From positions 97,333-161,332 of the forward strand of contig JAPPLW010000099.1 in the NCBI GenBank assembly GCA_028819345.1: DNA of 64,000 nt. Reading direction: 5' to 3'. The stretch is from a bacterium (GTDB lineage Bacteria > Actinomycetota > Acidimicrobiia > Spongiisociales > ZC4RG35). The first letter of the stretch is position 1. The number at the start of each line of letters is the position of its first letter. The notes below the pieces were generated by a model, which was not told the DNA's origin, made no database searches, and saw only the letters and a list, made by a program, of their open reading frames with translations. The translations under genes and the position numbers were made by a program. Below, piece after piece: positions 1-64,000 of this stretch.

Positions 1-116
1 GGATCCGGCTCGGGTTGGGCGGAAGAGCGGGGACGGACGCGACGAACCAGGCGAACCGACAAGATGATGAGGCCTGCCAACGCCAGCAGGAGCACGGCAT
101 AACCGAACAGTCCCAG
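1..116 (-). CDS. 5' end of a membrane-anchored protein running off the window edge (probable CTG start)
   Basis: Minus strand reads AGGGAG-taatt-CTG, then LGLFGYAVLLLALAGLIILSVRLVRRVRPRSSAQPEPD (TM helix plus basic stop-transfer), open to the window edge. Confidence 0.4.
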   Translation of the reverse strand, partial: MGLFGYAVLLLALAGLIILSVRLVRRVRPRSSAQPEPD

Positions 117-157
117 AATTACTCCCTAGTTCTCGGCCTCTCCATTGTAGGGAGATC

Positions 158-433
158 TCAGGAGGCTACCGCCGTCCTCCTCGACCGCTCGTGCCGGACC
201 CGGCGACGCTCTCGCTCCGACAACCCTCCCCAGATTCCAAAACGCTCGCCGTTGTCCAGCGCGAAGTCCAGACATTCGATCTTCACCTCGCACATCCCAC
301 AGATCGCCTTGGCCTTGCGGGTGGAGGATCCCCGTTCGGGAAAGAACAAGTCGGTATCCGCTCCCAGGCAGTTGGCATAGTTTTGCCAGCCCAACTGATC
401 GTTGGCCATCGCATCTATCAAGCTCCGTCGCAT
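158..433 (-). CDS. whiB: WhiB-family Fe-S transcriptional regulator (WhiB2/WhiB-like)
   Basis: WQNYANC...DLFFPERG...AKAICGMCEVKIECL...FGIWGGLSERERR: four Cys plus the GIWGG turn; alternative start at 409. Confidence 0.95.
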   Translation of the reverse strand: MRRSLIDAMANDQLGWQNYANCLGADTDLFFPERGSSTRKAKAICGMCEVKIECLDFALDNGERFGIWGGLSERERRRVRHERSRRTAVAS

Positions 434-476
434 CTTTCGTCCTTATCTACAAACCAGGCCGCCCGCCGCCCGGTCC

Positions 477-495
477 TTACATCGATGTAATTACA
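477..495. promoter_or_regulatory. Palindromic putative operator in the whiB 5' leader
   Basis: Perfect palindrome TTACATCGATGTAA (477-490) overlapping a second palindrome TGTAATTACA (486-495), just downstream of the predicted TSS. Confidence 0.5.
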
Positions 496-503
496 ATCAT
501 GCG

Positions 504-532
504 ACTATAGACAGGGCGCGGGACATTGTCAA
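504..532 (-). promoter_or_regulatory. sigma70/SigA-type promoter for whiB
   Basis: Minus strand TTGACA (532-527), 17-nt spacer, TATAGT (509-504). Confidence 0.7.
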
Positions 533-606
533 ATGAGATGGAGGCTGTGGCTCACTGTCTCCGGAACGTTTACAATCTTTGGGCAGTCGATGCCTGAACG
601 AGTTCC

Positions 607-1326
607 GTGACGCCCGCCTCCGTTTCAACCTCTCGACGCCGTCCCTGGCCGATGGAGTTCTACCGCTCGGCCGTCGGTAAGAAGTGGGTCATGGGCGTCA
701 CCGGCATCGCTCTCCTGGGGTTCGTGCTGGCCCACATGATCGGCAACCTCAAGGTCTATCTGGGTGAAGGGCAGTTGGATTCATACGCCCACTTCCTCAG
801 GGAGTTGCTTTACCCGCTACTCCCCAAGACCGTCACGCTTTGGCTGATGCGGACCGGCCTGGTGATCGCATTCCTCCTTCACATCCACGCAGCGGCCAGT
901 CTCACCTTGCTGAACCGACGGGCCAACACCGCCTACCGGGGTCCCCGCGACCTGGCGGTGGCGAGCTACGCCTCCCGAACCATGCGATGGAGCGGCGTGA
1001 TCGTGGCCGTCTTCCTGCTGTGGCATCTCGCCGATCTGACCTGGGGAGTGACTCCCATGGCGCCTGAGGGATGGACGGCCGGGGCGGTGGAGGCCAACCT
1101 GGCCGCCTCCCTGTCCCGGGGAGGGGTAGCAGTCCTGTACATCGTGGCCAATCTGCTGCTGGGCATCCACATCTACCACGGCGCATGGTCTCTCTTCCAA
1201 AGTCTGGGATTGGCCCATCCCTCCTACAACCGCTGGCGACGCTGGTTCGCGCAGGCCTTTTCCGCGGTGATCGTGATAGGCAACGTCAGCATACCGATCG
1301 CGGTCTGGACCGGGTGGGTGGGATGA
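607..1326 (+). CDS. sdhC: Succinate dehydrogenase/fumarate reductase cytochrome b subunit
   Basis: [13 protein letters not shown]...HMIGNLK, five TM helices with heme-ligand His residues, first gene of sdhCAB. Confidence 0.93.
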
Positions 1327-3248
1327 GTACGGTCCGGTTGGATGCGAAGACCCCACCAGGGCCCCTCGCCGACGCGTGGGACAATCACCGCTTCTCCCTC
1401 AAGCTGGTCAACCCCGCCAACAAGCGGCATTTCAAGATCATCGTGATCGGAACCGGCCTGGCGGGCGCCTCGGCCGCCGCCACCTTGGCCGAACTCGGCT
1501 ACCAGGTCGACGCCTTCACCTTTCATGACACCCCCCGCCGGGCCCACTCCATCGCCGCCCAGGGCGGCATCAACGCCGCCAAGAACTATCGAAACGACGG
1601 AGACTCGGTGGACCGGCTCTTCTACGACACCATCAAGGGCGGAGACTTCCGCTCCCGGGAAGCCAATGTCTACCGGTTGGCGCAACTCTCACTCAACATC
1701 ATCGACCAGGCCACGGCTCAGGGTGTCCCCTTCGCCCGGGAGTACGGCGGGCTCCTGGACAACCGCTCCTTCGGTGGCGCCCAGGTGGCTCGCACGTTCT
1801 ACTCCCGGGGTCAAACCGGCCAGCAACTGCTGCTGGGCGCCTACCAGGCCATGGCGCGACAGGTGGGACTGGGCACCGTCAAGCTGTGGGTGCGCACCGA
1901 GTTCATGGACGTGGTCCTGAAGGAAGGGCGGGCCGTCGGCGTTGTGGTAAGAGACCTCCTCACCGGGGAGATCACCTCTCACTCGGCTCATGCGGTGGTC
2001 CTGTGCACCGGCGGTTACTCCAATGTCTATTACTTATCCACCAATGCAATGACCTGCAACGCCACGGCGATATGGCGGGCACACCGTCGGGGAGCAGCCT
2101 TCGCCAATCCGTGCTTCACCCAGATCCATCCCACCTGCATACCGGCTGCCGAGGACTTCCAGTCCAAGTTGACCTTGATGTCTGAGTCCCTGCGTAACGA
2201 CGGACGGGTCTGGGTCCCCGCCTCCCCCGATGACGATCGGCCGCCCCGACAGATCCCGGAGAGTGATCGGGACTATTACTTGGAGAGGGTCTACCCGGCA
2301 TTCGGAAACCTGGTTCCCAGAGACGTCGCTTCCCGGGCCGCCAAGCGCATGGTCGACGCAGGCCATGGGGTGGGAGCAAGGAAAAACGGCGTTTACCTGG
2401 ACTTTCAGGATGCGATCGCCCGGCTCGGCCGCGAAGCCGTCGCCGCTCGCTACGACAACCTGATGGAGATGTACAACCGGATCACCGATGAGGATCCCTA
2501 TCAGGATCCGATGCGGATTTACCCCGCTCCCCACTACACCATGGGTGGGTTGTGGGTGGATTACAACCTGATGACCACCATCCCCGGGTTGTACGCCCTG
2601 GGTGAAGCCAACTTCTCGGACCACGGCGCCAACCGGTTGGGGGCCTCCGCCCTCATGCAGGGACTGGCCGACGGCTACTTCGTGCTCCCCTACACCATCG
2701 GCGACTATGTGGCGGAATTCCTGAATGAATCCCCGGTTCCTACGACCGACGAGGCATTTGCCCAAACCGAAGCCGAACTCCGGGAGCGGATCTCCGGATT
2801 GCTTTCGATGAATGGCAACCGCACGGTGGACGACTTTCACCGTCAACTGGGCAGGGTGGTATGGGACGAGTGCGGAATGTCCCGAAGCGAGGAGGGCTTG
2901 GACCGGGCCTTGACCTACCTGCCTGATCTCTACGAGGAGTTCCGGAGTGACGCCCGGGTCCCCGGTGATGGGGAAAGCCTCAACCAGACGCTCGAGAAAG
3001 CCGCCCGGCTGGAGGACTTCTTCGAGTTGGCGATGGCTATGTGCGTGGACGCCCGGCACCGGGAAGAGTCGTGCGGCGGACATTTCCGGGTGGAGCACCA
3101 GACTCCTCAAGGCGAAGCGGTCCGTGACGATGAGCAGTTCACGATGGTGTCGGCGTGGTTCTGGACAGGCGACCCCACCCGGCCCTTGTTGCAGGAAGAG
3201 CCACTGGCGTTCGAAAACGTGCAGCTAACCACCCGGAGCTACAAATGA
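1323..3248 (+). CDS. sdhA: Succinate dehydrogenase/fumarate reductase flavoprotein subunit
   Basis: GTGLAG FAD motif, [45 protein letters not shown]-like motif; ATG at 1323 overlaps the sdhC stop. Confidence 0.96.
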
Positions 3249-3997
3249 ACATCACCCTGAGGGCATGGCGCCAGGCAGGCCCGTCGGACGAAGGCGGATT
3301 CGAGACCTACCAGGTTTCCGACGTGTCCTCGGACATGTCGTTCCTGGAGATGCTGGACGTGTTGAACGAACGACTCACACTGGAGGGGCTGGAGCCCATC
3401 GCCTTCGACTCGGACTGCAGGGAAGGGATTTGCGGCGCCTGCGGGGTGATGATCAACGGTCGGGCTCATGGACCGCAGGCGGCCACAGCCACCTGCCAAC
3501 TCCACATGAGGAGCTTCGAAGACGGCGACACCATCACCGTCGAACCCTGGCGGGCGGCGGCCTTCGCAGTCATTCGCGATCTGGTGGTCGACCGATCCGC
3601 TTTCGACCGGATCATCGAAGCTGGCGGCTTCATCACGGTCGCCACCGGTTCCGCCCCGGAAGCCAACCTGACCCCGGTCCCCAAGGAGACGGCCGAGACC
3701 GCTTTCGACGCCGCGGCGTGCATCGGGTGCGGGGCATGTGTGGCGGCCTGTCCCAACTCCGCCGCACAGCTGTTCACCGCCGCCAAGGCCTCCCACCTCA
3801 GTCTCCTTCCCCAGGGTGGTGCGGAACGGTACGTCCGGACCGAGCGCATGGTGGACACCATGGAGCGGTTCTTCGGATCGTGCACCAACCACGGAGAATG
3901 CGAAGCCGCCTGCCCCAAACAGATTTCCATCGACTTCATAGCCATGATGAACCGCGACTACGTCAAGGCCAAGGTCAAGAACCGCGGAAACGCCTGA
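3245..3997 (+). CDS. sdhB: Succinate dehydrogenase/fumarate reductase Fe-S subunit
   Basis: [10 protein letters not shown] (2Fe-2S), [24 protein letters not shown]; ATGA overlap with sdhA. Confidence 0.96.
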
Positions 3998-4005
3998 CGA
4001 AGACC

Positions 4006-4914
4006 GTGACTGCTCAGGAAGCCATGTGGGAGATCCCCGAACCCTCCGCCACACGCCAGGCGGTGATGGGAGACGGCACCGAGATTGCGTTGCGCCGTCA
4101 TGGGAACCCGGATGGACCCAGGTTGGTTCTGACTCACGGCAACGGCCTGGCCATCGATCTCTACTACCCCTTCTGGTCTCTGCTGGCTGACGATTACGAC
4201 GTGATTGTCTACGACCTCAGAGACCATGGTTGGAACGAGGTCAGCCCTCTCGAAACGCACAACATGCCCACCTTCGTGGATGACCATGATCGCATAATGG
4301 AAGCCATCGACCAGCACTTCGGCGACAAGCCGAAGATTGGCGTATTCCATTCGATCTCGGCCTTGATCTCGCTGCTGTCGCCCACCAGGGGAAGCGGATT
4401 CGTCGGGCGCTTCTTGTTCGATCCCCCCCTCTGCAAGCCGGGGAGAAGTTACCAGCAGATGGAGGAGGCCGCCACCCGCACCGCTACGCTCACCCGGCGG
4501 CGCGCGGAGCGGTTTTCCACCCTGGAGGACTTCTCGTTTCTCCTTGGATTCGTTCCGTTATTCTCTCGCGTCGTCCCTGGCGTGCTCGACCTGATGGCCA
4601 GGACGACCCTCCGTGAAAGCGAAGGTCGGCAGGGGTACGAATTGAGGTGTCCCAAGGAATACGAGGCTCGGATCGTCGAGTACGCAGGCGTCTTCTCGGT
4701 GATGGTTGACTTCGACACCCTGGCGTCGCCCACCAAGGTCATGGGCGCAGATCCCACGCTTCCCTTCTCCTACCTCCCCACTCTCGATCTGAGTGACATC
4801 CTGACCGTCGACTACGACTTCCTACCCGAAGCCACCCACTTCCTTCAACTTGAAGAACCTGAGGAATGCGCCGCGGCGCTGCGGGAGTTCATCGACGACA
4901 TCCTGGAAGGCTGA
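4006..4914 (+). CDS. Alpha/beta hydrolase (Sup-PKS-associated type), paralog of 10037-10948
   Basis: LTHGNGLAIDLY oxyanion loop, YDLRDHG, GVFHSISA nucleophile elbow, EATHFLQLEEP catalytic His; start uncertain (CTG 3994, GTG 4006 or ATG 4024). Confidence 0.85.
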   Translation: MTAQEAMWEIPEPSATRQAVMGDGTEIALRRHGNPDGPRLVLTHGNGLAIDLYYPFWSLLADDYDVIVYDLRDHGWNEVSPLETHNMPTFVDDHDRIMEAIDQHFGDKPKIGVFHSISALISLLSPTRGSGFVGRFLFDPPLCKPGRSYQQMEEAATRTATLTRRRAERFSTLEDFSFLLGFVPLFSRVVPGVLDLMARTTLRESEGRQGYELRCPKEYEARIVEYAGVFSVMVDFDTLASPTKVMGADPTLPFSYLPTLDLSDILTVDYDFLPEATHFLQLEEPEECAAALREFIDDILEG

Positions 4915-4955
4915 CACCTCGCTCGATCAGCGGATCAGGGGAACCGGGACTTTTC

Positions 4956-7931
4956 TCAGGAACCCTCCACTCTCACGGTGATGATGTCCATCCCGTGATA
5001 CTTCTGGTGCCGGAAATCGGAGGCATAGTGGCGCAGGAGCCGAAAGGAGATCTCCCTCTCGTCCCATGTCTGAAGCTCGTCATCGAGATATGCCAACCGG
5101 TCTTGGAGGTTCTCTTCCTCCACAACCGTGACGAACTCCAGTTCAATGGCTCCCCCTTCGGGGTAGGCCAAGAGGATCAGCCGCGGCGTCTTGCCGTCCT
5201 GGTACCGGTTGGAAGGCGCCAACAGGCTGGCTAAGGCTTCTTCCCCCGCCGAACACAACCGCCGGGTTGAAGGAGCGGCCCAACCCCTTTGGCAGGCCAG
5301 GTCCTGAAGAAACCCGTCGATCAAGGAGAAAGACGATCCGTCCAGAGCCGTCCGGAGCCGTTTGGGCCGGCCACGGCTCAGCTTCAGGAACAGTGACAAT
5401 CCCACCGCGGTGACCGCGCCCAGGGTGAGGCCGTCACCCAGCAGCAGATCCCAAGGCTCCTCCAAAACACCCTCCAGAACGTTGCGCTGCAACATGCCGA
5501 CTCCCACCGCGTAGGACAGGCCCACCATCACGATGTTCTGCGGACTGAGACCGGCCTGGGAAACGGTGCGCAGACCCTCCATGATCACGGTCACGGTGGG
5601 AGGCCCGACCTCCATGCCCTCCAGAAACTCCTCCAACTCGATCAGGGCCGGTTCCACCAACGCGCTGTGAAACGCCCGCGTGGTATTGAGCCTTCTGGCC
5701 CGGACCCCCTCTGATTCAAAGTCCCTCAAGATGGCCTCGATCTCTTCTATCGGGCCGCTGACCACTTGGTGGGCGCCGTTGTCAGCAGATACGCTCAACC
5801 CCAAACCGCCTGACTCCCCGTTCCGCGCCTCGACCGCCGCCGCCACCCGCTCCGCGGATGCGAAGACCGCGGCCATTGCGCCCGGCTCTGTTCCCGACAA
5901 CAGCCTCCCTCGCGCCGCGGCTAACCGCATCCCGTCTTCCAGGCTGAACACCCCCGCGGCCTGCGACGCCGCCAACTCCCCGACGCTGTGCCCCATCACC
6001 ACGCTGGGGTGAATGCCGACACTCGACCAAAGCGCGGTCAAGGCGCACTCCAACGCATAGAGCGCAGGCTGCTCCCAAGCCGTGTCGCCCAGGTCTCCCG
6101 CCGCTCCCTCTCGACCGAACATGACGTCCAGCAGAGATGCGCCCGTCTCGGATTCGAACACCTCCTCGCAGCGGTCGAGAACCGCCCTTGCCACCGGCTC
6201 GGTCTCGTAGAGGTCCCGTCCCATACCCACCCACTGGCTTCCCTGCCCGGTATAGACAAACCCAACCTTGCCCGGGTTCAGCGCCTCGTTTCCCGCGCCG
6301 GCCTGCGAGAGTCCTCCCAACTGCTCCCGCAGGGAGTCGACGTCCCCGAACACAATGCCTGCCCTGTGGGCGAAATGACTCCGCCCGACACCCGCCGTCC
6401 AGGACATATCCGAAAGGACCGGGTCGAGGCCGGCGTCCCGGAGGTCAGCCTCGGCGGCCCGATCGTCCAGCCAAGCCAGGTAACGCTCGGCAAGTTCCCG
6501 GAAGGCGCGGTCCGACTTGGCGGACAACGGGAGAAGACGGGTCCGGCGGGGCCGGGAGATCCCCACAGTCCCGGGAGCGGCTGCCGGCAAGTGTTCTCCG
6601 AGTTCATCATCCTCGCTGGGGGGATACTCTTCCACCACGATGTGGGCGTTGGTGCCGGATATCCCGAACGAGTTCACGCCCGCCAGTCGAGGGCGCTTGG
6701 GGCCGGACGGCCAGTCCATCATGGTCGAGGTCACCTGAAGAGGCAGTCGTTCCCAGTCGATGCTGGGGCTTGGATTGCGGAAGTGGAGATGCTTGGGGAT
6801 CACCCCCTGGTTCACCACCAGGGCCGCCTTGATCAGCCCGGCGATTCCGGCAGCCGATTCCAGATGGCCGATGTTGGTTTTCACCGAACCGATGAGGAGG
6901 GGACGGTCGGCTTGGCGGCCGGGACCGAAGACGTTCCCCACGGCATTGATCTCGATGGGATCGCCCACGGCGGTTCCGGTCCCGTGCGCCTCCAGGTAAT
7001 CAATCTCGGAAGGCGTCACTCCCGCCTCGGAGATAGCGGTCTCCATCACCTGCTCCAGTGACGGCGTATTCGGGACGGTCAACCCGGTGCTGGCCCCGCC
7101 GTGGTTCACCGCCGCTCCGCGGATGACGGCCCAGATGCGGTCTCCATCGGCCTCGGCCTCCCTCAACCTCTTCAGGACGACTACCCCGCACCCCTCACCC
7201 CGCACATACCCGTTGGCGGAGGCATCGAATGCCTTGCACTGCCCATCGGGGGAAAGCATCATCGCATCCGCCCGCAACTCATAGATCCGAGTGTTCAAGA
7301 TGGCCTGGACCCCGCCCACAATGGCCAGATCGGCCTTGCCCTGCTGGAGGTCCGCCACCCCGTCATGCACCGCCACCAGGGACGAGGCGCAGGCGGCGTC
7401 GACGGCTTTCGCAGGCCCGACCAGACCTAGGACGAAAGAGACCCGTCCGCTGGCGCCGTTGAGGTTTGTGCCGCTCAGAGCGTACAGGGAACCGGCCGCC
7501 TCGGCGGGCTTGTCCGATTCAACAACCAGCATCCGGTACTCGTCATTGCTGATCCCCGTGTACACGCCCGTTCGGGTGCCTCTCAGCCTTTCCGGGTCGA
7601 TACAGGCATCCTCCAATGCCTGCCAGCCCACCTCCAGCATCATGCGTTGCTGCGGGTCCAGGAGTTGTGCTTCCACCGGGGAGATGCGGAAGAAGGCTGC
7701 GTCGAATTGCTCAATCCCGTCCACGAACGCGCCGAATCGGCATGCCTCGTTCCGGGCGGAGGGATCAGCGAAGAGATCACCCAGACGGTCTCCACCGGAA
7801 CCGGGAAGGCCCTCGGTCACGGTGTTCTTGCCCTCTAAGAGAAGTTGCCAGAAGGCGTCCAAGTCGTCCGCGCCGGGGAATTTGCAGGCCATTCCGACAA
7901 TGGCTATCGGCTCTGCGGCCTGTCCTCTCAT
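4956..7931 (-). CDS. Chimeric ORF: Sup-type type I PKS KS plus truncated AT, fused to a permease C-terminus with an RsbW/GHKL-like tail (probable deletion remnant)
   Basis: EPIAIVGMACKFPGA, DPQQR, VDAACASSL (Cys), EAHGTGT, KTNIGHLE; AT motifs GQGSQW, GHSVG, RAFHS; after PPTVTV the sequence switches to hydrophobic helices; no DH/KR/ACP/TE. Confidence 0.85.
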   Translation of the reverse strand: MRGQAAEPIAIVGMACKFPGADDLDAFWQLLLEGKNTVTEGLPGSGGDRLGDLFADPSARNEACRFGAFVDGIEQFDAAFFRISPVEAQLLDPQQRMMLEVGWQALEDACIDPERLRGTRTGVYTGISNDEYRMLVVESDKPAEAAGSLYALSGTNLNGASGRVSFVLGLVGPAKAVDAACASSLVAVHDGVADLQQGKADLAIVGGVQAILNTRIYELRADAMMLSPDGQCKAFDASANGYVRGEGCGVVVLKRLREAEADGDRIWAVIRGAAVNHGGASTGLTVPNTPSLEQVMETAISEAGVTPSEIDYLEAHGTGTAVGDPIEINAVGNVFGPGRQADRPLLIGSVKTNIGHLESAAGIAGLIKAALVVNQGVIPKHLHFRNPSPSIDWERLPLQVTSTMMDWPSGPKRPRLAGVNSFGISGTNAHIVVEEYPPSEDDELGEHLPAAAPGTVGISRPRRTRLLPLSAKSDRAFRELAERYLAWLDDRAAEADLRDAGLDPVLSDMSWTAGVGRSHFAHRAGIVFGDVDSLREQLGGLSQAGAGNEALNPGKVGFVYTGQGSQWVGMGRDLYETEPVARAVLDRCEEVFESETGASLLDVMFGREGAAGDLGDTAWEQPALYALECALTALWSSVGIHPSVVMGHSVGELAASQAAGVFSLEDGMRLAAARGRLLSGTEPGAMAAVFASAERVAAAVEARNGESGGLGLSVSADNGAHQVVSGPIEEIEAILRDFESEGVRARRLNTTRAFHSALVEPALIELEEFLEGMEVGPPTVTVIMEGLRTVSQAGLSPQNIVMVGLSYAVGVGMLQRNVLEGVLEEPWDLLLGDGLTLGAVTAVGLSLFLKLSRGRPKRLRTALDGSSFSLIDGFLQDLACQRGWAAPSTRRLCSAGEEALASLLAPSNRYQDGKTPRLILLAYPEGGAIELEFVTVVEEENLQDRLAYLDDELQTWDEREISFRLLRHYASDFRHQKYHGMDIITVRVEGS

Positions 7932-8057
7932 CGCCTCACGCTGCCAGTCCCCCTATGACGATCTCTCCCGGAACCTTCACGGTCTCCGAATGCATTCATG
8001 GCACACACATTTTAGCTATTCGGCCACAGAGATGGCTTGGACCTGCTTCTCGGTCGG

Positions 8058-9041
8058 TTACCGAGTGATGAGGGCGCGGAGTTCGGGCAGGACTTCTTTC
8101 TCCACTATTTCCAGGGTGCGGTCGGGGTTGACGGAGGCGATCTGGATGGCCACGTAGTCGGCGCCTATCTCGGTGACCAGCGGCCGGTAGACCTCGATCA
8201 GGTCCTCGGTGGTGGCGGCGAGCGTGTACTTGCCGAGAATCTCCGCTCGGTCCATGGAGTCGGCTCGCTCCCTCAGCACCATGGGGTCGACGGCCTGCAG
8301 TCGCCCGGGCGCGCGCAGGCCTCGCATGCTGCCCAGGGCTTCCCATGCCTCCGACTCGTCCCCGGCCAGAACACACCAGCGGGTGGTCATCAAAGTTCCC
8401 GGACGTCCCCACTTCTCTGCCGAGGCGCGAAAGGGTCCGATCACCCTCTCTATAGTGTCCGCCGGGTCCTTGACACTGGTGATCAGCCCATCGGACCGCC
8501 TGCCGGCAAACGTAGCCGACTGCGGACCTCCGGCAGCCATCCAGATGGGTGTCTTGCGGGGCGGGGGGCTGTACAGCTTGGCCTTGTCGGTTGTGTACCA
8601 GTCGCCTGAGAAGTCAAGCTTCTCCCCCGCCAACAAACGGTGCATGATCTCCAGGGCCTCCCGCATTCTCCTGATGCGTTCCCGGTAGTCACCGAAGCGG
8701 AAGCCCAAGGGCCCCTCGTTGATGTTCTCACCGGTACCCACACCCAACACGAACTTCCCTCCGGACAGTCGGTCCACAGTCGCCGCCGCCTGTGCCACCA
8801 GGGCGGGGTGATAGTGATAGAGAGGACAGGTCACGGAAGTGGCCAGTTCGGCGTCGGTTCGGGCCGCCACCGCCCCCAGCCAGGACCAGACGAAACCCGA
8901 AGCGCAATTGTCGTCGACCCAGGGATGGAAGTGGTCGGACCCCAGAATCATGTCAAAACCGGCTTCCTCCGCCCGCACCGCCTGGTCGACCAGGACCTCG
9001 GGCTGATAGGACTCATGGCTGCACAACCAGGCAAACTTCAA
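8058..9041 (-). CDS. F420-dependent LLM-class oxidoreductase (G6PDH-like family)
   Basis: SHESYQPEVL, SDHFHPW, SVTCP...HPALVAQAAAT, LGVGTGENINEGPLG. Confidence 0.9.
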   Translation of the reverse strand: MKFAWLCSHESYQPEVLVDQAVRAEEAGFDMILGSDHFHPWVDDNCASGFVWSWLGAVAARTDAELATSVTCPLYHYHPALVAQAAATVDRLSGGKFVLGVGTGENINEGPLGFRFGDYRERIRRMREALEIMHRLLAGEKLDFSGDWYTTDKAKLYSPPPRKTPIWMAAGGPQSATFAGRRSDGLITSVKDPADTIERVIGPFRASAEKWGRPGTLMTTRWCVLAGDESEAWEALGSMRGLRAPGRLQAVDPMVLRERADSMDRAEILGKYTLAATTEDLIEVYRPLVTEIGADYVAIQIASVNPDRTLEIVEKEVLPELRALITR

Positions 9042-9108
9042 TCTCTTGCTCCTTGAATCGATACCGGCCCAAGGCTACCGGCGGCGGAGAAGGCTATCAT
9101 CCAACGCA

Positions 9109-9969
9109 ATGAATTCACTCCCGCGGGCAATGCCGGCCATCATCACTCCCTTCAATGACGAGCAGGAACTCGATCTCGACGCTCACCGCCACAACCTGTC
9201 CTTCCTGGGCGGACTGGGATACCAGGGCTTTGTCCTGGCCGGATCCACCGGCGAAGGACCCCTTCTCGAGCCCGGAGAACGACGCCGACTTACGGCCGCC
9301 TCCCGGGAGGGCGTCGGGGACGACACCTTCCTGCTGTGCGGGATAAACGCCGAGACGAATCGCGAGGCCAGACGCCAGATCAGCGAAGCGGCCCAAGGCG
9401 GCGCCGACGCCGCGCTGGTGTTGACTCCCACCACGCTGTCCCGCAATCGCACCAATTTCGTGACTGCTTTCTTCACGGACGTGGCCGACGAATCGCCCCT
9501 CCCTGTCTTTATCTATTCGGTGCCGCTGGTGACCGCATACTCGATTCCCTTGGACGCGGTGTGGGAACTGGCCCAACACCCCAACGTGGTGGGCATGAAG
9601 GACTCCAGCGGAGACGCCATCCGCATCCAGCGGACGCTGGCGGGACTCCCGGACAACTTCGCGCTGTACAACGGATCGGCCCATTCGGTCACCCTGACGC
9701 TCGCCGCCGGGGCGCATGGCGTTATATTGGCGGCTGCCAATTACGTGCCGCGGCTGGGTCTGGAAGTAGTAGCCGCTGCACTGGAGACACCTCCGGGGGA
9801 CATGAAGAAGCAGCATCGGCTGACAGCCGCCAATGACGGGGTGGCGCGGTACGGGATTCCCGGAGTCAAGGCAGCATCCGAGATGGTGGGACTGCGGGCC
9901 GGCCGTTGTCGGGCTCCCTTGCTGCCGGTCCCCGAGGACGCCCCGGCCGGGTTCGCCCATCTGCTCTAG
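9109..9969 (+). CDS. Dihydrodipicolinate synthase-family aldolase (DapA/HOGA-like)
   Basis: AIITPF, GSTGE, YSVP, GMKDSSGD Schiff-base Lys; TATCAT -10 box 8 nt upstream of ATG 9109. Confidence 0.85.
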   Translation: MNSLPRAMPAIITPFNDEQELDLDAHRHNLSFLGGLGYQGFVLAGSTGEGPLLEPGERRRLTAASREGVGDDTFLLCGINAETNREARRQISEAAQGGADAALVLTPTTLSRNRTNFVTAFFTDVADESPLPVFIYSVPLVTAYSIPLDAVWELAQHPNVVGMKDSSGDAIRIQRTLAGLPDNFALYNGSAHSVTLTLAAGAHGVILAAANYVPRLGLEVVAAALETPPGDMKKQHRLTAANDGVARYGIPGVKAASEMVGLRAGRCRAPLLPVPEDAPAGFAHLL

Positions 9970-10036
9970 GCAAGAGCGCCGCGGGGCTTTCTGCACCCAG
10001 CGGAACCCCAGGGCAGGTAAACAGGGTCATCGGTAG

Positions 10037-10948
10037 TTGACCCCCCACACGCAAACAGCGTGGGAGGTACCTGAACCTCGTTCCGTTCGTACCGCCCGGA
10101 TGGGCGATGGCACGAACATCGTCCTCCGGCGGCACGGGAACCCCGGGGAACCCCGGTTGGTGGTGTGCCATGGCAACGGATTGGCCTCCGACCTGTACTA
10201 CCCGTTCTGGTCTCTGCTGACCGGAGAATGCGACCTCATCGTCTATGACCTCAGGAATCATGGTTGGAATGAGGTCACAGCCATCGGCAACCACAACATA
10301 CCGTCTCTTGTCAAGGATCATGACCTCATCATGGAGACCATTGACAGCTACTTCGGGTACAAGCCCAAGGTGGGAGCCTTCCACTCCGTCTCGGCGCTGA
10401 TCTCACTCCTCTCTCCCACCAAGGGGAGCGCCTTCGCCGGGCGCATCCTGTTTGACGCTCCGCTGTGCAGACCCGGCCAGACCACTGAGGAAATGGAGGC
10501 AGCCACCGCCCGCAACGCGGCGGCCGCCAGAAAACGCAGAGAGAGCTTCGCCAACTGGGAAGACTTCTCACATCGCCTTCGATCCGTTCCGGCTCTCTCC
10601 CGGGTAGTTCCAGGCGTCTTCGACCTGATGGCGAAGACAACCCTCCGCAAGGACCCGGGCAGTGATCATTATGAACTGCGCTGCCCACGTGAATACGAGG
10701 CGCGCCTTGCCGAATACGGGGAGATCTACTCAGGGATGGTCGACCTGGGGGACTTGGCGTCACCGACGAAAGTGCTCGGCGCCGACCCGTCCATACCTTT
10801 CTCCTACCTGCCCTCCCTCGGCCTGACTGACATTGTTACGGTCGATTTCGACTTCCTCCCCGATTCAACCCACCTCCTTCAACTGGAGAAACCTGAGGCG
10901 TGCGCCGCGGCCGTACGGGACTTTCTGAACACAATCCATGATGGTTGA
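10037..10948 (+). CDS. Alpha/beta hydrolase (Sup-PKS-associated type), paralog of 4006-4914
   Basis: CHGNGLASDLY, YDLRNHG, GAFHSVSA, DSTHLLQLEKP; colinear with the 4006-4914 protein. Confidence 0.87.
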   Translation: MTPHTQTAWEVPEPRSVRTARMGDGTNIVLRRHGNPGEPRLVVCHGNGLASDLYYPFWSLLTGECDLIVYDLRNHGWNEVTAIGNHNIPSLVKDHDLIMETIDSYFGYKPKVGAFHSVSALISLLSPTKGSAFAGRILFDAPLCRPGQTTEEMEAATARNAAAARKRRESFANWEDFSHRLRSVPALSRVVPGVFDLMAKTTLRKDPGSDHYELRCPREYEARLAEYGEIYSGMVDLGDLASPTKVLGADPSIPFSYLPSLGLTDIVTVDFDFLPDSTHLLQLEKPEACAAAVRDFLNTIHDG

Positions 10949-11018
10949 CTCCCCGACTGTCCAAAGCCGCCGATGATCCCAGCCGGCGCTCGGCCGCCGG
11001 GACTTGCCCCACTCGCTT

Positions 11019-11756
11019 CTACACCCCTCCTCCCGTGTATGCCTCGATCACTTCCTCCGGCGATCCCTCTCTCCGGATGCATCCCTTGTCCAGCCAGATG
11101 GCGCGCGAAGCCAGGTCCTGCACCAACTCCATGTCGTGGGAGACCAGAATCGTGGCCGCTCCCCGCTCCATCACGCTTCGCACCCGCCGGCGAGACTTCT
11201 CCCGGAAACTCTGATCTCCCACACTGAGGATCTCGTCGACCAAGAGGACGTCGGGATCGATGTCGGTGACGATCGAGAAGCCCAGCCGGGCCAGCATCCC
11301 CGAAGAGAAGGTGCGGACGGCCACATCCGCAAACTCCGACAGCCCCGCCCAATCGATTATCGGCCCGGCCCGCTCGGCCATCTCCCGCGGCGACCGGCCC
11401 AGGATGGCGCCGTACAGGACGACGTTCTCCGTGGCGGTCAACTCAGGATTGAACCCCGCACCCAACTCGATCAGTGGCGCCACGAGGCCCCTGACGATCA
11501 TCCGTCCCCGGGTGGGGGGCAACACCCGGGCCACCATCTTCATCAGCGTGGACTTGCCTGCTCCGTTGTCTCCGATGACGCCCAGTACCTCCCCGTACTC
11601 GATCCGGAAGGACAAGTCCCGGATCGCATGGAGTTCATCGACTTCGATCTTTCGTCGAAGAGAACGGATCACCTGCTCTTTGAAGGTGCCGGGACGGTCC
11701 CTGACCAGGGGGTACACCAAGGAGACCTCTCGACATTCGACAGCCGGGGAACTCAC
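11019..11756 (-). CDS. Polysaccharide/teichoic-acid ABC exporter ATP-binding subunit (Wzt/TagH-like)
   Basis: GDNGAGKST, LIELGAGFNPELTATEN, FSSGMLARLGFS, LLVDEILSVGD; GTGA overlap with the permease stop. Confidence 0.9.
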   Translation of the reverse strand: MSSPAVECREVSLVYPLVRDRPGTFKEQVIRSLRRKIEVDELHAIRDLSFRIEYGEVLGVIGDNGAGKSTLMKMVARVLPPTRGRMIVRGLVAPLIELGAGFNPELTATENVVLYGAILGRSPREMAERAGPIIDWAGLSEFADVAVRTFSSGMLARLGFSIVTDIDPDVLLVDEILSVGDQSFREKSRRRVRSVMERGAATILVSHDMELVQDLASRAIWLDKGCIRREGSPEEVIEAYTGGGV

Positions 11757-12583
11757 ACCAGCACCGCCAGCCTTCGCCATGACCGCGAGAACGTCCAGGC
11801 GCCCCCGAGGAGAGCGACGAGAGACGTCGAGACCATCACCGCCCACATCCACCCCGGAGCGAAGCTTCCCCCGTAGACCAGTCCCCGGAACACCTCCAGG
11901 TAGGAATAGAGCGGGTTGACGTAGATGAGTGGAAGTATCCGATCAGGAATGATGGTGACCGGATAGAACCCAGGAGTGGCATACATGGCCAGCGTGAGCA
12001 TCACTCCCACAATGTCCAGCACATCCCGGTAGGCGACTGCCAGGGAGGCAACCACCATCCCCAACCCCGCAACGAACATGGCAAGGAACAACAATGGGAC
12101 CGGCGCCAGGAGGACCGTAACCGGAATCCCCACCCCGGCGATCAGCTGCACCACCAGCAGCAGCACGATGTTGATGGCGAAGTTCACCAGCGCAGCAAGG
12201 GCAGGCGCCACGGCAAACACCTCCGCCGGCACATACACCTTGGACAGAGTCCCCGCCGAACCGACAATGGACGACCCCGACGCCACCACCCCCTGGGAGA
12301 AGAAGGTGATGAGCATTACCCCCGACAGCACGTACACCACGTATGGAACGCCACCGGGGATCTCGAACCGGAAAACGGTGCTGAAAACCGCCCACATGAC
12401 GGCCACGGTCAGCAGGGGATTGAGAAGAGTCCACCACACCCCCAGCATGGACCGCTTGTAGCGCACCGTCAGATCCCTCTGCACCAGGAGTCCCAAGAGT
12501 CCCCGGTACCGGCGCAGGTTGGTGATCTCGGAGACAATCACCCTCCGAGGCTGGTCGGAGTCGTAGTAGGTGTTTTGGGTCAG
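11753..12583 (-). CDS. Polysaccharide/teichoic-acid ABC-2 exporter permease (Wzm/TagG-like); probable CTG start
   Basis: RDLTVRYKRSMLGVWWTLLNPLL, YRDVLDIV, YATPGFYP, NPL; in-frame CTG at 12583 overlaps the GDPD stop (CTGA) with GGAG upstream; ORF track gives GTG 12541. Confidence 0.88.
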   Translation of the reverse strand: MTQNTYYDSDQPRRVIVSEITNLRRYRGLLGLLVQRDLTVRYKRSMLGVWWTLLNPLLTVAVMWAVFSTVFRFEIPGGVPYVVYVLSGVMLITFFSQGVVASGSSIVGSAGTLSKVYVPAEVFAVAPALAALVNFAINIVLLLVVQLIAGVGIPVTVLLAPVPLLFLAMFVAGLGMVVASLAVAYRDVLDIVGVMLTLAMYATPGFYPVTIIPDRILPLIYVNPLYSYLEVFRGLVYGGSFAPGWMWAVMVSTSLVALLGGAWTFSRSWRRLAVLV

Positions 12584-13368
12584 GTTCTCCAGAGCCCTCT
12601 CCTTTCAAACACCTCCCGCAGCAGATCAGGCCGGTCGGTCATGATCCCGTCCACTCCCTTGTTCAACAGCCTCTCCATCACCCCCGGGCGGTCGATGGTC
12701 CAGACATGTACCTGCAGGCCCATGCGATGGTAGGCCCGGACGGTCCGCCGGGTGACAAGGGGCACCAGGCCGGATCGAGGCGGGATCTGCAAGGCGACAT
12801 TGTCGGTGCGGGCCGATCGCCCCAGCCAGGCGGCCTTGACCAACCGGGCGACCTCCTCCTCGCCGGCGGAGGTGGCTATGCCTTCGGAGAGTGCTCGCAC
12901 ACGTGCCAACCTTGCGTCGGAAAAGGAGGCGACGATTACTCTGTCGCTCATTCCCGTCTTGCGAATCAGGCGCAAGAGCGGCTCCTCGGTGTGATCGGCC
13001 TTCAGTTCGAGCACCATGTGGAGATCGGGAAAAGAGTGAGCCACCTCCTCCAGGGACGGAATACGTATCCCCCGTCCTCTGAAAGGGAAACCCCGGGCGG
13101 GCAGGTGAGTGTATCCGGCGTCCAGTTCTTGCAACGCCTTCCATTCCAGCTTCGCCACCTCGCCGCGGCCATCTGTGGTGCGTTCCAGGGTGGGATCGTG
13201 ATGACAAACCACCACCCCGTCGGCAGTCACGTGAAGATCGGTCTCGATCCACCGGTACCCCATCTCCACAGTCCGGGAAAAGGCCTCCATGGTGTTCTCC
13301 GGCCACAGACCCGCCCCTCCCCGATGAGAGATCGCCAGGGGGAGTGTCTCCGACGCCGAGGGGCTCAT
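12580..13368 (-). CDS. Glycerophosphodiester phosphodiesterase (GDPD)
   Basis: ISHRGGAGLWPENT, ETDLHVTADG, HDPTLERTTDG, VHVWTID, GVDGIMTDRP; ATGA overlap with the upstream stop. Confidence 0.92.
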   Translation of the reverse strand: MSPSASETLPLAISHRGGAGLWPENTMEAFSRTVEMGYRWIETDLHVTADGVVVCHHDPTLERTTDGRGEVAKLEWKALQELDAGYTHLPARGFPFRGRGIRIPSLEEVAHSFPDLHMVLELKADHTEEPLLRLIRKTGMSDRVIVASFSDARLARVRALSEGIATSAGEEEVARLVKAAWLGRSARTDNVALQIPPRSGLVPLVTRRTVRAYHRMGLQVHVWTIDRPGVMERLLNKGVDGIMTDRPDLLREVFERRGLWRT

Positions 13369-14603
13369 CCAGACTGGCCCGCCGCAGTCAGATCTCCCTC
13401 CCGGATCAACTCCCACACCATCGGAAGGTCGGGATGGTACGCCAACTCGTAGAAGTGGCCGACGTCCATGATCACCATGTCTCCGATCGCGCCCCTGCCC
13501 AGCCATCCCCTGGTTGTGTCGCCCAGTGCCTGCGCACCTCCGAAGGTGGCGCACCACAACGCCGTCTCGATCGGGACTTCGCCTGCCTCGGAAGCCGCCC
13601 AGGCCAGAAAGGGCATGGAGGTCACGGACCTCTCGCCGGGCAGGCAGTCGCTGCCCAGCGCCACCGGTATGCCCAACTCCATGAGGCTGCGAATCGGCAG
13701 CCGGGTCCGGAGACTGGCCACCGGCAACACCACCACCGCTCCTCCCTGCAAACGCAGCGCCTCCAGGGTCGACTCGTCCAACTCTGTCATGTCCTGGACC
13801 GCCAGGGGACGGACCGACCGCACCAGGTCGGAGGGGATCCCGGGTCGGCCGTGCAGCCGGACCCGCTTGCGCAGATTGCCCATAGAAGCACACAGCTTCC
13901 TCACATCGGCGGAGGAGAAGCCTCCCGAGCCCACCGTCACGGAGAGGCCGGAGGCGTACTGGGAGACATCCCGCAGGATGCTGCGCGCGGCGGGATCATA
14001 GGGTGAGGGAAAGCCGGCATCGGGCCCTACCGTCCAGCTTGTCACGACCTTGAGGGGGAGTTGCTCCCCCAGCATGGCCGCGGTGGAAAGGCGCTGTTGG
14101 TCCTCCAGCGGATCGCCCCGGCTTCTAACCGACACCGAAAGGCAGGTCGCCCCGCCGGCCAGCAGACGCCCCGCCCACTCGGCCGCCATCTCGGGCTCTG
14201 TCGTCCCGTTGGACGTCCCGCGGCGCCCGGTTCCGCCCGCCACCTGGGAGAAGGCGTCCACAAAACCCGGCACCACCACCCTACCCCCGCAATCAAGCCG
14301 GGGCAGGCCTTCGAGTTGAGGGGGAAGCTCGTTTTCGGATCCCACCCATGCCACCTTGCCCTTCCGGATCGCCACCGCCGCGTTCTCGATGATGCCGAAG
14401 AAGTTCCCCCACGACGGATCGTTGGTCATCAGGCGGCCGATGCCGGTGACCAGCCGGTCCGTTCCATGCGGTCGAAGCGCCTCCTGGGCAACCGTGTGGG
14501 CAGTCACTGCGCATTCGTCACAGATCCCCACGCCTTTCGGGCCGGCGACCACGTAAGAGCCGGGGCCGGGAAGCCGGCTGCAGAATGAGCATCTGGCAGA
14601 CAT
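13365..14603 (-). CDS. ClpX-type C4 zinc finger fused to a degenerate imidazolonepropionase (HutI)-like amidohydrolase
   Basis: N-terminal CSFCSR...VAGPKGVGICDEC; then DCGGRVVVPGFVD, ALGSDCLPG, ATFGGAQAL, LAYHPD as in HutI, but the metal-binding HxH is replaced by FSQ. Confidence 0.8.
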   Translation of the reverse strand: MSARCSFCSRLPGPGSYVVAGPKGVGICDECAVTAHTVAQEALRPHGTDRLVTGIGRLMTNDPSWGNFFGIIENAAVAIRKGKVAWVGSENELPPQLEGLPRLDCGGRVVVPGFVDAFSQVAGGTGRRGTSNGTTEPEMAAEWAGRLLAGGATCLSVSVRSRGDPLEDQQRLSTAAMLGEQLPLKVVTSWTVGPDAGFPSPYDPAARSILRDVSQYASGLSVTVGSGGFSSADVRKLCASMGNLRKRVRLHGRPGIPSDLVRSVRPLAVQDMTELDESTLEALRLQGGAVVVLPVASLRTRLPIRSLMELGIPVALGSDCLPGERSVTSMPFLAWAASEAGEVPIETALWCATFGGAQALGDTTRGWLGRGAIGDMVIMDVGHFYELAYHPDLPMVWELIREGDLTAAGQSG

Positions 14604-14692
14604 CTAAAGGATGAGCGTAGACAATCCGGACAAGGACCGGGGGTTACCGCGAGGCTACCGCGCCGGACCGGGAGGAACCGCGCTTTGCTACC

Positions 14693-15499
14693 GTGGAGGA
14701 CACCCCGATCCGAAAGGTTCACCCAGTGGAGTGCGGATACGAGTTGGCCGGCGAGGTAGCCGTGGTCACCCTTCGCCGACCCTCCCGTTACAACGCCATC
14801 AGCCTGTCGATGGCCCGGGATCTCACCGTAGCGATACGACGGGCGGGCGCCGAAGCCCGGGCGGCGGTGATCACCGGTGAGGGCCGGGCGTTTAGCGCCG
14901 GTGCGGATCTCATGGAACTCACCAGGGACATCGAGGAGGTCGGGGATCTCGAGACCATCCTTCACCGCCACTTTCATCCCCTCATCGACGCCCTCTGGGA
15001 GTCGGAGGTCCCCACTCTGGCGGCGATCAACGGACCGGCCGCAGGAGCGGGAATGGGTATCGCGCTGTGCTGCGATCTACGAGTGATGGAACCGGGGTCC
15101 TACTTCATGAGCGCCTTCATCCATCTGGGACTCACGCCCGATTCCGGCGCCGCTTGGGTGCTGCCGCGGATGGTGGGGCTGGGAAGGGCGATGGAGATCG
15201 TCATGTCCGGAAGAAAGGTGGCAGCCGGGGAGGCGCTTGAGATCGGGCTCTGCAGCAAGGTGTCAGCCTCCGGCCAGGCCTTCTCCGAAGCCTTGGAGTG
15301 GGCTAAGCGGCTCTGTGACGGACCCACCACCGCCTACGGCGCCAGCCGACGGCTCCTCTATGAGACCACGGCCCTGGGGTTCGCAGAAGGCCTGGCCGCT
15401 GAAGCCGTCAGCCAGGGGCGCCTGGGTGAGTCGGCGCTCTTCGTTGAGGGGGTGGCGGCCTTCAAGGAGAAGCGAAAGGCCGACTTCCGCTCGGTGTAG
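14693..15499 (+). CDS. Enoyl-CoA hydratase/isomerase (PaaG-like crotonase)
   Basis: AFSAGADL, AAINGPAAGAG, ALCCDLR, GLTPDSG, EGVAAFKEKR. Confidence 0.9.
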   Translation: MEDTPIRKVHPVECGYELAGEVAVVTLRRPSRYNAISLSMARDLTVAIRRAGAEARAAVITGEGRAFSAGADLMELTRDIEEVGDLETILHRHFHPLIDALWESEVPTLAAINGPAAGAGMGIALCCDLRVMEPGSYFMSAFIHLGLTPDSGAAWVLPRMVGLGRAMEIVMSGRKVAAGEALEIGLCSKVSASGQAFSEALEWAKRLCDGPTTAYGASRRLLYETTALGFAEGLAAEAVSQGRLGESALFVEGVAAFKEKRKADFRSV

Positions 15500-15567
15500 G
15501 GGGGACTGCCGGCGGTGGGTGGGAATGGCCCAGGCGCCCTTTCGAGGCGCTCTCTACAATTGTTCCG

Positions 15568-16263
15568 ATGTGTGGCAGGTTCGGCCAAGCCCGGGGCCCG
15601 GATTATTACGGCGAGTACCTCGAGGCCGAGGAGGCGGTCCCCGAACCCCTGTCTCCCAGCTGGAACGTGGCGCCCACCGATCCTGTCTACGCATTTCGTT
15701 ACCGCAAGGGAAGCTTGCGCCTCGAGACCATGCGCTGGGGTCTGATTCCCCATTGGGCCCCGGATCTGAAGACCTTCCACATCAACGCTCGGTCGGAGAC
15801 TCTGCTGGAAAAACCGCTGTTCCGGGTCGGCCTGACCAGGCGTCGCTGCCTGATCCCCGCCGACGGCTTCTACGAGTGGACTTCTCGCTCGAGAGGTCAC
15901 GTTCCCCACTGGTTCTTCCGCGCCGACGGAGAGCCGCTTGTATTCGCCGGGCTGTGGGGGGTGCGACGCCATCCGGTGGACGGGGAATGGCTGGTGTCCT
16001 GCTCGATAATCACCGGCCCATCGGAAGGCCCCATCGCCGCCGTCCATCACCGAATGCCCGTGGCCCTGCCCCCGGACCGCTGGGATCCCTGGCTGGATCC
16101 CGACCTGGAGGATGGGATCGCAGCCCGGGACCTTCTGGCGGCGCCCGAGACCGGAGGGTGGGCCACCCACCCGGTGTCCCGCAGGGTCAACAAGGTGAGC
16201 AACAACGACCCCACGCTGATCGAGCCGGTCTCCTACCCGGCCGCTTCCACATTGGAAATGTAG
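15568..16263 (+). CDS. SOS response-associated peptidase / abasic-site crosslinking protein (SRAP, YedK/HMCES family)
   Basis: N-terminal MCGRF, WNVAPT, WGLIPHW, INARSET, RCLIPADGFYEW, HHRMP. Confidence 0.95.
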   Translation: MCGRFGQARGPDYYGEYLEAEEAVPEPLSPSWNVAPTDPVYAFRYRKGSLRLETMRWGLIPHWAPDLKTFHINARSETLLEKPLFRVGLTRRRCLIPADGFYEWTSRSRGHVPHWFFRADGEPLVFAGLWGVRRHPVDGEWLVSCSIITGPSEGPIAAVHHRMPVALPPDRWDPWLDPDLEDGIAARDLLAAPETGGWATHPVSRRVNKVSNNDPTLIEPVSYPAASTLEM

Positions 16264-16292
16264 AACGGGGCACAGCCACGGTGGCGGCAGCG

Positions 16293-17168
16293 ATGATCAG
16301 TGATGCGATCTGGCTGTTCGTGGAACTGCTGGCCCTGTTCCTCGGGGTCTCCTTCGTTTTGAACCTGCTACAACGCAGGCTGGGAAACGCCCGTCTCAAG
16401 ACGCTGATGGGCGCCAGTCCCCTGAAAGCTGCCTTACGGGGAATCGCGGTGGGGTTCATCACGCCATTCTGCACCTATTCGGCAATCCCGGTTCTGGTCG
16501 CCCTCCGGCAGGCAGGGGTGACAGCCGCCGGGTACGTGGCGTTCGTAGTGGCGGCGCCGGTGCTCGATCCGATTCTCTTCGGTGCGCTGCTGATCATCGT
16601 GGGGTGGAAAGCCGCCCTCATCTACCTGGGAGTGGCATTTGCGGCCGCTCTCGCCCTGGCGCTAGTGGCGGAAAGGGTGAACCTGGAACGCTTCATGAAA
16701 CCGCTTCCGGTTGCCGCGGGATCGGCCGAGCACGCCACGCCCTGGGCGGGCATCGGTCTCGAGTGGCGCCCGGCCTGGAAGAGTTCCCGGGCTCTGCTCC
16801 GAACCATGTTGCCCCTGCTGGTCGTCGGAGTGGGGATCGGTCTGGCGATCACCGTCTTCCTTCCTGCGGAGACCGTCGCCCGCATCCCGGTGCTGGCCGG
16901 TGACGGCGCCATCCTCGCGGCGGCCGCGGTCGGGACCTTCTTCTACATCAGCACCGAGATATTCGTGCCCATCGCCGACGCCCTCCGCTCGGCGGGAATC
17001 GGGATAGGCGCCATAGTCGCCCTCACCATCGCCGGCGCCGGGTTCAACATCCCCGAATTCGTAATCCTGAGCAAACTGGCCGGCAAGGGAATTCTGGCCG
17101 CATTCGGTCTGTACGTGTTCGGGGTGGCGGTGGTGGGCGGGCTGATCGCCCAGATGCTCGTTGGTTAG
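16293..17168 (+). CDS. Predicted permease (DUF318/ArsP-like)
   Basis: Multi-TM protein with GFITPFCTYSAIP, AAPVLDP, GAGFNIPE motifs. Confidence 0.8.
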   Translation: MISDAIWLFVELLALFLGVSFVLNLLQRRLGNARLKTLMGASPLKAALRGIAVGFITPFCTYSAIPVLVALRQAGVTAAGYVAFVVAAPVLDPILFGALLIIVGWKAALIYLGVAFAAALALALVAERVNLERFMKPLPVAAGSAEHATPWAGIGLEWRPAWKSSRALLRTMLPLLVVGVGIGLAITVFLPAETVARIPVLAGDGAILAAAAVGTFFYISTEIFVPIADALRSAGIGIGAIVALTIAGAGFNIPEFVILSKLAGKGILAAFGLYVFGVAVVGGLIAQMLVG

Positions 17169-17169
17169 C

Positions 17170-17724
17170 TCAGGGCTGTCTTCCCACCAGCGCCAGGTAA
17201 CGATCGACGATCGAGGCGTCCTCGGGGACCTGGACCGGAGGTCCGATCCGCCCGGTCTTGCGGAACATCTCGGCTCTCCCGCCGATCAGGTCGTGGCTGA
17301 TCCGGCACAACTCAGGGGGTAGGTTCACCTCCACGCCGGTTGCGGTCCCGATATCCCAGGCGTGAGTCAAGGGATCCCATTGAACGTAGGACACGAAAGT
17401 GGCCATGTCCATCCTTCCGAACCAGTATTTGTCCTCCCGTTCCATCACGCCCGGTTTACTGAGCGCCGCCACCAAGGGACCCCTGGTCTCCTCCCACCGG
17501 GCCAGGGGATCCTCGGGAGCATCGGGCTTCCCCGGCCTGGCCCACTCCCCCGTCCGGGCGATGTGAGCCAAGGCGTCCAGCACCTCGCACTGATGCGCCA
17601 ATACGTCACGCGCCGTCCAACCTTCGCACACCGAGTCGTTGGCCCAGGCGTCGGTCGGCACCTTCCGGCAAACCGCGTCGAAGAGGTCCACGGCTGCCAT
17701 GAAGTTCTCGAGCTTCCGGTTCAT
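17170..17724 (-). CDS. DinB-superfamily / TIGR03086-type metal-binding protein (mycothiol-dependent isomerase-like)
   Basis: SVCEGWTARDVLAH and DPLTHAWDIG motifs, C-terminal RYLALVGR. Confidence 0.8.
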   Translation of the reverse strand: MNRKLENFMAAVDLFDAVCRKVPTDAWANDSVCEGWTARDVLAHQCEVLDALAHIARTGEWARPGKPDAPEDPLARWEETRGPLVAALSKPGVMEREDKYWFGRMDMATFVSYVQWDPLTHAWDIGTATGVEVNLPPELCRISHDLIGGRAEMFRKTGRIGPPVQVPEDASIVDRYLALVGRQP

Positions 17725-17940
17725 GCCGAGATCGATGGTACCCCGGCGCCCAGAGACCCATCCCGGCCCTCCAAACCGCTACCTGGAGCAGACCGGGAAC
17801 AGCCGCCCCACCCCCGGGCTCCTCGTCGCCAGGACTCAAGCCCGGCTCCGCGGCGGGTTATGCTCCGTGACGCGAGAACCGTTGGCCGGGCGCCACAGGC
17901 ATCCCGGGCTCCGGACCCGCCCCCCAGACCGAGCCGACAG

Positions 17941-19734
17941 ATGCCCGACCACAAGACCGACAAACCATCCTCCGGCGGACCAGTCCCCGGGCCGCGGACG
18001 AGCCGTCCGGTCATCTCCGGGACCCGCGGGATAATCTCGAGCGGCCACTACCTGACGTCGATGGCGGGGATGCGCATGATGGTATCGGGAGGGAACGCCT
18101 TCGACGCGGTGGCGGCAGGGGTCTTCGCGGGTGTGGTGGTCGAGCCGACCGCCGCCTGTTCCCTCGCCGCCGAGAGCGTCTTCATGCTCTACGACGCCCG
18201 TTCGGGGGACCTCAAGTCGCTTAGCGGCCAAGGCGTGGCCCCGGCCAAGGCGACGCTCGAGTTCTACCGCTCAAATGGACTTGACGACGTCCCCACCGGC
18301 CCCGGTCCCCTGGCGCCCCTGTCGTTCACCGTGCCCGGCGTCGTGCACGCCACCATCTCGATGCTCGAGAGGTACGGAACCAAGAGCCTCAGCGAGGTGA
18401 TCAGTCCGGCAATCCAATACGCCGAGGAGGGGATACCCCACTACCGGCAGATGATCGACTTCCTGGGACTGGAACCCACCATCCGCCAGTTCCGGCTCTT
18501 CCCCCCCGGCGGGATGGAGGTCTTCTATGACGACGCAAAGCTGCCGCAGGAGGGGTCGCTCTTCTACCAGCCCGGCCTGGCCGGGACATTGAGATCGTTG
18601 GCGGCCGCCGAGGCGTCGTCAGGGGGATCCCGGTCGGACGGACTGCGCGCCGGGATCGACGAGTTCTACCGCGGGAGAGTCGCCAGGCTGATCGCCGATG
18701 CATCGGAGAGCGTCGGCGGAGTCCTCGGGTACGAGGACCTCGGCGCCTACCGGTCGCAGTTCGAAGAGCCGCTCCGCACCACCTTCTCGGGCTATGAAAT
18801 CTGCGGCCAGAGGACCTGGTCGCAGGCCGGCGTTCTCCTCCAGACGCTGAACATGCTCGACCACTTCGACCTACGAGCCATGGGCCACAACACCCCGGCC
18901 TACATCCACACCGTCATCGAGGCCCTGAAGCTTTCCATGGCGGACCGCCAGACCTTTTACGGAGATCCCGACTTCGCCGACGTGCCGGTCTCCAGACTCC
19001 TGTCCAAGGAGTACGGCGAGGCTCGGGCCTCCATGATCGACCCCGGCCGGGCGGTCCCCGAGTTGCCGCCTCCGGGGGACCCCTGGGGTGGGGTGGTCCC
19101 TCCCGAGAGGCTGGGCGCCCCTGCAGGGGGATCCGGCGGCAAACTCGGTCAGGCGGGAGGCACCACCCACGTCGCCGCGATCGACCGGGCCGGAAACATG
19201 GCGTGCGCCACGCCCAGCGGCGGCTCTTTCGAGAAATCGGTGTTCTTTCCGGAGTTGGGATGCGCCATCAGCACCCGCTCCGAGGTGTTCAACCTGTCGG
19301 CGGGGCACCCCAACGTCATCGAGCCGGGTAAGCGGCCCAGGACCACGCTGGTCAATTACATCGCCGTCAAGGATGGCATACCACAGATGACCTTCGGTTG
19401 TCCGGGCGGAGACCACCAGACCCAGGCCAACCTCCAGCTGATGCTGAACACGTTCATCTTCGGCATGAACCCCCAGGAGGCCATCGAGGCGCCACGGTTC
19501 GCCACCGACAGCGTCCCCGACTCCTTCTACCCCCACAACTACTACCCCGGCCAGCTTTCTCTGGAGGCGGGAATTCCAAGCGGGACGGCCGAGACCCTGG
19601 GGCGGAGGGGCCACAGAGTAGTGAGAGCGGAGGTCTGCGGGGTGGGCGCCACCGTCACCCACCGCGATCCGGAGTCCGGCGTTCTCAGCACCGGGGGAGA
19701 CCCCAGGCGGCCCTGCTACGCGTTGAGTTGGTAG
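17941..19734 (+). CDS. ggt: Gamma-glutamyltransferase family protein (Ntn hydrolase)
   Basis: GGNAFDA, TVPG, ADRQTFYGDP, catalytic TTHVAAID, PGKRPRTTL, GCPGGDHQTQ, GDPRR. Confidence 0.88.
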   Translation: MPDHKTDKPSSGGPVPGPRTSRPVISGTRGIISSGHYLTSMAGMRMMVSGGNAFDAVAAGVFAGVVVEPTAACSLAAESVFMLYDARSGDLKSLSGQGVAPAKATLEFYRSNGLDDVPTGPGPLAPLSFTVPGVVHATISMLERYGTKSLSEVISPAIQYAEEGIPHYRQMIDFLGLEPTIRQFRLFPPGGMEVFYDDAKLPQEGSLFYQPGLAGTLRSLAAAEASSGGSRSDGLRAGIDEFYRGRVARLIADASESVGGVLGYEDLGAYRSQFEEPLRTTFSGYEICGQRTWSQAGVLLQTLNMLDHFDLRAMGHNTPAYIHTVIEALKLSMADRQTFYGDPDFADVPVSRLLSKEYGEARASMIDPGRAVPELPPPGDPWGGVVPPERLGAPAGGSGGKLGQAGGTTHVAAIDRAGNMACATPSGGSFEKSVFFPELGCAISTRSEVFNLSAGHPNVIEPGKRPRTTLVNYIAVKDGIPQMTFGCPGGDHQTQANLQLMLNTFIFGMNPQEAIEAPRFATDSVPDSFYPHNYYPGQLSLEAGIPSGTAETLGRRGHRVVRAEVCGVGATVTHRDPESGVLSTGGDPRRPCYALSW

Positions 19735-19823
19735 ACGTCAGGGCGCACCGACAAGGGACGATGCGTATGGCTGTCCCGCCGCCCTCCACTCAGCCGCCGC
19801 GACCACCATCCGGTCCGATAGGA

Positions 19824-20066
19824 TCAGTTCCCCAGTTTCGCTCGGATCAGCGCGGCCGCCTCGCCCACGGTGGTGATCTCTTCGGCTTCCTCGTCCGGGA
19901 TTTCCACGCCGAACTCGTCCTCCAGCGCCATTAACAGCTCCACAACGCCGAGCGAATCGACATCCAGGTCCTCCTCGAAATTGGCGTCAGGGTGCAGCTT
20001 GTCCTCTTCGAGATCCAATTCCTCCACCAGAATCTTCTTTAGCCTGACGTCGATGTCCGCGCTCAT
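19824..20066 (-). CDS. acpP: Acyl carrier protein
   Basis: [30 protein letters not shown] with the phosphopantetheine Ser; last gene of the fab cluster. Confidence 0.95.
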
Positions 20067-20174
20067 AGCTTCCCTTTCTTTCGTTTCGGCTACCAGACTT
20101 GTCCAGCCGACCTATTGGACGGCGCGGGCGGGGTGTGGGTTACCATTCCACCGCATTAGGGTACGGAACTCCTC

Positions 20175-20909
20175 TCAGAGCGCCAAGCCCCCGTCCACCT
20201 GCCAGACCTGGCCGGTCACGTACGAGGCGGCTTCAGACCCCAGGAAACCCACCACATTAGCCACCTCGGCAGGGTCTCCCACCCTGCCCAGAGCCGCTCC
20301 GGAGGCGGTGGCCTCCGCCGCCTTGGCCCCCAGTGGGGCGGTCAGGTCGGTGGCTATGAATCCCGGCGCCACCACATTGACCGTGATGCCTCGGGACCCG
20401 ACCTCACGCGCCACCGATTTGGCGAATCCGATCAACCCCGCCTTCGAGGCGGCGTAGTTGGCCTGACCGGGGTTGCCGCTCACCCCCGCCACGGAACTGA
20501 TGCAAATCACCCTCCCCCACCGGGCGCGGAGCATGCTCCTAAGAGCCGCCTTCGTGCACAGAAAGGCTGACCGGAGATTGACCGCCAGAACCTCATCGAA
20601 CTGCTCGGGGCTCATGCGCGCCAACAGCCCATCCCTGGTGATCCCGGCGTTGTTGACCAGGATCTCCACCGGGCCCAGGGTCTGCTTGGCCTCCTCGAAC
20701 ATCCGGTTCACCTGGTCGGCGTCCGACACGTCGGCCCCGATGGCCACGGCTTCTCCCCCGGCCCCCCGGATGGCCTGCACCACCTCGGCGGCGGCATCGG
20801 ATCGTCGGGCAAAGTTGACCGCCACCCGACAGCCTCGTCCGGCCATCTCCATGCAGACCGCCCGGCCGATCCCCCGTGATCCTCCGGTGACCAGGGCGAC
20901 CCGGCTCAT
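20175..20909 (-). CDS. fabG: 3-oxoacyl-ACP reductase
   Basis: TGGSRGIG, NNAGITRD, GNPGQANYAASKAG, VAPGFIAT. Confidence 0.95.
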   Translation of the reverse strand: MSRVALVTGGSRGIGRAVCMEMAGRGCRVAVNFARRSDAAAEVVQAIRGAGGEAVAIGADVSDADQVNRMFEEAKQTLGPVEILVNNAGITRDGLLARMSPEQFDEVLAVNLRSAFLCTKAALRSMLRARWGRVICISSVAGVSGNPGQANYAASKAGLIGFAKSVAREVGSRGITVNVVAPGFIATDLTAPLGAKAAEATASGAALGRVGDPAEVANVVGFLGSEAASYVTGQVWQVDGGLAL

Positions 20910-22003
20910 CTCAGTTTCTCCGGATACCCGTACACCCGGAAATTGGCCTCCAGCAATTCCATGAGGCTGCGGTCGGTCGGAGCAAGGGAGGCTTCGCTCC
21001 GCCCCAGGGGTTCGGTCCGCTCTCCCCAGCGGAGCACGGCCGCCCCGGCGGTCAGCCCACCCCCGAACGCGGCGAACACCACGTTGGCGCCGGCTGAGAT
21101 GTACCCCTGCTCCAGGGCTTCGACCAACGCCACCGGAATGGTGGCCGCCGAGGTGTTCCCGTAGGCGTGGATATTGGTGTAGACCTTCTCGGAAGGAAGC
21201 TTCAACCGTTTGGCGGTAGCATCGATGATCCTCATGTTGGCCTGATGGGGAATGAGCAGATCCACTTCCTCCAGTCCCAGGCCGGCCTCGGCGACCGCCC
21301 TCACCGACAGGTCTCCCATCGCCACCACCGCCCGGCGGAACACCTCTCGCCCGTTCATGGTGATCCCGCCGTGGGGAGGCTCCAGGGAACGGGCCGGCAT
21401 CCCGCTGAGCCCGTCGTTGGGCACCTCCAGGTAGCCCAGGGCGGAAGAGTCCATCTGCACGAACCCCGAGAGGAGACCGTGGTCTTCCTCGGTCGGCTCC
21501 ACCACCACCGCACCGGCGGCGTCGCCGAACAGGACCGCGGTCGATCGGTCGGTGAAATCGAGCAGGGCGCTGAGTCGTTCGGTCGCGGCGACCAGCACCC
21601 TCGAATGCATGCCTGACTCGATCATCTTGGCGGCGTTTATCAACGAGTAGACAAAGCCCGAGCAGTTGGCGTTGAGGTCGAAGGCCGCAGTGGGGACCGG
21701 CGCGCCCAGCAAACGGTGCACATGAGCCGCTGTGGCGGGGATAACGGAGTCGGACGTGCAGGAGGCGACAATGATCAGATCGATCTCACCTATGTCCCGG
21801 CCGGCGGCCGCCAGGGCATGTTCGGACGCCACCGCCGCCATCTCGGACGGCTCCACATGACTGATCCGCCTCTCCTTGATCCCGGAGCGAACCGTGATCC
21901 ACTCATCGGAGGTGTCGATCATCCGTTCCAGGTCGGCGTTGCTCAGCACGGTTGGGGGAACGCACTTTCCCCATCCGGTAATTGCAGCCCGGGTCATGGT
22001 CAC
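20906..22003 (-). CDS. fabH: Beta-ketoacyl-ACP synthase III
   Basis: DTSDEWI, DLNANCSGF (Cys), LFGDAAGA, PHQANMRI (His), YGNTSAAT (Asn). Confidence 0.94.
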   Translation of the reverse strand: MTMTRAAITGWGKCVPPTVLSNADLERMIDTSDEWITVRSGIKERRISHVEPSEMAAVASEHALAAAGRDIGEIDLIIVASCTSDSVIPATAAHVHRLLGAPVPTAAFDLNANCSGFVYSLINAAKMIESGMHSRVLVAATERLSALLDFTDRSTAVLFGDAAGAVVVEPTEEDHGLLSGFVQMDSSALGYLEVPNDGLSGMPARSLEPPHGGITMNGREVFRRAVVAMGDLSVRAVAEAGLGLEEVDLLIPHQANMRIIDATAKRLKLPSEKVYTNIHAYGNTSAATIPVALVEALEQGYISAGANVVFAAFGGGLTAGAAVLRWGERTEPLGRSEASLAPTDRSLMELLEANFRVYGYPEKLR

Positions 22004-22950
22004 TCTCCTCGCGAAAACTCCATGCTAGATATGGATTCCGCCACCCTAGCCGCTCCGGCCACATCATTAACGGTCAGCACCTTCGCCGAGCGAACCGTAC
22101 GCCTGGCCAGACCGGCGGTCACCTTGCCCGGGCCGACGTGCACGAAAACCTCGACTCCCTGCCGCGCCATGGCTGAGAGGCTCGCTGAGAACCTGACCGG
22201 AGAGGAGACCTGGGCGACCAGGGTCTCGGCGATGCGAGCGCCGTCCATCGGTTCGCCGCTGACATTGGCGTAGACCGGGAAGCGGGCCGGACGCGACCTG
22301 AGCCCGACCAGAGCCTCTTCCACGCCGCGGGCGGCCGGCGCCATGAAACCCGAGTGAAAGGCTCCCGCCACCGGCAGCCGGACCATCCTGCGAATTCCAA
22401 GGCTCCGACCCCGAGCCTCGAGCCAATCGAGATCAGAGGCTCCTCCGGCCATCACCACCTGACCCGGCGCGTTCAGATTGGCCACCACCAACCGCCCTCC
22501 CTCCAGTCGGCGGACCTCGGCCACCTCCTCCGCAGCAGTGTCATCCACGCCCATCAGCGCCATCATTCCCGAGTCCTCGGCGTCGGCGGCCTCGGCCATT
22601 GCCCGGCCTCTCGCCGACACCACCGACAACGCCTCTTCGAACCCGAACACCCCCGCAGCGGCCAGAGCGGTGTACTCGCCCAGGGAATGGCCGGCGGCGG
22701 CGATGGGGAGACAGGGAAGCCGGTCCGATAGTTCGACCCAAAGGGCATAGGAGAGACAGAAGAGGGCGGGCTGGGCCCGCTCCGTGCGGACCAGCAGCTC
22801 TTCGGGTCCCGTCAGGCAGAGTTCGCGAAGGGACCAACCCAACAATTCGTCCACACGGTCACCCAGAAGGTCGGGCCGAGCCTCGAACAGATCGGCGCCC
22901 ATTCCCACGAACTGGCTGCCTTGGCCGGGAAAGAGGACTGCGTAACTCAC
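22000..22950 (-). CDS. fabD: Malonyl-CoA:ACP transacylase
   Basis: FPGQGSQ, AGHSLGEY, NAPGQVV, VAGAFHS, SPVRF. Confidence 0.94.
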   Translation of the reverse strand: MSYAVLFPGQGSQFVGMGADLFEARPDLLGDRVDELLGWSLRELCLTGPEELLVRTERAQPALFCLSYALWVELSDRLPCLPIAAAGHSLGEYTALAAAGVFGFEEALSVVSARGRAMAEAADAEDSGMMALMGVDDTAAEEVAEVRRLEGGRLVVANLNAPGQVVMAGGASDLDWLEARGRSLGIRRMVRLPVAGAFHSGFMAPAARGVEEALVGLRSRPARFPVYANVSGEPMDGARIAETLVAQVSSPVRFSASLSAMARQGVEVFVHVGPGKVTAGLARRTVRSAKVLTVNDVAGAARVAESISSMEFSRGE

Positions 22951-22994
22951 TAGTGCTGAGGTATGACCCCGATAGGAAAGCTGCGGTTACCCGG

Positions 22995-24029
22995 TCATTC
23001 CGGGGTGAAAGCCGCCAGCAACCGCTCCACGTCGGCGTCGTCCACATCGCGATGGGTCACCAGACGCACTGTCCCGGCCAAGGGATCCCTGACGACCACC
23101 CCTGACTCCTTCAGTCGGGCGCGGACCGGCGCCCATCCTCCCCGCAGTCTTCCCACCTCCACCCGAACCATGTTCGTTTCGGTTATCTCGGGATCCACCG
23201 CTCCCGGATGACGGTCGGCCAGGCCGCGCGCCATCCGCGACGCCAGTTCATGGTCGGCAGAGAGACGGGACCAGTCACGGAGGGCGATACGCGCCGGGGC
23301 CGCAATGATCCCAGCCTGTCTCATGGCCCCTCCCAGCCTCTTCCGGAGGTAACGCGCCTCGGCCACCAGGTCGGCCGAACCGCACAGGATGGACCCCACC
23401 GGCGCTCCCAGGCCCTTGGAGAAGCAGAACTGCACCGTATCCACCCCTTCGGCGAACCGGGCCGGGGGAAGTCCGGAGGCCACCGCCGCGTTGAACACCC
23501 GCGCCCCGTCGAGGTGGATGGACAGGCCGTGTCGCCGGGCCGCACGATTGCCCTCCGCCATCACCTCGGCGGGGATCACCCTTCCGCCCGACATGTTGTG
23601 AGTGTTCTCCCATACCATCAGCCCGATACGTGGGTAAAGACTGCCCGCCAACTGCATTGACCGGTCGATGTCAGCGGGGGTGATCCGTCCGGCGTCCACA
23701 TCCATCGTGCGAAAGGCCACACCCGACAAGGCGGCGCCCGCACCCGCTTCAACATTGCGCAGGTGCGTCCCCGCGTCGCAGAGCACGTCCTCTCCCCGCC
23801 GGGTCTGGAGCATTATGCCCAGTTGGTTCCCCATCGTCCCCGTGGGAGTGAGCACCGCCGCCTCCTGGCCGACGATGGAAGCCGCCTCTTCCTCCAAAGC
23901 GTTGACCGTGGGATCGTCGCGGTAGACGTCATCGCCCACCATCGCCTCCGCCATGGCCCGCCGCATCTCCGGGGTGGGTCTGGTAACGGTGTCGGAGCGA
24001 AAGTCGGCGGTTCCGTCGGGAAAAGGCAC
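22995..24029 (-). CDS. ltaE: Low-specificity L-threonine aldolase (PLP)
   Basis: DFRSDTVTRPT, GDDVY, GTMGNQ, ENTHN, HLDGARVFNA, SKGLGAPVGS. Confidence 0.92.
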   Translation of the reverse strand: MPFPDGTADFRSDTVTRPTPEMRRAMAEAMVGDDVYRDDPTVNALEEEAASIVGQEAAVLTPTGTMGNQLGIMLQTRRGEDVLCDAGTHLRNVEAGAGAALSGVAFRTMDVDAGRITPADIDRSMQLAGSLYPRIGLMVWENTHNMSGGRVIPAEVMAEGNRAARRHGLSIHLDGARVFNAAVASGLPPARFAEGVDTVQFCFSKGLGAPVGSILCGSADLVAEARYLRKRLGGAMRQAGIIAAPARIALRDWSRLSADHELASRMARGLADRHPGAVDPEITETNMVRVEVGRLRGGWAPVRARLKESGVVVRDPLAGTVRLVTHRDVDDADVERLLAAFTPE

Positions 24030-24032
24030 AGA

Positions 24033-25205
24033 TCAGAGAAGCTCGAGCGTCCGGCGCAAACTGGTGACCGCCTGGCCGATCCTCTGGCGGTTCTCGACCA
24101 AGGCGAAACGGATGTGCCGGTCGCCGCTGGGGCCGAATCCGATTCCGGGACTGACCGCCACCTTTGCCTCCCGCAGGAGGTGCAGGGCAAACTCCACCGA
24201 CCCCATGTCCACGTAGGGCTCCGGGATGGGCGCCCAAACGAACATCGTGCCCTGGGGCTTCAGCACCTTCCAGCCGGAGTTGTTCAGGCCATCCACCAGG
24301 GCATCGCGCCGATCCCCGTAGATCGCTCTTACCCCATCGACATAGTCATCCCCGGAATTGAGGGCGACGATGGTTGCGATCTGGATGGGCTGGAAGGTCC
24401 CGTAGTCGAGATAGGACTTGAGCTTGGTCAGGGCCGCCACCGCAGCAGCGTTGCCCAGTACGAATCCCATCCGCCAACCCGCCATGGAATGGCCCTTGGT
24501 CATGCTGTACAACTCCACCCCCACCTCCGCGGCGCCCTCCACCTGCAGGAGCGAGGGCGGCCGATAGCCGTCATAGTGCATGTCGGCGTACGCGAAGTCA
24601 TGGACGATGAACGCGCCGTGCTGATGGGCGAACGCCACCAAACGCTCGAAGAAGGACAGTTCGATGCAGGTCGTGGTGGGATTGTGCGGGAAGGAGACGA
24701 TGATCACCCTCGGCTTCGGCCAGGACGAGCGATAGAGCACCTCCAGCCTTTCGAAGTACTCCGACTCCGAGACCACCGGAAGGCGGGCAATGTCGGAGCC
24801 GGCCAGAATCGGCGCGTAGATGTGGATGGGATAGGAGGGTTCCGGCACCACCGTGGTGTCCCCCGAGTCGACCAGGGTCCACAGCAGGTGGGACAGTCCT
24901 TCCTTGGCGCCGATCGTGGCGACCACCTGCGTCTCCGGGTCGATTGAGACTCCGAAGCGTCGTTGGTACCGATCAGCGATGGCCTGGCGGAGGTTCGGCA
25001 GCCCGCGCGACGAGGAGTAGCGGTGGTTCTTACCCTTGTTGGCCGCCTCGGTCAACTTGTCCACCACGAATGGAGGCGATGGCAGGTCAGGGTTGCCGAA
25101 GCCAAGGTCCACAACGTCCTCTCCGGCGCGGCGGGCAGCCACCTTCGCCTGGTCCACCTGAGCGAAAACGTAAGGCGGAAGACTGTGGATGCGCCTGAAC
25201 TCCAT
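24033..25205 (-). CDS. Class I/II PLP aminotransferase (AlaC-like)
   Basis: LPPYVFA, DLGFGNPD, GAKEGLSH, FPHNPT, HDFAY, SMTKGHSMAGWRMG, SYLDYG. Confidence 0.9.
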   Translation of the reverse strand: MEFRRIHSLPPYVFAQVDQAKVAARRAGEDVVDLGFGNPDLPSPPFVVDKLTEAANKGKNHRYSSSRGLPNLRQAIADRYQRRFGVSIDPETQVVATIGAKEGLSHLLWTLVDSGDTTVVPEPSYPIHIYAPILAGSDIARLPVVSESEYFERLEVLYRSSWPKPRVIIVSFPHNPTTTCIELSFFERLVAFAHQHGAFIVHDFAYADMHYDGYRPPSLLQVEGAAEVGVELYSMTKGHSMAGWRMGFVLGNAAAVAALTKLKSYLDYGTFQPIQIATIVALNSGDDYVDGVRAIYGDRRDALVDGLNNSGWKVLKPQGTMFVWAPIPEPYVDMGSVEFALHLLREAKVAVSPGIGFGPSGDRHIRFALVENRQRIGQAVTSLRRTLELL

Positions 25206-25217
25206 ACTCGCAGGCTA

Positions 25218-25979
25218 CTAGCGGTCGGCGCCGTTTTGCAGCGCAGAATGGCAAAATAAGGCAGGCGCCCACCGCCGGAAGGTGGCGACTCGCGGAGGAG
25301 TGAGCGCCACAACCAGCGACTGTGCGCCAGCCTCCACCCTCCTTGACAGGGTTCTCCGAAGGGTGTCCACTGAACAGGCAGTGTCCAGGAGACCTCCCCA
25401 ACTGATCGATACCGAGGGGTTCAGCTTCTTCATCTGCTCCACGGCAACCTCGAAAGCCGCAGGCTCGCCGCCCCAGGCGTTCCAACCATCCGCCTGTTCG
25501 GCCGCCACCTCCCGCACCTCCCGGCTCCATCCTCCCACCCATATCTCGACGCCCGGGGTCCGAGCCCGTACCGCGGCGATGGTTTTCCTCAGAAGCCGTA
25601 TGCGTTCGGGAAACGGTGGTTGGGCGATCCCCAGCCGGTTGCTTTCGGCGCGTGACCTGGAGTCGCCCACCCCCAAGCCGATCAGGGGAGGCGCACGGCA
25701 GATCGCGGCAAGAGTTCCTGCCACGCTGGCCGTGTAGGAGGGAGAGCGGAGTGTCGTCTGCAGCACCAGCGAACCGACGCGGCGCTCGGCCGCCGCCGCC
25801 GCCATACCCAGCGCGGTGGTAGCTTCCAGCACCGGAGAGGACGGACGGCGCCAGCCGGCCAGATGGTCTGTGGCCAGCACTCCGGCCAGGCCCACCGACT
25901 CCGACTCTCTCACCATCCCGGTGAGTTCCCGGGGGGACGACTGGAAGAGAGGCAGCACCGTCCAGACGGGAAGGTTCAT
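25218..25979 (-). CDS. LLM-class flavin-dependent oxidoreductase (divergent)
   Basis: ATDHL, LEATTALG, VGSLV, IGLGVG, IWVGG, ADGWNAWG. Confidence 0.75.
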   Translation of the reverse strand: MNLPVWTVLPLFQSSPRELTGMVRESESVGLAGVLATDHLAGWRRPSSPVLEATTALGMAAAAAERRVGSLVLQTTLRSPSYTASVAGTLAAICRAPPLIGLGVGDSRSRAESNRLGIAQPPFPERIRLLRKTIAAVRARTPGVEIWVGGWSREVREVAAEQADGWNAWGGEPAAFEVAVEQMKKLNPSVSISWGGLLDTACSVDTLRRTLSRRVEAGAQSLVVALTPPRVATFRRWAPALFCHSALQNGADR

Positions 25980-25989
25980 TGCCCCGTAG

Positions 25990-26397
25990 TCACTCTCCCA
26001 CCAGCCACCGGATCATCCACCGGACCCTCCTCGGCATGAATTCGATCAGAAGCCCCACCCCCAGGAGTATCCGTCCCAGCGCTTCCGGTTCTCCGTCCCA
26101 GTGCTCGGCCACCACCTCATCGGGCGCTGCCTCGATGAGCACCGCCAAGGCCACGACCACCGCCAACAGGTCATCAACCAGCCCAACCACCGGGATCACA
26201 TCCGGGATCAGGTCCAGGGGGATCACCGCGTAAACGGCCAGACCGGCCGCCAGGCGTTTGGCGCGCACCGGAACCCTTGGGTCCCGGGAGAGCCGGGCCA
26301 CCAACTTGGCAAACTGTGGCAGACCGGAAACCAGTCCTGTCACGGTCGTCGCCAACAGGCGTCGACCATCTGCGAACCCTTTGTCTTTCCCGCTCAT
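25990..26397 (-). CDS. DUF1232/YkvA family membrane protein
   Basis: DPRVP...YAVIPLDLIPDVIPVVGLVDD; ATGA overlap with the upstream gene. Confidence 0.85.
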   Translation of the reverse strand: MSGKDKGFADGRRLLATTVTGLVSGLPQFAKLVARLSRDPRVPVRAKRLAAGLAVYAVIPLDLIPDVIPVVGLVDDLLAVVVALAVLIEAAPDEVVAEHWDGEPEALGRILLGVGLLIEFMPRRVRWMIRWLVGE

Positions 26398-27191
26398 CCG
26401 ATCTCCGCTCGTAGTCCGTCGGCCACTCCATCCGCCGAGAGCCTCACCGGCCGGCGCGTGGCTCGAAAATACCCGACATTGCGACACAGGGTGGATCCCA
26501 CCCGCCATTGATGGGCCTGTGGCTGGTGGACATCTCCGAAGAAGTGGTAGCGAGGACGCACCTCGAGCAGGTAGTCGAGAATCGGGCGGGACGCCCTCTC
26601 GAACCTTCCGGTCACCACATCGAAGTGCAGGGCCGGCACCGCAGGGGCGAGATGGGTGCAGAGGATGTCCACCTCTCCCAGTCCGGCCAGCTTGTCCGCC
26701 ATCTCCTGGTCCGAGACCTCCCCGGAAGCATTCATGGGAGTGGTCAAACCTCCACCGGCAAAGCCCACCCGGTGGCCTTCGATCACCACCACCTCTCCAT
26801 CCACGAACCTGGATCCCTCCGGAAGGCTCTGGCGTAACAGTTCAGGGCGGTCGACGTTCCCGTAGGTCACGTACGACTCGGATGCCTCCAGAGCCTCCCG
26901 CATCAGGCGGTATTGCTTCTCCACTTCCACGCTCAACGCCGCGCGGAACCACTCGTAGCGGTCACCGACTCTCTCCGCCCACAGCGACCGCATCTCCTCG
27001 AACCGCGAACCTCCCCGGGAGGCGGCGATTCTGCGGGCGAAGTCGATGCCGAGGACTTCGGCGAAGATGCCTTCCCCGGTCCGGTAATCCACCAGGTTGA
27101 TCAGGTCCCCCAGGACGAGAAGGGGCTCCCCCCTGGAAGCCACCTCCGCCAGGGCGGAAAAGCGGCCATGGATGTCCGACACCAGCAACAC
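26394..27191 (-). CDS. Calcineurin-like metallophosphoesterase
   Basis: SDIHG, LGDLIN, GNVD, THLAP, FGDVHQP motifs; GTG start at 27191 just after the ilvD stop. Confidence 0.85.
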   Translation of the reverse strand: MLLVSDIHGRFSALAEVASRGEPLLVLGDLINLVDYRTGEGIFAEVLGIDFARRIAASRGGSRFEEMRSLWAERVGDRYEWFRAALSVEVEKQYRLMREALEASESYVTYGNVDRPELLRQSLPEGSRFVDGEVVVIEGHRVGFAGGGLTTPMNASGEVSDQEMADKLAGLGEVDILCTHLAPAVPALHFDVVTGRFERASRPILDYLLEVRPRYHFFGDVHQPQAHQWRVGSTLCRNVGYFRATRRPVRLSADGVADGLRAEIG

Positions 27192-27198
27192 GACAAAT

Positions 27199-28872
27199 CT
27201 AAAAGTGGTTGGTAACCGCTCCATTCTCCGCGCCGCCCACCAGGTTGGCGTACTTGGCAAGGGCGCCCGAGGGATAACGGACCGGGGCCGGCTTCCACCC
27301 TGCCCTCCTCTCTTCCAGCACGTCATCGGCCACCAGAAGGTCCAGACGGCGGGCGGCCACATCAACTCTGATGCGGTCTCCCTCCTCCACCAGGCCGATC
27401 GGCCCTCCCACCTCGGACTCGGGGGCGACGTGGCCGATGCACAGGCCGGTGGTGCCGCCCGAGAAACGCCCGTCCGTTATCAGCAGGACCTCCGACCCCA
27501 ATCCCGCTCCCTTGATCGCCGCGGTGATGGCGAGCATCTCCCGCATACCAGGGCCGCCGCGCGGACCCTCGGTCCGGATCACCAGTACTTCCCCGGGTTG
27601 GATGTTTCCCGAAAAGAGCGCCGCCAAGGCTCCCTGTTCCCCGTCGAAGACCCGGGCTGGACCCTCGAACACCTCGAGGGCCACCCCGGCCACCTTGACC
27701 ACGGCTCCCTTCGGCGCCAGGGAACCTCGCAGGATGGCGATGCCGCCCTCCGCTGCGATGGGATCGGAGGCGGCACGCAGCACGTCCTGTTCAGTCGGGA
27801 CCTTCACATCCCTGAGGTTTTCCGCCATGGTCTTTCCGGTGGCCGTCAGGCAGTCGCCGTGCAGCAACCCCTCTTCGGAGAGGACCTTCAACACCACGGG
27901 AACTCCTCCGAGATGGTCAACGTCCACCATGTGATACCTGCCGAACGGCTTCAGGTCCCCGATGTGGGGAGTCCGGCGGCTGATACGGTCGAAGTCCTCC
28001 AGCTCCAGTTCCACTCCCGCCTCATGCGCCAGAGCCATCAGATGGAGCACCGCGTTGGTGGAACCGCCCAGCGCCATCACGGTGGTGATGGCGTTCTCGA
28101 ATGCCGGCCGGGTCATGATCTGGCGGGGCCGTATTCCCTCCCTGAGGAGATTCATCACCGCCTCGCCGCTCTGGCGCGCATAGACGCCCAGGCGGGTGTC
28201 GACCGCGGGAACCGACGCCGACCCGGGGAGGGACATCCCGATCGCTTCTCCCACCGAGGCCATGGTGTTGGCTGTGAACATCCCCGCGCAAGAACCGGCG
28301 CCCGGACAGGCGTTGCGTTCGATTTCATCAAGATCCTCGGCGCTGATCCGCCCCTGGGACTCGGCCCCGATCCCCTCGAAGACATCCACGATGGAGATGT
28401 CCCGGCCCCGGTAGCGGCCGGGCAGGCTCGATCCACCATACAGGAACACCGCGGGCAGGTTTGAGCGGGCCGCCGCCATAAGCATGCCCGGCAGGGACTT
28501 GTCGCACCCGGCGATGGTCACCAGGGCGTCGAATCGCTCGGCGTGCACCATCAATTCCACCGAGTCGGCGATCACTTCCCGGGAGACGAGGGAGGCTCGC
28601 ATCCCCTCGTGGCCCATCGAGATGCCGTCCGAGACCGCAATGGTGGCGAATGAGAGCCCCACGCCGCCTCCGACGCGTACCCCCTCCTTGGCCCGCTCAG
28701 CGAGGACCGGGCCGGTGATGTTGCAGGGCGTGACCTCGTTCCCCGCCGAAACCACGCCTACCTGCGGCTTGGTGAAGTCTTCATCGGAGAGGCCCACCGC
28801 CCGCAGCATTGCGCGCGCTCCGGCGCGGGCGGGACCCTCCGTTACGTCTTGAGAATGAATCTTGAGCGACAT
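27199..28872 (-). CDS. ilvD: Dihydroxy-acid dehydratase
   Basis: [62 protein letters not shown]. Confidence 0.96.
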
Positions 28873-28932
28873 ATCCCGATGATAAGCCGCGTCCATCGGA
28901 CAAGGATTCTCCCTCGGGGATCGGAGAGACCC

Positions 28933-29538
28933 CTACTCCAAAACCGAATACCCGGTCCAAGTTGCCGACCACCGGGCAAGGGTGGAGAGCAATGTGTCGT
29001 AGTGGTCGGTCAAGACCAGGACTCCAATCGCCGCCAGCACCGCCTTGGCCCCTATTGCCACCCACCGGCCGTCCATCCACTTGCGGACAACCGGAAGGTA
29101 CATAACCACTGCCAGGATGGCTACCAGCGGGATCATCACTCCTATCAGATACACCCCCAACAACCAGAGCGCCGCGCCCGGCTCATCCCGCGCCCGGGTC
29201 AGTACCGCTCCCAGTTCCTCTCCCACGCATGGAAACCACGTGCTGCCGGCGAACGCTCCGATGAGGGCGGCGGCGCCCAGGCCGGCCACGCGGTGGTTCA
29301 CCATCAGCGCAAGCGCCACTCCCCCGATGACCAGCAGCGCCGTCGCCACCCGACCGGCCAGGAGGTTGGAGATGCCGGCCGCCCTGATCCAGGCCGAGAG
29401 GATGGTGAACCCGGCAAACACGCCCAGCATCCCCATGCGGTCCTTTCTTCTCAGCACCACCAATGCCAGGCCAACCAGCAGGACGGAGTAGGAGCAGGCC
29501 AGAACGCTCGAGCGGATCCCCTCCGCGAAGAGGCTCAC
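28933..29538 (-). CDS. CcdA/DsbD-like transmembrane electron-transfer protein
   Basis: Multi-TM protein with two Cys (SVLACSY, WFPCVGEELG); GTGA-coupled to the upstream redoxin. Confidence 0.7.
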   Translation of the reverse strand: MSLFAEGIRSSVLACSYSVLLVGLALVVLRRKDRMGMLGVFAGFTILSAWIRAAGISNLLAGRVATALLVIGGVALALMVNHRVAGLGAAALIGAFAGSTWFPCVGEELGAVLTRARDEPGAALWLLGVYLIGVMIPLVAILAVVMYLPVVRKWMDGRWVAIGAKAVLAAIGVLVLTDHYDTLLSTLARWSATWTGYSVLE

Positions 29539-30272
29539 ATCCCCTCTGAGAGGAGGAATGCCACGGTCTGCTCCAACTCGCGGTACTTGCCTTCCCCGAT
29601 GTGGTCGAAGCGAACCCGACCTTCCCGGTCCAGCACGTAGGTACGCGGCCAGTAGGCCGTGCCGCCCGCCTGCCACTCCCAGAAGGTCCTGCGCCTGGTG
29701 TCCAGCACCACCGGCCAGGTGACCCCCAGGTCAACCAAGGCCTTCTTGATGTTGTCCACGTCCTCTTCGTATTTGAACTCGGGGGAATGGATGCCGACGA
29801 TCTCCATACCCTGATCGCGGTACCTGCCGTACATCTCCTGGGTGTAGGGGATGCGGTTCTTGCAGTTGTAGCAGCCGAAGGTCCAGAACTCCACCACTAC
29901 CACCTTGCCGCGCAACTCCTCGAGTGTCTCGACCTCCGACTGCAACCAGCCGTCGATGTCCACCAGCCGGGGATGGACCTCTCCCAGCACCTCGGGGGTC
30001 GGAAAGGTTGTGGTGGTCGTCGAAGCAACAGTGGTCGTGGTGGTTGTGGGGACCGTGGTCACCGGGGCAGTAGCCGCGGTGGTGACCGCAGCGGCGTCCG
30101 GTTCTTCATCGGCAGCCGTGGTTGAAGCCGAGGAGGTGGTGGTCGTATCCAGCGCCGCCTCCGTCTCCGGCGCCGCCTCCTCAGGGTCTTGGGAGGTCAA
30201 CCAGGTCCATCCCAGGGCGATCACCCCTGTGGCGAGGACAGCCAGCAGAACCAGGCGCGAATCGATCTTCAT
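29535..30272 (-). CDS. Membrane-anchored redoxin (DipZ-like thioredoxin domain) with Thr-rich linker
   Basis: LRGKVVVVEFWTFGCYNCKN, VGIHSPEF, YWPRTY, HIGEG; N-terminal TM helix. Confidence 0.88.
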   Translation of the reverse strand: MKIDSRLVLLAVLATGVIALGWTWLTSQDPEEAAPETEAALDTTTTSSASTTAADEEPDAAAVTTAATAPVTTVPTTTTTTVASTTTTTFPTPEVLGEVHPRLVDIDGWLQSEVETLEELRGKVVVVEFWTFGCYNCKNRIPYTQEMYGRYRDQGMEIVGIHSPEFKYEEDVDNIKKALVDLGVTWPVVLDTRRRTFWEWQAGGTAYWPRTYVLDREGRVRFDHIGEGKYRELEQTVAFLLSEGM

Positions 30273-30327
30273 AACCGCAGAAACTAGCGAGCCTTGAGCG
30301 CTAACTCTCCTTCGAAGTTGCCGCTGC

Positions 30328-31443
30328 TCACGTATCCACCCCTGCCATGGCCAGTTCCTCCCTCACCTCCGGGGAGCTCTCCCGAGAAGCGGCGTGCCGG
30401 AGGAACATCTCCGCCCGGCGAATGGACAGCCTTACTCCCATGCGATGGACCGCCCACGCTGCATGCAACCGAAGCATCCAGTCGGGACTCCCCAGATAGC
30501 CGGCGACCAGGTCGAGGTGTTCTGCCGTCCCGGTGTTGCCCAGGGCCACCAGGGCGTTGCGGCGCAACACCCGGGGACGGCGGGAGGGTAGATAGAAGTG
30601 CTCGAACCGGCCGGTCAACTCCCGATCCGGGGTCCGCAGAAGCTTCACCAGGTCAACCGATCCTCGGGGAGAGACAGACCGATCCAGCAGGCGGGAACCG
30701 GGCGGGCAGGCCGTGAGGCACTCGTCACACCCATAGAGGCGGTCTTCCAGAAAGGGGCGCAGATCCCGAGGTATGACTCCCGGACTCTGGGCCAACGCCG
30801 CCAGGCACAACCGGGCGTCCAGCACACCGGGCGCCACGAGGGCCCCGGTTGGACAGGCGGGAAGGCATGCCACACAACTCCCGCAGTTCCGCTCCATGAG
30901 TCCCGAGACCGGCAATCGGGCGTCGGTCACAACCGATCCGATCAGAAACCAGGGTCCCACCCCCGGCGACAGAATCATCGTGCTCTTCCCCCACCACCCC
31001 ACTCCGGCTCTCACGGCCGCCGCGCGGTCCACCAGGCGGGAATCGTCGACCAGAACCTCGGAGCGGAACCCGGCCTCCCCCAGTTCGACGGACAGTCTCT
31101 CCAGGCCGGACCGCAGGGGCTGGTAGGCGTCGGTGACCGCGAAACGGGCTACCCGTCCCCGACCGGCTAGGGCCGGGCCCGGATCGCCTGCATCAGGAAG
31201 GTACGACCGGATCCCCACCACCAGTCGCTCCGCCCAGGGGAAGGTACGGCGGACATCGGTGGAGACATCCGGATCGGTGAAGGTGAAACCCAGCCGAGCC
31301 GACATCCCCGTGGACTTGCGAGAACCGATGGTGAGCCGGGTGGCGGCGAATGGATCGGCGGTACAGACCCCGACCCTGTCCAGTCCCACCTCCGCGGCCA
31401 GGGCGGTCAGTCGGGCGGTCAGACCGGCGAGCTTGCCATCCAC
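30328..31443 (-). CDS. queG: Epoxyqueuosine reductase
   Basis: GRVARFA, DRAAAVRAGVGWWGK, CGSCVACLPACPTGAL, GCDECLTACP, RRNALVALGN. Confidence 0.9.
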   Translation of the reverse strand: MDGKLAGLTARLTALAAEVGLDRVGVCTADPFAATRLTIGSRKSTGMSARLGFTFTDPDVSTDVRRTFPWAERLVVGIRSYLPDAGDPGPALAGRGRVARFAVTDAYQPLRSGLERLSVELGEAGFRSEVLVDDSRLVDRAAAVRAGVGWWGKSTMILSPGVGPWFLIGSVVTDARLPVSGLMERNCGSCVACLPACPTGALVAPGVLDARLCLAALAQSPGVIPRDLRPFLEDRLYGCDECLTACPPGSRLLDRSVSPRGSVDLVKLLRTPDRELTGRFEHFYLPSRRPRVLRRNALVALGNTGTAEHLDLVAGYLGSPDWMLRLHAAWAVHRMGVRLSIRRAEMFLRHAASRESSPEVREELAMAGVDT

Positions 31444-32675
31444 TCCGCCAACGCCTCCGAAGCGAGAATGACCGCGCCGTGCGTCCGGCTACGTTCCGCC
31501 AGACCGTTGTCGCTGGTGATGACCGCCACCCTCTCCCCCGTCCGCCCGGCGGCTTCCCTGGCGATGGCGTCATCGGCGTCCTCCACGTAGAAGCCGGTCA
31601 GGCGACGGCTTCTGAAGCGATTGTCCCAGTCTGGGTCCAACCCGCTCACATGACGGGAGTCCAGGTAGAAGAGGACCTGGTGGCGGCCGATCGAGTACTC
31701 GGCCAGATTGTCCAGTTTGTTGGTGATGAACTCAATCGTCCGCGGGTCCGGTTTGCCGGGAACGTGCCGGTGAGAGTTCCAGTAGTGAGCGGCGTTCCAC
31801 CCATCCACCACCAGGATCAGCCGGGGAGCTTCGTAATAAATCCACTGCATCGCCCCACCCGACTTGGGATCCACGCCCGGTGGCAGCTCCAGCAGCCCGG
31901 GACGCGTCTCGTCCCGTTCGGGCTGGGAATCCGAGCCCACCTCCCAGAAGCTCACCATCTGATCCAACATCCGAGCCGCTTCCAGGGGATCTCGGCTGAA
32001 TCCGACTTCTCCCCCGGTGCCGGGGCTCGAACGAGCGGGAACAGGTTTCGTCTTCGAACTGTATCGCCTGCGCAGTTCGTCATACCGGCGGTCGGCCTCG
32101 GTCAGTTCGTCCCAGGCTGCGTTAGTCTCCCTCTCCCATCTGGCCGACTCCCTGCTCCCCTCTGAGACCTTTCTCTCCAGTTGGCAGATTCGCTCCCGGG
32201 CGCGCCTCAGGTCCCTTCTCAACTGATCGGTGCGCTGTCGTGTGCCCTTCTCAGCCAGCCGCCGCTGTTCAGCCAACTGGCTCTTGAGCAACCTCACTTC
32301 CGACTGCGCCTCCCCTAGGCTCGCCCTGAGCCCGTCGGCGTCCGATAGGGCCTCTTGCCGCTCTACCTCGGCCAAATGACCCCGGGCACGGAACTCCCAG
32401 CCCTCCGACCTCTCCAGAAACAGCACCGAGGCGGCGGTCCGGGGATCGGTCCTGTTCTCTCTGGCAGCGTCCCAACCGCTCAGGGTGGCTTGGCGAAAGC
32501 CTGCGTCTCTTTCGAGTTCCCGGAAGAGTGCCTGGGCCTCGATGGGCGTAAGCCTCCGCGACGAAGAACTGCGGGTCCTGCGGAGATTGTGGGGTACCTC
32601 ATCCGGTCGCATAGCCTTGATCACCCTCCGGGCCTCCTCCAAAGCAAGCCGAAAGTCTTCAGGCCGAAAATTCAT
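31419..32675 (-). CDS. Coiled-coil protein with C-terminal NYN/PIN (YacP-like) RNase domain
   Basis: Central coiled coil; LVVDGWN, ADDAI, VITSDNGL, GAVILASEAL acidic NYN motifs. Confidence 0.7.
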   Translation of the reverse strand: MNFRPEDFRLALEEARRVIKAMRPDEVPHNLRRTRSSSSRRLTPIEAQALFRELERDAGFRQATLSGWDAARENRTDPRTAASVLFLERSEGWEFRARGHLAEVERQEALSDADGLRASLGEAQSEVRLLKSQLAEQRRLAEKGTRQRTDQLRRDLRRARERICQLERKVSEGSRESARWERETNAAWDELTEADRRYDELRRRYSSKTKPVPARSSPGTGGEVGFSRDPLEAARMLDQMVSFWEVGSDSQPERDETRPGLLELPPGVDPKSGGAMQWIYYEAPRLILVVDGWNAAHYWNSHRHVPGKPDPRTIEFITNKLDNLAEYSIGRHQVLFYLDSRHVSGLDPDWDNRFRSRRLTGFYVEDADDAIAREAAGRTGERVAVITSDNGLAERSRTHGAVILASEALAEWMASSPV

Positions 32676-32770
32676 GATCTAGGGCTGCCTTCACATCTTT
32701 AAAGATACGGCCACGGGCGCCATTTGCACTTCTACAGGCAGCAACGGGACATCAATTCCGCCTATTCGAG

Positions 32771-32799
32771 TTGCAAGGTTGCGAACAAGAGACCATAAT
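32771..32799 (+). promoter_or_regulatory. ilv operon promoter
   Basis: TTGCAA (32771-76), 17 nt, CATAAT (32794-99), about 9 nt before the leader-peptide ATG. Confidence 0.65.
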
Positions 32800-32808
32800 G
32801 TCCAATCA

Positions 32809-32844
32809 ATGAGAAACATCCACCTGTTGCTGGTACTCGAATAG
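32809..32844 (+). CDS. ilvL: ilvB operon leader (attenuator) peptide MRNIHLLLVLE
   Basis: 11-codon uORF with 6 Ile/Leu/Val codons immediately before two hairpins and ilvB. Confidence 0.75.
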   Translation: MRNIHLLLVLE

Positions 32845-32872
32845 CGTACGCGCATAAACCGCGTGTGCGCTG

Positions 32873-32907
32873 AATCCCTCCCCCAAAAGGAGGGATTTCT
32901 CTTTGTT
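32873..32907 (+). terminator. Attenuator terminator upstream of ilvB
   Basis: AATCCCTCC-cccaaaa-GGAGGGATT stem followed by TCTCTTTGTT; preceded by hairpin AGCGTACGCGC/GCGTGTGCGCT (32843-32871). Confidence 0.75.
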
Positions 32908-32929
32908 AGCCTCACGAAAGCCAACCACC

Positions 32930-34633
32930 ATGACAACAATCACCGGATCGCAATCGGTTATCTCCTCGCTGGAGCACGAGGGCGTAGATCTGATATTCGG
33001 CATTCCGGGTGGGGCAATCCTCCCCGCTTACGACCCTCTTTATTCCAGCCCTATCCGCCACATCCTGGCACGCCACGAACAAGGCGCCGGCCATATGGCG
33101 GCCGGTTACGCATGGGCCACCGGCCGCGTGGGCGTATGCGTCGCCACATCGGGACCCGGAGCGACCAACTTGGTGACTCCTCTGGCAGACGCGCTGATGG
33201 ACTCTGTGCCCATGGTCGCCATCACCGGGCAGGTCCCGACCCACGCAGTCGGGAACGACGCCTTCCAAGAGGCTTACACGGTGGGGATCACCATGCCTAC
33301 CACAAAACACAACTACTTCGTCACCGATCCCGATGAAATCCCGACCGTTATCCGCCAAGCCTTTCACCTTGCCTCCTCCGGTCGGCCGGGGCCGGTGCTG
33401 GTGGATCTTCCCAAGGACGTGCTGAATCAGGAGACCGAGTGGTATCCACCCCAAGACCTGGAACTTCCCGGTTACAAACCCACTTTGGACGGCCATCCGC
33501 GGCGGGTGAAGGAGGCAGTCGAGATGCTGGCGGCCAGCCGGCGACCGGTGCTGTACGTGGGGGGAGGCATAATCAAGTCAGAGGCTTCCGAGGCATTGAC
33601 CCGGTTTGCGGAGATCACCAATATTCCGGTGGTGACCACCCTGATGGGAAGGGGCGCCATTCCCGACAGCCATCCGCTGTGTCTGGGGATGCCGGGGATG
33701 CATGGCAATTACACAGCCATCACCTCCATGCAGAAGTGCGACGTCCTGGCCGCTTTCGGGGTCCGCTTCGACGACCGGGTGACCGGCGATCCCAATCACT
33801 TCGCGGTCGACGCAAAGATAATCCACGCCGATGTCGATCCCGCCGAGATAGGCAAGGTGCGAACCGCGGACATCCCGATCGTGGCGGACGCCCGCCGGGT
33901 GTTGACGCAGATGATCAAGGCCTGGGGAGACCGTCCCCCGGTCGCCAATCAAGAGTGGTGGGAAACCATACGGGAATGGCAGACCAAGTACCCCCTCTCC
34001 TACGACCAGCAACCGGATGGCCCGATCAAGCCCCAGTTCGTGATAGATGAGTTGGCCAGGGTTACCGGAGGGGACGCCATCCTGGTGGCGGGAGTCGGCC
34101 AGCACCAGATGTGGGCCTCGCAATTCTGGAATTTCGATCGTCCGCGCCGCTGGATCAACTCCGGGGGCCTGGGAACCATGGGTTTCGCCGTCCCGGCCGC
34201 GATCGGCGCCAAGGCAGGGATGCCGGATGAACTCGTCTACGCGGTGGACGGCGACGGGTGCTTCCAGATGACCTTCCAGGAATTGATCGCCGCCGCCGCC
34301 CACCAGATCCCCGTCAAGGTGGCGGTGTTCAACAACGGCGCCCACGGGATGGTCAAGCAGTGGCAGAAGCTCTTCTACGGAGGACGGCTCTCGGCAAGCC
34401 TGCTCAATTCCGAGGTAGTGGACTACGTGAAACTGGCTGAGGGAATGGGCTGCATCGGGCTGAGGGCGGAGGCGCCGGAGGAGGTGGGCCCCACCCTTGA
34501 GAAGTCCCTGACCATCGACGACCGCCCGGTGGTGGTGGAAATGGTGGTCGACCCCGACGAGATGGTGTTCCCAATGGTCCCCGCCGGAGGCTCCAACGAC
34601 AACGTGATCCTGGGACCGGAGCCGGGGGACTGA
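32930..34633 (+). CDS. ilvB: Acetolactate synthase large subunit
   Basis: FGIPGGAILP, RHEQGAGH, TSGPGATN, GMPGMHG, RFDDRVTG, SGGLGTMG, DGDGCFQM. Confidence 0.96.
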   Translation: MTTITGSQSVISSLEHEGVDLIFGIPGGAILPAYDPLYSSPIRHILARHEQGAGHMAAGYAWATGRVGVCVATSGPGATNLVTPLADALMDSVPMVAITGQVPTHAVGNDAFQEAYTVGITMPTTKHNYFVTDPDEIPTVIRQAFHLASSGRPGPVLVDLPKDVLNQETEWYPPQDLELPGYKPTLDGHPRRVKEAVEMLAASRRPVLYVGGGIIKSEASEALTRFAEITNIPVVTTLMGRGAIPDSHPLCLGMPGMHGNYTAITSMQKCDVLAAFGVRFDDRVTGDPNHFAVDAKIIHADVDPAEIGKVRTADIPIVADARRVLTQMIKAWGDRPPVANQEWWETIREWQTKYPLSYDQQPDGPIKPQFVIDELARVTGGDAILVAGVGQHQMWASQFWNFDRPRRWINSGGLGTMGFAVPAAIGAKAGMPDELVYAVDGDGCFQMTFQELIAAAAHQIPVKVAVFNNGAHGMVKQWQKLFYGGRLSASLLNSEVVDYVKLAEGMGCIGLRAEAPEEVGPTLEKSLTIDDRPVVVEMVVDPDEMVFPMVPAGGSNDNVILGPEPGD

Positions 34634-34635
34634 CG

Positions 34636-35160
34636 GTGACGGTACTACCACACCCACCCCGCCATACGTTGAGCCTGGTTGTGGAGAATCGCCCGGGAGT
34701 GCTGGCCAGGGTCTCCTCTTGCCTGGCCCGCCGAGGGTTCAACATCCATTCGCTGGCCGTGGGCCCAACCATCGATCCGGGCCTATCCCGCATTACCGTG
34801 GTGGTGGAGTCCGAGAAGATCGAACAGGTGAAGAAGCAGCTGCACAAGCTGATCAACGTGATCAGGATCTTCGAACTCGAGCCCTCCATGGCGGTGGAGC
34901 GAGAGACCATGCTGATCCGTGTCGCGGCAATCGGTAACGCTCGTTCCGAGGCAATTGAAGTAGCCAATATCTTCAAAGCGACCGTGGTGGACGTGGGATA
35001 CAACAGCCTTACCTTCGAAGTGACGGGTCGACCTGCGAAGCTCAACGACCTCATCGAGCTTCTGCGGCCGTTCGGTGTGGTGGAACTGGTCAAGTCGGGG
35101 CGGATTGCCATCGGGCGGGCCGCCAAGAGCAAGCCCTCCCGGATGAGGGCGGTGGGATAG
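34636..35160 (+). CDS. ilvN: Acetolactate synthase small regulatory subunit
   Basis: LVENRPGVLARV, RRGFNIHSLAVG, KQLHKLINV, ELVKSGRIA. Confidence 0.95.
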   Translation: MTVLPHPPRHTLSLVVENRPGVLARVSSCLARRGFNIHSLAVGPTIDPGLSRITVVVESEKIEQVKKQLHKLINVIRIFELEPSMAVERETMLIRVAAIGNARSEAIEVANIFKATVVDVGYNSLTFEVTGRPAKLNDLIELLRPFGVVELVKSGRIAIGRAAKSKPSRMRAVG

Positions 35161-35175
35161 GCGGTGAGAGCTTAA

Positions 35176-36180
35176 GTGGCGGAGATCTTCTATGACAAGG
35201 ATGCGGATCCCGAGGTAATCAAGGACCGCAAGGTCGCCGTGATCGGCTATGGGAGCCAGGGACACGCTCATGCTCTCAACCTGTCCGAGTCCGGGGTGGA
35301 AGTGGTGGTGGGCCTGCGACCCGATTCGGCCCGGCGCTCCCAGGTCCTGGACGACGGGCTGGCGGTGATGGATCCTCCTGACGCCGCCGAGTGGGCCGAC
35401 GTCGTCACGATGCTGGTCCCGGACCAACTCATGGCGGACTTCTACAACGCCCGGATCGCCGACCGGATGGAGCCCGGCAACGCCTTGCTGTTCGCCCACG
35501 GTTTCAACATCCACTTTGGGGAGATAACGCCCGCCGCCGACCTCGATGTGCTGATGGTCGCGCCCAAGGGCCCCGGTCATCTGGTGCGGCGCACCTACAC
35601 GGAGGGGTCCGGGGTTCCCTGCCTGCTTGCCATCCACCAGGACGCCACCGGGTCCGCATTCGAGTTGGGTATGTCCTATTCCTGGGGAATAGGCGGGGCC
35701 CGGGCCGGCGTGCTGCAGACCACCTTCCGGGAGGAGACCGAGACCGATCTCTTCGGCGAGCAGGTAATCCTGTGCGGCGGCGTCTCCCAGTTGATCAAGG
35801 CCTCCTATGAAACGCTGGTGGAGGCGGGTTACGAGCCCGAGTCCGCCTACTTCGAGACTCTTCACGAGTTGAAGCTGATCGTGGACCTCCTGTACGAGGG
35901 GGGGCTGTCCTGGATGCGCTACTCCGTCTCCGACACCGCCGAGTACGGCGACTACACCCGGGGCGCGCGGATCATCACCGATGAGAGCCGCGCCGAGATG
36001 AAAAGGGTGCTGGCGGAGATACAGTCCGGCGCCTTTGCCCGCGAGTGGATGGCCCAGGCCCGGGAGGGGGCTCCCTACCTTTTGGAGCAGCGGGCCGCCA
36101 ACCGGTCGCATCCCATCGAAGAGGTGGGACGTGAACTTCGTCAAATGATGCCCTTCCTCGACCCCAAGGCGCCCGAGTGA
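35176..36180 (+). CDS. ilvC: Ketol-acid reductoisomerase
   Basis: [47 protein letters not shown]. Confidence 0.97.
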
Positions 36181-36200
36181 ATCGCGCCGGGGTCCTGACA

Positions 36201-36300
36201 ATGGACGGAACGCTGGCCCAGGGTTGTCTGGCGCTGACTCGGCCGGGCGGCGGTCTTCGCCGGCCCGGCCTTCACACCCTCTAGGCCCCAGCCCTCAACC
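36201..36300 (+). promoter_or_regulatory. Structured leader upstream of leuA with a possible Leu-containing uORF
   Basis: ATG 36201 to TAG 36284 (27 aa, 6 Leu) and a GC-rich hairpin 36241-36270 (GGCCGGGCGGCG/CGCCGGCCCGGCC). Confidence 0.35.
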
Positions 36301-36318
36301 CCACAAACAGGAGCCTCC

Positions 36319-37833
36319 ATGTCAGACAGATTGATCATTTTCGACACGACCTTGCGAGACGGGGAGCAAGCCCCCGGCATCGCCCTGACGCCGGACGAAA
36401 AACTCGTGATCGCCCACCAGTTGGCTCGCCTGCGGGTGGATGTTCTGGAAGCCGGATTCGCAGCCTCCTCCTCCGGTGATTTCCGAGCGGTCTCACAGAT
36501 AGCCGCCGAGGTGAAGGGACCGGTGATCGCCAGCCTGGCCCGCGCTCACCCCGACGACATCGACCAGGCTTGGGATGCGCTGCGCCATGCCGATCGGGCC
36601 CGCATCCATGTGTTCATGTCCACATCCCCGATCCACATGGAACGGATGTTGCGCATGACCCCCACGGAGGTGCTGAAGGCCTCGGTAGAGGGGGTCCGGC
36701 GGGCGCGCCGATACACCGACGACGTGGAATTCTCCCCCCAGGACGCCACCCGCTCCGACCATGAGTTCCTGGTGGATGTGTGCCGGGCGGCCGTGGAGGC
36801 CGGCGCCACCACCTTAAATATTCCCGACACGGTGGGATACGCCACCCCAGCCGAGTTCGTGGAGTTGATGAAGCGTATCTACGCGGAGGTGCGAGGCGAC
36901 CGGAGCGACGTCACCATCTCGGTTCACTGTCACGACGATCTGGGGCTGGCGGTGGCGAACTCGCTTTCGGCCATCTCGGCAGGAGCGCGGCAGATCGAAG
37001 GAGCGGTGAACGGCATCGGCGAGCGGGCCGGCAACACCTCCATCGAGGAGATCATCATGGCCATCAAGACCCGCCAGGACGTCTTCGGCGTGGAGATAGG
37101 AGCGGACACCACCCAGATCTTTGACACCTCCCGGCTGGTTTCCCGGCTGACCGGTTACCCGGTGCAGTTCAACAAGGCAGTGGTGGGCCGCAACGCCTTC
37201 GCCCACGAGTCGGGCATCCACCAGCACGGCGTGCTCCGGGACCGGGAGACCTACGAGATTATGAACGCCGAGTCCATCGGGCAGACAGGCGCCCAGATCA
37301 TTCTCGGCAAGCACTCCGGCCGGGCGGGCTTTGCCGACGCCCTGGCAAACCTGGACCTCTCCCTGGAAGAGGACGAGTTCAACCAGGCCTTCGAGAAGTT
37401 CAAGGCAATGGCCGACCGGAAGCTGGAGATCGGCGAACGCGAGCTGCGGGCAATCGCGGCCACCGGTTTGTCTCAATCGTCCGAAGCCGAGGTGAGGATC
37501 GCCGGCATCAACGTGTCCGGGGGCCATGACACCACCCCCACTGCCGTGGTCACCCTGGAGAAGGGAGGCGTCACCTCCGATTACACCGGACATGGGGACG
37601 GAATGGTCCACGCCGCATTTTCGGCTATCAAACAATGCTTTGGCATTGAAGCCCGGTTGGTCGACTACCGGGTTGTGCCCGTCACTTCGGGAGCGGACGC
37701 CATGGCCGAGGTGAACGTGGTGGTCAGGGTCGTTGACAACACCTACTCGGGAAAGGCGGTCTCAACCGACGTGGTGGAGGGATCAGCCGAGGCGTTCGTG
37801 GACGCTCTGAACCGCGCCGTGGGCGCCAAATGA
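36319..37833 (+). CDS. leuA: 2-isopropylmalate synthase
   Basis: FDTTLRDGEQ, NIPDTVG, HCHDDLG, GIGERAGN, AFAHESGIHQHG, C-terminal regulatory domain; SD AGGAG. Confidence 0.96.
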   Translation: MSDRLIIFDTTLRDGEQAPGIALTPDEKLVIAHQLARLRVDVLEAGFAASSSGDFRAVSQIAAEVKGPVIASLARAHPDDIDQAWDALRHADRARIHVFMSTSPIHMERMLRMTPTEVLKASVEGVRRARRYTDDVEFSPQDATRSDHEFLVDVCRAAVEAGATTLNIPDTVGYATPAEFVELMKRIYAEVRGDRSDVTISVHCHDDLGLAVANSLSAISAGARQIEGAVNGIGERAGNTSIEEIIMAIKTRQDVFGVEIGADTTQIFDTSRLVSRLTGYPVQFNKAVVGRNAFAHESGIHQHGVLRDRETYEIMNAESIGQTGAQIILGKHSGRAGFADALANLDLSLEEDEFNQAFEKFKAMADRKLEIGERELRAIAATGLSQSSEAEVRIAGINVSGGHDTTPTAVVTLEKGGVTSDYTGHGDGMVHAAFSAIKQCFGIEARLVDYRVVPVTSGADAMAEVNVVVRVVDNTYSGKAVSTDVVEGSAEAFVDALNRAVGAK

Positions 37834-37935
37834 CAACGTAGCGTTCCCACTCCTCTTTCGATGTGGTGAGAACAGGGAGGGACCTTCGGCCTTTGCCCAA
37901 CAGTGAGAGGGGAATGCATGGTACCTTGTATTCCC

Positions 37936-38205
37936 ATGCGTCGCAGAGATTCCGGCATAGCAAGAATCCTCCGGGAAGCCCGCACCGGCCAAGGACTCAG
38001 TCAGCGGGAACTGGGCCAGAGATCCGGGCTTACGCAGGCACAAATCTCGCTGATCGAGAATGGAGAGGTCGACTCGCGGCTTTCCAGCCTGATCGCTGTG
38101 GTCGACGTGCTGGGACTCGACCTGACCCTCACCCCCCGACCTCCCTCCTCGGCCCCTCCCCCCACGCAGTCGGCCCCTCCCCCCACGCAGGAGGATAAGC
38201 CTTAG
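37936..38205 (+). CDS. XRE/Cro-family HTH protein (HipB-like)
   Basis: LREARTGQGLSQRELGQRSGLTQAQISLIENG...RLSSL; TACCTT -10 box 8 nt upstream of ATG. Confidence 0.85.
   Translation: MRRRDSGIARILREARTGQGLSQRELGQRSGLTQAQISLIENGEVDSRLSSLIAVVDVLGLDLTLTPRPPSSAPPPTQSAPPPTQEDKP
38149..38190 (+). repeat. Perfect 21-bp tandem duplication (TCGGCCCCTCCCCCCACGCAG x2) in the XRE C-terminal tail
   Basis: Two identical adjacent copies encoding SAPPPTQ SAPPPTQ. Confidence 0.9.
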
Positions 38206-38321
38206 ACCTGGAGCAAGGCTCCATAGAACAAACCGGCGCTCCGGTATCGGAGGAAGCCAAGCACTTCGAGTTCACCGACGAATTGACGTGATCCGGCGCC
38301 GGTCGATTAATATGTCTCGCA

Positions 38322-39380
38322 GTGAGCGCCTACCGATTGGCAGTGATCCCCGGCGACGGGATCGGTCCGGAAGTAATCGCCTGTGCCTTGGATGCAGTGG
38401 AGGCGGCTGCTCGGGAGTTCGGGTTCAGGGTGGACCTCACCGACTATGACCTGGGGAGCGGGCGCTATCTCGCCACCGGAGAGGTCTTGCCCGACTCGGT
38501 GGTGGCCGAGTTGGCCGAGCATGACGCCATCCTTCACGGCGCGGTGGGCACCCCGGAGGTCCCTCCGGGCGTCCTGGAACGGGGTCTCCTGCTGCGACTG
38601 CGGTTCGAGTTCGACATGTATGTGAATTTCCGCCCCATCAAGCTCTATCCAGGTGTCTCCAGTGCCATCACCGGACTCACGCCCGAACGGTGCGACATGG
38701 AGGTGATGAGGGAGAACACCGAGGGTCTGTACTCGGGCAGCGGGGGATTCCTCCACAAGGGGACCGATGCCGAGATCGCCAACCAGAACTCGGTCAACAC
38801 GCGGACGGGAACCGAGCGAATCGTCCGGTACGCCTTCGAACGGGCTATGAGGAGAGACCGTCGGTTGACCCTTTGCCACAAGACCAACGTGCTCACCTTC
38901 GCGGGCGACCTTTGGCAGCGGACCACCGACGAGGTGGCGGCGGAGTATCCGCAGGTCGAGGTCGACTACGTGCATGTGGACGCCGCCTGCATCCACCTGA
39001 TCGAGAGCCCCGAGCGCTTCGACGTGATAGTGACCGACAATATGTTCGGCGACATCATCACCGACCTGGGAGGGGCGATAGCAGGGGGAATCGGCCTCGC
39101 GGCCAGCGGCAACCTGAATCCGACCGGCGAGTATCCCTCCCTCTTCGAGCCGGTGCACGGGACCGCCCCCGACATCGTGGGCACGGGTTGGGCGAATCCA
39201 GTGGCGGCGGTCTTCTCCGCCGCTCTGTGCCTGGAGCACCTGGGAGAAGGAGAGGCGGCGACCATGGTGGAGAAAGCCGCTGCCGAGGTTCTCCTCGGGC
39301 TGGGCGCCATGGCAGGACCCCGAATGGGCGCCTCCACCTCCGAGATAGGAGACCGGATAGTGGAGGCTATCGGAGCCTAG
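38322..39380 (+). CDS. leuB: 3-isopropylmalate dehydrogenase (actinobacterial type)
   Basis: [47 protein letters not shown]. Confidence 0.92.
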
Positions 39381-39931
39381 GCGATCTCTCTGACCCCGTT
39401 GTCGGTGATGAGATGGGTCATGGCCACATCGTGCGGATCGACGGGCACGGTTTCGGCCATCAACCGGTCCAGCGTGACTCCGACCCGCAGTGCATTCGCG
39501 AAGAGCCCGCCCAGAAGCCGGTCGTAATAGCCCTTACCACGCCCGAGCCGCCGTCCCCAGGGATCGAACGCCAGCCCCGGCACCAGGGCCACCTCGATCC
39601 GGTTCGGCGGCACTTCGGGGACCGAAGCCACGGGTTGGTGGAACCCGAAGCGATGAAGCTCCAACGGGGAGTGATAGGGATGGACCGTGAGAGGGCCGGC
39701 CGGCGGGGTCCGGGTCGTGAGCCATTCGATCATCGGCAAGCGGGCCACCACGGGTTCGAGATCCAGTTCGCCGGGGATCGCCATCCACACCAGGGTGGGT
39801 CCGGGCCGCCTCGGCGCCAGCCACCCCAGGACCTGCCGGCAGACCCTTGCGGACTCAGCGGCGGTGGGAGGAGGCTTCCCGCGGGCCTCGGCCCTGAGCC
39901 TGGCCTTGAGCTCCGACGTGCTCCTGTTCAC
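39377..39931 (-). CDS. 5-formyltetrahydrofolate cyclo-ligase
   Basis: [32 protein letters not shown]. Confidence 0.9.
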
Positions 39932-39977
39932 ACCGAGCAAGCTACCAGCCTCCTGCGAGGGTTTAGCCTTAAGTTCC

Positions 39978-40703
39978 GTGAAAACGATCTTCCTGTTCCT
40001 TCGCAGCGGGATCACCTATCTGGTCGCCGGGCTCTCCACGGTGGGAGTTGCTCTGGCGATCGTGATCGGGTCGGTGTTCGGTTTCCTGGAGTCCTACGGC
40101 GAATGGATACTGAAGCGTTTCGGGCGAGTCTGGGTGGTTGCCTCCGGCATGCGGATGGAGGTGAACGGCCTGGAGAACATCGAGGAGGGGACGCCCTACA
40201 TAGTGGTCGCCAACCATCGCTCCAACATCGACATAATGGTCCTGACCGCCGCCCTGCCGATTCCCATCAGGTTCCTGTCCAAAATCGAAGTGTTTAAATT
40301 CCCGCTGCTGGGAAGCGCCATGCGAGGCGTGGGGATGATCCCGTTGGACCGCGAGATGGGGCGCCGAGAGCTGGCTTTCATAATCCGCAGCACCCGGTCG
40401 CTGGTGGCGGAAGGGAAGTCCCTGGTGGTCTTCCCGGAGGGGACCCGCAGCATCACCGGAGAGATGCTTCCCTTCAAGACCGGCGCCATTCACATCGCTG
40501 CCCGAACGGGCTGCCCGATTCTGCCGGTGGCAGTTCAGGGCACCGGTGCTATATGGCCTCCCGAGTCGGCATTGATCAGGGGAGGGCCGGTGAGCGTGGA
40601 AGTCATGCCCCCCATCACTCTCACCAAGAACGCCTCCCGTCAGAGCAAAGCCACCATCGGCGAGATCCGGCGCTCTCTCATGGAGGCGCTGGCCGGGACC
40701 TGA
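39978..40703 (+). CDS. plsC: 1-acyl-sn-glycerol-3-phosphate acyltransferase
   Basis: ANHRSNID (HX4D), FPEGTRS, FKTGA, PILPV. Confidence 0.88.
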   Translation: MKTIFLFLRSGITYLVAGLSTVGVALAIVIGSVFGFLESYGEWILKRFGRVWVVASGMRMEVNGLENIEEGTPYIVVANHRSNIDIMVLTAALPIPIRFLSKIEVFKFPLLGSAMRGVGMIPLDREMGRRELAFIIRSTRSLVAEGKSLVVFPEGTRSITGEMLPFKTGAIHIAARTGCPILPVAVQGTGAIWPPESALIRGGPVSVEVMPPITLTKNASRQSKATIGEIRRSLMEALAGT

Positions 40704-40734
40704 GCACCGGGGAGGGCGCTCCCCGGCTGCCGGC

Positions 40735-41586
40735 TCAGCCGGCCGCTTTTCTCATGGTGGGTACGGCCAGACGAATGCCCCCCACTCCCAGGTCCCGGCG
40801 ACGCACAGACAGTAAGCCAATCACGAGGAACACCACCGCCAGGCCTCCCAGGACAAGGGCGTGCTCGGCGTCCAAGCCATGACGAAGCGGGTTGGAGGCG
40901 TCGTAGTAGTAGAAGGGTGAGATGGGTTGCATGGCATCCAGCAACTCCACAAACCCGCCCAGGGAATTGAGCAGATAGGTGCCGGCCGCCACAAAGGTGA
41001 CGACTCCGACCGTCAGACCCCTGAGACCTGTACCGGTGCCGACGGCCAGCGCCAGCGATCCGAAGAACACCCCCAGCAACACCGCCATCAGGACTGCGGC
41101 CGCGATATTTCCTACCGGGATCTCGACCCCGAATAGAACGCTGTCCACAGCCAGAGAGGCGAACACGGCCAGACCCAGCACCAACTCGGCCAGCACCAGG
41201 GCCAGCCACTTCTGCCAGACCAGGCCGAATCTCGTGAGTGAAGTGGCCATAACCAGGTCGATGGTGCCGTCCTCCTCCTCCCCGGCCACCGCTCGGGCCC
41301 CCTGGACGGTTCCGTAAATCGCAAACACCAGGGGGACGACCCACCCGAAGGCCTCCGCCTGCATGAACCCGATGGGGTCAAACAGGTTCTCCTCGCTACC
41401 GACCCCCATGATCGCCAGAAACTCGTCCGGGTAGGTCTCAAGCAGCGCTTCGAACTGCCCCTGGTTATCCCTCACGATGGGATAGAAAGCGCCGATGCCC
41501 AGCAAGTACCCGAATATCCCCACCACCCACCAAAAAAGCGACCGGCGGCGGTCCCGCAGAGTCTTCAGCGCCACGTTGTTCAACAT
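40735..41586 (-). CDS. ABC-2 type exporter permease
   Basis: Six TM helices, AVAGEEEDGTIDLVMA, SPFYYY. Confidence 0.85.
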   Translation of the reverse strand: MLNNVALKTLRDRRRSLFWWVVGIFGYLLGIGAFYPIVRDNQGQFEALLETYPDEFLAIMGVGSEENLFDPIGFMQAEAFGWVVPLVFAIYGTVQGARAVAGEEEDGTIDLVMATSLTRFGLVWQKWLALVLAELVLGLAVFASLAVDSVLFGVEIPVGNIAAAVLMAVLLGVFFGSLALAVGTGTGLRGLTVGVVTFVAAGTYLLNSLGGFVELLDAMQPISPFYYYDASNPLRHGLDAEHALVLGGLAVVFLVIGLLSVRRRDLGVGGIRLAVPTMRKAAG

Positions 41587-41589
41587 TCC

Positions 41590-42477
41590 TCAGTCCTCCT
41601 CTCCTCGGTAGTAGTCCAAAAACAGGGCCTCCAGGTCCGCGCCGTGACTGACCAGATCGCGGACCCGGTGTTTGGCGACCGCCTTCAGCAATTCATCGAT
41701 GGCGCCGATCACCTGGCAGTGCAGGACGTTGCCGTGCACGTCGGCCATCCGGACGCCGTCCAACCGCTCGAACTCGGCGATGTGTGGAACGTCTTCAAAG
41801 ACGACCTCGAAGGTCCGGACGGCCTTCTGGCGAAGAGCCTCGAGTTCTTCCACTTCCACCAGACGGCCTTCCCGGATGATGCCCACCCTGTCGGCCACCC
41901 TCTCCACCTCCGACAGGACGTGGGACGAGAAAAAGACCGTCACCCCGTCGGCCTTGAGTTCATCCAGGAGCCGGTACACCTCCTGCTGCACCAATGGATC
42001 GAGCCCGGACGTCGGCTCATCAAGGACCACCAATTCCGGACTGTGCATGAGCGCCTGCACCAATCCGAGTTTCTGGCGGTTTCCCTTGGACAGGTCACCG
42101 ATCCGGCGCGACAGATCGAGATCGAGCCTCTCCGAGAGCTTTCCCGCGAGGGCGTCTCCTCCCTTCCCCCGCAGATTCCCGATGTAGGTGAGGAAGTCGC
42201 GGGCAGACATCCGGGAATAGAACTCGACCTCTCCCGGCAAGTACCCGACCTTGCGCCTTATGGCGGGATCGCGAGGCGAGCCCCCCAACACCTCCACTGT
42301 TCCCTTTTGCGGCCGAATCAGATCCACCAGCATGCGGATGGTGGTGGTCTTGCCCGCTCCGTTGGGACCCAGATATCCGAAGACCTCCCCGGGCCGGACC
42401 TCAAGATCGAGGTCCAAGACTCCCCGGGCCTTTCCGTAGCTCTTGGTCACCCCCGCCAATCGGACGGGTCCCGTCAG
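41590..42477 (-). CDS. ABC exporter ATP-binding protein; probable CTG start
   Basis: GPNGAGKTT, LSKGNRQK, LDEPTSGLDP, SSHVLSEVE; SD GGAGGTG lies 4 nt before the in-frame CTG at 42477 (ORF track gives TTG 42459). Confidence 0.9.
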   Translation of the reverse strand: MTGPVRLAGVTKSYGKARGVLDLDLEVRPGEVFGYLGPNGAGKTTTIRMLVDLIRPQKGTVEVLGGSPRDPAIRRKVGYLPGEVEFYSRMSARDFLTYIGNLRGKGGDALAGKLSERLDLDLSRRIGDLSKGNRQKLGLVQALMHSPELVVLDEPTSGLDPLVQQEVYRLLDELKADGVTVFFSSHVLSEVERVADRVGIIREGRLVEVEELEALRQKAVRTFEVVFEDVPHIAEFERLDGVRMADVHGNVLHCQVIGAIDELLKAVAKHRVRDLVSHGADLEALFLDYYRGEED

Positions 42478-42537
42478 TTTTCACCTCCAACTTGGCCTAA
42501 CAGTTAGATTCTATTTGGTCCTCCCCCGTTACTTCCG

Positions 42538-43446
42538 TCAGGGACCGGCTCTCATCTCCTCCAGTTCCTCCAACGTCTTGGGCCAGTCCTTCTTGAGCAA
42601 CCGCGACAGGGACCGGTCGGCCAGGAGCTTTCCCCCTGTCTGGCAGGTTGCGCAATAGTTGGTCTCGTTGCTGGAGTACACGATCCTCTGTACGGGCGCG
42701 CCGCAGCGGGGACAGGGTGAACCGTATTTCCCGTGCACCGCCATCTCCGGCCGGAAGGCCGTGATCCTGGTGGGCCATCGGTCCCCGGTCTCGGCGGCCA
42801 GTCGGTCGATCCAGGAGGAGAGGACCCCGACGACCGCCTGGTGCAGGCGCTCGGATTCCTCGTCGGTGAGCCGGGACGTCATCTTGACGGGCGACAGCCG
42901 GGCCTCCCACAGTATCTCGTCCGAGTAGGCGTGGCCGATGCCCGACAGGATGGCGGGGCTGGTCAGGGCTCGCTTCAGCGTGTGGTTTCTCCGGCGAATC
43001 GCCTCGGAGAACTGGCGGGAGGAGATCTCGAGCGGTTCCAGGCCTCCGCGGTCCTGGGCCGCCAGGTCCTCTTCTCCCGACACCACCCATATCCCGGCCC
43101 GCCGTTTCGATCCCTGCTCGGTGAGCACCAGGGTCGACCCGGGAAAGTCCCAGGCCGCCAGGCCCACTTTGGCAGGTGGATTGACACCCGGCCGGTCATG
43201 CCAGCGAAACCGCCCGGCCACCATCAGATGGATCACCAGGAACAACTGGTCCCCGTCGAGTTCCCACACAATGCGCTTTCCGATCCGTCGCAGTCCCACC
43301 ACGGTCCTGCCTACCACCTCGGTGTGAGGAGGCTGGTAGGTGCGCAGCACCGACATGGACCGGACGTGGAATCCCTCCACCCTATGTCCCACGATGCGCC
43401 GATCCAAGGCCTTCAGGTAAAGGGCGACGTCAGGAAGTTCGGGCAT
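42538..43446 (-). CDS. Fpg/Nei family DNA glycosylase/AP lyase
   Basis: MPELPDV, HLMVAGR, SGIGHAYSDEIL, zinc finger CPRC...CATCQ. Confidence 0.92.
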   Translation of the reverse strand: MPELPDVALYLKALDRRIVGHRVEGFHVRSMSVLRTYQPPHTEVVGRTVVGLRRIGKRIVWELDGDQLFLVIHLMVAGRFRWHDRPGVNPPAKVGLAAWDFPGSTLVLTEQGSKRRAGIWVVSGEEDLAAQDRGGLEPLEISSRQFSEAIRRRNHTLKRALTSPAILSGIGHAYSDEILWEARLSPVKMTSRLTDEESERLHQAVVGVLSSWIDRLAAETGDRWPTRITAFRPEMAVHGKYGSPCPRCGAPVQRIVYSSNETNYCATCQTGGKLLADRSLSRLLKKDWPKTLEELEEMRAGP

Positions 43447-43515
43447 GTTCAGGGACGCTAGCGGGATGGCTACAATTGGAGCTTCCTGAGGATTTGATAA
43501 GAGAGGAGGAGCATC

Positions 43516-44094
43516 GTGGTCAACACTCTGTCAACCATGCTTCCATTGGGGACTCCCGCGCCGGGTTTCTCACTAACCGACACGGTGAGCGGGGAAACCG
43601 TTTCACTCGATGACTGCGACGGGAAGGTGCTGGTGGTCATGTTCATCTGCAACCACTGTCCCTTCGTGGTCCACATCATGGACGGCCTGGTGAGCTTCGG
43701 GTCCGACTACCAGGACACCAACGTCTCCGTGGTGGCCATCAGCTCCAACGACGTCGAGAACTATCCCGGCGACGCTCCCGATAAGCTCGCCGCCATGGCC
43801 CGTGAGCAGGGTTATGCCTTCCCCTACCTCTTCGACGAGACCCAGGAAGTGGCAAAGTCCTACACCGCCGCCTGCACGCCGGATTTCTACGTGTTCGGCC
43901 CGGACCGGACACTGGTCTACCGGGGTCAATTCGACGACTCCCGGCCCTCGAACTCCATTCCGGTGACCGGAGAAGACCTGCGGGCCGCCGTGGAGGCCGT
44001 ACGGGCCGACCAGGAGGTGGGGGCGGACCAGAAGCCCTCCATCGGATGCAATATCAAGTGGATTCCCGGCCAGGAGCCTGACTACTTCGGCTGA
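43516..44094 (+). CDS. AhpC/TSA-family thioredoxin-like protein
   Basis: FICNHCPFV, YPGDAP, YLFDETQEVAKSYTAACTPDF, PSIGCNIKW. Confidence 0.9.
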   Translation: MVNTLSTMLPLGTPAPGFSLTDTVSGETVSLDDCDGKVLVVMFICNHCPFVVHIMDGLVSFGSDYQDTNVSVVAISSNDVENYPGDAPDKLAAMAREQGYAFPYLFDETQEVAKSYTAACTPDFYVFGPDRTLVYRGQFDDSRPSNSIPVTGEDLRAAVEAVRADQEVGADQKPSIGCNIKWIPGQEPDYFG

Positions 44095-44148
44095 CCGCCT
44101 GCGCTAAACCCTCTCTCAGAGTCCCCTTCGCGGGGTAGGCTCGGGCTT

Positions 44149-45321
44149 GTGACGAGGATCCGTCCCAGGCGCAGGTGGAAGGTTCTCTTAGCCGCACTGA
44201 CCACTCTGGCGCTGGCGGCCGCCTGCGGGGGAGACACTGACGATCAACCCGAACCGGTCACGGCGGAGACGACTGCCCCGCCCACCACGGCCGTCCCACA
44301 GAACACGCGCGCTCCCGAAACCACCACCACCAGCGCCTCGCAGACGACCACGGTACCCGAAAGCACGACCACCACCGAAGCCCCCGTGTTCGAGCCGGTT
44401 CGCCTCTCCTACAACTACCCATCCGACGGCGAACTCGAATACTCAATCTCCATCGAGCAACAAGCCGAGGTTGAACTGGAGGGGGGACCGTCCGAGGGAA
44501 TGCCTCCCGGCCCCATCGAGATGAACACCATCCTGGCCGGCGCCATCAGCTACACGATCAGCCCCGGCCCCGATGAGGACACTGTCAGCATTCGGATCGT
44601 CTCCGACATCCAAATGGTTGAGAACGAGGCCACCATGGGCGGCTTCTCCATACCCGCATCCGAACTGGGTGAAGCTCCCGGCTTCGAGACGCCGATCGAC
44701 ATAACCGTCATCACGGACTCACAGGGCAACGTCCTTGAAGTCTCCAGTGAAGGTTTCGATGATCTCTTTGGCGGCATGAATCTCCAATCCGCCAGTTCGG
44801 TGGGTAATCAGCATTTGAGCCGACCGTTCGGTCCTGCTTTCCCCGATACTCCGCTGGGCGTCGGGGACTCGTGGACGGACCAGATCGAGCAAGAGGGTCC
44901 GTTCGGCTCGATTGTCACCGATGCCGACCATCTCGTTGTGGCTGTGGAGGGCACCGAAGAGCGCCCGATCCTGGTGGTGCAGAGCGAATACCGGACCGAC
45001 GCGTTCGAGTGGGACATGAGCGAGATGATGTTGGGGATGTTCGGTGCCTTCGCAGAGGAGGATTCCTCTGAAGAAGGTCAGGAAGGTGCGGGCTTATTCG
45101 GAGACATCCAACTACTGGTGAGCGCCACTCCGGGCGTCGTGCATTCCACTGTGCGTTTCGACCTCGGACTCGGCCTGGTCATCGAAGGCGAACAGCAAGC
45201 CCAGGGTAAGGTGGCCACCTCCATGACCATGCCCGGCGACGCCGGTGAACCATTCACGATCATCACCGCGGTCAAGTACGACCAGCAGACCTTCTTCCAG
45301 TTGATCAGTCCGGCGGCCTGA
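44149..45321 (+). CDS. Lipoprotein of unknown function with Thr-rich linker
   Basis: Basic N-terminus plus LALAAAC lipobox; T/P-rich tether; beta-rich acidic domain. Confidence 0.75.
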   Translation: MTRIRPRRRWKVLLAALTTLALAAACGGDTDDQPEPVTAETTAPPTTAVPQNTRAPETTTTSASQTTTVPESTTTTEAPVFEPVRLSYNYPSDGELEYSISIEQQAEVELEGGPSEGMPPGPIEMNTILAGAISYTISPGPDEDTVSIRIVSDIQMVENEATMGGFSIPASELGEAPGFETPIDITVITDSQGNVLEVSSEGFDDLFGGMNLQSASSVGNQHLSRPFGPAFPDTPLGVGDSWTDQIEQEGPFGSIVTDADHLVVAVEGTEERPILVVQSEYRTDAFEWDMSEMMLGMFGAFAEEDSSEEGQEGAGLFGDIQLLVSATPGVVHSTVRFDLGLGLVIEGEQQAQGKVATSMTMPGDAGEPFTIITAVKYDQQTFFQLISPAA

Positions 45322-45399
45322 CCTCTTCCGCTTAGGCCGCACTCCCGCCGCCAGTAGATTGCGCTGCAGTAACCACCAGACGGGGTAGTTCAGACGAAT

Positions 45400-45759
45400 A
45401 TGCGGACCGAAGAGTTCGAGGCAGTGATAGACCGGGTCCTCTCGGAACTTCCCCCCTGGGTCGCCTCTCTCATGGACAACGTGCTGATCGTGGCCATGGA
45501 CTCGCCGCCTCCCGAGGACCACAGGGAGGGCGCCCGGGAAGAACTGTTGGGAGAATACGTCGGCGTCTCCCTCCCGGATCGGGCCGCCGACTACTGGGGA
45601 GTCCTCCCCGACGAGATCCGCCTGTACCGCCTGGCCCACCTGGATCTGGGCCTCTCCCGCCCCGAGACCGAAGAGGAGATCCGTCGCACCCTGTTGCACG
45701 AACTCGGTCACTACCTGGGCTTCTCCGAACGCCGCCTACACCAACTGGGCTGGGACTAG
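45400..45759 (+). CDS. Minimal zincin metallopeptidase (DUF1025-like)
   Basis: LLGEYVGV, PDEIRLYR, TLLHELGHYLG (HExxH). Confidence 0.87.
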   Translation: MRTEEFEAVIDRVLSELPPWVASLMDNVLIVAMDSPPPEDHREGAREELLGEYVGVSLPDRAADYWGVLPDEIRLYRLAHLDLGLSRPETEEEIRRTLLHELGHYLGFSERRLHQLGWD

Positions 45760-45891
45760 CCCGAACCGGGGGACCCGGATCAGTAATGAGTCCCAGTCCC
45801 GGCCCCCGACAAACGGCGTGTTGCAGATAGCATTGAGGGACGTGCAGGTCCCGGCTAATAGCAGATCGAGCGACCCGGGCCGACGGGCAAA

Positions 45892-47181
45892 TCAGGAACC
45901 CGGCGCCCGGTCCCGTGGCGCCGGTGACCAACTGGCGAAGACGCCGTTGCCGACCGTAATCGGATCGGGCTCGTCGAGACGCTGGATGAAGATCTGGTCC
46001 TCGCCGTTGCGGTAAGATGTCCCCGGGTAGGTGAACGCATCTCCGGTGGGAGACCAGAGGGTGAGGCTACGGGAGTACTGATCCCAAAACGGCAGGTACT
46101 GGACGACCCAGACGCGAGACGGTAGGAATGCGGGGAATGCCAGGGTGTCTCTCCCGTCCCATACCCTCGGCTTCAGAGCCCGGGCCTCGCGATCCACCGC
46201 CATGAACAAGAGCCTGTCGCCCGCCGGGCTCCATTCGAAGGCGGCAACCTCGCCCTCGGAGACCACCGTTTCGAACCCACCGGCCAGATCCAACACCCGC
46301 AGGGGGCCGGAGAAGTCATAGACCGCTACCCATTTCCCGGTCGGGTCCGGCTCGAAAATGGCCGCTCCCTCCAACTCCGCCAGCGTGAGAACGGAACCGG
46401 CCTCAAGATCGCTCAAGATCAGCCGTTGCGGAGAGGAGTTGTCGTCCTGAGCGTCGGCCGTCATCCCCAGACTCACCTGGACGGAACCCGGCGAATCCGG
46501 CGTGACAATCAGAATGCGGTCCCCCGAGAGCCAAGCCGGGGCCTGGAACCTTCCCACCCTGATGGGAATGTCCTCCGATGACCATGCCTCGCCGGTAAGC
46601 GTCAGCAATGACATTGCTTCGCCTACATGGGTGACGATCGCCCGGGAATCGGGCCGCCAGTCGAAATAGAACGGCTGGCCCGTGGCGACGATCTCCACCG
46701 ATTCCCTCCGGTAGTCCAGCACGCCCATTTCCAATGGCGAAAAGGCGTTTTGGCCCAGGAACGCCAGCAAGGTGGCATCCGGACTCCAGTAGTAATAGAA
46801 AGGCGCCACCGGCGCCGGGTGTCTGGTTATCTCCCCGGTGTCCACATCGCCCAGCGCGACACTGAAGCCACCTTCATCACCGAGTTCCGTCCACGCCACG
46901 AGGCGACGACCGTCGACGGAGACCGGCGCCCAAGTGGGCTGCAGGCCGGGGTGTCCGGGGCCCACCGGGCCCCGTAGTTCCCGCACCAGGGTCCCGTCGG
47001 GTTTGATCACCGTCACCTTCCCGTCCGAGCCGGTGACCAGCAAGAGGTCGAGGACCTCCGGGCCCGCCGCAGGCGGTGTCTCCTCCTCCGGCTGGGGGAT
47101 GATCTCTCCGGGGTCTTCTGTCTGCCCGCAGGCGACCAGCGCCATCACCACCCAGAAGCCCGCAGCCAACTTCCGGATCAA
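45892..47181 (-). CDS. Lipoprotein with TolB-like beta-propeller repeats
   Basis: MALVACG lipobox; repeated QPTWAP, YYWSPDA, FDWRPDS, FEWSPAG, LWSPTG, ASWSP blades; start estimated. Confidence 0.75.
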   Translation of the reverse strand: MIRKLAAGFWVVMALVACGQTEDPGEIIPQPEEETPPAAGPEVLDLLLVTGSDGKVTVIKPDGTLVRELRGPVGPGHPGLQPTWAPVSVDGRRLVAWTELGDEGGFSVALGDVDTGEITRHPAPVAPFYYYWSPDATLLAFLGQNAFSPLEMGVLDYRRESVEIVATGQPFYFDWRPDSRAIVTHVGEAMSLLTLTGEAWSSEDIPIRVGRFQAPAWLSGDRILIVTPDSPGSVQVSLGMTADAQDDNSSPQRLILSDLEAGSVLTLAELEGAAIFEPDPTGKWVAVYDFSGPLRVLDLAGGFETVVSEGEVAAFEWSPAGDRLLFMAVDREARALKPRVWDGRDTLAFPAFLPSRVWVVQYLPFWDQYSRSLTLWSPTGDAFTYPGTSYRNGEDQIFIQRLDEPDPITVGNGVFASWSPAPRDRAPGS

Positions 47182-47309
47182 CCCGATCCCGACCCTACTG
47201 CAGGGCGCGGCAGGGCTCCTTTGCCGACCCCGGCACAGCAAAACCGCTTTACGACCACCGCGCACAGGGCTGGCAGATAAACGCCACGACGATTGGTGGC
47301 GGGAGCTAC

Positions 47310-49010
47310 CTATCGAATCTCGCCGACCGAGACAACCGATGCCTCGGATACTCCCGCCTCCCCCAGCGACCGGGCCAGGCCTTGCCGGTAGTACTTGGAT
47401 CCGACGTCCCGGACATGGCTCTCCAAGGTATCGCTCCTCCATATCCGGAACACACGAGAGGCGACACGACTGCGTTGGGAGACGTCCTCAGCGGATCCCA
47501 CCATATCGATGGCTTCGGTCACGTCGGCCACCAAGAGATGGGCGAACCCTCTCTCCGCTTCCGCTTCGAACGCAGGCTTGGAAATGTCCCGCCCGACCAT
47601 CCGTTCAGCCGCGCTGTGACCTGCCTGCCAGCTTTGTTCGGTCAACATCTGCAGATGGGGTCGAAGGCGGCCGTCCACCTCCTCGGCGTTCCAGAGCAGG
47701 TCTCCGACACGTATGCCCTCCAGCACCCGATTCTGCTCCTCTGCCAAGAGCCTCTTGAACAGACGGAGAAACTGGTTGGCAACCGGCAGCAACATCTCTT
47801 CTCTCAGCGTCTCCGCGTCCGCTTCGCCCACCCGGGAACTTTCCTGCCGGGGTTCTGTCGAGGGAGGCGCGGCGTCCGCGGAGCCGTTGGGGCCGGCCGA
47901 CGGCGTCGATGAGGATCGGGAAGCGGCGGGGGCGGCCCTCCGCAGGGAGGCAAACAGGTCCTCCAATCCTCCGAGAGCGTCCTGAGGGTGGGCAGTCTCG
48001 TCCGCGGAGGTAGCTTTGCCCTGCTCCCCGGCCGGTGTCGGGCCGGCGCCCGCCACCCCGTCCTCGGGCAGAGCACCAGGGTCCGGAGCCGTCGCCGATG
48101 TGTCGCCCTCAGGGTCGGAGGTCGCCTCCTGCTGCCGCGGGAGATCGGCGGTGGAGGTCTCCTCCGGTTCATCCTGGGGGATCACCCTGACCAATCCCGA
48201 CATCTCATGTTGAGGAGTCACGTGGGCGACCTCCTCAACCTCGGGAGCAGGCCGGTAGATCAAGGCGCCGGTCTGGTCCACCAGTTTCACTCCGATGGGC
48301 GCCGCCCCGGAACGGATGCCTCCTATCTCCTCCAGCAACTGGTCGCGATGGCGCTCTAGGGCCAAGACCCTCTCCTGGATGGCGGAGACTCGCTGCTGGG
48401 CGGAGTCGATCATCTGGTCGCAAAGCGTTCGCGTCCGCTCCTCCACCTCCAACGATTCCACATTGGCGTCGCTCCGGATCGACTCGGCCCTCCGGCGGGC
48501 GTCCTCTCTGATGCGGTGAGACTCGTTCTCCGCCTCTGCAATTATCTCCTGTGAATGCTTCTCGATGTTGTGATAGGTCTCGACTTCCACTTCCTGCAGT
48601 TGGGCGATCATCTCGGTGGCCACCTCCCAGGCTGAGGCCCGCAGTTCCTCCGCGGCGGCCTGCGCCTCGACGATCCTCTTCTCCACCTCGGTGGTGGCCT
48701 CCCCCCGCCAGCGAGCCGCATCCTCCTCGGCTTGTCTTCTAATCCTGGCGGCCGTGTCCTGGACCGATCTCAGGAGGTCTCCTATCTCACTTCCCAACTC
48801 GCGGTACCGGTCTAGCTGGGCGCCGGAGGCCGGCGAATCCGGGTATCGGGAGAGTTGCTCGGCGCTCGCCAATTTGGACTGGAGAAGTTCCTGCAGGTAC
48901 TGGTCAACCGCTTTGCGGTGATAACCGAAGAAGGCGGGGGGAAAGTCAGGGGAGTTGAGTTCGGCTTCCCCCGCCTCTCTGCCGGATAAGTGGGCCATGG
49001 TGGATGACAT
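47310..49010 (-). CDS. DivIVA-domain coiled-coil protein
   Basis: DFPPAFFGYHRKAVDQYL DivIVA motif, long coiled coil, disordered linker, helical C-terminal domain. Confidence 0.78.
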   Translation of the reverse strand: MSSTMAHLSGREAGEAELNSPDFPPAFFGYHRKAVDQYLQELLQSKLASAEQLSRYPDSPASGAQLDRYRELGSEIGDLLRSVQDTAARIRRQAEEDAARWRGEATTEVEKRIVEAQAAAEELRASAWEVATEMIAQLQEVEVETYHNIEKHSQEIIAEAENESHRIREDARRRAESIRSDANVESLEVEERTRTLCDQMIDSAQQRVSAIQERVLALERHRDQLLEEIGGIRSGAAPIGVKLVDQTGALIYRPAPEVEEVAHVTPQHEMSGLVRVIPQDEPEETSTADLPRQQEATSDPEGDTSATAPDPGALPEDGVAGAGPTPAGEQGKATSADETAHPQDALGGLEDLFASLRRAAPAASRSSSTPSAGPNGSADAAPPSTEPRQESSRVGEADAETLREEMLLPVANQFLRLFKRLLAEEQNRVLEGIRVGDLLWNAEEVDGRLRPHLQMLTEQSWQAGHSAAERMVGRDISKPAFEAEAERGFAHLLVADVTEAIDMVGSAEDVSQRSRVASRVFRIWRSDTLESHVRDVGSKYYRQGLARSLGEAGVSEASVVSVGEIR

Positions 49011-49083
49011 TACCGCCGAACCGCCGATTTTGAATATCAAACGGGTTTTTATCCTCTCCCCCTCCTCATTAGTGTCATGGCTC

Positions 49084-49833
49084 GTGACATCACCACCTCT
49101 CCTGCGCGTCGAGAACCTGCACGTCCAGGCTGCCGGAGCCAAGATACTGCACGGCGTCGACCTCACCATCCACAACAACGAGATCCATGCGGTGATGGGA
49201 CCGAACGGATCGGGAAAGACCACCCTGGCCTCGGTGTTGATGGGCCATCCCGGGTTGGAGATAACCGAGGGCGCCATCTACTTCGAAGGAGAGGACATTA
49301 CCGGGGACCTTCCCGACAAGCGGGCCACCCGGGGGATCTTCATGGCCTTCCAGCATCCCACCGAGATCCCCGGAGTGCCGGTGGTCCAGTTCCTGCGTCA
49401 GGCTCTCTCCAACCGCACCGGGATCGACTACTCGATCATCGAGTTGCGGCTCAAGGTGATGGACGCCATGGCGGAGTTGGGAATCCCCGGAAACTTCGCC
49501 GACCGGTACCTCAACGAGGGATTCTCGGGGGGCGAACGCAAGAGAAACGAGATCCTGCAGATGGCGATCCTCGAGCCGAAGCTGGCCATCCTGGATGAGA
49601 CGGACTCCGGACTCGACATCGACGCGCTACGCACCGTCTCCGACGGGGTCCAGCGGATGGTCGGCCCTGAGCGGGGGTTCTTGATCATCACCCACTTCCA
49701 GAGACTGCTGGACTACATCACCCCCCATTACGTGCACGTGCTGGTAGGGGGGAAGCTGGTGAAGACCGGGGGCGCCGAACTCACCGCCAGGCTGGAGTCG
49801 GAAGGATACGAATCGTTCCGGCGGCCGAGCTAG
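49084..49833 (+). CDS. sufC: Fe-S cluster assembly ATPase SufC (copy 1)
   Basis: GPNGSGKTT, FQHPTEIPGV, RYLNEGFSGGERKRNEILQ, LDETDSGLDIDAL, ITHFQRLL. Confidence 0.93.
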   Translation: MTSPPLLRVENLHVQAAGAKILHGVDLTIHNNEIHAVMGPNGSGKTTLASVLMGHPGLEITEGAIYFEGEDITGDLPDKRATRGIFMAFQHPTEIPGVPVVQFLRQALSNRTGIDYSIIELRLKVMDAMAELGIPGNFADRYLNEGFSGGERKRNEILQMAILEPKLAILDETDSGLDIDALRTVSDGVQRMVGPERGFLIITHFQRLLDYITPHYVHVLVGGKLVKTGGAELTARLESEGYESFRRPS

Positions 49834-49873
49834 TCCCGCGTCGCCGGCGACCGCCTCCTAACCTAAGCCACAG

Positions 49874-50341
49874 ATGTCTCTGCAAGAGTTGTACCGGCAG
49901 GTGATCCTGGATCACTATCGCAACCCTCGCCACCGAGCGCCCCTTCCCGATCCCGATGTCTCCTCGGAAGGCGCAAACCCCCTCTGCGGGGACGAGGTCA
50001 GGGTCGACCTTCGTCTGCGGGACGACCGGATCAGCGGGATCGCGGTGACCGGGAAGGGATGCTCCATCAGCCAATCCAGCGCTTCCCTGATGAGCGAAGC
50101 CGTATCGGGCAACGCGGTATCGGAAGCCCTGGGCCTGTCGAGACGCTTCCAGGAGCTCATGCATGTCCCCGCCGACTCCAGCGAGAACGGCTTCTCCGAT
50201 CTCGGCGACCTCCTGGCCCTGTCGGGAGTGAGACGCTACCCGGTCAGGATAAAGTGCGCCACCCTGTCGTGGGTCACGCTGGAACAGGCCCTGGGAGAGC
50301 CGAGCATGCCGGGGACCGGCGCCACCGAAGACCCCGGATAG
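49874..50341 (+). CDS. sufU: SufU (NifU-like) scaffold/sulfur-transfer protein
   Basis: LYRQVILDHY, NPLCGD, GCSISQSSAS, RIKCATL. Confidence 0.93.
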   Translation: MSLQELYRQVILDHYRNPRHRAPLPDPDVSSEGANPLCGDEVRVDLRLRDDRISGIAVTGKGCSISQSSASLMSEAVSGNAVSEALGLSRRFQELMHVPADSSENGFSDLGDLLALSGVRRYPVRIKCATLSWVTLEQALGEPSMPGTGATEDPG

Positions 50342-50374
50342 ACAGCTCCTCTCAAACCCTCAAACCCTAAGGGA

Positions 50375-51772
50375 TCAGCCAGGGAGACCCCCTTCGGTCA
50401 TCCTGTGAATGTCCAGCAACCTGTCCAGTTCCTCAGGGGTGAGAATGCCCCGCTCCAACACCACCTCCCGCACGGTGCGACCACTGCGGAACGCCTCCTT
50501 GGCGACTGAGGCCCCCGCGTCGTATCCGATGTGCGGATTGAGAGCGGTCACCACTATGACGTTGCGCTCGACCAGCTTCCGGGCTCGCTCGGGGTCCGCC
50601 TCTATCCCGTCCACGCACTTTCCGGCCAGGACGCGGCAAGCGCTGGCCAGGAGACGTATGGACTCCAAGAGGTTGCGGGCGATCACCGGCATCATCACGT
50701 TCAATTCGAAATTGCCGTTGGCGCCCGCCCAGGTGATGGCGGCGTCATTGCCGATGACCTGAGCGGAAACCTGCATGACCATCTCGGGTATCACCGGATT
50801 CACCTTGGCCGGCATGATCGAAGAGCCCGGCTGGAGGGCGGGCAGACGGATCTCCGCTATGCCGGTGACCGGGCCCGAAGACAGCCAGCGCAGGTCGTTG
50901 GCGATCTTGAACAGTGACACCGCCACTGTCTTGAGGGTTCCCGAGGCGTTTACGGTTGCATCCTTCCCGGCTTGGGCCTCGAAGTGGTCCACCGCCTCGG
51001 TGAAGGGAATCCCCGACCTCTCGGCCATGACCGCGATCGCCGCCTCCGCCAGGCCCTCCGGACAGTTGATACCGGTCCCCACCGCCGTGCCCCCCAATGC
51101 CAGCTCCTCCACTTCCGGCAGGATCTTCGAGAGTCTCTCCACTCCCTTCCGGACCGCGGCTGCATAGCCCGAGAATTCCTGTCCCAGGGTGACCGGAGTG
51201 GCGTCCATCAGATGCGTCCTCCCCGACTTGACCACCTCGGCGAACTCGCCCGCCTTGGATGACAGGGAGTTCTCCAAAGCCTCCAGAGTCGGCAGAAGCG
51301 TTTCCCGGATGGCGGCGGCGGCCGCCACATGGATGGCGGTGGGGATGACGTCGTTGGACGACTGTCCGAAGTTGACGTGATCATTCGGGTGCACGGGCCG
51401 CCCACTCCACTCGGCGCCCAGCAATTCCGTGGCACGCTTGGCTATCACCTCATTGGCGTTGGTGTTGGTGGAGGTACCCGAGCCGGTCTGGAAGACATCA
51501 ACCGGAAAGTGGCGGTCCCAGCGGCCCTCCATCACTTCCGACGCGGCCCGGCCGACTGCCTCGGCGATCCGGCCGTCGAGGTGCCCCGCCCTCCCGGCCG
51601 CCTCGGCCACCGCGCCCTTGATCAACCCGAGGGCCCAGATGAACCGTCGCTCGAACCCCGCGCCTGAAATCGGGAAATTCTCCACCGCCCGCTGGGTGGA
51701 GGCTCCGTAATAGGCATGGGCCGGCACCAGCACCTCCCCCATGGAGTCTCTCTCAGTCCGGTACTCCATCAC
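50375..51772 (-). CDS. fumC: Class II fumarate hydratase
   Basis: [53 protein letters not shown]. Confidence 0.95.
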
Positions 51773-51841
51773 CGCCCCGCCCGGGCCATGCCCCTATGAC
51801 GCTCCGTTCTTCCGATTTCACACCTCACTGTCACTCTTAGG

Positions 51842-52042
51842 GTATCTCGGTTCGATCAGGCTACCCATCACATTGCGGGCCATTGGCTTGTCCAGGCCGA
51901 CCGGCTCGCTGAACCGGATCTCGACCGCTGGCTCCAAGCTTCGCTGCGTGAGTCCTGGCAACGCACCGTGGAGGCATTGGGCGCCCTCGGCACCGACCAA
52001 CTCGGGGTCCGACCCACCGGGTCGTTGCCTCCGTCCGGCTAG
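51842..52042 (+). CDS. Uncalled small ORF (about 66 aa) lacking a canonical start codon
   Basis: Reads VSRFDQATHHIAGHWLVQADRLAEPDLDRWLQASLRESWQRTVEALGALG...; fills the fumC-sufC gap and shares a CTAG stop overlap with sufC. Confidence 0.35.
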   Translation, partial: VSRFDQATHHIAGHWLVQADRLAEPDLDRWLQASLRESWQRTVEALGALGTDQLGVRPTGSLPPSG

Positions 52043-52842
52043 ACCTCGAAGGGCAGATCGGTGAAGAAGTCCGAGGACGGTCTGGCCGGTGCGGCAGCCG
52101 AGGGCGTCTTGATGCCCAGCCGCTTCCGAAGCCCTTCGTAACCGTCCCGTTCCAGTTCCTGTGCCAGGCCCGGCCCTCCAGAGGTGACGATCCTTCCTCC
52201 CATCATGACGTGCACCCGGTCGGGCTCCACGTAGCTGAGTATTCGGGAGTGGTGGGTGATCATGAGCACTCCCATGCCGGGACCGCGCATCTCCTCCACC
52301 GCGGACGCCACCTTGCGCACCATATCGATGTCCAGGCCCGAGTCGGTCTCGTCCAGAAGGGCGGCCTTGGGGGAGAGCACCGAAATTTGAAAGATCTCCG
52401 AGCGCTTCTTCTCTCCCCCGGAGAGGTCGTCATTTATGGATCTCTCCAGGAAGGGGGCCATGTCGAAGCGCCGGGAGGCCTCGGCTATCCGCCGGTCGGC
52501 CTCCTCGGGGTCTATCCCTCTCTCCTCCGCCGCCTCCCGCATGAGCTCCGCCAGGTCCACTCCGGGGACCGCCACCGGACTCTGAAAGGCCTGGACCAAT
52601 CCCAACCGGGCGCGCTCGTCCGCCTCCAAGCCCAGGACTTCCCGGCCGTCCACCCAGGCTTCCCCCTCAGCGGTGAAGTCGGGATGACCGCACAGGACAT
52701 GACACAAGGTACTCTTGCCCGAGCCGTTCGGCCCCATCAGGGCATGCATCTCTCCGAAGGGCACGTCCAGATCGATGCCATTGAGGATCTTCACCGAGCC
52801 CACCGAGGCTTGGAGCCCCCGCACCTTCAAGGCCACGCCCAT
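52039..52842 (-). CDS. sufC: Fe-S cluster assembly ATPase SufC (copy 2)
   Basis: GPNGSGKST, AFQSPVAVPGV, LSGGEKKRSEIFQ, LDETDSGLDID; downstream of sufD-Rieske. Confidence 0.9.
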   Translation of the reverse strand: MGVALKVRGLQASVGSVKILNGIDLDVPFGEMHALMGPNGSGKSTLCHVLCGHPDFTAEGEAWVDGREVLGLEADERARLGLVQAFQSPVAVPGVDLAELMREAAEERGIDPEEADRRIAEASRRFDMAPFLERSINDDLSGGEKKRSEIFQISVLSPKAALLDETDSGLDIDMVRKVASAVEEMRGPGMGVLMITHHSRILSYVEPDRVHVMMGGRIVTSGGPGLAQELERDGYEGLRKRLGIKTPSAAAPARPSSDFFTDLPFEV

Positions 52843-53171
52843 CAGGTTGCCTCCGCCGGGCCGTCGGGTAGTCCCACCAGCACTCTGCCCCCCTCCACCC
52901 TGGTCGGATAGGAGGGGACCGGGCGCACCGCGGGCAAAGTCAAGGCTTCCCCGTTGGTCAGGTCGAAGACCGCACCATGAAGGGGACACTCCACCTCGGT
53001 TTCGAAAACCTCCCCCTCCGACAGGGAGGCCTCGGCGTGGCTGCACCGATCTCCGAGTGCATACACCTCCCCCTCGGTCAAGAAAACCGCCGCCACATGG
53101 CCGCCATGGCAGAACTTGTGGCCCTCTCCTTCCCGCAGGTCCGCCAGGTTCGCAACCTCCACCCAGGGCAT
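52842..53171 (-). CDS. Rieske-type ferredoxin
   Basis: CSHAEASL...ECPLHGAVF (CxH...CxxH). Confidence 0.92.
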   Translation of the reverse strand: MPWVEVANLADLREGEGHKFCHGGHVAAVFLTEGEVYALGDRCSHAEASLSEGEVFETEVECPLHGAVFDLTNGEALTLPAVRPVPSYPTRVEGGRVLVGLPDGPAEAT

Positions 53172-54445
53172 CAGACTCTTCCCCCCTCCTGGGCCTCGGC
53201 AAACCGCCGGTTGACGGCCTGGCGGGCGGGTTCGTCCAGATCGTCGACGGGTAGCCGGCCGATCGCCTCCTCAAAGAAGCCCCGCACCAGCACCCGCTCG
53301 GCCCGCTGCCTGCTGAGCCCCCGGCTCATCAGGTAATACATGGGCTCGGTCTCCAGGGGACCGACGCTCGACCCGTGGCCGCAGATGATGTCGTTGCACA
53401 GGATCTCCAGGTTGGGCACCGAGTTGGCTTTGGCGCCGTCGGACAGCACCAGGTTTCGGTTGGTCTCGAAGGCGGAAGTGCCGACCGCACCCTCTTCGAT
53501 TCGCAGCAGGCCGGTGAAGACGGACTGCGCCTGGTCCTCCACCGCACCTTTCAAGAACACGTCCGAACTGGTCGACCGGCCCACATGGTTGACAACCAGC
53601 CGGTAGTCAAGCACCTGCTCCATCTCCCCGAAATAGAGCCCCACCACCTCGACGCTTCCTCCCGCTCCCTCAAGGGTGGTGCGCAGGTCTATCCGGGCAA
53701 GCCGGCCTCCCAAACCGATCTCTCCGGCCCGGAAGGTGGCGTCTCTGCCGATCCGGGAGCGATGATGCATGATGGTGACCCCCTCGTTCCCCATGATTCC
53801 GACGGTGGTAACCGAGAGACGGGCCCCGGAGCCCACCGTGGTCTGAAGGTTGGGAACCATGACGCTTGCAACCTCGTCGGGAGAGCGCAGGAGCACCACC
53901 ACCGTGGCTTCGGAGTTTTCCTCCGCCCGGATGTCCAGGCTGGGGAAGGTGACGGTGTCCGGAAGGGTGGACTGCACGTCGATGACGAACGGAGCTTCCA
54001 CTGCCCGGTTCCGAGGGATGCGGAGGCTGATCCCGTCCGACGAAAATGCCAGCGCGGCCGCAGCGAACTTATCGGTGTCGGGGGTGAGAAGATCGGAGGG
54101 CGGATAGGCTCCCCAGGCTTCGGCAGCCGAACCCAGCCACGCCTCGGAATGGTTCTCAATCCCCGTCAACCTGCCGTCCACCATGACCGCCGATCCCGCC
54201 CGGTGGGACAGCGCAGAAAGGAAATCGCCCTCAGGGAGGGTATCGCCCGGGGCGGCTGGAATTGTCATGGCGTCGAGGTCGAACCCCAGAGTCACATACT
54301 TCCAGTTCTCCTCCTTCGGACTGGGCATGTCCAGGCGGCCGTACTCCCGAAGGGCCTCCCGGCGTCGGGAAGCCACCGAGGCAGGCACGGCGGCGTTCAA
54401 CCGCTCGAGGGTGTCGGAATTGAGGCTCAGCATGGAAGACTTCAC
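53171..54445 (-). CDS. sufD: Fe-S cluster assembly protein SufD
   Basis: PSPKEENWKY, FLKGAVED, NRNLVLS, SVPNLEI, CGHGSSVG, YLMSRG. Confidence 0.92.
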   Translation of the reverse strand: MKSSMLSLNSDTLERLNAAVPASVASRRREALREYGRLDMPSPKEENWKYVTLGFDLDAMTIPAAPGDTLPEGDFLSALSHRAGSAVMVDGRLTGIENHSEAWLGSAAEAWGAYPPSDLLTPDTDKFAAAALAFSSDGISLRIPRNRAVEAPFVIDVQSTLPDTVTFPSLDIRAEENSEATVVVLLRSPDEVASVMVPNLQTTVGSGARLSVTTVGIMGNEGVTIMHHRSRIGRDATFRAGEIGLGGRLARIDLRTTLEGAGGSVEVVGLYFGEMEQVLDYRLVVNHVGRSTSSDVFLKGAVEDQAQSVFTGLLRIEEGAVGTSAFETNRNLVLSDGAKANSVPNLEILCNDIICGHGSSVGPLETEPMYYLMSRGLSRQRAERVLVRGFFEEAIGRLPVDDLDEPARQAVNRRFAEAQEGGRV

Positions 54446-54536
54446 TCCAAGGCGTACGGAGACAAATGCTATCGGAAGTCCGATGAATAGAAGAAACGCG
54501 TAAACGGCCTACGAGGTTCCTTCCCAAAGGACTCGA

Positions 54537-55232
54537 TCACTCCTCCAGCAACCGCCGAGCAAGCACGAAGACCCGGTCGAACATGTCCTCCGTGAGCCGA
54601 CTGGTGAAGGTGTTCTGCTGGCTGGGGTGATAGGAGGAGACGAGGACCGGGCCGTCTCCCAGAGCGGTCACCACCGCGTGGCCGAAGGCGGGACGGGGAC
54701 GGGGGGCAGACCAGCCCAACCGGGGAGCGAGGCGCAGAAGGTTGGTGTGGGAGAGCCCTCCCAAAGCGACCAGCACCCGCAGACCCTTGAATGCGCTCAA
54801 CTCGTTCACCAACCAGTCCGAGCAGTTGGCGGTCTCGGTGGCCAGGGGGCTGTTGCGGGGAGGAGCGCACCGTACCGAGGCGGTAACCCAGCAGTCCCGG
54901 AGCTTGAGTCCGTCATCCCGCGCCGCCGAGGAGGCCTGATTGGCGAATCCCGCTCGATGAAGCGCCCGGTACAGCCAATCCCCCGACCGATCGCCGGTGA
55001 ACATCCGACCGGTGCGGTTGGCGCCGTGGGCGGCGGGCGCCAGGCCCACCAGCACCAATCTCGCCTCGGGATCCCCGAACCCGGGGACCGGCCGTCCCCA
55101 GTAGGTCTCTTCCCGGTAGGCCGCCCTTTTCTCGGTGGCCACCTTCTCCCTCCAGGACACCAACCGCTCACACTTCCTGCACTCGACCAGCGCGGCGGCA
55201 AGGTCTCCCAACGTCTGGTCACGTTCGGCCAT
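54537..55232 (-). CDS. udgB: Uracil-DNA glycosylase family 5
   Basis: CRKCERL, YWGRPVPGFGD, GLAPAAHGANRTGRMFTGD, VRCAPP, YHPSQQNT. Confidence 0.92.
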   Translation of the reverse strand: MAERDQTLGDLAAALVECRKCERLVSWREKVATEKRAAYREETYWGRPVPGFGDPEARLVLVGLAPAAHGANRTGRMFTGDRSGDWLYRALHRAGFANQASSAARDDGLKLRDCWVTASVRCAPPRNSPLATETANCSDWLVNELSAFKGLRVLVALGGLSHTNLLRLAPRLGWSAPRPRPAFGHAVVTALGDGPVLVSSYHPSQQNTFTSRLTEDMFDRVFVLARRLLEE

Positions 55233-55317
55233 GGCAATCGTCCCGGGGTCGGTCTCAGGCAGGGTACAAGCAGTGGCCGGCCCCCGGGGGGCGGAGGCCT
55301 GTTCCGGGAAGGTCCGG

Positions 55318-56370
55318 CTACTCCACGGACGCCAAGAAGTCGAAAAAGACTTCCGACCAGGCCTCGGCGGCGTCGAATTGAGGTCCGTGACCCGATCCTT
55401 CGAACATCTCCATGATCACCCGGCCACCAGCAGCCCGGTACTGCTCCAGCACATCCCGGATCTGGGTCACCATCAACTGCGGGGGGAACACCTCGGCGCC
55501 CGGCCAGCCCGGCACGAATTCGGCTTGCCCGAGCGTTCCCATCTCCCAGGCTGAACCATCGGCCACCACTATGTCGGCGGAGCCGTGAGTCCAGAGCACG
55601 GGAGGCTTGGGGTCGATGCCGACGATGCCGGACCAATCGCTGTACTTGCCGGAGAGCGCGTTGAGAATCCCCCGGGCGCCGGGGGCCACGCCCGGCCAGT
55701 TCTCCGACGGCGTGAAGTCCCCCGGGTAGCCGTCGTCACCGGTCACCGACAGCATCACCTCATCCAGCAGGATCTCTTCTCTCTCCGGGGACTCGCGATG
55801 GGTGGGAGCCCAGTAGGAAGAGTTCATGACATTCCGAGGAGACACCATGTTCTCCGTCGACCTGTCTCCGGCCGCCAGACGGGCCGTGAAATCGGGATTG
55901 CCGGTCCCCCCGCCGGAGCCTGCCCAGTCGGGATAGCATGGAGTGCCGTCCCGGTGACAGGCGCCGAACCCGAACGGAGAAACGGGATCGATCATGGTCA
56001 GGGAGGCCACCTCCCGGTCCATCGCGTAGGCGGCGATCGCCGAGCCTCCGGTCGACCAACCCACCAGGTGCACCGGGCGCTCGATGCCCAGGACCTGGAC
56101 CAGGGCGTAGGTGTCGTCCGCCCAGTCCCTCAGGCCCCGGGTTGCGTCGATGGGCTTGGGTTCGGAACGCCCGAAAGAGCGCATGTCCGGCGCAATGAAC
56201 CGGTAGCGGTCGGGGGCTTGCGGCCAGAGGTGTTCATAGAAGCGGCCGGTCGACAGATTGCCGTGGATCATCACCACCGGAATACCGTCCTCACGGCCCG
56301 ATTCGTACACGAAGGTGTCCAAACGTTCGGTGCTGACCTTCCCTGCCCGTACTCCACTCAAGAGATCCAT
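55318..56370 (-). CDS. Alpha/beta hydrolase
   Basis: IHGNLS, APDMRSFG, GWSTGG (GxSxG), GSGHGP. Confidence 0.88.
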   Translation of the reverse strand: MDLLSGVRAGKVSTERLDTFVYESGREDGIPVVMIHGNLSTGRFYEHLWPQAPDRYRFIAPDMRSFGRSEPKPIDATRGLRDWADDTYALVQVLGIERPVHLVGWSTGGSAIAAYAMDREVASLTMIDPVSPFGFGACHRDGTPCYPDWAGSGGGTGNPDFTARLAAGDRSTENMVSPRNVMNSSYWAPTHRESPEREEILLDEVMLSVTGDDGYPGDFTPSENWPGVAPGARGILNALSGKYSDWSGIVGIDPKPPVLWTHGSADIVVADGSAWEMGTLGQAEFVPGWPGAEVFPPQLMVTQIRDVLEQYRAAGGRVIMEMFEGSGHGPQFDAAEAWSEVFFDFLASVE

Positions 56371-56418
56371 TGCCGTCCTCCTGTATTGCGCGACTCCACC
56401 CGATACTAGAGCAGGCAG

Positions 56419-57369
56419 TCAGCCAAGAGTCCGGTTCAGGAAGCCGTGCATCCGGTCACGGGCCGCCCGGCCGTAGGCGTTGTCGAAGTAGTCGAAAGCG
56501 TGGATGCCCTCCGGCCAGATTGCCAGTTCGGCGCGGTTACCGGCTTTGCGCCACCGGCTGCACATGAAGGTGGAGTCATCGTAAAGCGGATCGATGCCTC
56601 CCACGGTGAACAACGCCGGAGGCATCCCGTGCAGGTCTGCGAGAATCGGTGAGATGTCAGGGTCGGATAGGTCCCGTGATCCGGCGAATTGCTCGGCGAA
56701 CCACCGGATGACCTTGGTGGTGAGGACCAGCGTCCCTTCACCCGCTTCCCGTGCCGAGGGGGTACCCCGCAGATCGTATGCGCCGTAGGTGAGGAGAGCC
56801 GCCCGGAACGGACTCAGCCCGTGACGGTCTCTCAGACGGAGGCAGGTTACGGCGGCCAGGTGGGCCCCCGCCGACTCGCCCCCGATCGCCACCAATTCCG
56901 TCCCGAAGCACTCACCGGCATTCCGGAACAGCCAGAGGGCCGCAGCCTCGCAGTCGTCCGGTCCGGCGGGATAGGGGTGTTCGGGAGCCAGCCGGTAGTA
57001 GGTGGAGACCACTATGAGTCCGGTGGCGTCGGCCAACCGCTCCAACATCGGGTCATGGTGATGGGCGCCGCCCAGGACCCATCCCCCGCCGTGGATGTGA
57101 AGGAACACCCCCCGCGCCCGGCCCGAGGGGGGGATGACCCGGAAACGGAGCGGTCCGGACTGTCCGGTCGCTCTTCTCTCGAAGGCTCGCTCGGAGAAGA
57201 CCAAGGGCCCGAACACCGACTTCCCCTCTTCTCGCGCCTGCCGGGCCGCCTCGGGCCCTACCTCATAGATCTTGGGGAGATGGAGGGTGTCCCGTTCGAG
57301 CCTCCTGTTGAAGGCAAGCACCTCGGCAGGCGCCTCGGTGGGAACCTCCTCGTGTCCGGGGCCGGTCAC
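56419..57369 (-). CDS. Esterase/lipase (HSL family)
   Basis: HGGGW, YRLAPEHPYPA, GESAGA, DPLYDD, HAF. Confidence 0.9.
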   Translation of the reverse strand: MTGPGHEEVPTEAPAEVLAFNRRLERDTLHLPKIYEVGPEAARQAREEGKSVFGPLVFSERAFERRATGQSGPLRFRVIPPSGRARGVFLHIHGGGWVLGGAHHHDPMLERLADATGLIVVSTYYRLAPEHPYPAGPDDCEAAALWLFRNAGECFGTELVAIGGESAGAHLAAVTCLRLRDRHGLSPFRAALLTYGAYDLRGTPSAREAGEGTLVLTTKVIRWFAEQFAGSRDLSDPDISPILADLHGMPPALFTVGGIDPLYDDSTFMCSRWRKAGNRAELAIWPEGIHAFDYFDNAYGRAARDRMHGFLNRTLG

Positions 57370-57426
57370 GCCGTCGCCGGAATCTTCACGTGCCGAAGCC
57401 GGGTGAGATGCCCGAACAGACCGCTG

Positions 57427-58500
57427 TCACTCATAAACCCTCACCACCGTTCGAGTTTCCGCCGACTCGACCAGAGCCAGGATGGTAGCCATGTTCACCG
57501 CGCTCTCCCGGAGCGGGAAGATCACCGGTTCCTCGTCCAGGATCATTCTCTCCATGGCCTTCACTTCCTCCAGGTAGGCGTTCGTGCCCTCGAAGGTGTG
57601 GTAACTCGTGACCTGATCATCCGCCTCGTCGCCGAAGTCCCGATTGTCGTCCCCCGATCTCGAAAGGGGAGCCGCTTCAGAGCTCCGGGTCACCACCTCC
57701 ACCGTGGAAGCCAACTCAACCTGGCTGAGCCACGGGTAGGAAACACGGATGCGACCCTGCGAACCGACGAACTCCGCCGACCAGGAGGGCAAGGCCTCGA
57801 AGCTGGTGACGAACTGGCCGATCACTCCCCCTTCGTAGAGGACCTGGGCGCCGAAGGTCATGTCGACCGCCTGGCCGGCCCTGTGGAGGACTCCATGGAC
57901 TTCGACCGGCCGCCTTTGCAGCACGGCCTGGAACAAGGTGACCGGATAGCAGCCCAGGTCCCACAACGAACCTCCGCCCCTCCGGTCCAGCCGGATGTCG
58001 TCGGAGTACGGCAACGTGAAACCGAAGGTCCCCCGTACCCAGCGGGGTACTCCGATCACCTCCTCGGAGACCAGCCTGCGAAGCAGAGCAGTCTGGGGAT
58101 GGAAGCGCATCATCGACGCCTCCTGGATGATCACTCCGTTGTCTCCGGCAGCCCTCTCCAGCAACTCCATCTCACCGGGATAGATGACCAGGGGCTTCTC
58201 GATCAGAGCATGCTTGCCCGCTTCAGCCACCTTCACCCCCCAGGGGACATGCAACCAGTTGGGCAGGGAAACGTAGACGATGTCCACCTCGTCGGATGCG
58301 AGCATCCGGTCGTAGCTGCCGAAAGAGCGAGGAATGCCCGCGGCTCGGGCATAGGCAGAAGCGCGGTCGGAGTCTCGGCTGGCTACCGCGGTGACCTCGG
58401 AACGACCCGACATGCCAGCCGCCTTGATTATGCGATCGTTGATCCGGGCAGTACCAAGCAAGCCCCATCGCAGGGGTTTCTCACCGGTTGACATCGTCAT
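57427..58500 (-). CDS. Gfo/Idh/MocA family NAD(P)-dependent oxidoreductase
   Basis: WGLLGTARI, YVSLPNWLH, GKHALIEKP, GGSLWDLGCY. Confidence 0.9.
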   Translation of the reverse strand: MTMSTGEKPLRWGLLGTARINDRIIKAAGMSGRSEVTAVASRDSDRASAYARAAGIPRSFGSYDRMLASDEVDIVYVSLPNWLHVPWGVKVAEAGKHALIEKPLVIYPGEMELLERAAGDNGVIIQEASMMRFHPQTALLRRLVSEEVIGVPRWVRGTFGFTLPYSDDIRLDRRGGGSLWDLGCYPVTLFQAVLQRRPVEVHGVLHRAGQAVDMTFGAQVLYEGGVIGQFVTSFEALPSWSAEFVGSQGRIRVSYPWLSQVELASTVEVVTRSSEAAPLSRSGDDNRDFGDEADDQVTSYHTFEGTNAYLEEVKAMERMILDEEPVIFPLRESAVNMATILALVESAETRTVVRVYE

Positions 58501-58541
58501 CTCCCGACTCCTCCCCCTGACCCGGTCCCGGAACCCGCACT

Positions 58542-60038
58542 TCAACCGCCGGCGGCGTCATCGGTCCTCAGCGCCCCCACCGACACGTCGCTGACCGGGT
58601 TCCACAGCATCCAACCCAGGTCAAACCCCTCCGCGGCGTCGATGGAAGATCGCACCTGGGAGTCCCGGTATCCGAAGTCCTGCAGCCAGGGACGGATCAC
58701 CACCCCGGTGTGCACCCGGGCAACGGCATCCGCCAGGGCCTGGTTGACCACCTCACCCGGGTGGTCGTTGGGCTGCTCGAAGCCGAACCATCCGCTGTCA
58801 TAGTGGCTGGGATACAGCATGGGCGAAACGACGTCCAGGGTCTCGGTGATCTTCTCCCACTGCTGGCCGATGCCGCCGTCATCGGGAACGGTCGTCAAGA
58901 ACCCGAAGATGTCGGCCGCCACCGCGCACCCCATCGGCCACAGCAGAGCGCGGGCCTCCTCCAGGAAGGAGGTGATGGCGGCCACCCGCGAGTCCGGGTC
59001 GATCGGTCCGTCAAAGGTGGCGGAAGGACGGCGGGAGTCGGGGAATCGTATGTAGTCGAATTGAATCTCGTCCACCCCCAATTCGCAGGCTTCCACCGCC
59101 AGTTCCAGCGCATATGCCCGGGCATCGGGATCCGTGGGATCCAGGAAGAACTGATTGCCCTGCTGGTAGGGCCGGTCGTTATAGGCGTCCCACACCGCCA
59201 TGGTGGGACGCTTCACGCTGGCGGTGGGATCCTGGAACGCCACGATCCTGCCGATCAGATAGATGTCTCTCTTCTCGAGGGATTCGGCGATCCCGGCCAA
59301 GTCGTACTCGGGATAGACGGCTCCCACCTCCCGGGCCGCTTCGACCTGGGAGTTGTAGAAGATCAACCCGGTCTCGTCCTTCAGGTCCAACATCACCCCG
59401 TTCAGTTCGGTCTCATCCACCAGCCTCACCATGGCGTCCCACTGCTGACGGTCCCCAGCTGCCGTTCCTGAAACGTGCACGGCCTTCACCACCAGGGGAT
59501 TGATAATCACATCGGCGTCTCCCGGGCCTCCATCCCACTCGTATTGGGCGCCCACCCAGGCGGGTCGGGTCACCAGCACCTCGCCCTGTTCCACCCCTTC
59601 CAGCAGGAACCGCCCATCGGGGTCGGTAACCGTGCTGACCGGCCCGGAGCTAACCAGTGCTCCCTCGACGGGAATCTGGCCCAAGTCGGTCACCCTTCCC
59701 CGCAGGGTCCTCGGCTTGAGGTGAACAGTCATCGATTCCTGGGCCGGGCCGGCAACCGTAACCGTCTTTTGCAGGTGGCCGGGTGAGACCAACACGTAAC
59801 GGCGGCCATCGGAGACCCACTCCAGTTCGACTCCCCCGTCCAGGTCGGTGATCCCCACCACCTGCCCGCCCTGGATGACCGTCACGTCTCCCATGGGCTG
59901 ACCATTCCCATCCAGCGCGTAGAGGGTGAAAGGCTGATCATCGCGAAAGATCAGCCAAGCCATCCAAAACACCCAACCGATGGTGACCAGGGTCAAAACC
60001 CTGCGTGCCCAGAGTCTGCGCCACGACATGTCCGACAA
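58542..60038 (-). CDS. Membrane-anchored putative glycoside hydrolase (DUF4015-like) with N-terminal beta-sandwich domains
   Basis: N-terminal TM; LRGRVTD...TDPDGRF repeats; DLKDETG, RIVAFQD, DEIQFDYIRFP, GIGQ, SPMLYPSHY, RPWLQDF. Confidence 0.82.
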   Translation of the reverse strand: MSDMSWRRLWARRVLTLVTIGWVFWMAWLIFRDDQPFTLYALDGNGQPMGDVTVIQGGQVVGITDLDGGVELEWVSDGRRYVLVSPGHLQKTVTVAGPAQESMTVHLKPRTLRGRVTDLGQIPVEGALVSSGPVSTVTDPDGRFLLEGVEQGEVLVTRPAWVGAQYEWDGGPGDADVIINPLVVKAVHVSGTAAGDRQQWDAMVRLVDETELNGVMLDLKDETGLIFYNSQVEAAREVGAVYPEYDLAGIAESLEKRDIYLIGRIVAFQDPTASVKRPTMAVWDAYNDRPYQQGNQFFLDPTDPDARAYALELAVEACELGVDEIQFDYIRFPDSRRPSATFDGPIDPDSRVAAITSFLEEARALLWPMGCAVAADIFGFLTTVPDDGGIGQQWEKITETLDVVSPMLYPSHYDSGWFGFEQPNDHPGEVVNQALADAVARVHTGVVIRPWLQDFGYRDSQVRSSIDAAEGFDLGWMLWNPVSDVSVGALRTDDAAGG

Positions 60039-60071
60039 CCGAGATTAGGTACTTCTCTAAGGTATGTCCCC

Positions 60072-60347
60072 ATGTTCGGTTTCCTGCTGTCGGTGTTGAT
60101 AGCCGCCCTGGCCGGGGGCATCGGCGCCCGGCTGGCCGGCAGACGCTCCACGGGGTGCTGGGCCTCCATCGCCCTGGGTTGGATCGGCTCTCTGCTCGGA
60201 ACCTGGCTGGCGGGTCTCCTTGGTTGGCCCACCATCTGGGAGATACAGGGATTCCCCGTGGTGTGGGCGATAGTCGGCGCGGCCCTGTTCGTGGCGGTGC
60301 TCAACCTGCTTAGCGGGCAAGGTACCCGCCGACAGCCCCCTCCGTGA
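60072..60347 (+). CDS. GlsB/YeaQ/YmgE (transglycosylase-associated) small membrane protein
   Basis: Three Gly-rich TM helices, ALGWIGSLLG, WAIVGA. Confidence 0.8.
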   Translation: MFGFLLSVLIAALAGGIGARLAGRRSTGCWASIALGWIGSLLGTWLAGLLGWPTIWEIQGFPVVWAIVGAALFVAVLNLLSGQGTRRQPPP

Positions 60348-60369
60348 ATCCCGGCAGCGCCGCGACGGC

Positions 60370-61785
60370 TCAGCCGATCGCGCCCGCCTCGGCCATGTTC
60401 AACTCGATTAGCCGGTTCATCTCGACCGCATACTCCATCGGGAGTTCCTTCACGATCGGCTCGATGAACCCGGCCACCACCATGGATGTGGCCTGGTCCT
60501 CGGAGAGACCCCGGCTCATCAGGTAGAACAGTTGCTCCTCTCCCACCTTGGAGACGGTGGCCTCATGGCCGATCTCGGCGTCGTTCTCCTCGATCTCCAT
60601 GTAGGGATAGGTGTCGGACCGGGAGTCCTCATCGAGAATCAACGCGTCGCAGCGGACGAAGCTCTTCGACCGCTCCGCGCCGGGCTCAACTCTCACCAGG
60701 CCCCGGTACCCCGCCCGGCCCCCCGCCCGGGAAATGGACTTGGAGACGATGGTGGAAGTGGTGTCGGGAGCGACATGCACCATCTTGGCGCCGGCGTCCT
60801 GGTGCTGTCCGGAGTTGGCGAAGGCGATTGACAACACCTCTCCGTGGGCTCCCGGCTCCATCAGCCATACAGCCGGATACTTCATGGTCAGCTTGGATCC
60901 TATGTTCCCGTCCACCCATTCCATGGTGGCGTCCCCGTAAGCGGCCGCCCGCTTGGTGACCAGGTTGTAGACGTTGTTCGACCAGTTCTGGATGGTGGTG
61001 TAACGACAACGGCCACCCCGAAGGACAATGATCTCCACCACCGCCGAATGGAGGGAGTCGGTGGTGTAGACAGGCGCCGAGCAACCTTCCACGTAGTGGC
61101 AGTAGGCGCCCTCGTCAACAATGATCAGGGTGCGTTCGAACTGGCCCATGTTCTCGGAGTTGATCCTGAAATAGGCCTGAAGGGGCTGTTCGACATGAAC
61201 GCCGGGCGGTACATAGATGAAAGAACCGCCCGACCAGACCGCCGAGTTCAGGGCGGCGAACTTGTTGTCGTTGGGGGGGATCACGGTCCCGAAGTACTTC
61301 TTGACCAGGTCGGGATACTCCCGTACCGCGGTGTCCATGTCGCAGAAGAGCACCCCCATCTCCTCGAGGTCCTCCCGGTTACGGTGATACACGACCTCGG
61401 ACTCGTACTGGGCGGTCACCCCGGCCAGGAACTTCCGCTCCGCCTCGGGGATACCCAACTTCTCATAGGTCTCCTTGATCTCATCGGGGACCATGTCCCA
61501 GGTGTGAGCCTGCTCCTCGGTGGGCTTGACGTAGTAGTAGATGTCGTCGAAGTCGATGTCGTTGAGCAGACCTCCCCCGCCCCAGGTGGGAATAGGCCTG
61601 GCCAGAAACCGCTTATAGGCGCGGAGCCGGAAGGAGAGCATCCACTCCGGTTCCTCTTTCATGGCCGACATCTGCCGGATTATCTCTTCTGACAGCCCTT
61701 TCTGAGGCTTGAAGACGTAGTCGTCCTCCGAATCGCGCCATCCCAGCTTGTAGGCGCCAAGATCGATATCAACGGTTGCCACCAC
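60370..61785 (-). CDS. sufB: Fe-S cluster assembly protein SufB
   Basis: [63 protein letters not shown]. Confidence 0.97.
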
Positions 61786-61860
61786 TCACCTCTTCATTGC
61801 GCTAGACCGTTGGTCCCAATGGTAACACCCGTCCAGAAAAAGCACATCCCGGTTGGCTTT

Positions 61861-64000
61861 TTAAGGTGCGGTGGAAGCAGCTAAGGGAAGGATTGGCGTC
61901 AGAGGTACGCGGCGGGCCGCCTCCAGCACCCAAAACCTGGGCGCCTCACGGGACCAGGCGCCCAGGATTCTCTCCGCCAATGGGCTGTGGGTGTGCTGGA
62001 GATGCAGGCTCACCAGACGACGGATCTCCTCGGCATCCTGGCCGGTCGGCCGCCGCACCGCCGGAGACGTGTCGGCCAGATAGCCGTGCAGGCAGAACTC
62101 GGGGTCCCACACATAGCTCACTCCGCCCGTCATTCCCGCGGCGAAGTTGGCGCCCACCGGACCCAGGATCAACGCCCTCCCCCCCGTCATGTACTCGCAT
62201 CCGTGGTCCGAACACCCTTCCACCACCGCCGTCCCACCCGAGTTGCGCACCGCAAACCGCTGACCCACCGCCCCCGCCATGAGCAGGAGGCCCCCGGTGG
62301 CGCCGTACATGACGGCATTGCCGCCGGCTTGGGGAGGAACCTCCGGGTGGTCGGAGTTTCGGCGGGGAACCACCACTATCCGCCCTCCCCCCATGCCCTT
62401 TCCCACATAGTCGTTGGCGACGCCGTCCAGACGAAGGGAAATACCGGGAGCCAGCCAGGCGCCGAAACTCTGCCCCGCCGTACCGGACAGCATCACCGAA
62501 ACCGACCCCTCCGGCAACCCCTCCGCGCCGTAGCGGGCGGTGACCATCCCCGACAGCCGGGCGCCGACGGTGCGGTCCGTGTTGGAAATCGGGTACGACA
62601 GCCGGACGGGAACTTCACTCTCGATTGCCTCCGCCGCCTCGGCGGCCAACCGCCGCGAGAGCCTGGAGACCGCGAAAGGCCGGTACCCGGGATGACGGGA
62701 GTGCGAGTCGAATCGGACCAGCAACTCCTCCAGGCTGGCTGCGAGTGGATGGTCCACAGGCGCCAGCAGATCGGACCTGCCCACCAACTCTTCGAGGGTT
62801 CTGGCGCCCAGCAGCGCCAGGTAGCGTCTCACCTCCTCGGCCAGCATCCGAAAGACCGACACCACCTGGTCGACCTCCCCTGCGTACCGGGTCCGAAGGT
62901 CCTCCCGCTGGGTGGCAATTCCCACCGGACAGGTGTTGAGATGGCACTGGCGTACCATCTTGCATCCCAGCGCCAGAAGGGGCAGGGTACCGAACCCGAA
63001 ACGGTCGGCTCCCAACAGGGCGGCTATCACCACATCCCGACCGGTGCGCAGCCCTCCGTCGGTCTCCAGTTCCACCTCTCCCCGCAATCCGTTGATGGAC
63101 AGGGTCTGATGAGCCTCGGCCAGACCCAACTCCCAAGGCGACCCGGCGTGCTTGATCGATTCGAGCGGCGAGGCGCCGGTGCCGCCCTCCGTCCCGGAGA
63201 TGAGGATCACATCAGCTCTGGCTTTCACCACTCCAGCCGCAATGGTGCCCACTCCCGGTTCGGAGACCAGCTTGACCGAGACCCTGGCCGACGGCTTGAA
63301 GGTCTTGAGGTCATAGATGAGCTGAGCCAGGTCCTCGATCGAATAGATGTCGTGATGCGGGGGCGGGGAGATGAGAGTCACTCCCGGTTTGGTGTGCCGG
63401 AGCCGGGCGATCTCCGGAGAGACCTTGTGCCCGGGCAACTGGCCTCCCTCCCCCGGCTTGGACCCCTGCGCCATCTTGATCTGCAACTCCCTGGCCGAGT
63501 AGAGGTAGCCGGGAGTGACGCCGAACCGGCCGCTCGCCACCTGCTTTATGGAGGAGTTGCGTGGGGTACCGTAGCGGTCGGTGCCCTCCCCTCCCTCCCC
63601 GGAGTTGGAGTGGCCCCCGATCCGGTTCATGGCCTCCGCCAGTGCTTCGTGCGCCTCCTTGGAGAGGGCTCCATGAGACATCGCCGAGGTGACGAAGCGG
63701 CGCATGATCGACTCGGCCGGCTCAACCTCCGACAGCAGGACCGGAGTCCTCTCCACGAAGGTGCACAGGTCGCGGATGTGGGTGACGGGCCGCTGCTGGA
63801 TCGTTTCCAGATAGCGGTCCCAGTCGTCCTGGTTCCCGGATCGGGCCGCCCTGTGCAGAGCCAGAACCACCCTGGGACTGGTGACGTGGAACTCTCCCCC
63901 ACCGCGTTGTTTGTAGAAGCCGCCTGTCAACTCGCCACCCACCGAGTAGCGCGAATGCAACCGGAGGGTGTTCCATGCGAGGTGATCGAAACCGCGGCCG
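61861..64000 (-). CDS. gltB: Glutamate synthase large subunit, 3' part (5' end outside the window)
   Basis: AMSHGALS, SNSGEGGE, KQVASGRFGV, KPGEGGQLPG, ISPPPHHDIYSIEDLAQLI, CHLNTCPVG, NDYVGKG, RFAVRNSG; frame open to the edge. Confidence 0.95.
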   Translation of the reverse strand, partial: GRGFDHLAWNTLRLHSRYSVGGELTGGFYKQRGGGEFHVTSPRVVLALHRAARSGNQDDWDRYLETIQQRPVTHIRDLCTFVERTPVLLSEVEPAESIMRRFVTSAMSHGALSKEAHEALAEAMNRIGGHSNSGEGGEGTDRYGTPRNSSIKQVASGRFGVTPGYLYSARELQIKMAQGSKPGEGGQLPGHKVSPEIARLRHTKPGVTLISPPPHHDIYSIEDLAQLIYDLKTFKPSARVSVKLVSEPGVGTIAAGVVKARADVILISGTEGGTGASPLESIKHAGSPWELGLAEAHQTLSINGLRGEVELETDGGLRTGRDVVIAALLGADRFGFGTLPLLALGCKMVRQCHLNTCPVGIATQREDLRTRYAGEVDQVVSVFRMLAEEVRRYLALLGARTLEELVGRSDLLAPVDHPLAASLEELLVRFDSHSRHPGYRPFAVSRLSRRLAAEAAEAIESEVPVRLSYPISNTDRTVGARLSGMVTARYGAEGLPEGSVSVMLSGTAGQSFGAWLAPGISLRLDGVANDYVGKGMGGGRIVVVPRRNSDHPEVPPQAGGNAVMYGATGGLLLMAGAVGQRFAVRNSGGTAVVEGCSDHGCEYMTGGRALILGPVGANFAAGMTGGVSYVWDPEFCLHGYLADTSPAVRRPTGQDAEEIRRLVSLHLQHTHSPLAERILGAWSREAPRFWVLEAARRVPLTPILPLAASTAP

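Follow-up and report, generated by a model that had tools for sequence, protein, structure and literature searches.

In the 64,000-nt window (the whole stretch of DNA analysed here), an open reading frame (ORF) joins an intact ketosynthase (KS), a cut acyltransferase (AT) and the C-terminal end of an NCS2/Xan_ur permease, and we consider it probable that a recent, strain-private deletion left this chimeric ORF as a non-functional product. We infer the lack of function from domain content, and the deletion mechanism and the existence of the junction in cells are likewise read from sequence, as the most likely account. The evidence comes from profile matches, alignment with congeners, identical intact alleles and sponge metagenome contigs.

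Anatomy of the chimeric reading frame

The chimeric ORF (4956..7931, minus strand) was called and translated as 991 aa plus a stop codon, and its frame is open from native start to native stop. Its KS domain (residues 7-384; 6780..7913, minus strand) matched PF00109 (ketoacyl-synt, residues 7-259, E 1e-80) and PF02801 (Ketoacyl-synt_C, residues 268-384) of Pfam at full length, with a complete Cys-His-His active site (DAACASS, HGTGT and NIGHLE). A KS-AT linker follows (residues 387-540; 6312..6773, minus strand; PF16197, PF22621 and PF22336), and then an AT (residues 558-783; 5583..6260, minus strand) that has kept its GHSVG and RAFHS motifs and is missing the last third of the fold. This truncation is real, since two profiles were both matched only in part, PF00698 (Acyl_transf_1, Pfam) at positions 2-219 of 319 and FabD (NCBIfam) at positions 2-228 of 290. 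A complete AT domain was found by neither Pfam nor NCBIfam in the ORF, and a Pfam search for PP-binding (ACP) domains returned no match anywhere in its 991 aa. At the switch from AT to tail the translation reads ...VGPPTVTV and then IMEGLRTVSQAG. An earlier, sequence-only reading of this DNA had reported the 991-aa frame, these motifs and the early end of the AT, all of which we recovered.

On its upstream side the ORF is flanked by a gene for an F420-dependent LLM-class oxidoreductase (8058..9041, minus strand; TIGR03557), and on its downstream side by a convergent gene for an alpha/beta hydrolase (4051..4914, plus strand; profile match and congener alignment), both syntenic with congeners; the region upstream of the ORF is the same as in relatives in the congener alignment.

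The junction and the intact locus in congeners

Synteny with sister genomes, proposed earlier as a check, was borne out, as both flanks proved collinear with three congeners (G013, G010 and G014) at 87-93% nucleotide identity: window positions 9981-5582 align with G013 at 92.0% and positions 5597-3797 at 92.6%, and G010 and G014 align likewise. BLASTN overlap and base-by-base comparison with the three placed the deletion junction at 5582..5597 (minus strand), the crossover itself falling in a 3-bp exact microhomology, TCA, at 5582-5584, within a 16-nt segment in which both parental flanks are matched (12 of 16 bases to the permease side). Up to ...GTGATCA, the point beyond which relatives encode SNLTG, the window follows the AT, and from TCATGGA onward it follows the permease; the join keeps the reading frame, and the peptide that spans it reads ...PPTVTVIMEGLR... 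The direct repeat CACGGT-CACGGT, which the sequence-only reading took to mark the switch, is indeed present at 5586-5597, but it lies beside the true crossover, and it was not made by the junction, because the same 12 bases occur in the intact AT genes of the three congeners.

In these congeners the DNA between the break points measures 12,749 bp (G013), 10,346 bp (G010) and 10,339 bp (G014), in agreement with the multi-kilobase in-frame deletion first suggested from the letters. Close to what that suggestion had listed as lost, it holds the rest of the synthase, a PPTase gene and the first (5') two thirds of the permease gene, and both the AT and the permease genes run continuous and full-length across the break points in relatives. 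The intact congener synthase has the order KS-AT-DH-MT-ER-KR-ACP-KS-AT (~3,400 aa), with a second KS-AT after the ACP. None of the 120 contigs of the assembly carries the missing segment, only paralog matches of 63-71% being found, and the ACP and PPTase are thus absent from the assembly, as both lie in that segment.

The closest intact alleles of the two halves are 100% and 98% identical to them, too similar for dN/dS of each half to be informative. A deposited partial PKS (P0004) matches at 596 of 596 residues as far as ...PPTVTVI, after which it encodes an intact AT, with the continuation expected earlier (SN.TG...YW...EIGP), and a DH; it stems from a MAG contig of 3,275 bp, the kind of piece usually left when a PKS region is fragmented. 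The tail of the chimera agrees with a permease of 577 aa (P0002) at 208 of 213 residues. With such identity on both sides, the deletion would have to be young.

Loss of the cluster is not confined to this genome. KS-AT was absent in 6 of 16 congeners, and in all five of the KS-AT-less congeners examined the LLM flank is separated from the far flank by only 72-495 nt, one of these emptied sites (in G008) retaining a scrap of KS sequence, 241 nt long and interrupted by an in-frame TGA; these five empty sites and the scrap indicate that loss is recurrent at the locus. The whole cluster has also moved horizontally, since its KS-AT is closer to that of other phyla (70-73% identity) than to that of Acidimicrobiia (58-59%), whereas SdhA shows the reverse pattern.

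The permease tail and its predicted RsbW-like domain

The tail of the chimera comprises a remnant of the NCS2 permease core (5376..5582, minus strand; pbuX match, paralog alignment and model), consisting of the end of one TM helix and the last two TM helices, and a cytoplasmic C-terminal domain (4959..5363, minus strand) with a predicted RsbW/SpoIIAB-like (GHKL) fold (AlphaFold2 and Foldseek). The Pfam families named beforehand for the two halves were found in the front half (ketoacyl-synt and Acyl_transf_1) but not in the tail, as residues 784-991 matched no Pfam family at E up to 1, neither Xan_ur_permease nor HATPase_c_2. The permease assignment of the sequence-only reading was nevertheless sustained: the tail matches NCBIfam pbuX at positions 337-407 of 407 only, it aligns with the C-terminal 207 aa of two Xan_ur_permease paralogs of the same genome (580 and 597 aa), and the permease core matches UapA and UraA in a profile search of PDB sequences. 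Helices occupy positions 2-10, 14-32 and 44-69 of the AlphaFold2 tail model. The paralogs and orthologs have the complete 14-TM NCS2/NAT core, and at full length they match Xan_ur_permease and pbuX/ncs2 as well as UapA (E 6e-38) and UraA (E 3e-23) by profile, which places them with the NCS2/NAT transporters (UapA, UraA and PbuX). The chimera, unlike these, has no complete core and keeps only its last 70 of 407 positions; unlike UapA and UraA, this permease subfamily adds a cytoplasmic domain of ~140 aa.

For this domain the search of PDB sequences by profile returned nothing, yielding the transporter core only, and the evidence for its fold is structural. The core of the domain was modelled with a pLDDT of 92-96 (AlphaFold2), and a Foldseek search against the PDB gave SpoIIAB, UsfX and RsbW as top matches (E 1.5e-6 to 5e-5, target TM 0.67-0.85), all of the first 13 listed matches being SpoIIAB, UsfX, RsbW or SigF anti-sigma chains, at 8-16% sequence identity. 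A language-model lead also pointed to HATPase_c_2 (a 15% share of one cluster). The predicted structure thus upholds the earlier call of an RsbW/GHKL-like soluble domain, and the tail domain is predicted to fold like RsbW/SpoIIAB. The consensus of the tail family has no obvious N-box Asn and no obvious Gly-rich boxes; the domain may bind rather than phosphorylate.

Unlike the SpoIIAB/RsbW/UsfX anti-sigma-factor serine kinases (GHKL), its best predicted-fold matches, the domain is not a separate protein but forms part of a transporter. The arrangement recalls SulP-STAS proteins, in which a transporter of the same 7+7 fold class likewise carries a cytoplasmic domain from a partner-switching system, although there it is the STAS antagonist that is carried, and the domain described here is more like the kinase/anti-sigma partner. 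No STAS partner was found beside the permease genes. Elsewhere in the genome there are one standalone STAS gene (on contig C97) and three SulP-type STAS frames. Cluster-linked permeases with an RsbW-like domain hint at partner-switching control of transport.

Explanations for the chimera and the fate of the cluster

In the reading that we favour, the order in the strain's ancestor, a sponge-associated bacterium and probably a member of the Acidimicrobiia, would have been the LLM oxidoreductase, a type I PKS, the PPTase, possibly an SLH/LRR protein, the NCS2 permease with its RsbW-like tail, and the hydrolase. A single illegitimate recombination or replication slippage event would have joined the last third of the first AT to the region of the 12th-13th TM helices of the permease, using the 3-bp exact (12/16 imperfect) microhomology and removing ~10.3-12.7 kb, and a join that happened to be in frame (a chance of 1 in 3) would have placed a 991-aa chimera under the PKS promoter and start codon. 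No polyketide is expected from this chimera, which lacks an ACP, the reductive and MT domains and a cluster PPTase and has only part of the AT core; nor is transport, as only ~70 of 407 permease core positions are left. The chimera would be a pseudogene of very recent origin and would represent one step in the loss of the cluster, which recurs within the genus.

The chief rival, unlikely and yet to be taken seriously, is that the junction is an artefact, produced by template switching at the microhomology during library preparation or amplification or by a merge after assembly, the real genome being intact and 10-13 kb having been lost from the bin. All or part of the stretch is contained in 20 rows from 10 studies, most of them labelled sponge metagenome and none of those listed an RNA data set. 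For four of the sponge metagenome runs, each from a different study, no contig among those listed bridges the junction. The match of the listed contigs ends at 5597 or 5582 and gives way to unlike sequence; in one of them, which differs at 1 of 371 bases, a further 245 bases follow after the break, the loose end of another reads as an intact permease, and in the depth table of all four runs the junction bin is fully explained by non-bridging contigs. This comparison was made on contigs, which drop rare variants, rather than on reads, and the best-matching run contained only 0.80 of the sampled words and is thus probably not the source sample. The junction 28-mer had no match in metagenome_contigs or in genome_contigs (the window's own record left out), near-identical sequence in the four runs continues on both sides as intact genes, an intact AT-DH of identical sequence exists in the deposited MAG of P0004, and a short orphan contig is easily missed at binning. 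Against an artefact, the three exact shared bases fall far under any assembler word size, and the join has no longer exact repeat that could be collapsed or mislead a k-mer assembler. The join amounts to a plain deletion, with no change of strand, within a >161-kb contig that has kilobases of synteny on either side, rare chimeric reads do not normally win the consensus, the missing DNA is on none of the assembly's contigs, and natural deletions have occurred at the same locus in five congeners. Misassembly through a repeat between the two KS domains was ruled out, as these share 66% identity and both break points fall outside them.

A real deletion that yielded a working protein, in which two TM helices hold the KS at the membrane and the KS takes on a new role together with the RsbW-like domain, seems very improbable to us, and so does its corollary, that the chimera, if kept, is a new membrane-localised condensing or acyl-binding protein, a gene caught at its origin. 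The uninterrupted frame, the intact KS motifs, the upstream region shared with relatives and a tail domain predicted to fold well alone would suit such a protein, but an in-frame join is expected of one third of random deletions, the AT core is incomplete, the ACP is absent, and identity to the intact alleles leaves no time for selection to act. It is, moreover, a single occurrence: no counterpart of the fusion turned up in 40 relatives, among 63 protein matches or at 10 metagenome loci, so that it does not recur across genomes as an established architecture would, and the tail family has no member of >650 aa among the 150 representatives listed. Four matches that span the full query (residues 1-991; L066, L067, L074 and L050) were rejected as natural fusions, because tblastn placed the tail just upstream of the KS in another frame, as adjacent genes, and another match (L105), beginning 21 residues ahead of the junction, proved to be a normal permease fragment. 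The reverse history, in which the fusion came first and the congeners acquired the 10-13 kb through an insertion, has next to no chance of being right; the horizontal movement of the cluster could be cited for it, but an insertion would need to complete both a cut AT and a cut permease exactly, and the continuity of both genes in relatives and in the identical-sequence alleles effectively refutes it. Among the three outcomes offered by the sequence-only reading, then, we favour a decaying cluster, keep an assembly chimera as the weaker option and consider a new functional fusion improbable.

The 'sponge symbiont ubiquitous' (Sup) PKS clusters are known from high-microbial-abundance sponges, with supA encoding the PKS and SupE being a permease. 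The stretch shares with them its sponge metagenome habitat, and the congener synthase (G013 and G010) is a small FAS-like type I PKS with MT and DH-ER-KR domains. It is linked to a PPTase and a permease, and SupE is given as a permease in Table 1 of PMC3908369; an NCS2 permease adjoins the PKS both in congeners and in Acidimicrobiia records. Passages of PMC4245539 propose mid-chain methyl-branched fatty acids as products of the Sup enzymes and term these enzymes monomodular, whereas the intact congener enzyme carries a second KS-AT after its ACP; the window itself, unlike a Sup cluster, has a KS and two thirds of an AT only. The label 'Sup-type' is suggested by architecture, habitat and the linked permease, not by comparison with SupA or SupE sequences.

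Taken together, the ORF at 4956-7931 is most likely a dead remnant, possibly an assembly artefact, and not a new kind of enzyme, and neither annotation nor genome mining should treat it as a PKS or a novel fusion architecture. A real junction would offer a cleanly dated snapshot of the loss of a Sup-type lipid/polyketide cluster in sponge symbionts, with three states present in one genus: sequence-identical intact alleles, a half-deleted allele and emptied sites, one with a KS scrap. Their coexistence would mean that the cluster is dispensable and often shed, and this has a bearing on claims of an essential role for Sup products in the symbiosis.

Organization of the fused frame

The chimeric ORF occupies positions 4956-7931 of the minus strand and is translated in a single frame into 991 amino acids, in which every motif quoted by the sequence-only reading was found. 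A Pfam search identified a complete ketosynthase (KS; residues 7-259 and 268-384) followed by the KS-AT linker families; the acyltransferase (AT; residues 558-783) matches only positions 2-219 of its 319-position model, a truncation with which the NCBIfam FabD match (positions 2-228 of 290) agrees; residues 784-991 matched no Pfam family.

Elsewhere in the genome, the 208-amino-acid tail has two further matches (43% and 40% identity), both being the C-termini of longer frames (580 and 597 amino acids; loci L002 394-2133 and L003 334-2124), whose first ~400 residues are Xan_ur_permease. Upon alignment to these paralogs, homology begins at EGLR, immediately past ...VTVIM. Residues 781-850 match the last 70 of the 407 positions of the NCBIfam xanthine permease model, and the permease-family profile matches UapA (E 6e-38), UraA and SLC23A1, within the transporter core only. 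The proposal that the fusion partner is a permease therefore stands. In an AlphaFold2 model, the remaining transporter part comprises the end of one helix and the last two helices.

The C-terminal domain of the tail (4959-5363, minus strand) had also been called RsbW/GHKL-like, and this call holds at the level of predicted fold only: the AlphaFold2 model, built using 46 homologues, has a core pLDDT of 92-96 and its best PDB matches among those listed are SpoIIAB, UsfX and RsbW (E 1.5e-6 to 5e-5), but the domain has no Pfam match and the ATP-binding boxes are not evident in the tail-family consensus. The ESM Atlas gave HATPase_c_2 as a weak lead. The permease plus RsbW-like architecture is common (553 representatives with E ≤ 1e-3), full-length representatives among the matches listed having 540-650 amino acids with the tail at ~370-580. 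A large NCS2/Xan_ur subfamily carries a ~140-amino-acid cytoplasmic domain at its C-terminus, for which Pfam has no model and whose predicted fold is RsbW/SpoIIAB-like. In a published fosmid table, 'anti-anti-sigma' ORFs flank a SupE-like permease on both sides (PMC3908369); in the present genome, the permease loci have no neighbouring STAS gene.

The intact locus in relatives

When the whole 991-amino-acid protein was searched in 40 relatives (the unpublished G027 and G038 entering this count only), no single match covered both halves. In three congeners (G013, G010 and G014) the KS-AT (86-89% identical) and the tail (80-92%) are encoded in the same orientation with several kb between them, the tail match sitting inside a 578-amino-acid frame (17106-18839 of the G013 locus, L019). 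They are on separate contigs in G015, and the best tail match of G006 (53%) is far from its PKS. By BLASTN, window 9981-5582 corresponds to L019 1064-5464 (92.0%) and window 5597-3797 to L019 18198-20000 (92.6%), and the G010 and G014 loci show the same two clean blocks. The DNA between the break points (12,749 bp in G013, 10,346 in G010 and 10,339 in G014) is absent from the window, which supports the multi-kb deletion proposed earlier, and holds the rest of the PKS, the PPTase and the 5' part of the permease gene, as had been expected. In G013 it encodes the AT end, then DH-MT-ER-KR-ACP-KS-AT, a PPTase, an SLH/LRR protein and permease residues 1-368; the G010 synthase is one 3,378-amino-acid frame of the same domain order, with the PPTase and then the permease downstream. 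The SLH and leucine-rich-repeat (internalin-like) gene (L019 14714-16825), found between PPTase and permease in G013 only, accounts for its 2.4-kb larger segment.

The synthase is split in G013 (L019 3049-5814 and 5756-13375) into KS-AT and downstream frames of 921 and ~2,540 amino acids overlapping by 59 nt, and in G014 into frames of the same lengths, reflecting a frameshift common to the two genomes or else a natural split directly past the AT; in G010 and G006 it is one frame of ~3,400 amino acids. The C-terminal AT of the G013 synthase (L019 5756-13375, residues 2249-2368) matches Pfam positions 2-120 of 319 only, with ~170 residues beyond, and could be degenerate or serve in docking. Two alpha/beta-hydrolase paralogs (window 4065-4873 and 10100-10923) lie one past each end of the variable segment, with ~70-72% nucleotide identity to each other's G013 counterparts.

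The locus is also emptied naturally in relatives: the KS-AT is absent from 6 of the 16 congeners, and in the five of these other than G005 the F420-dependent LLM-class oxidoreductase gene beside the KS end lies 72-495 nt from the far flank. Between these flanks, G008 (C35:92002-92247) retains a 241-nt KS fragment, 81-85% identical and with an in-frame TGA, left over from a separate loss of this cluster.

Base-by-base comparison aligns the window with the relatives' AT genes through ...ACCGTGACCGTGATCA, past which those genes continue, encoding SNLTG, and with the permease genes starting at TCATGGA. The exact bases common to both sides are TCA (5582-5584), and the permease side matches at 12 of 16 positions over 5582-5597. 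The CACGGT-CACGGT repeat noted at the switch is present at 5586-5597; it is not a product of the event but native to the AT, its other-strand form ACCGTG ACCGTG being found in all three intact AT genes.

Relation to Sup clusters

The 'sponge symbiont ubiquitous' (Sup) genes are described as small type I PKS genes dominating high-microbial-abundance sponge metagenomes, with mid-chain-branched fatty acids as proposed products (PMC4245539; PMC3908369), and SupE of clone pAPKS18 is listed as a permease (PMC3908369, Table 1). The locus is compatible with this description in its habitat and, in congeners, in an MT-containing reducing module and in a linked PPTase and permease; the second KS-AT of the congeners' synthase remains outside the match. 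Three Acidimicrobiia records and one from Dehalococcoidia also link permease and PKS, with the gene order reversed. By this likeness, the locus likely belongs to the Sup clusters.

Compared across loci L027-L074, the KS-AT (window 5583-7931) shares 70-73% identity with its counterparts in Latescibacterota, Dehalococcoidia, Arenicellales and Bryobacterales MAGs and only 58-59% with those in Acidimicrobiia records. SdhA of the window behaves in the opposite way, with 68% identity to three Acidimicrobiia records versus 31-33% to a Dehalococcoidia and a Latescibacterota record, which fits the placement of this genome in Acidimicrobiia. This reversal suggests that the cluster was transferred across phyla among sponge symbionts.

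The junction and the fate of the ORF

Logan contigs from four sponge-metagenome runs, each of a different study (X1, X3, X7 and X9), were aligned on window 4300-6900, and none among those listed bridges the junction. Permease-side contigs cease matching at 5597 and continue for 62, 54, 46 and 1,071 bases, respectively, the loose end of X3 agreeing with the intact G013 permease at 28 of 30 bases; AT-side contigs cease matching at 5582, that of X1 showing 1 difference in 371 bases and continuing 245 bases beyond. In each run the depth of bin 5518-5604 (37.7, 8.13, 5.97 and 175.8) equals the prorated depth of two non-bridging contigs, leaving no further contig over the junction. These runs consist of contigs, not reads, and contigs lose rare variants; moreover, the best-matching metagenome run is probably not the source sample, as no more than 0.80 of the sampled words occur in it and it departs from the window sequence at several positions. 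As in the 40 relatives, the fused form is found in none of 10 metagenome loci, a 28-mer spanning the join has no match in either public contig collection, and when the junction region was searched against 5.8 billion proteins, each of the 63 hits was to one half only, none above 57% coverage.

Together with identical or near-identical intact alleles on record, these absences speak against a real junction or at least lend it no support. One deposited partial PKS, P0004, comes from a 3,275-bp contig; it is identical to residues 188-783 (596/596) and then reads SNVTG...YW...EIGPHAVLGP followed by DH domains, and P0002, a 577-amino-acid permease, is identical to the tail at 208 of 213 positions. 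However, the join is a simple same-strand deletion within a contig of >161 kb, syntenic on both sides, and with only three exact shared bases a word-based assembler would need reads carrying the junction to make it. A repeat-caused join was considered and rejected, the two KS domains being 66% identical and neither of them near a break point. None of the assembly's 120 contigs carries the missing DNA, and congeners have emptied this locus too. Weighing the metagenome, database and synteny evidence, we hold an artefact to be rather unlikely and favor, with reasonable confidence, a real deletion private to this strain.

If the deletion is real, the ORF may well be transcribed, since its native upstream region and start are kept. 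On the enzyme side, the final third of the AT core is gone, and there is no ACP, no processing domain and no cluster PPTase; on the transporter side, ~1/6 of the core is left. The ORF's identity to intact alleles implies that selection has had no time to shape it, and the in-frame join would be a one-in-three accident. A working membrane-tethered KS is for these reasons highly improbable, and we read the ORF, given a real deletion, as a newborn pseudogene. The feature is an ordinary deletion remnant, derived from a cluster of a known kind, with an artefact as the less likely reading.
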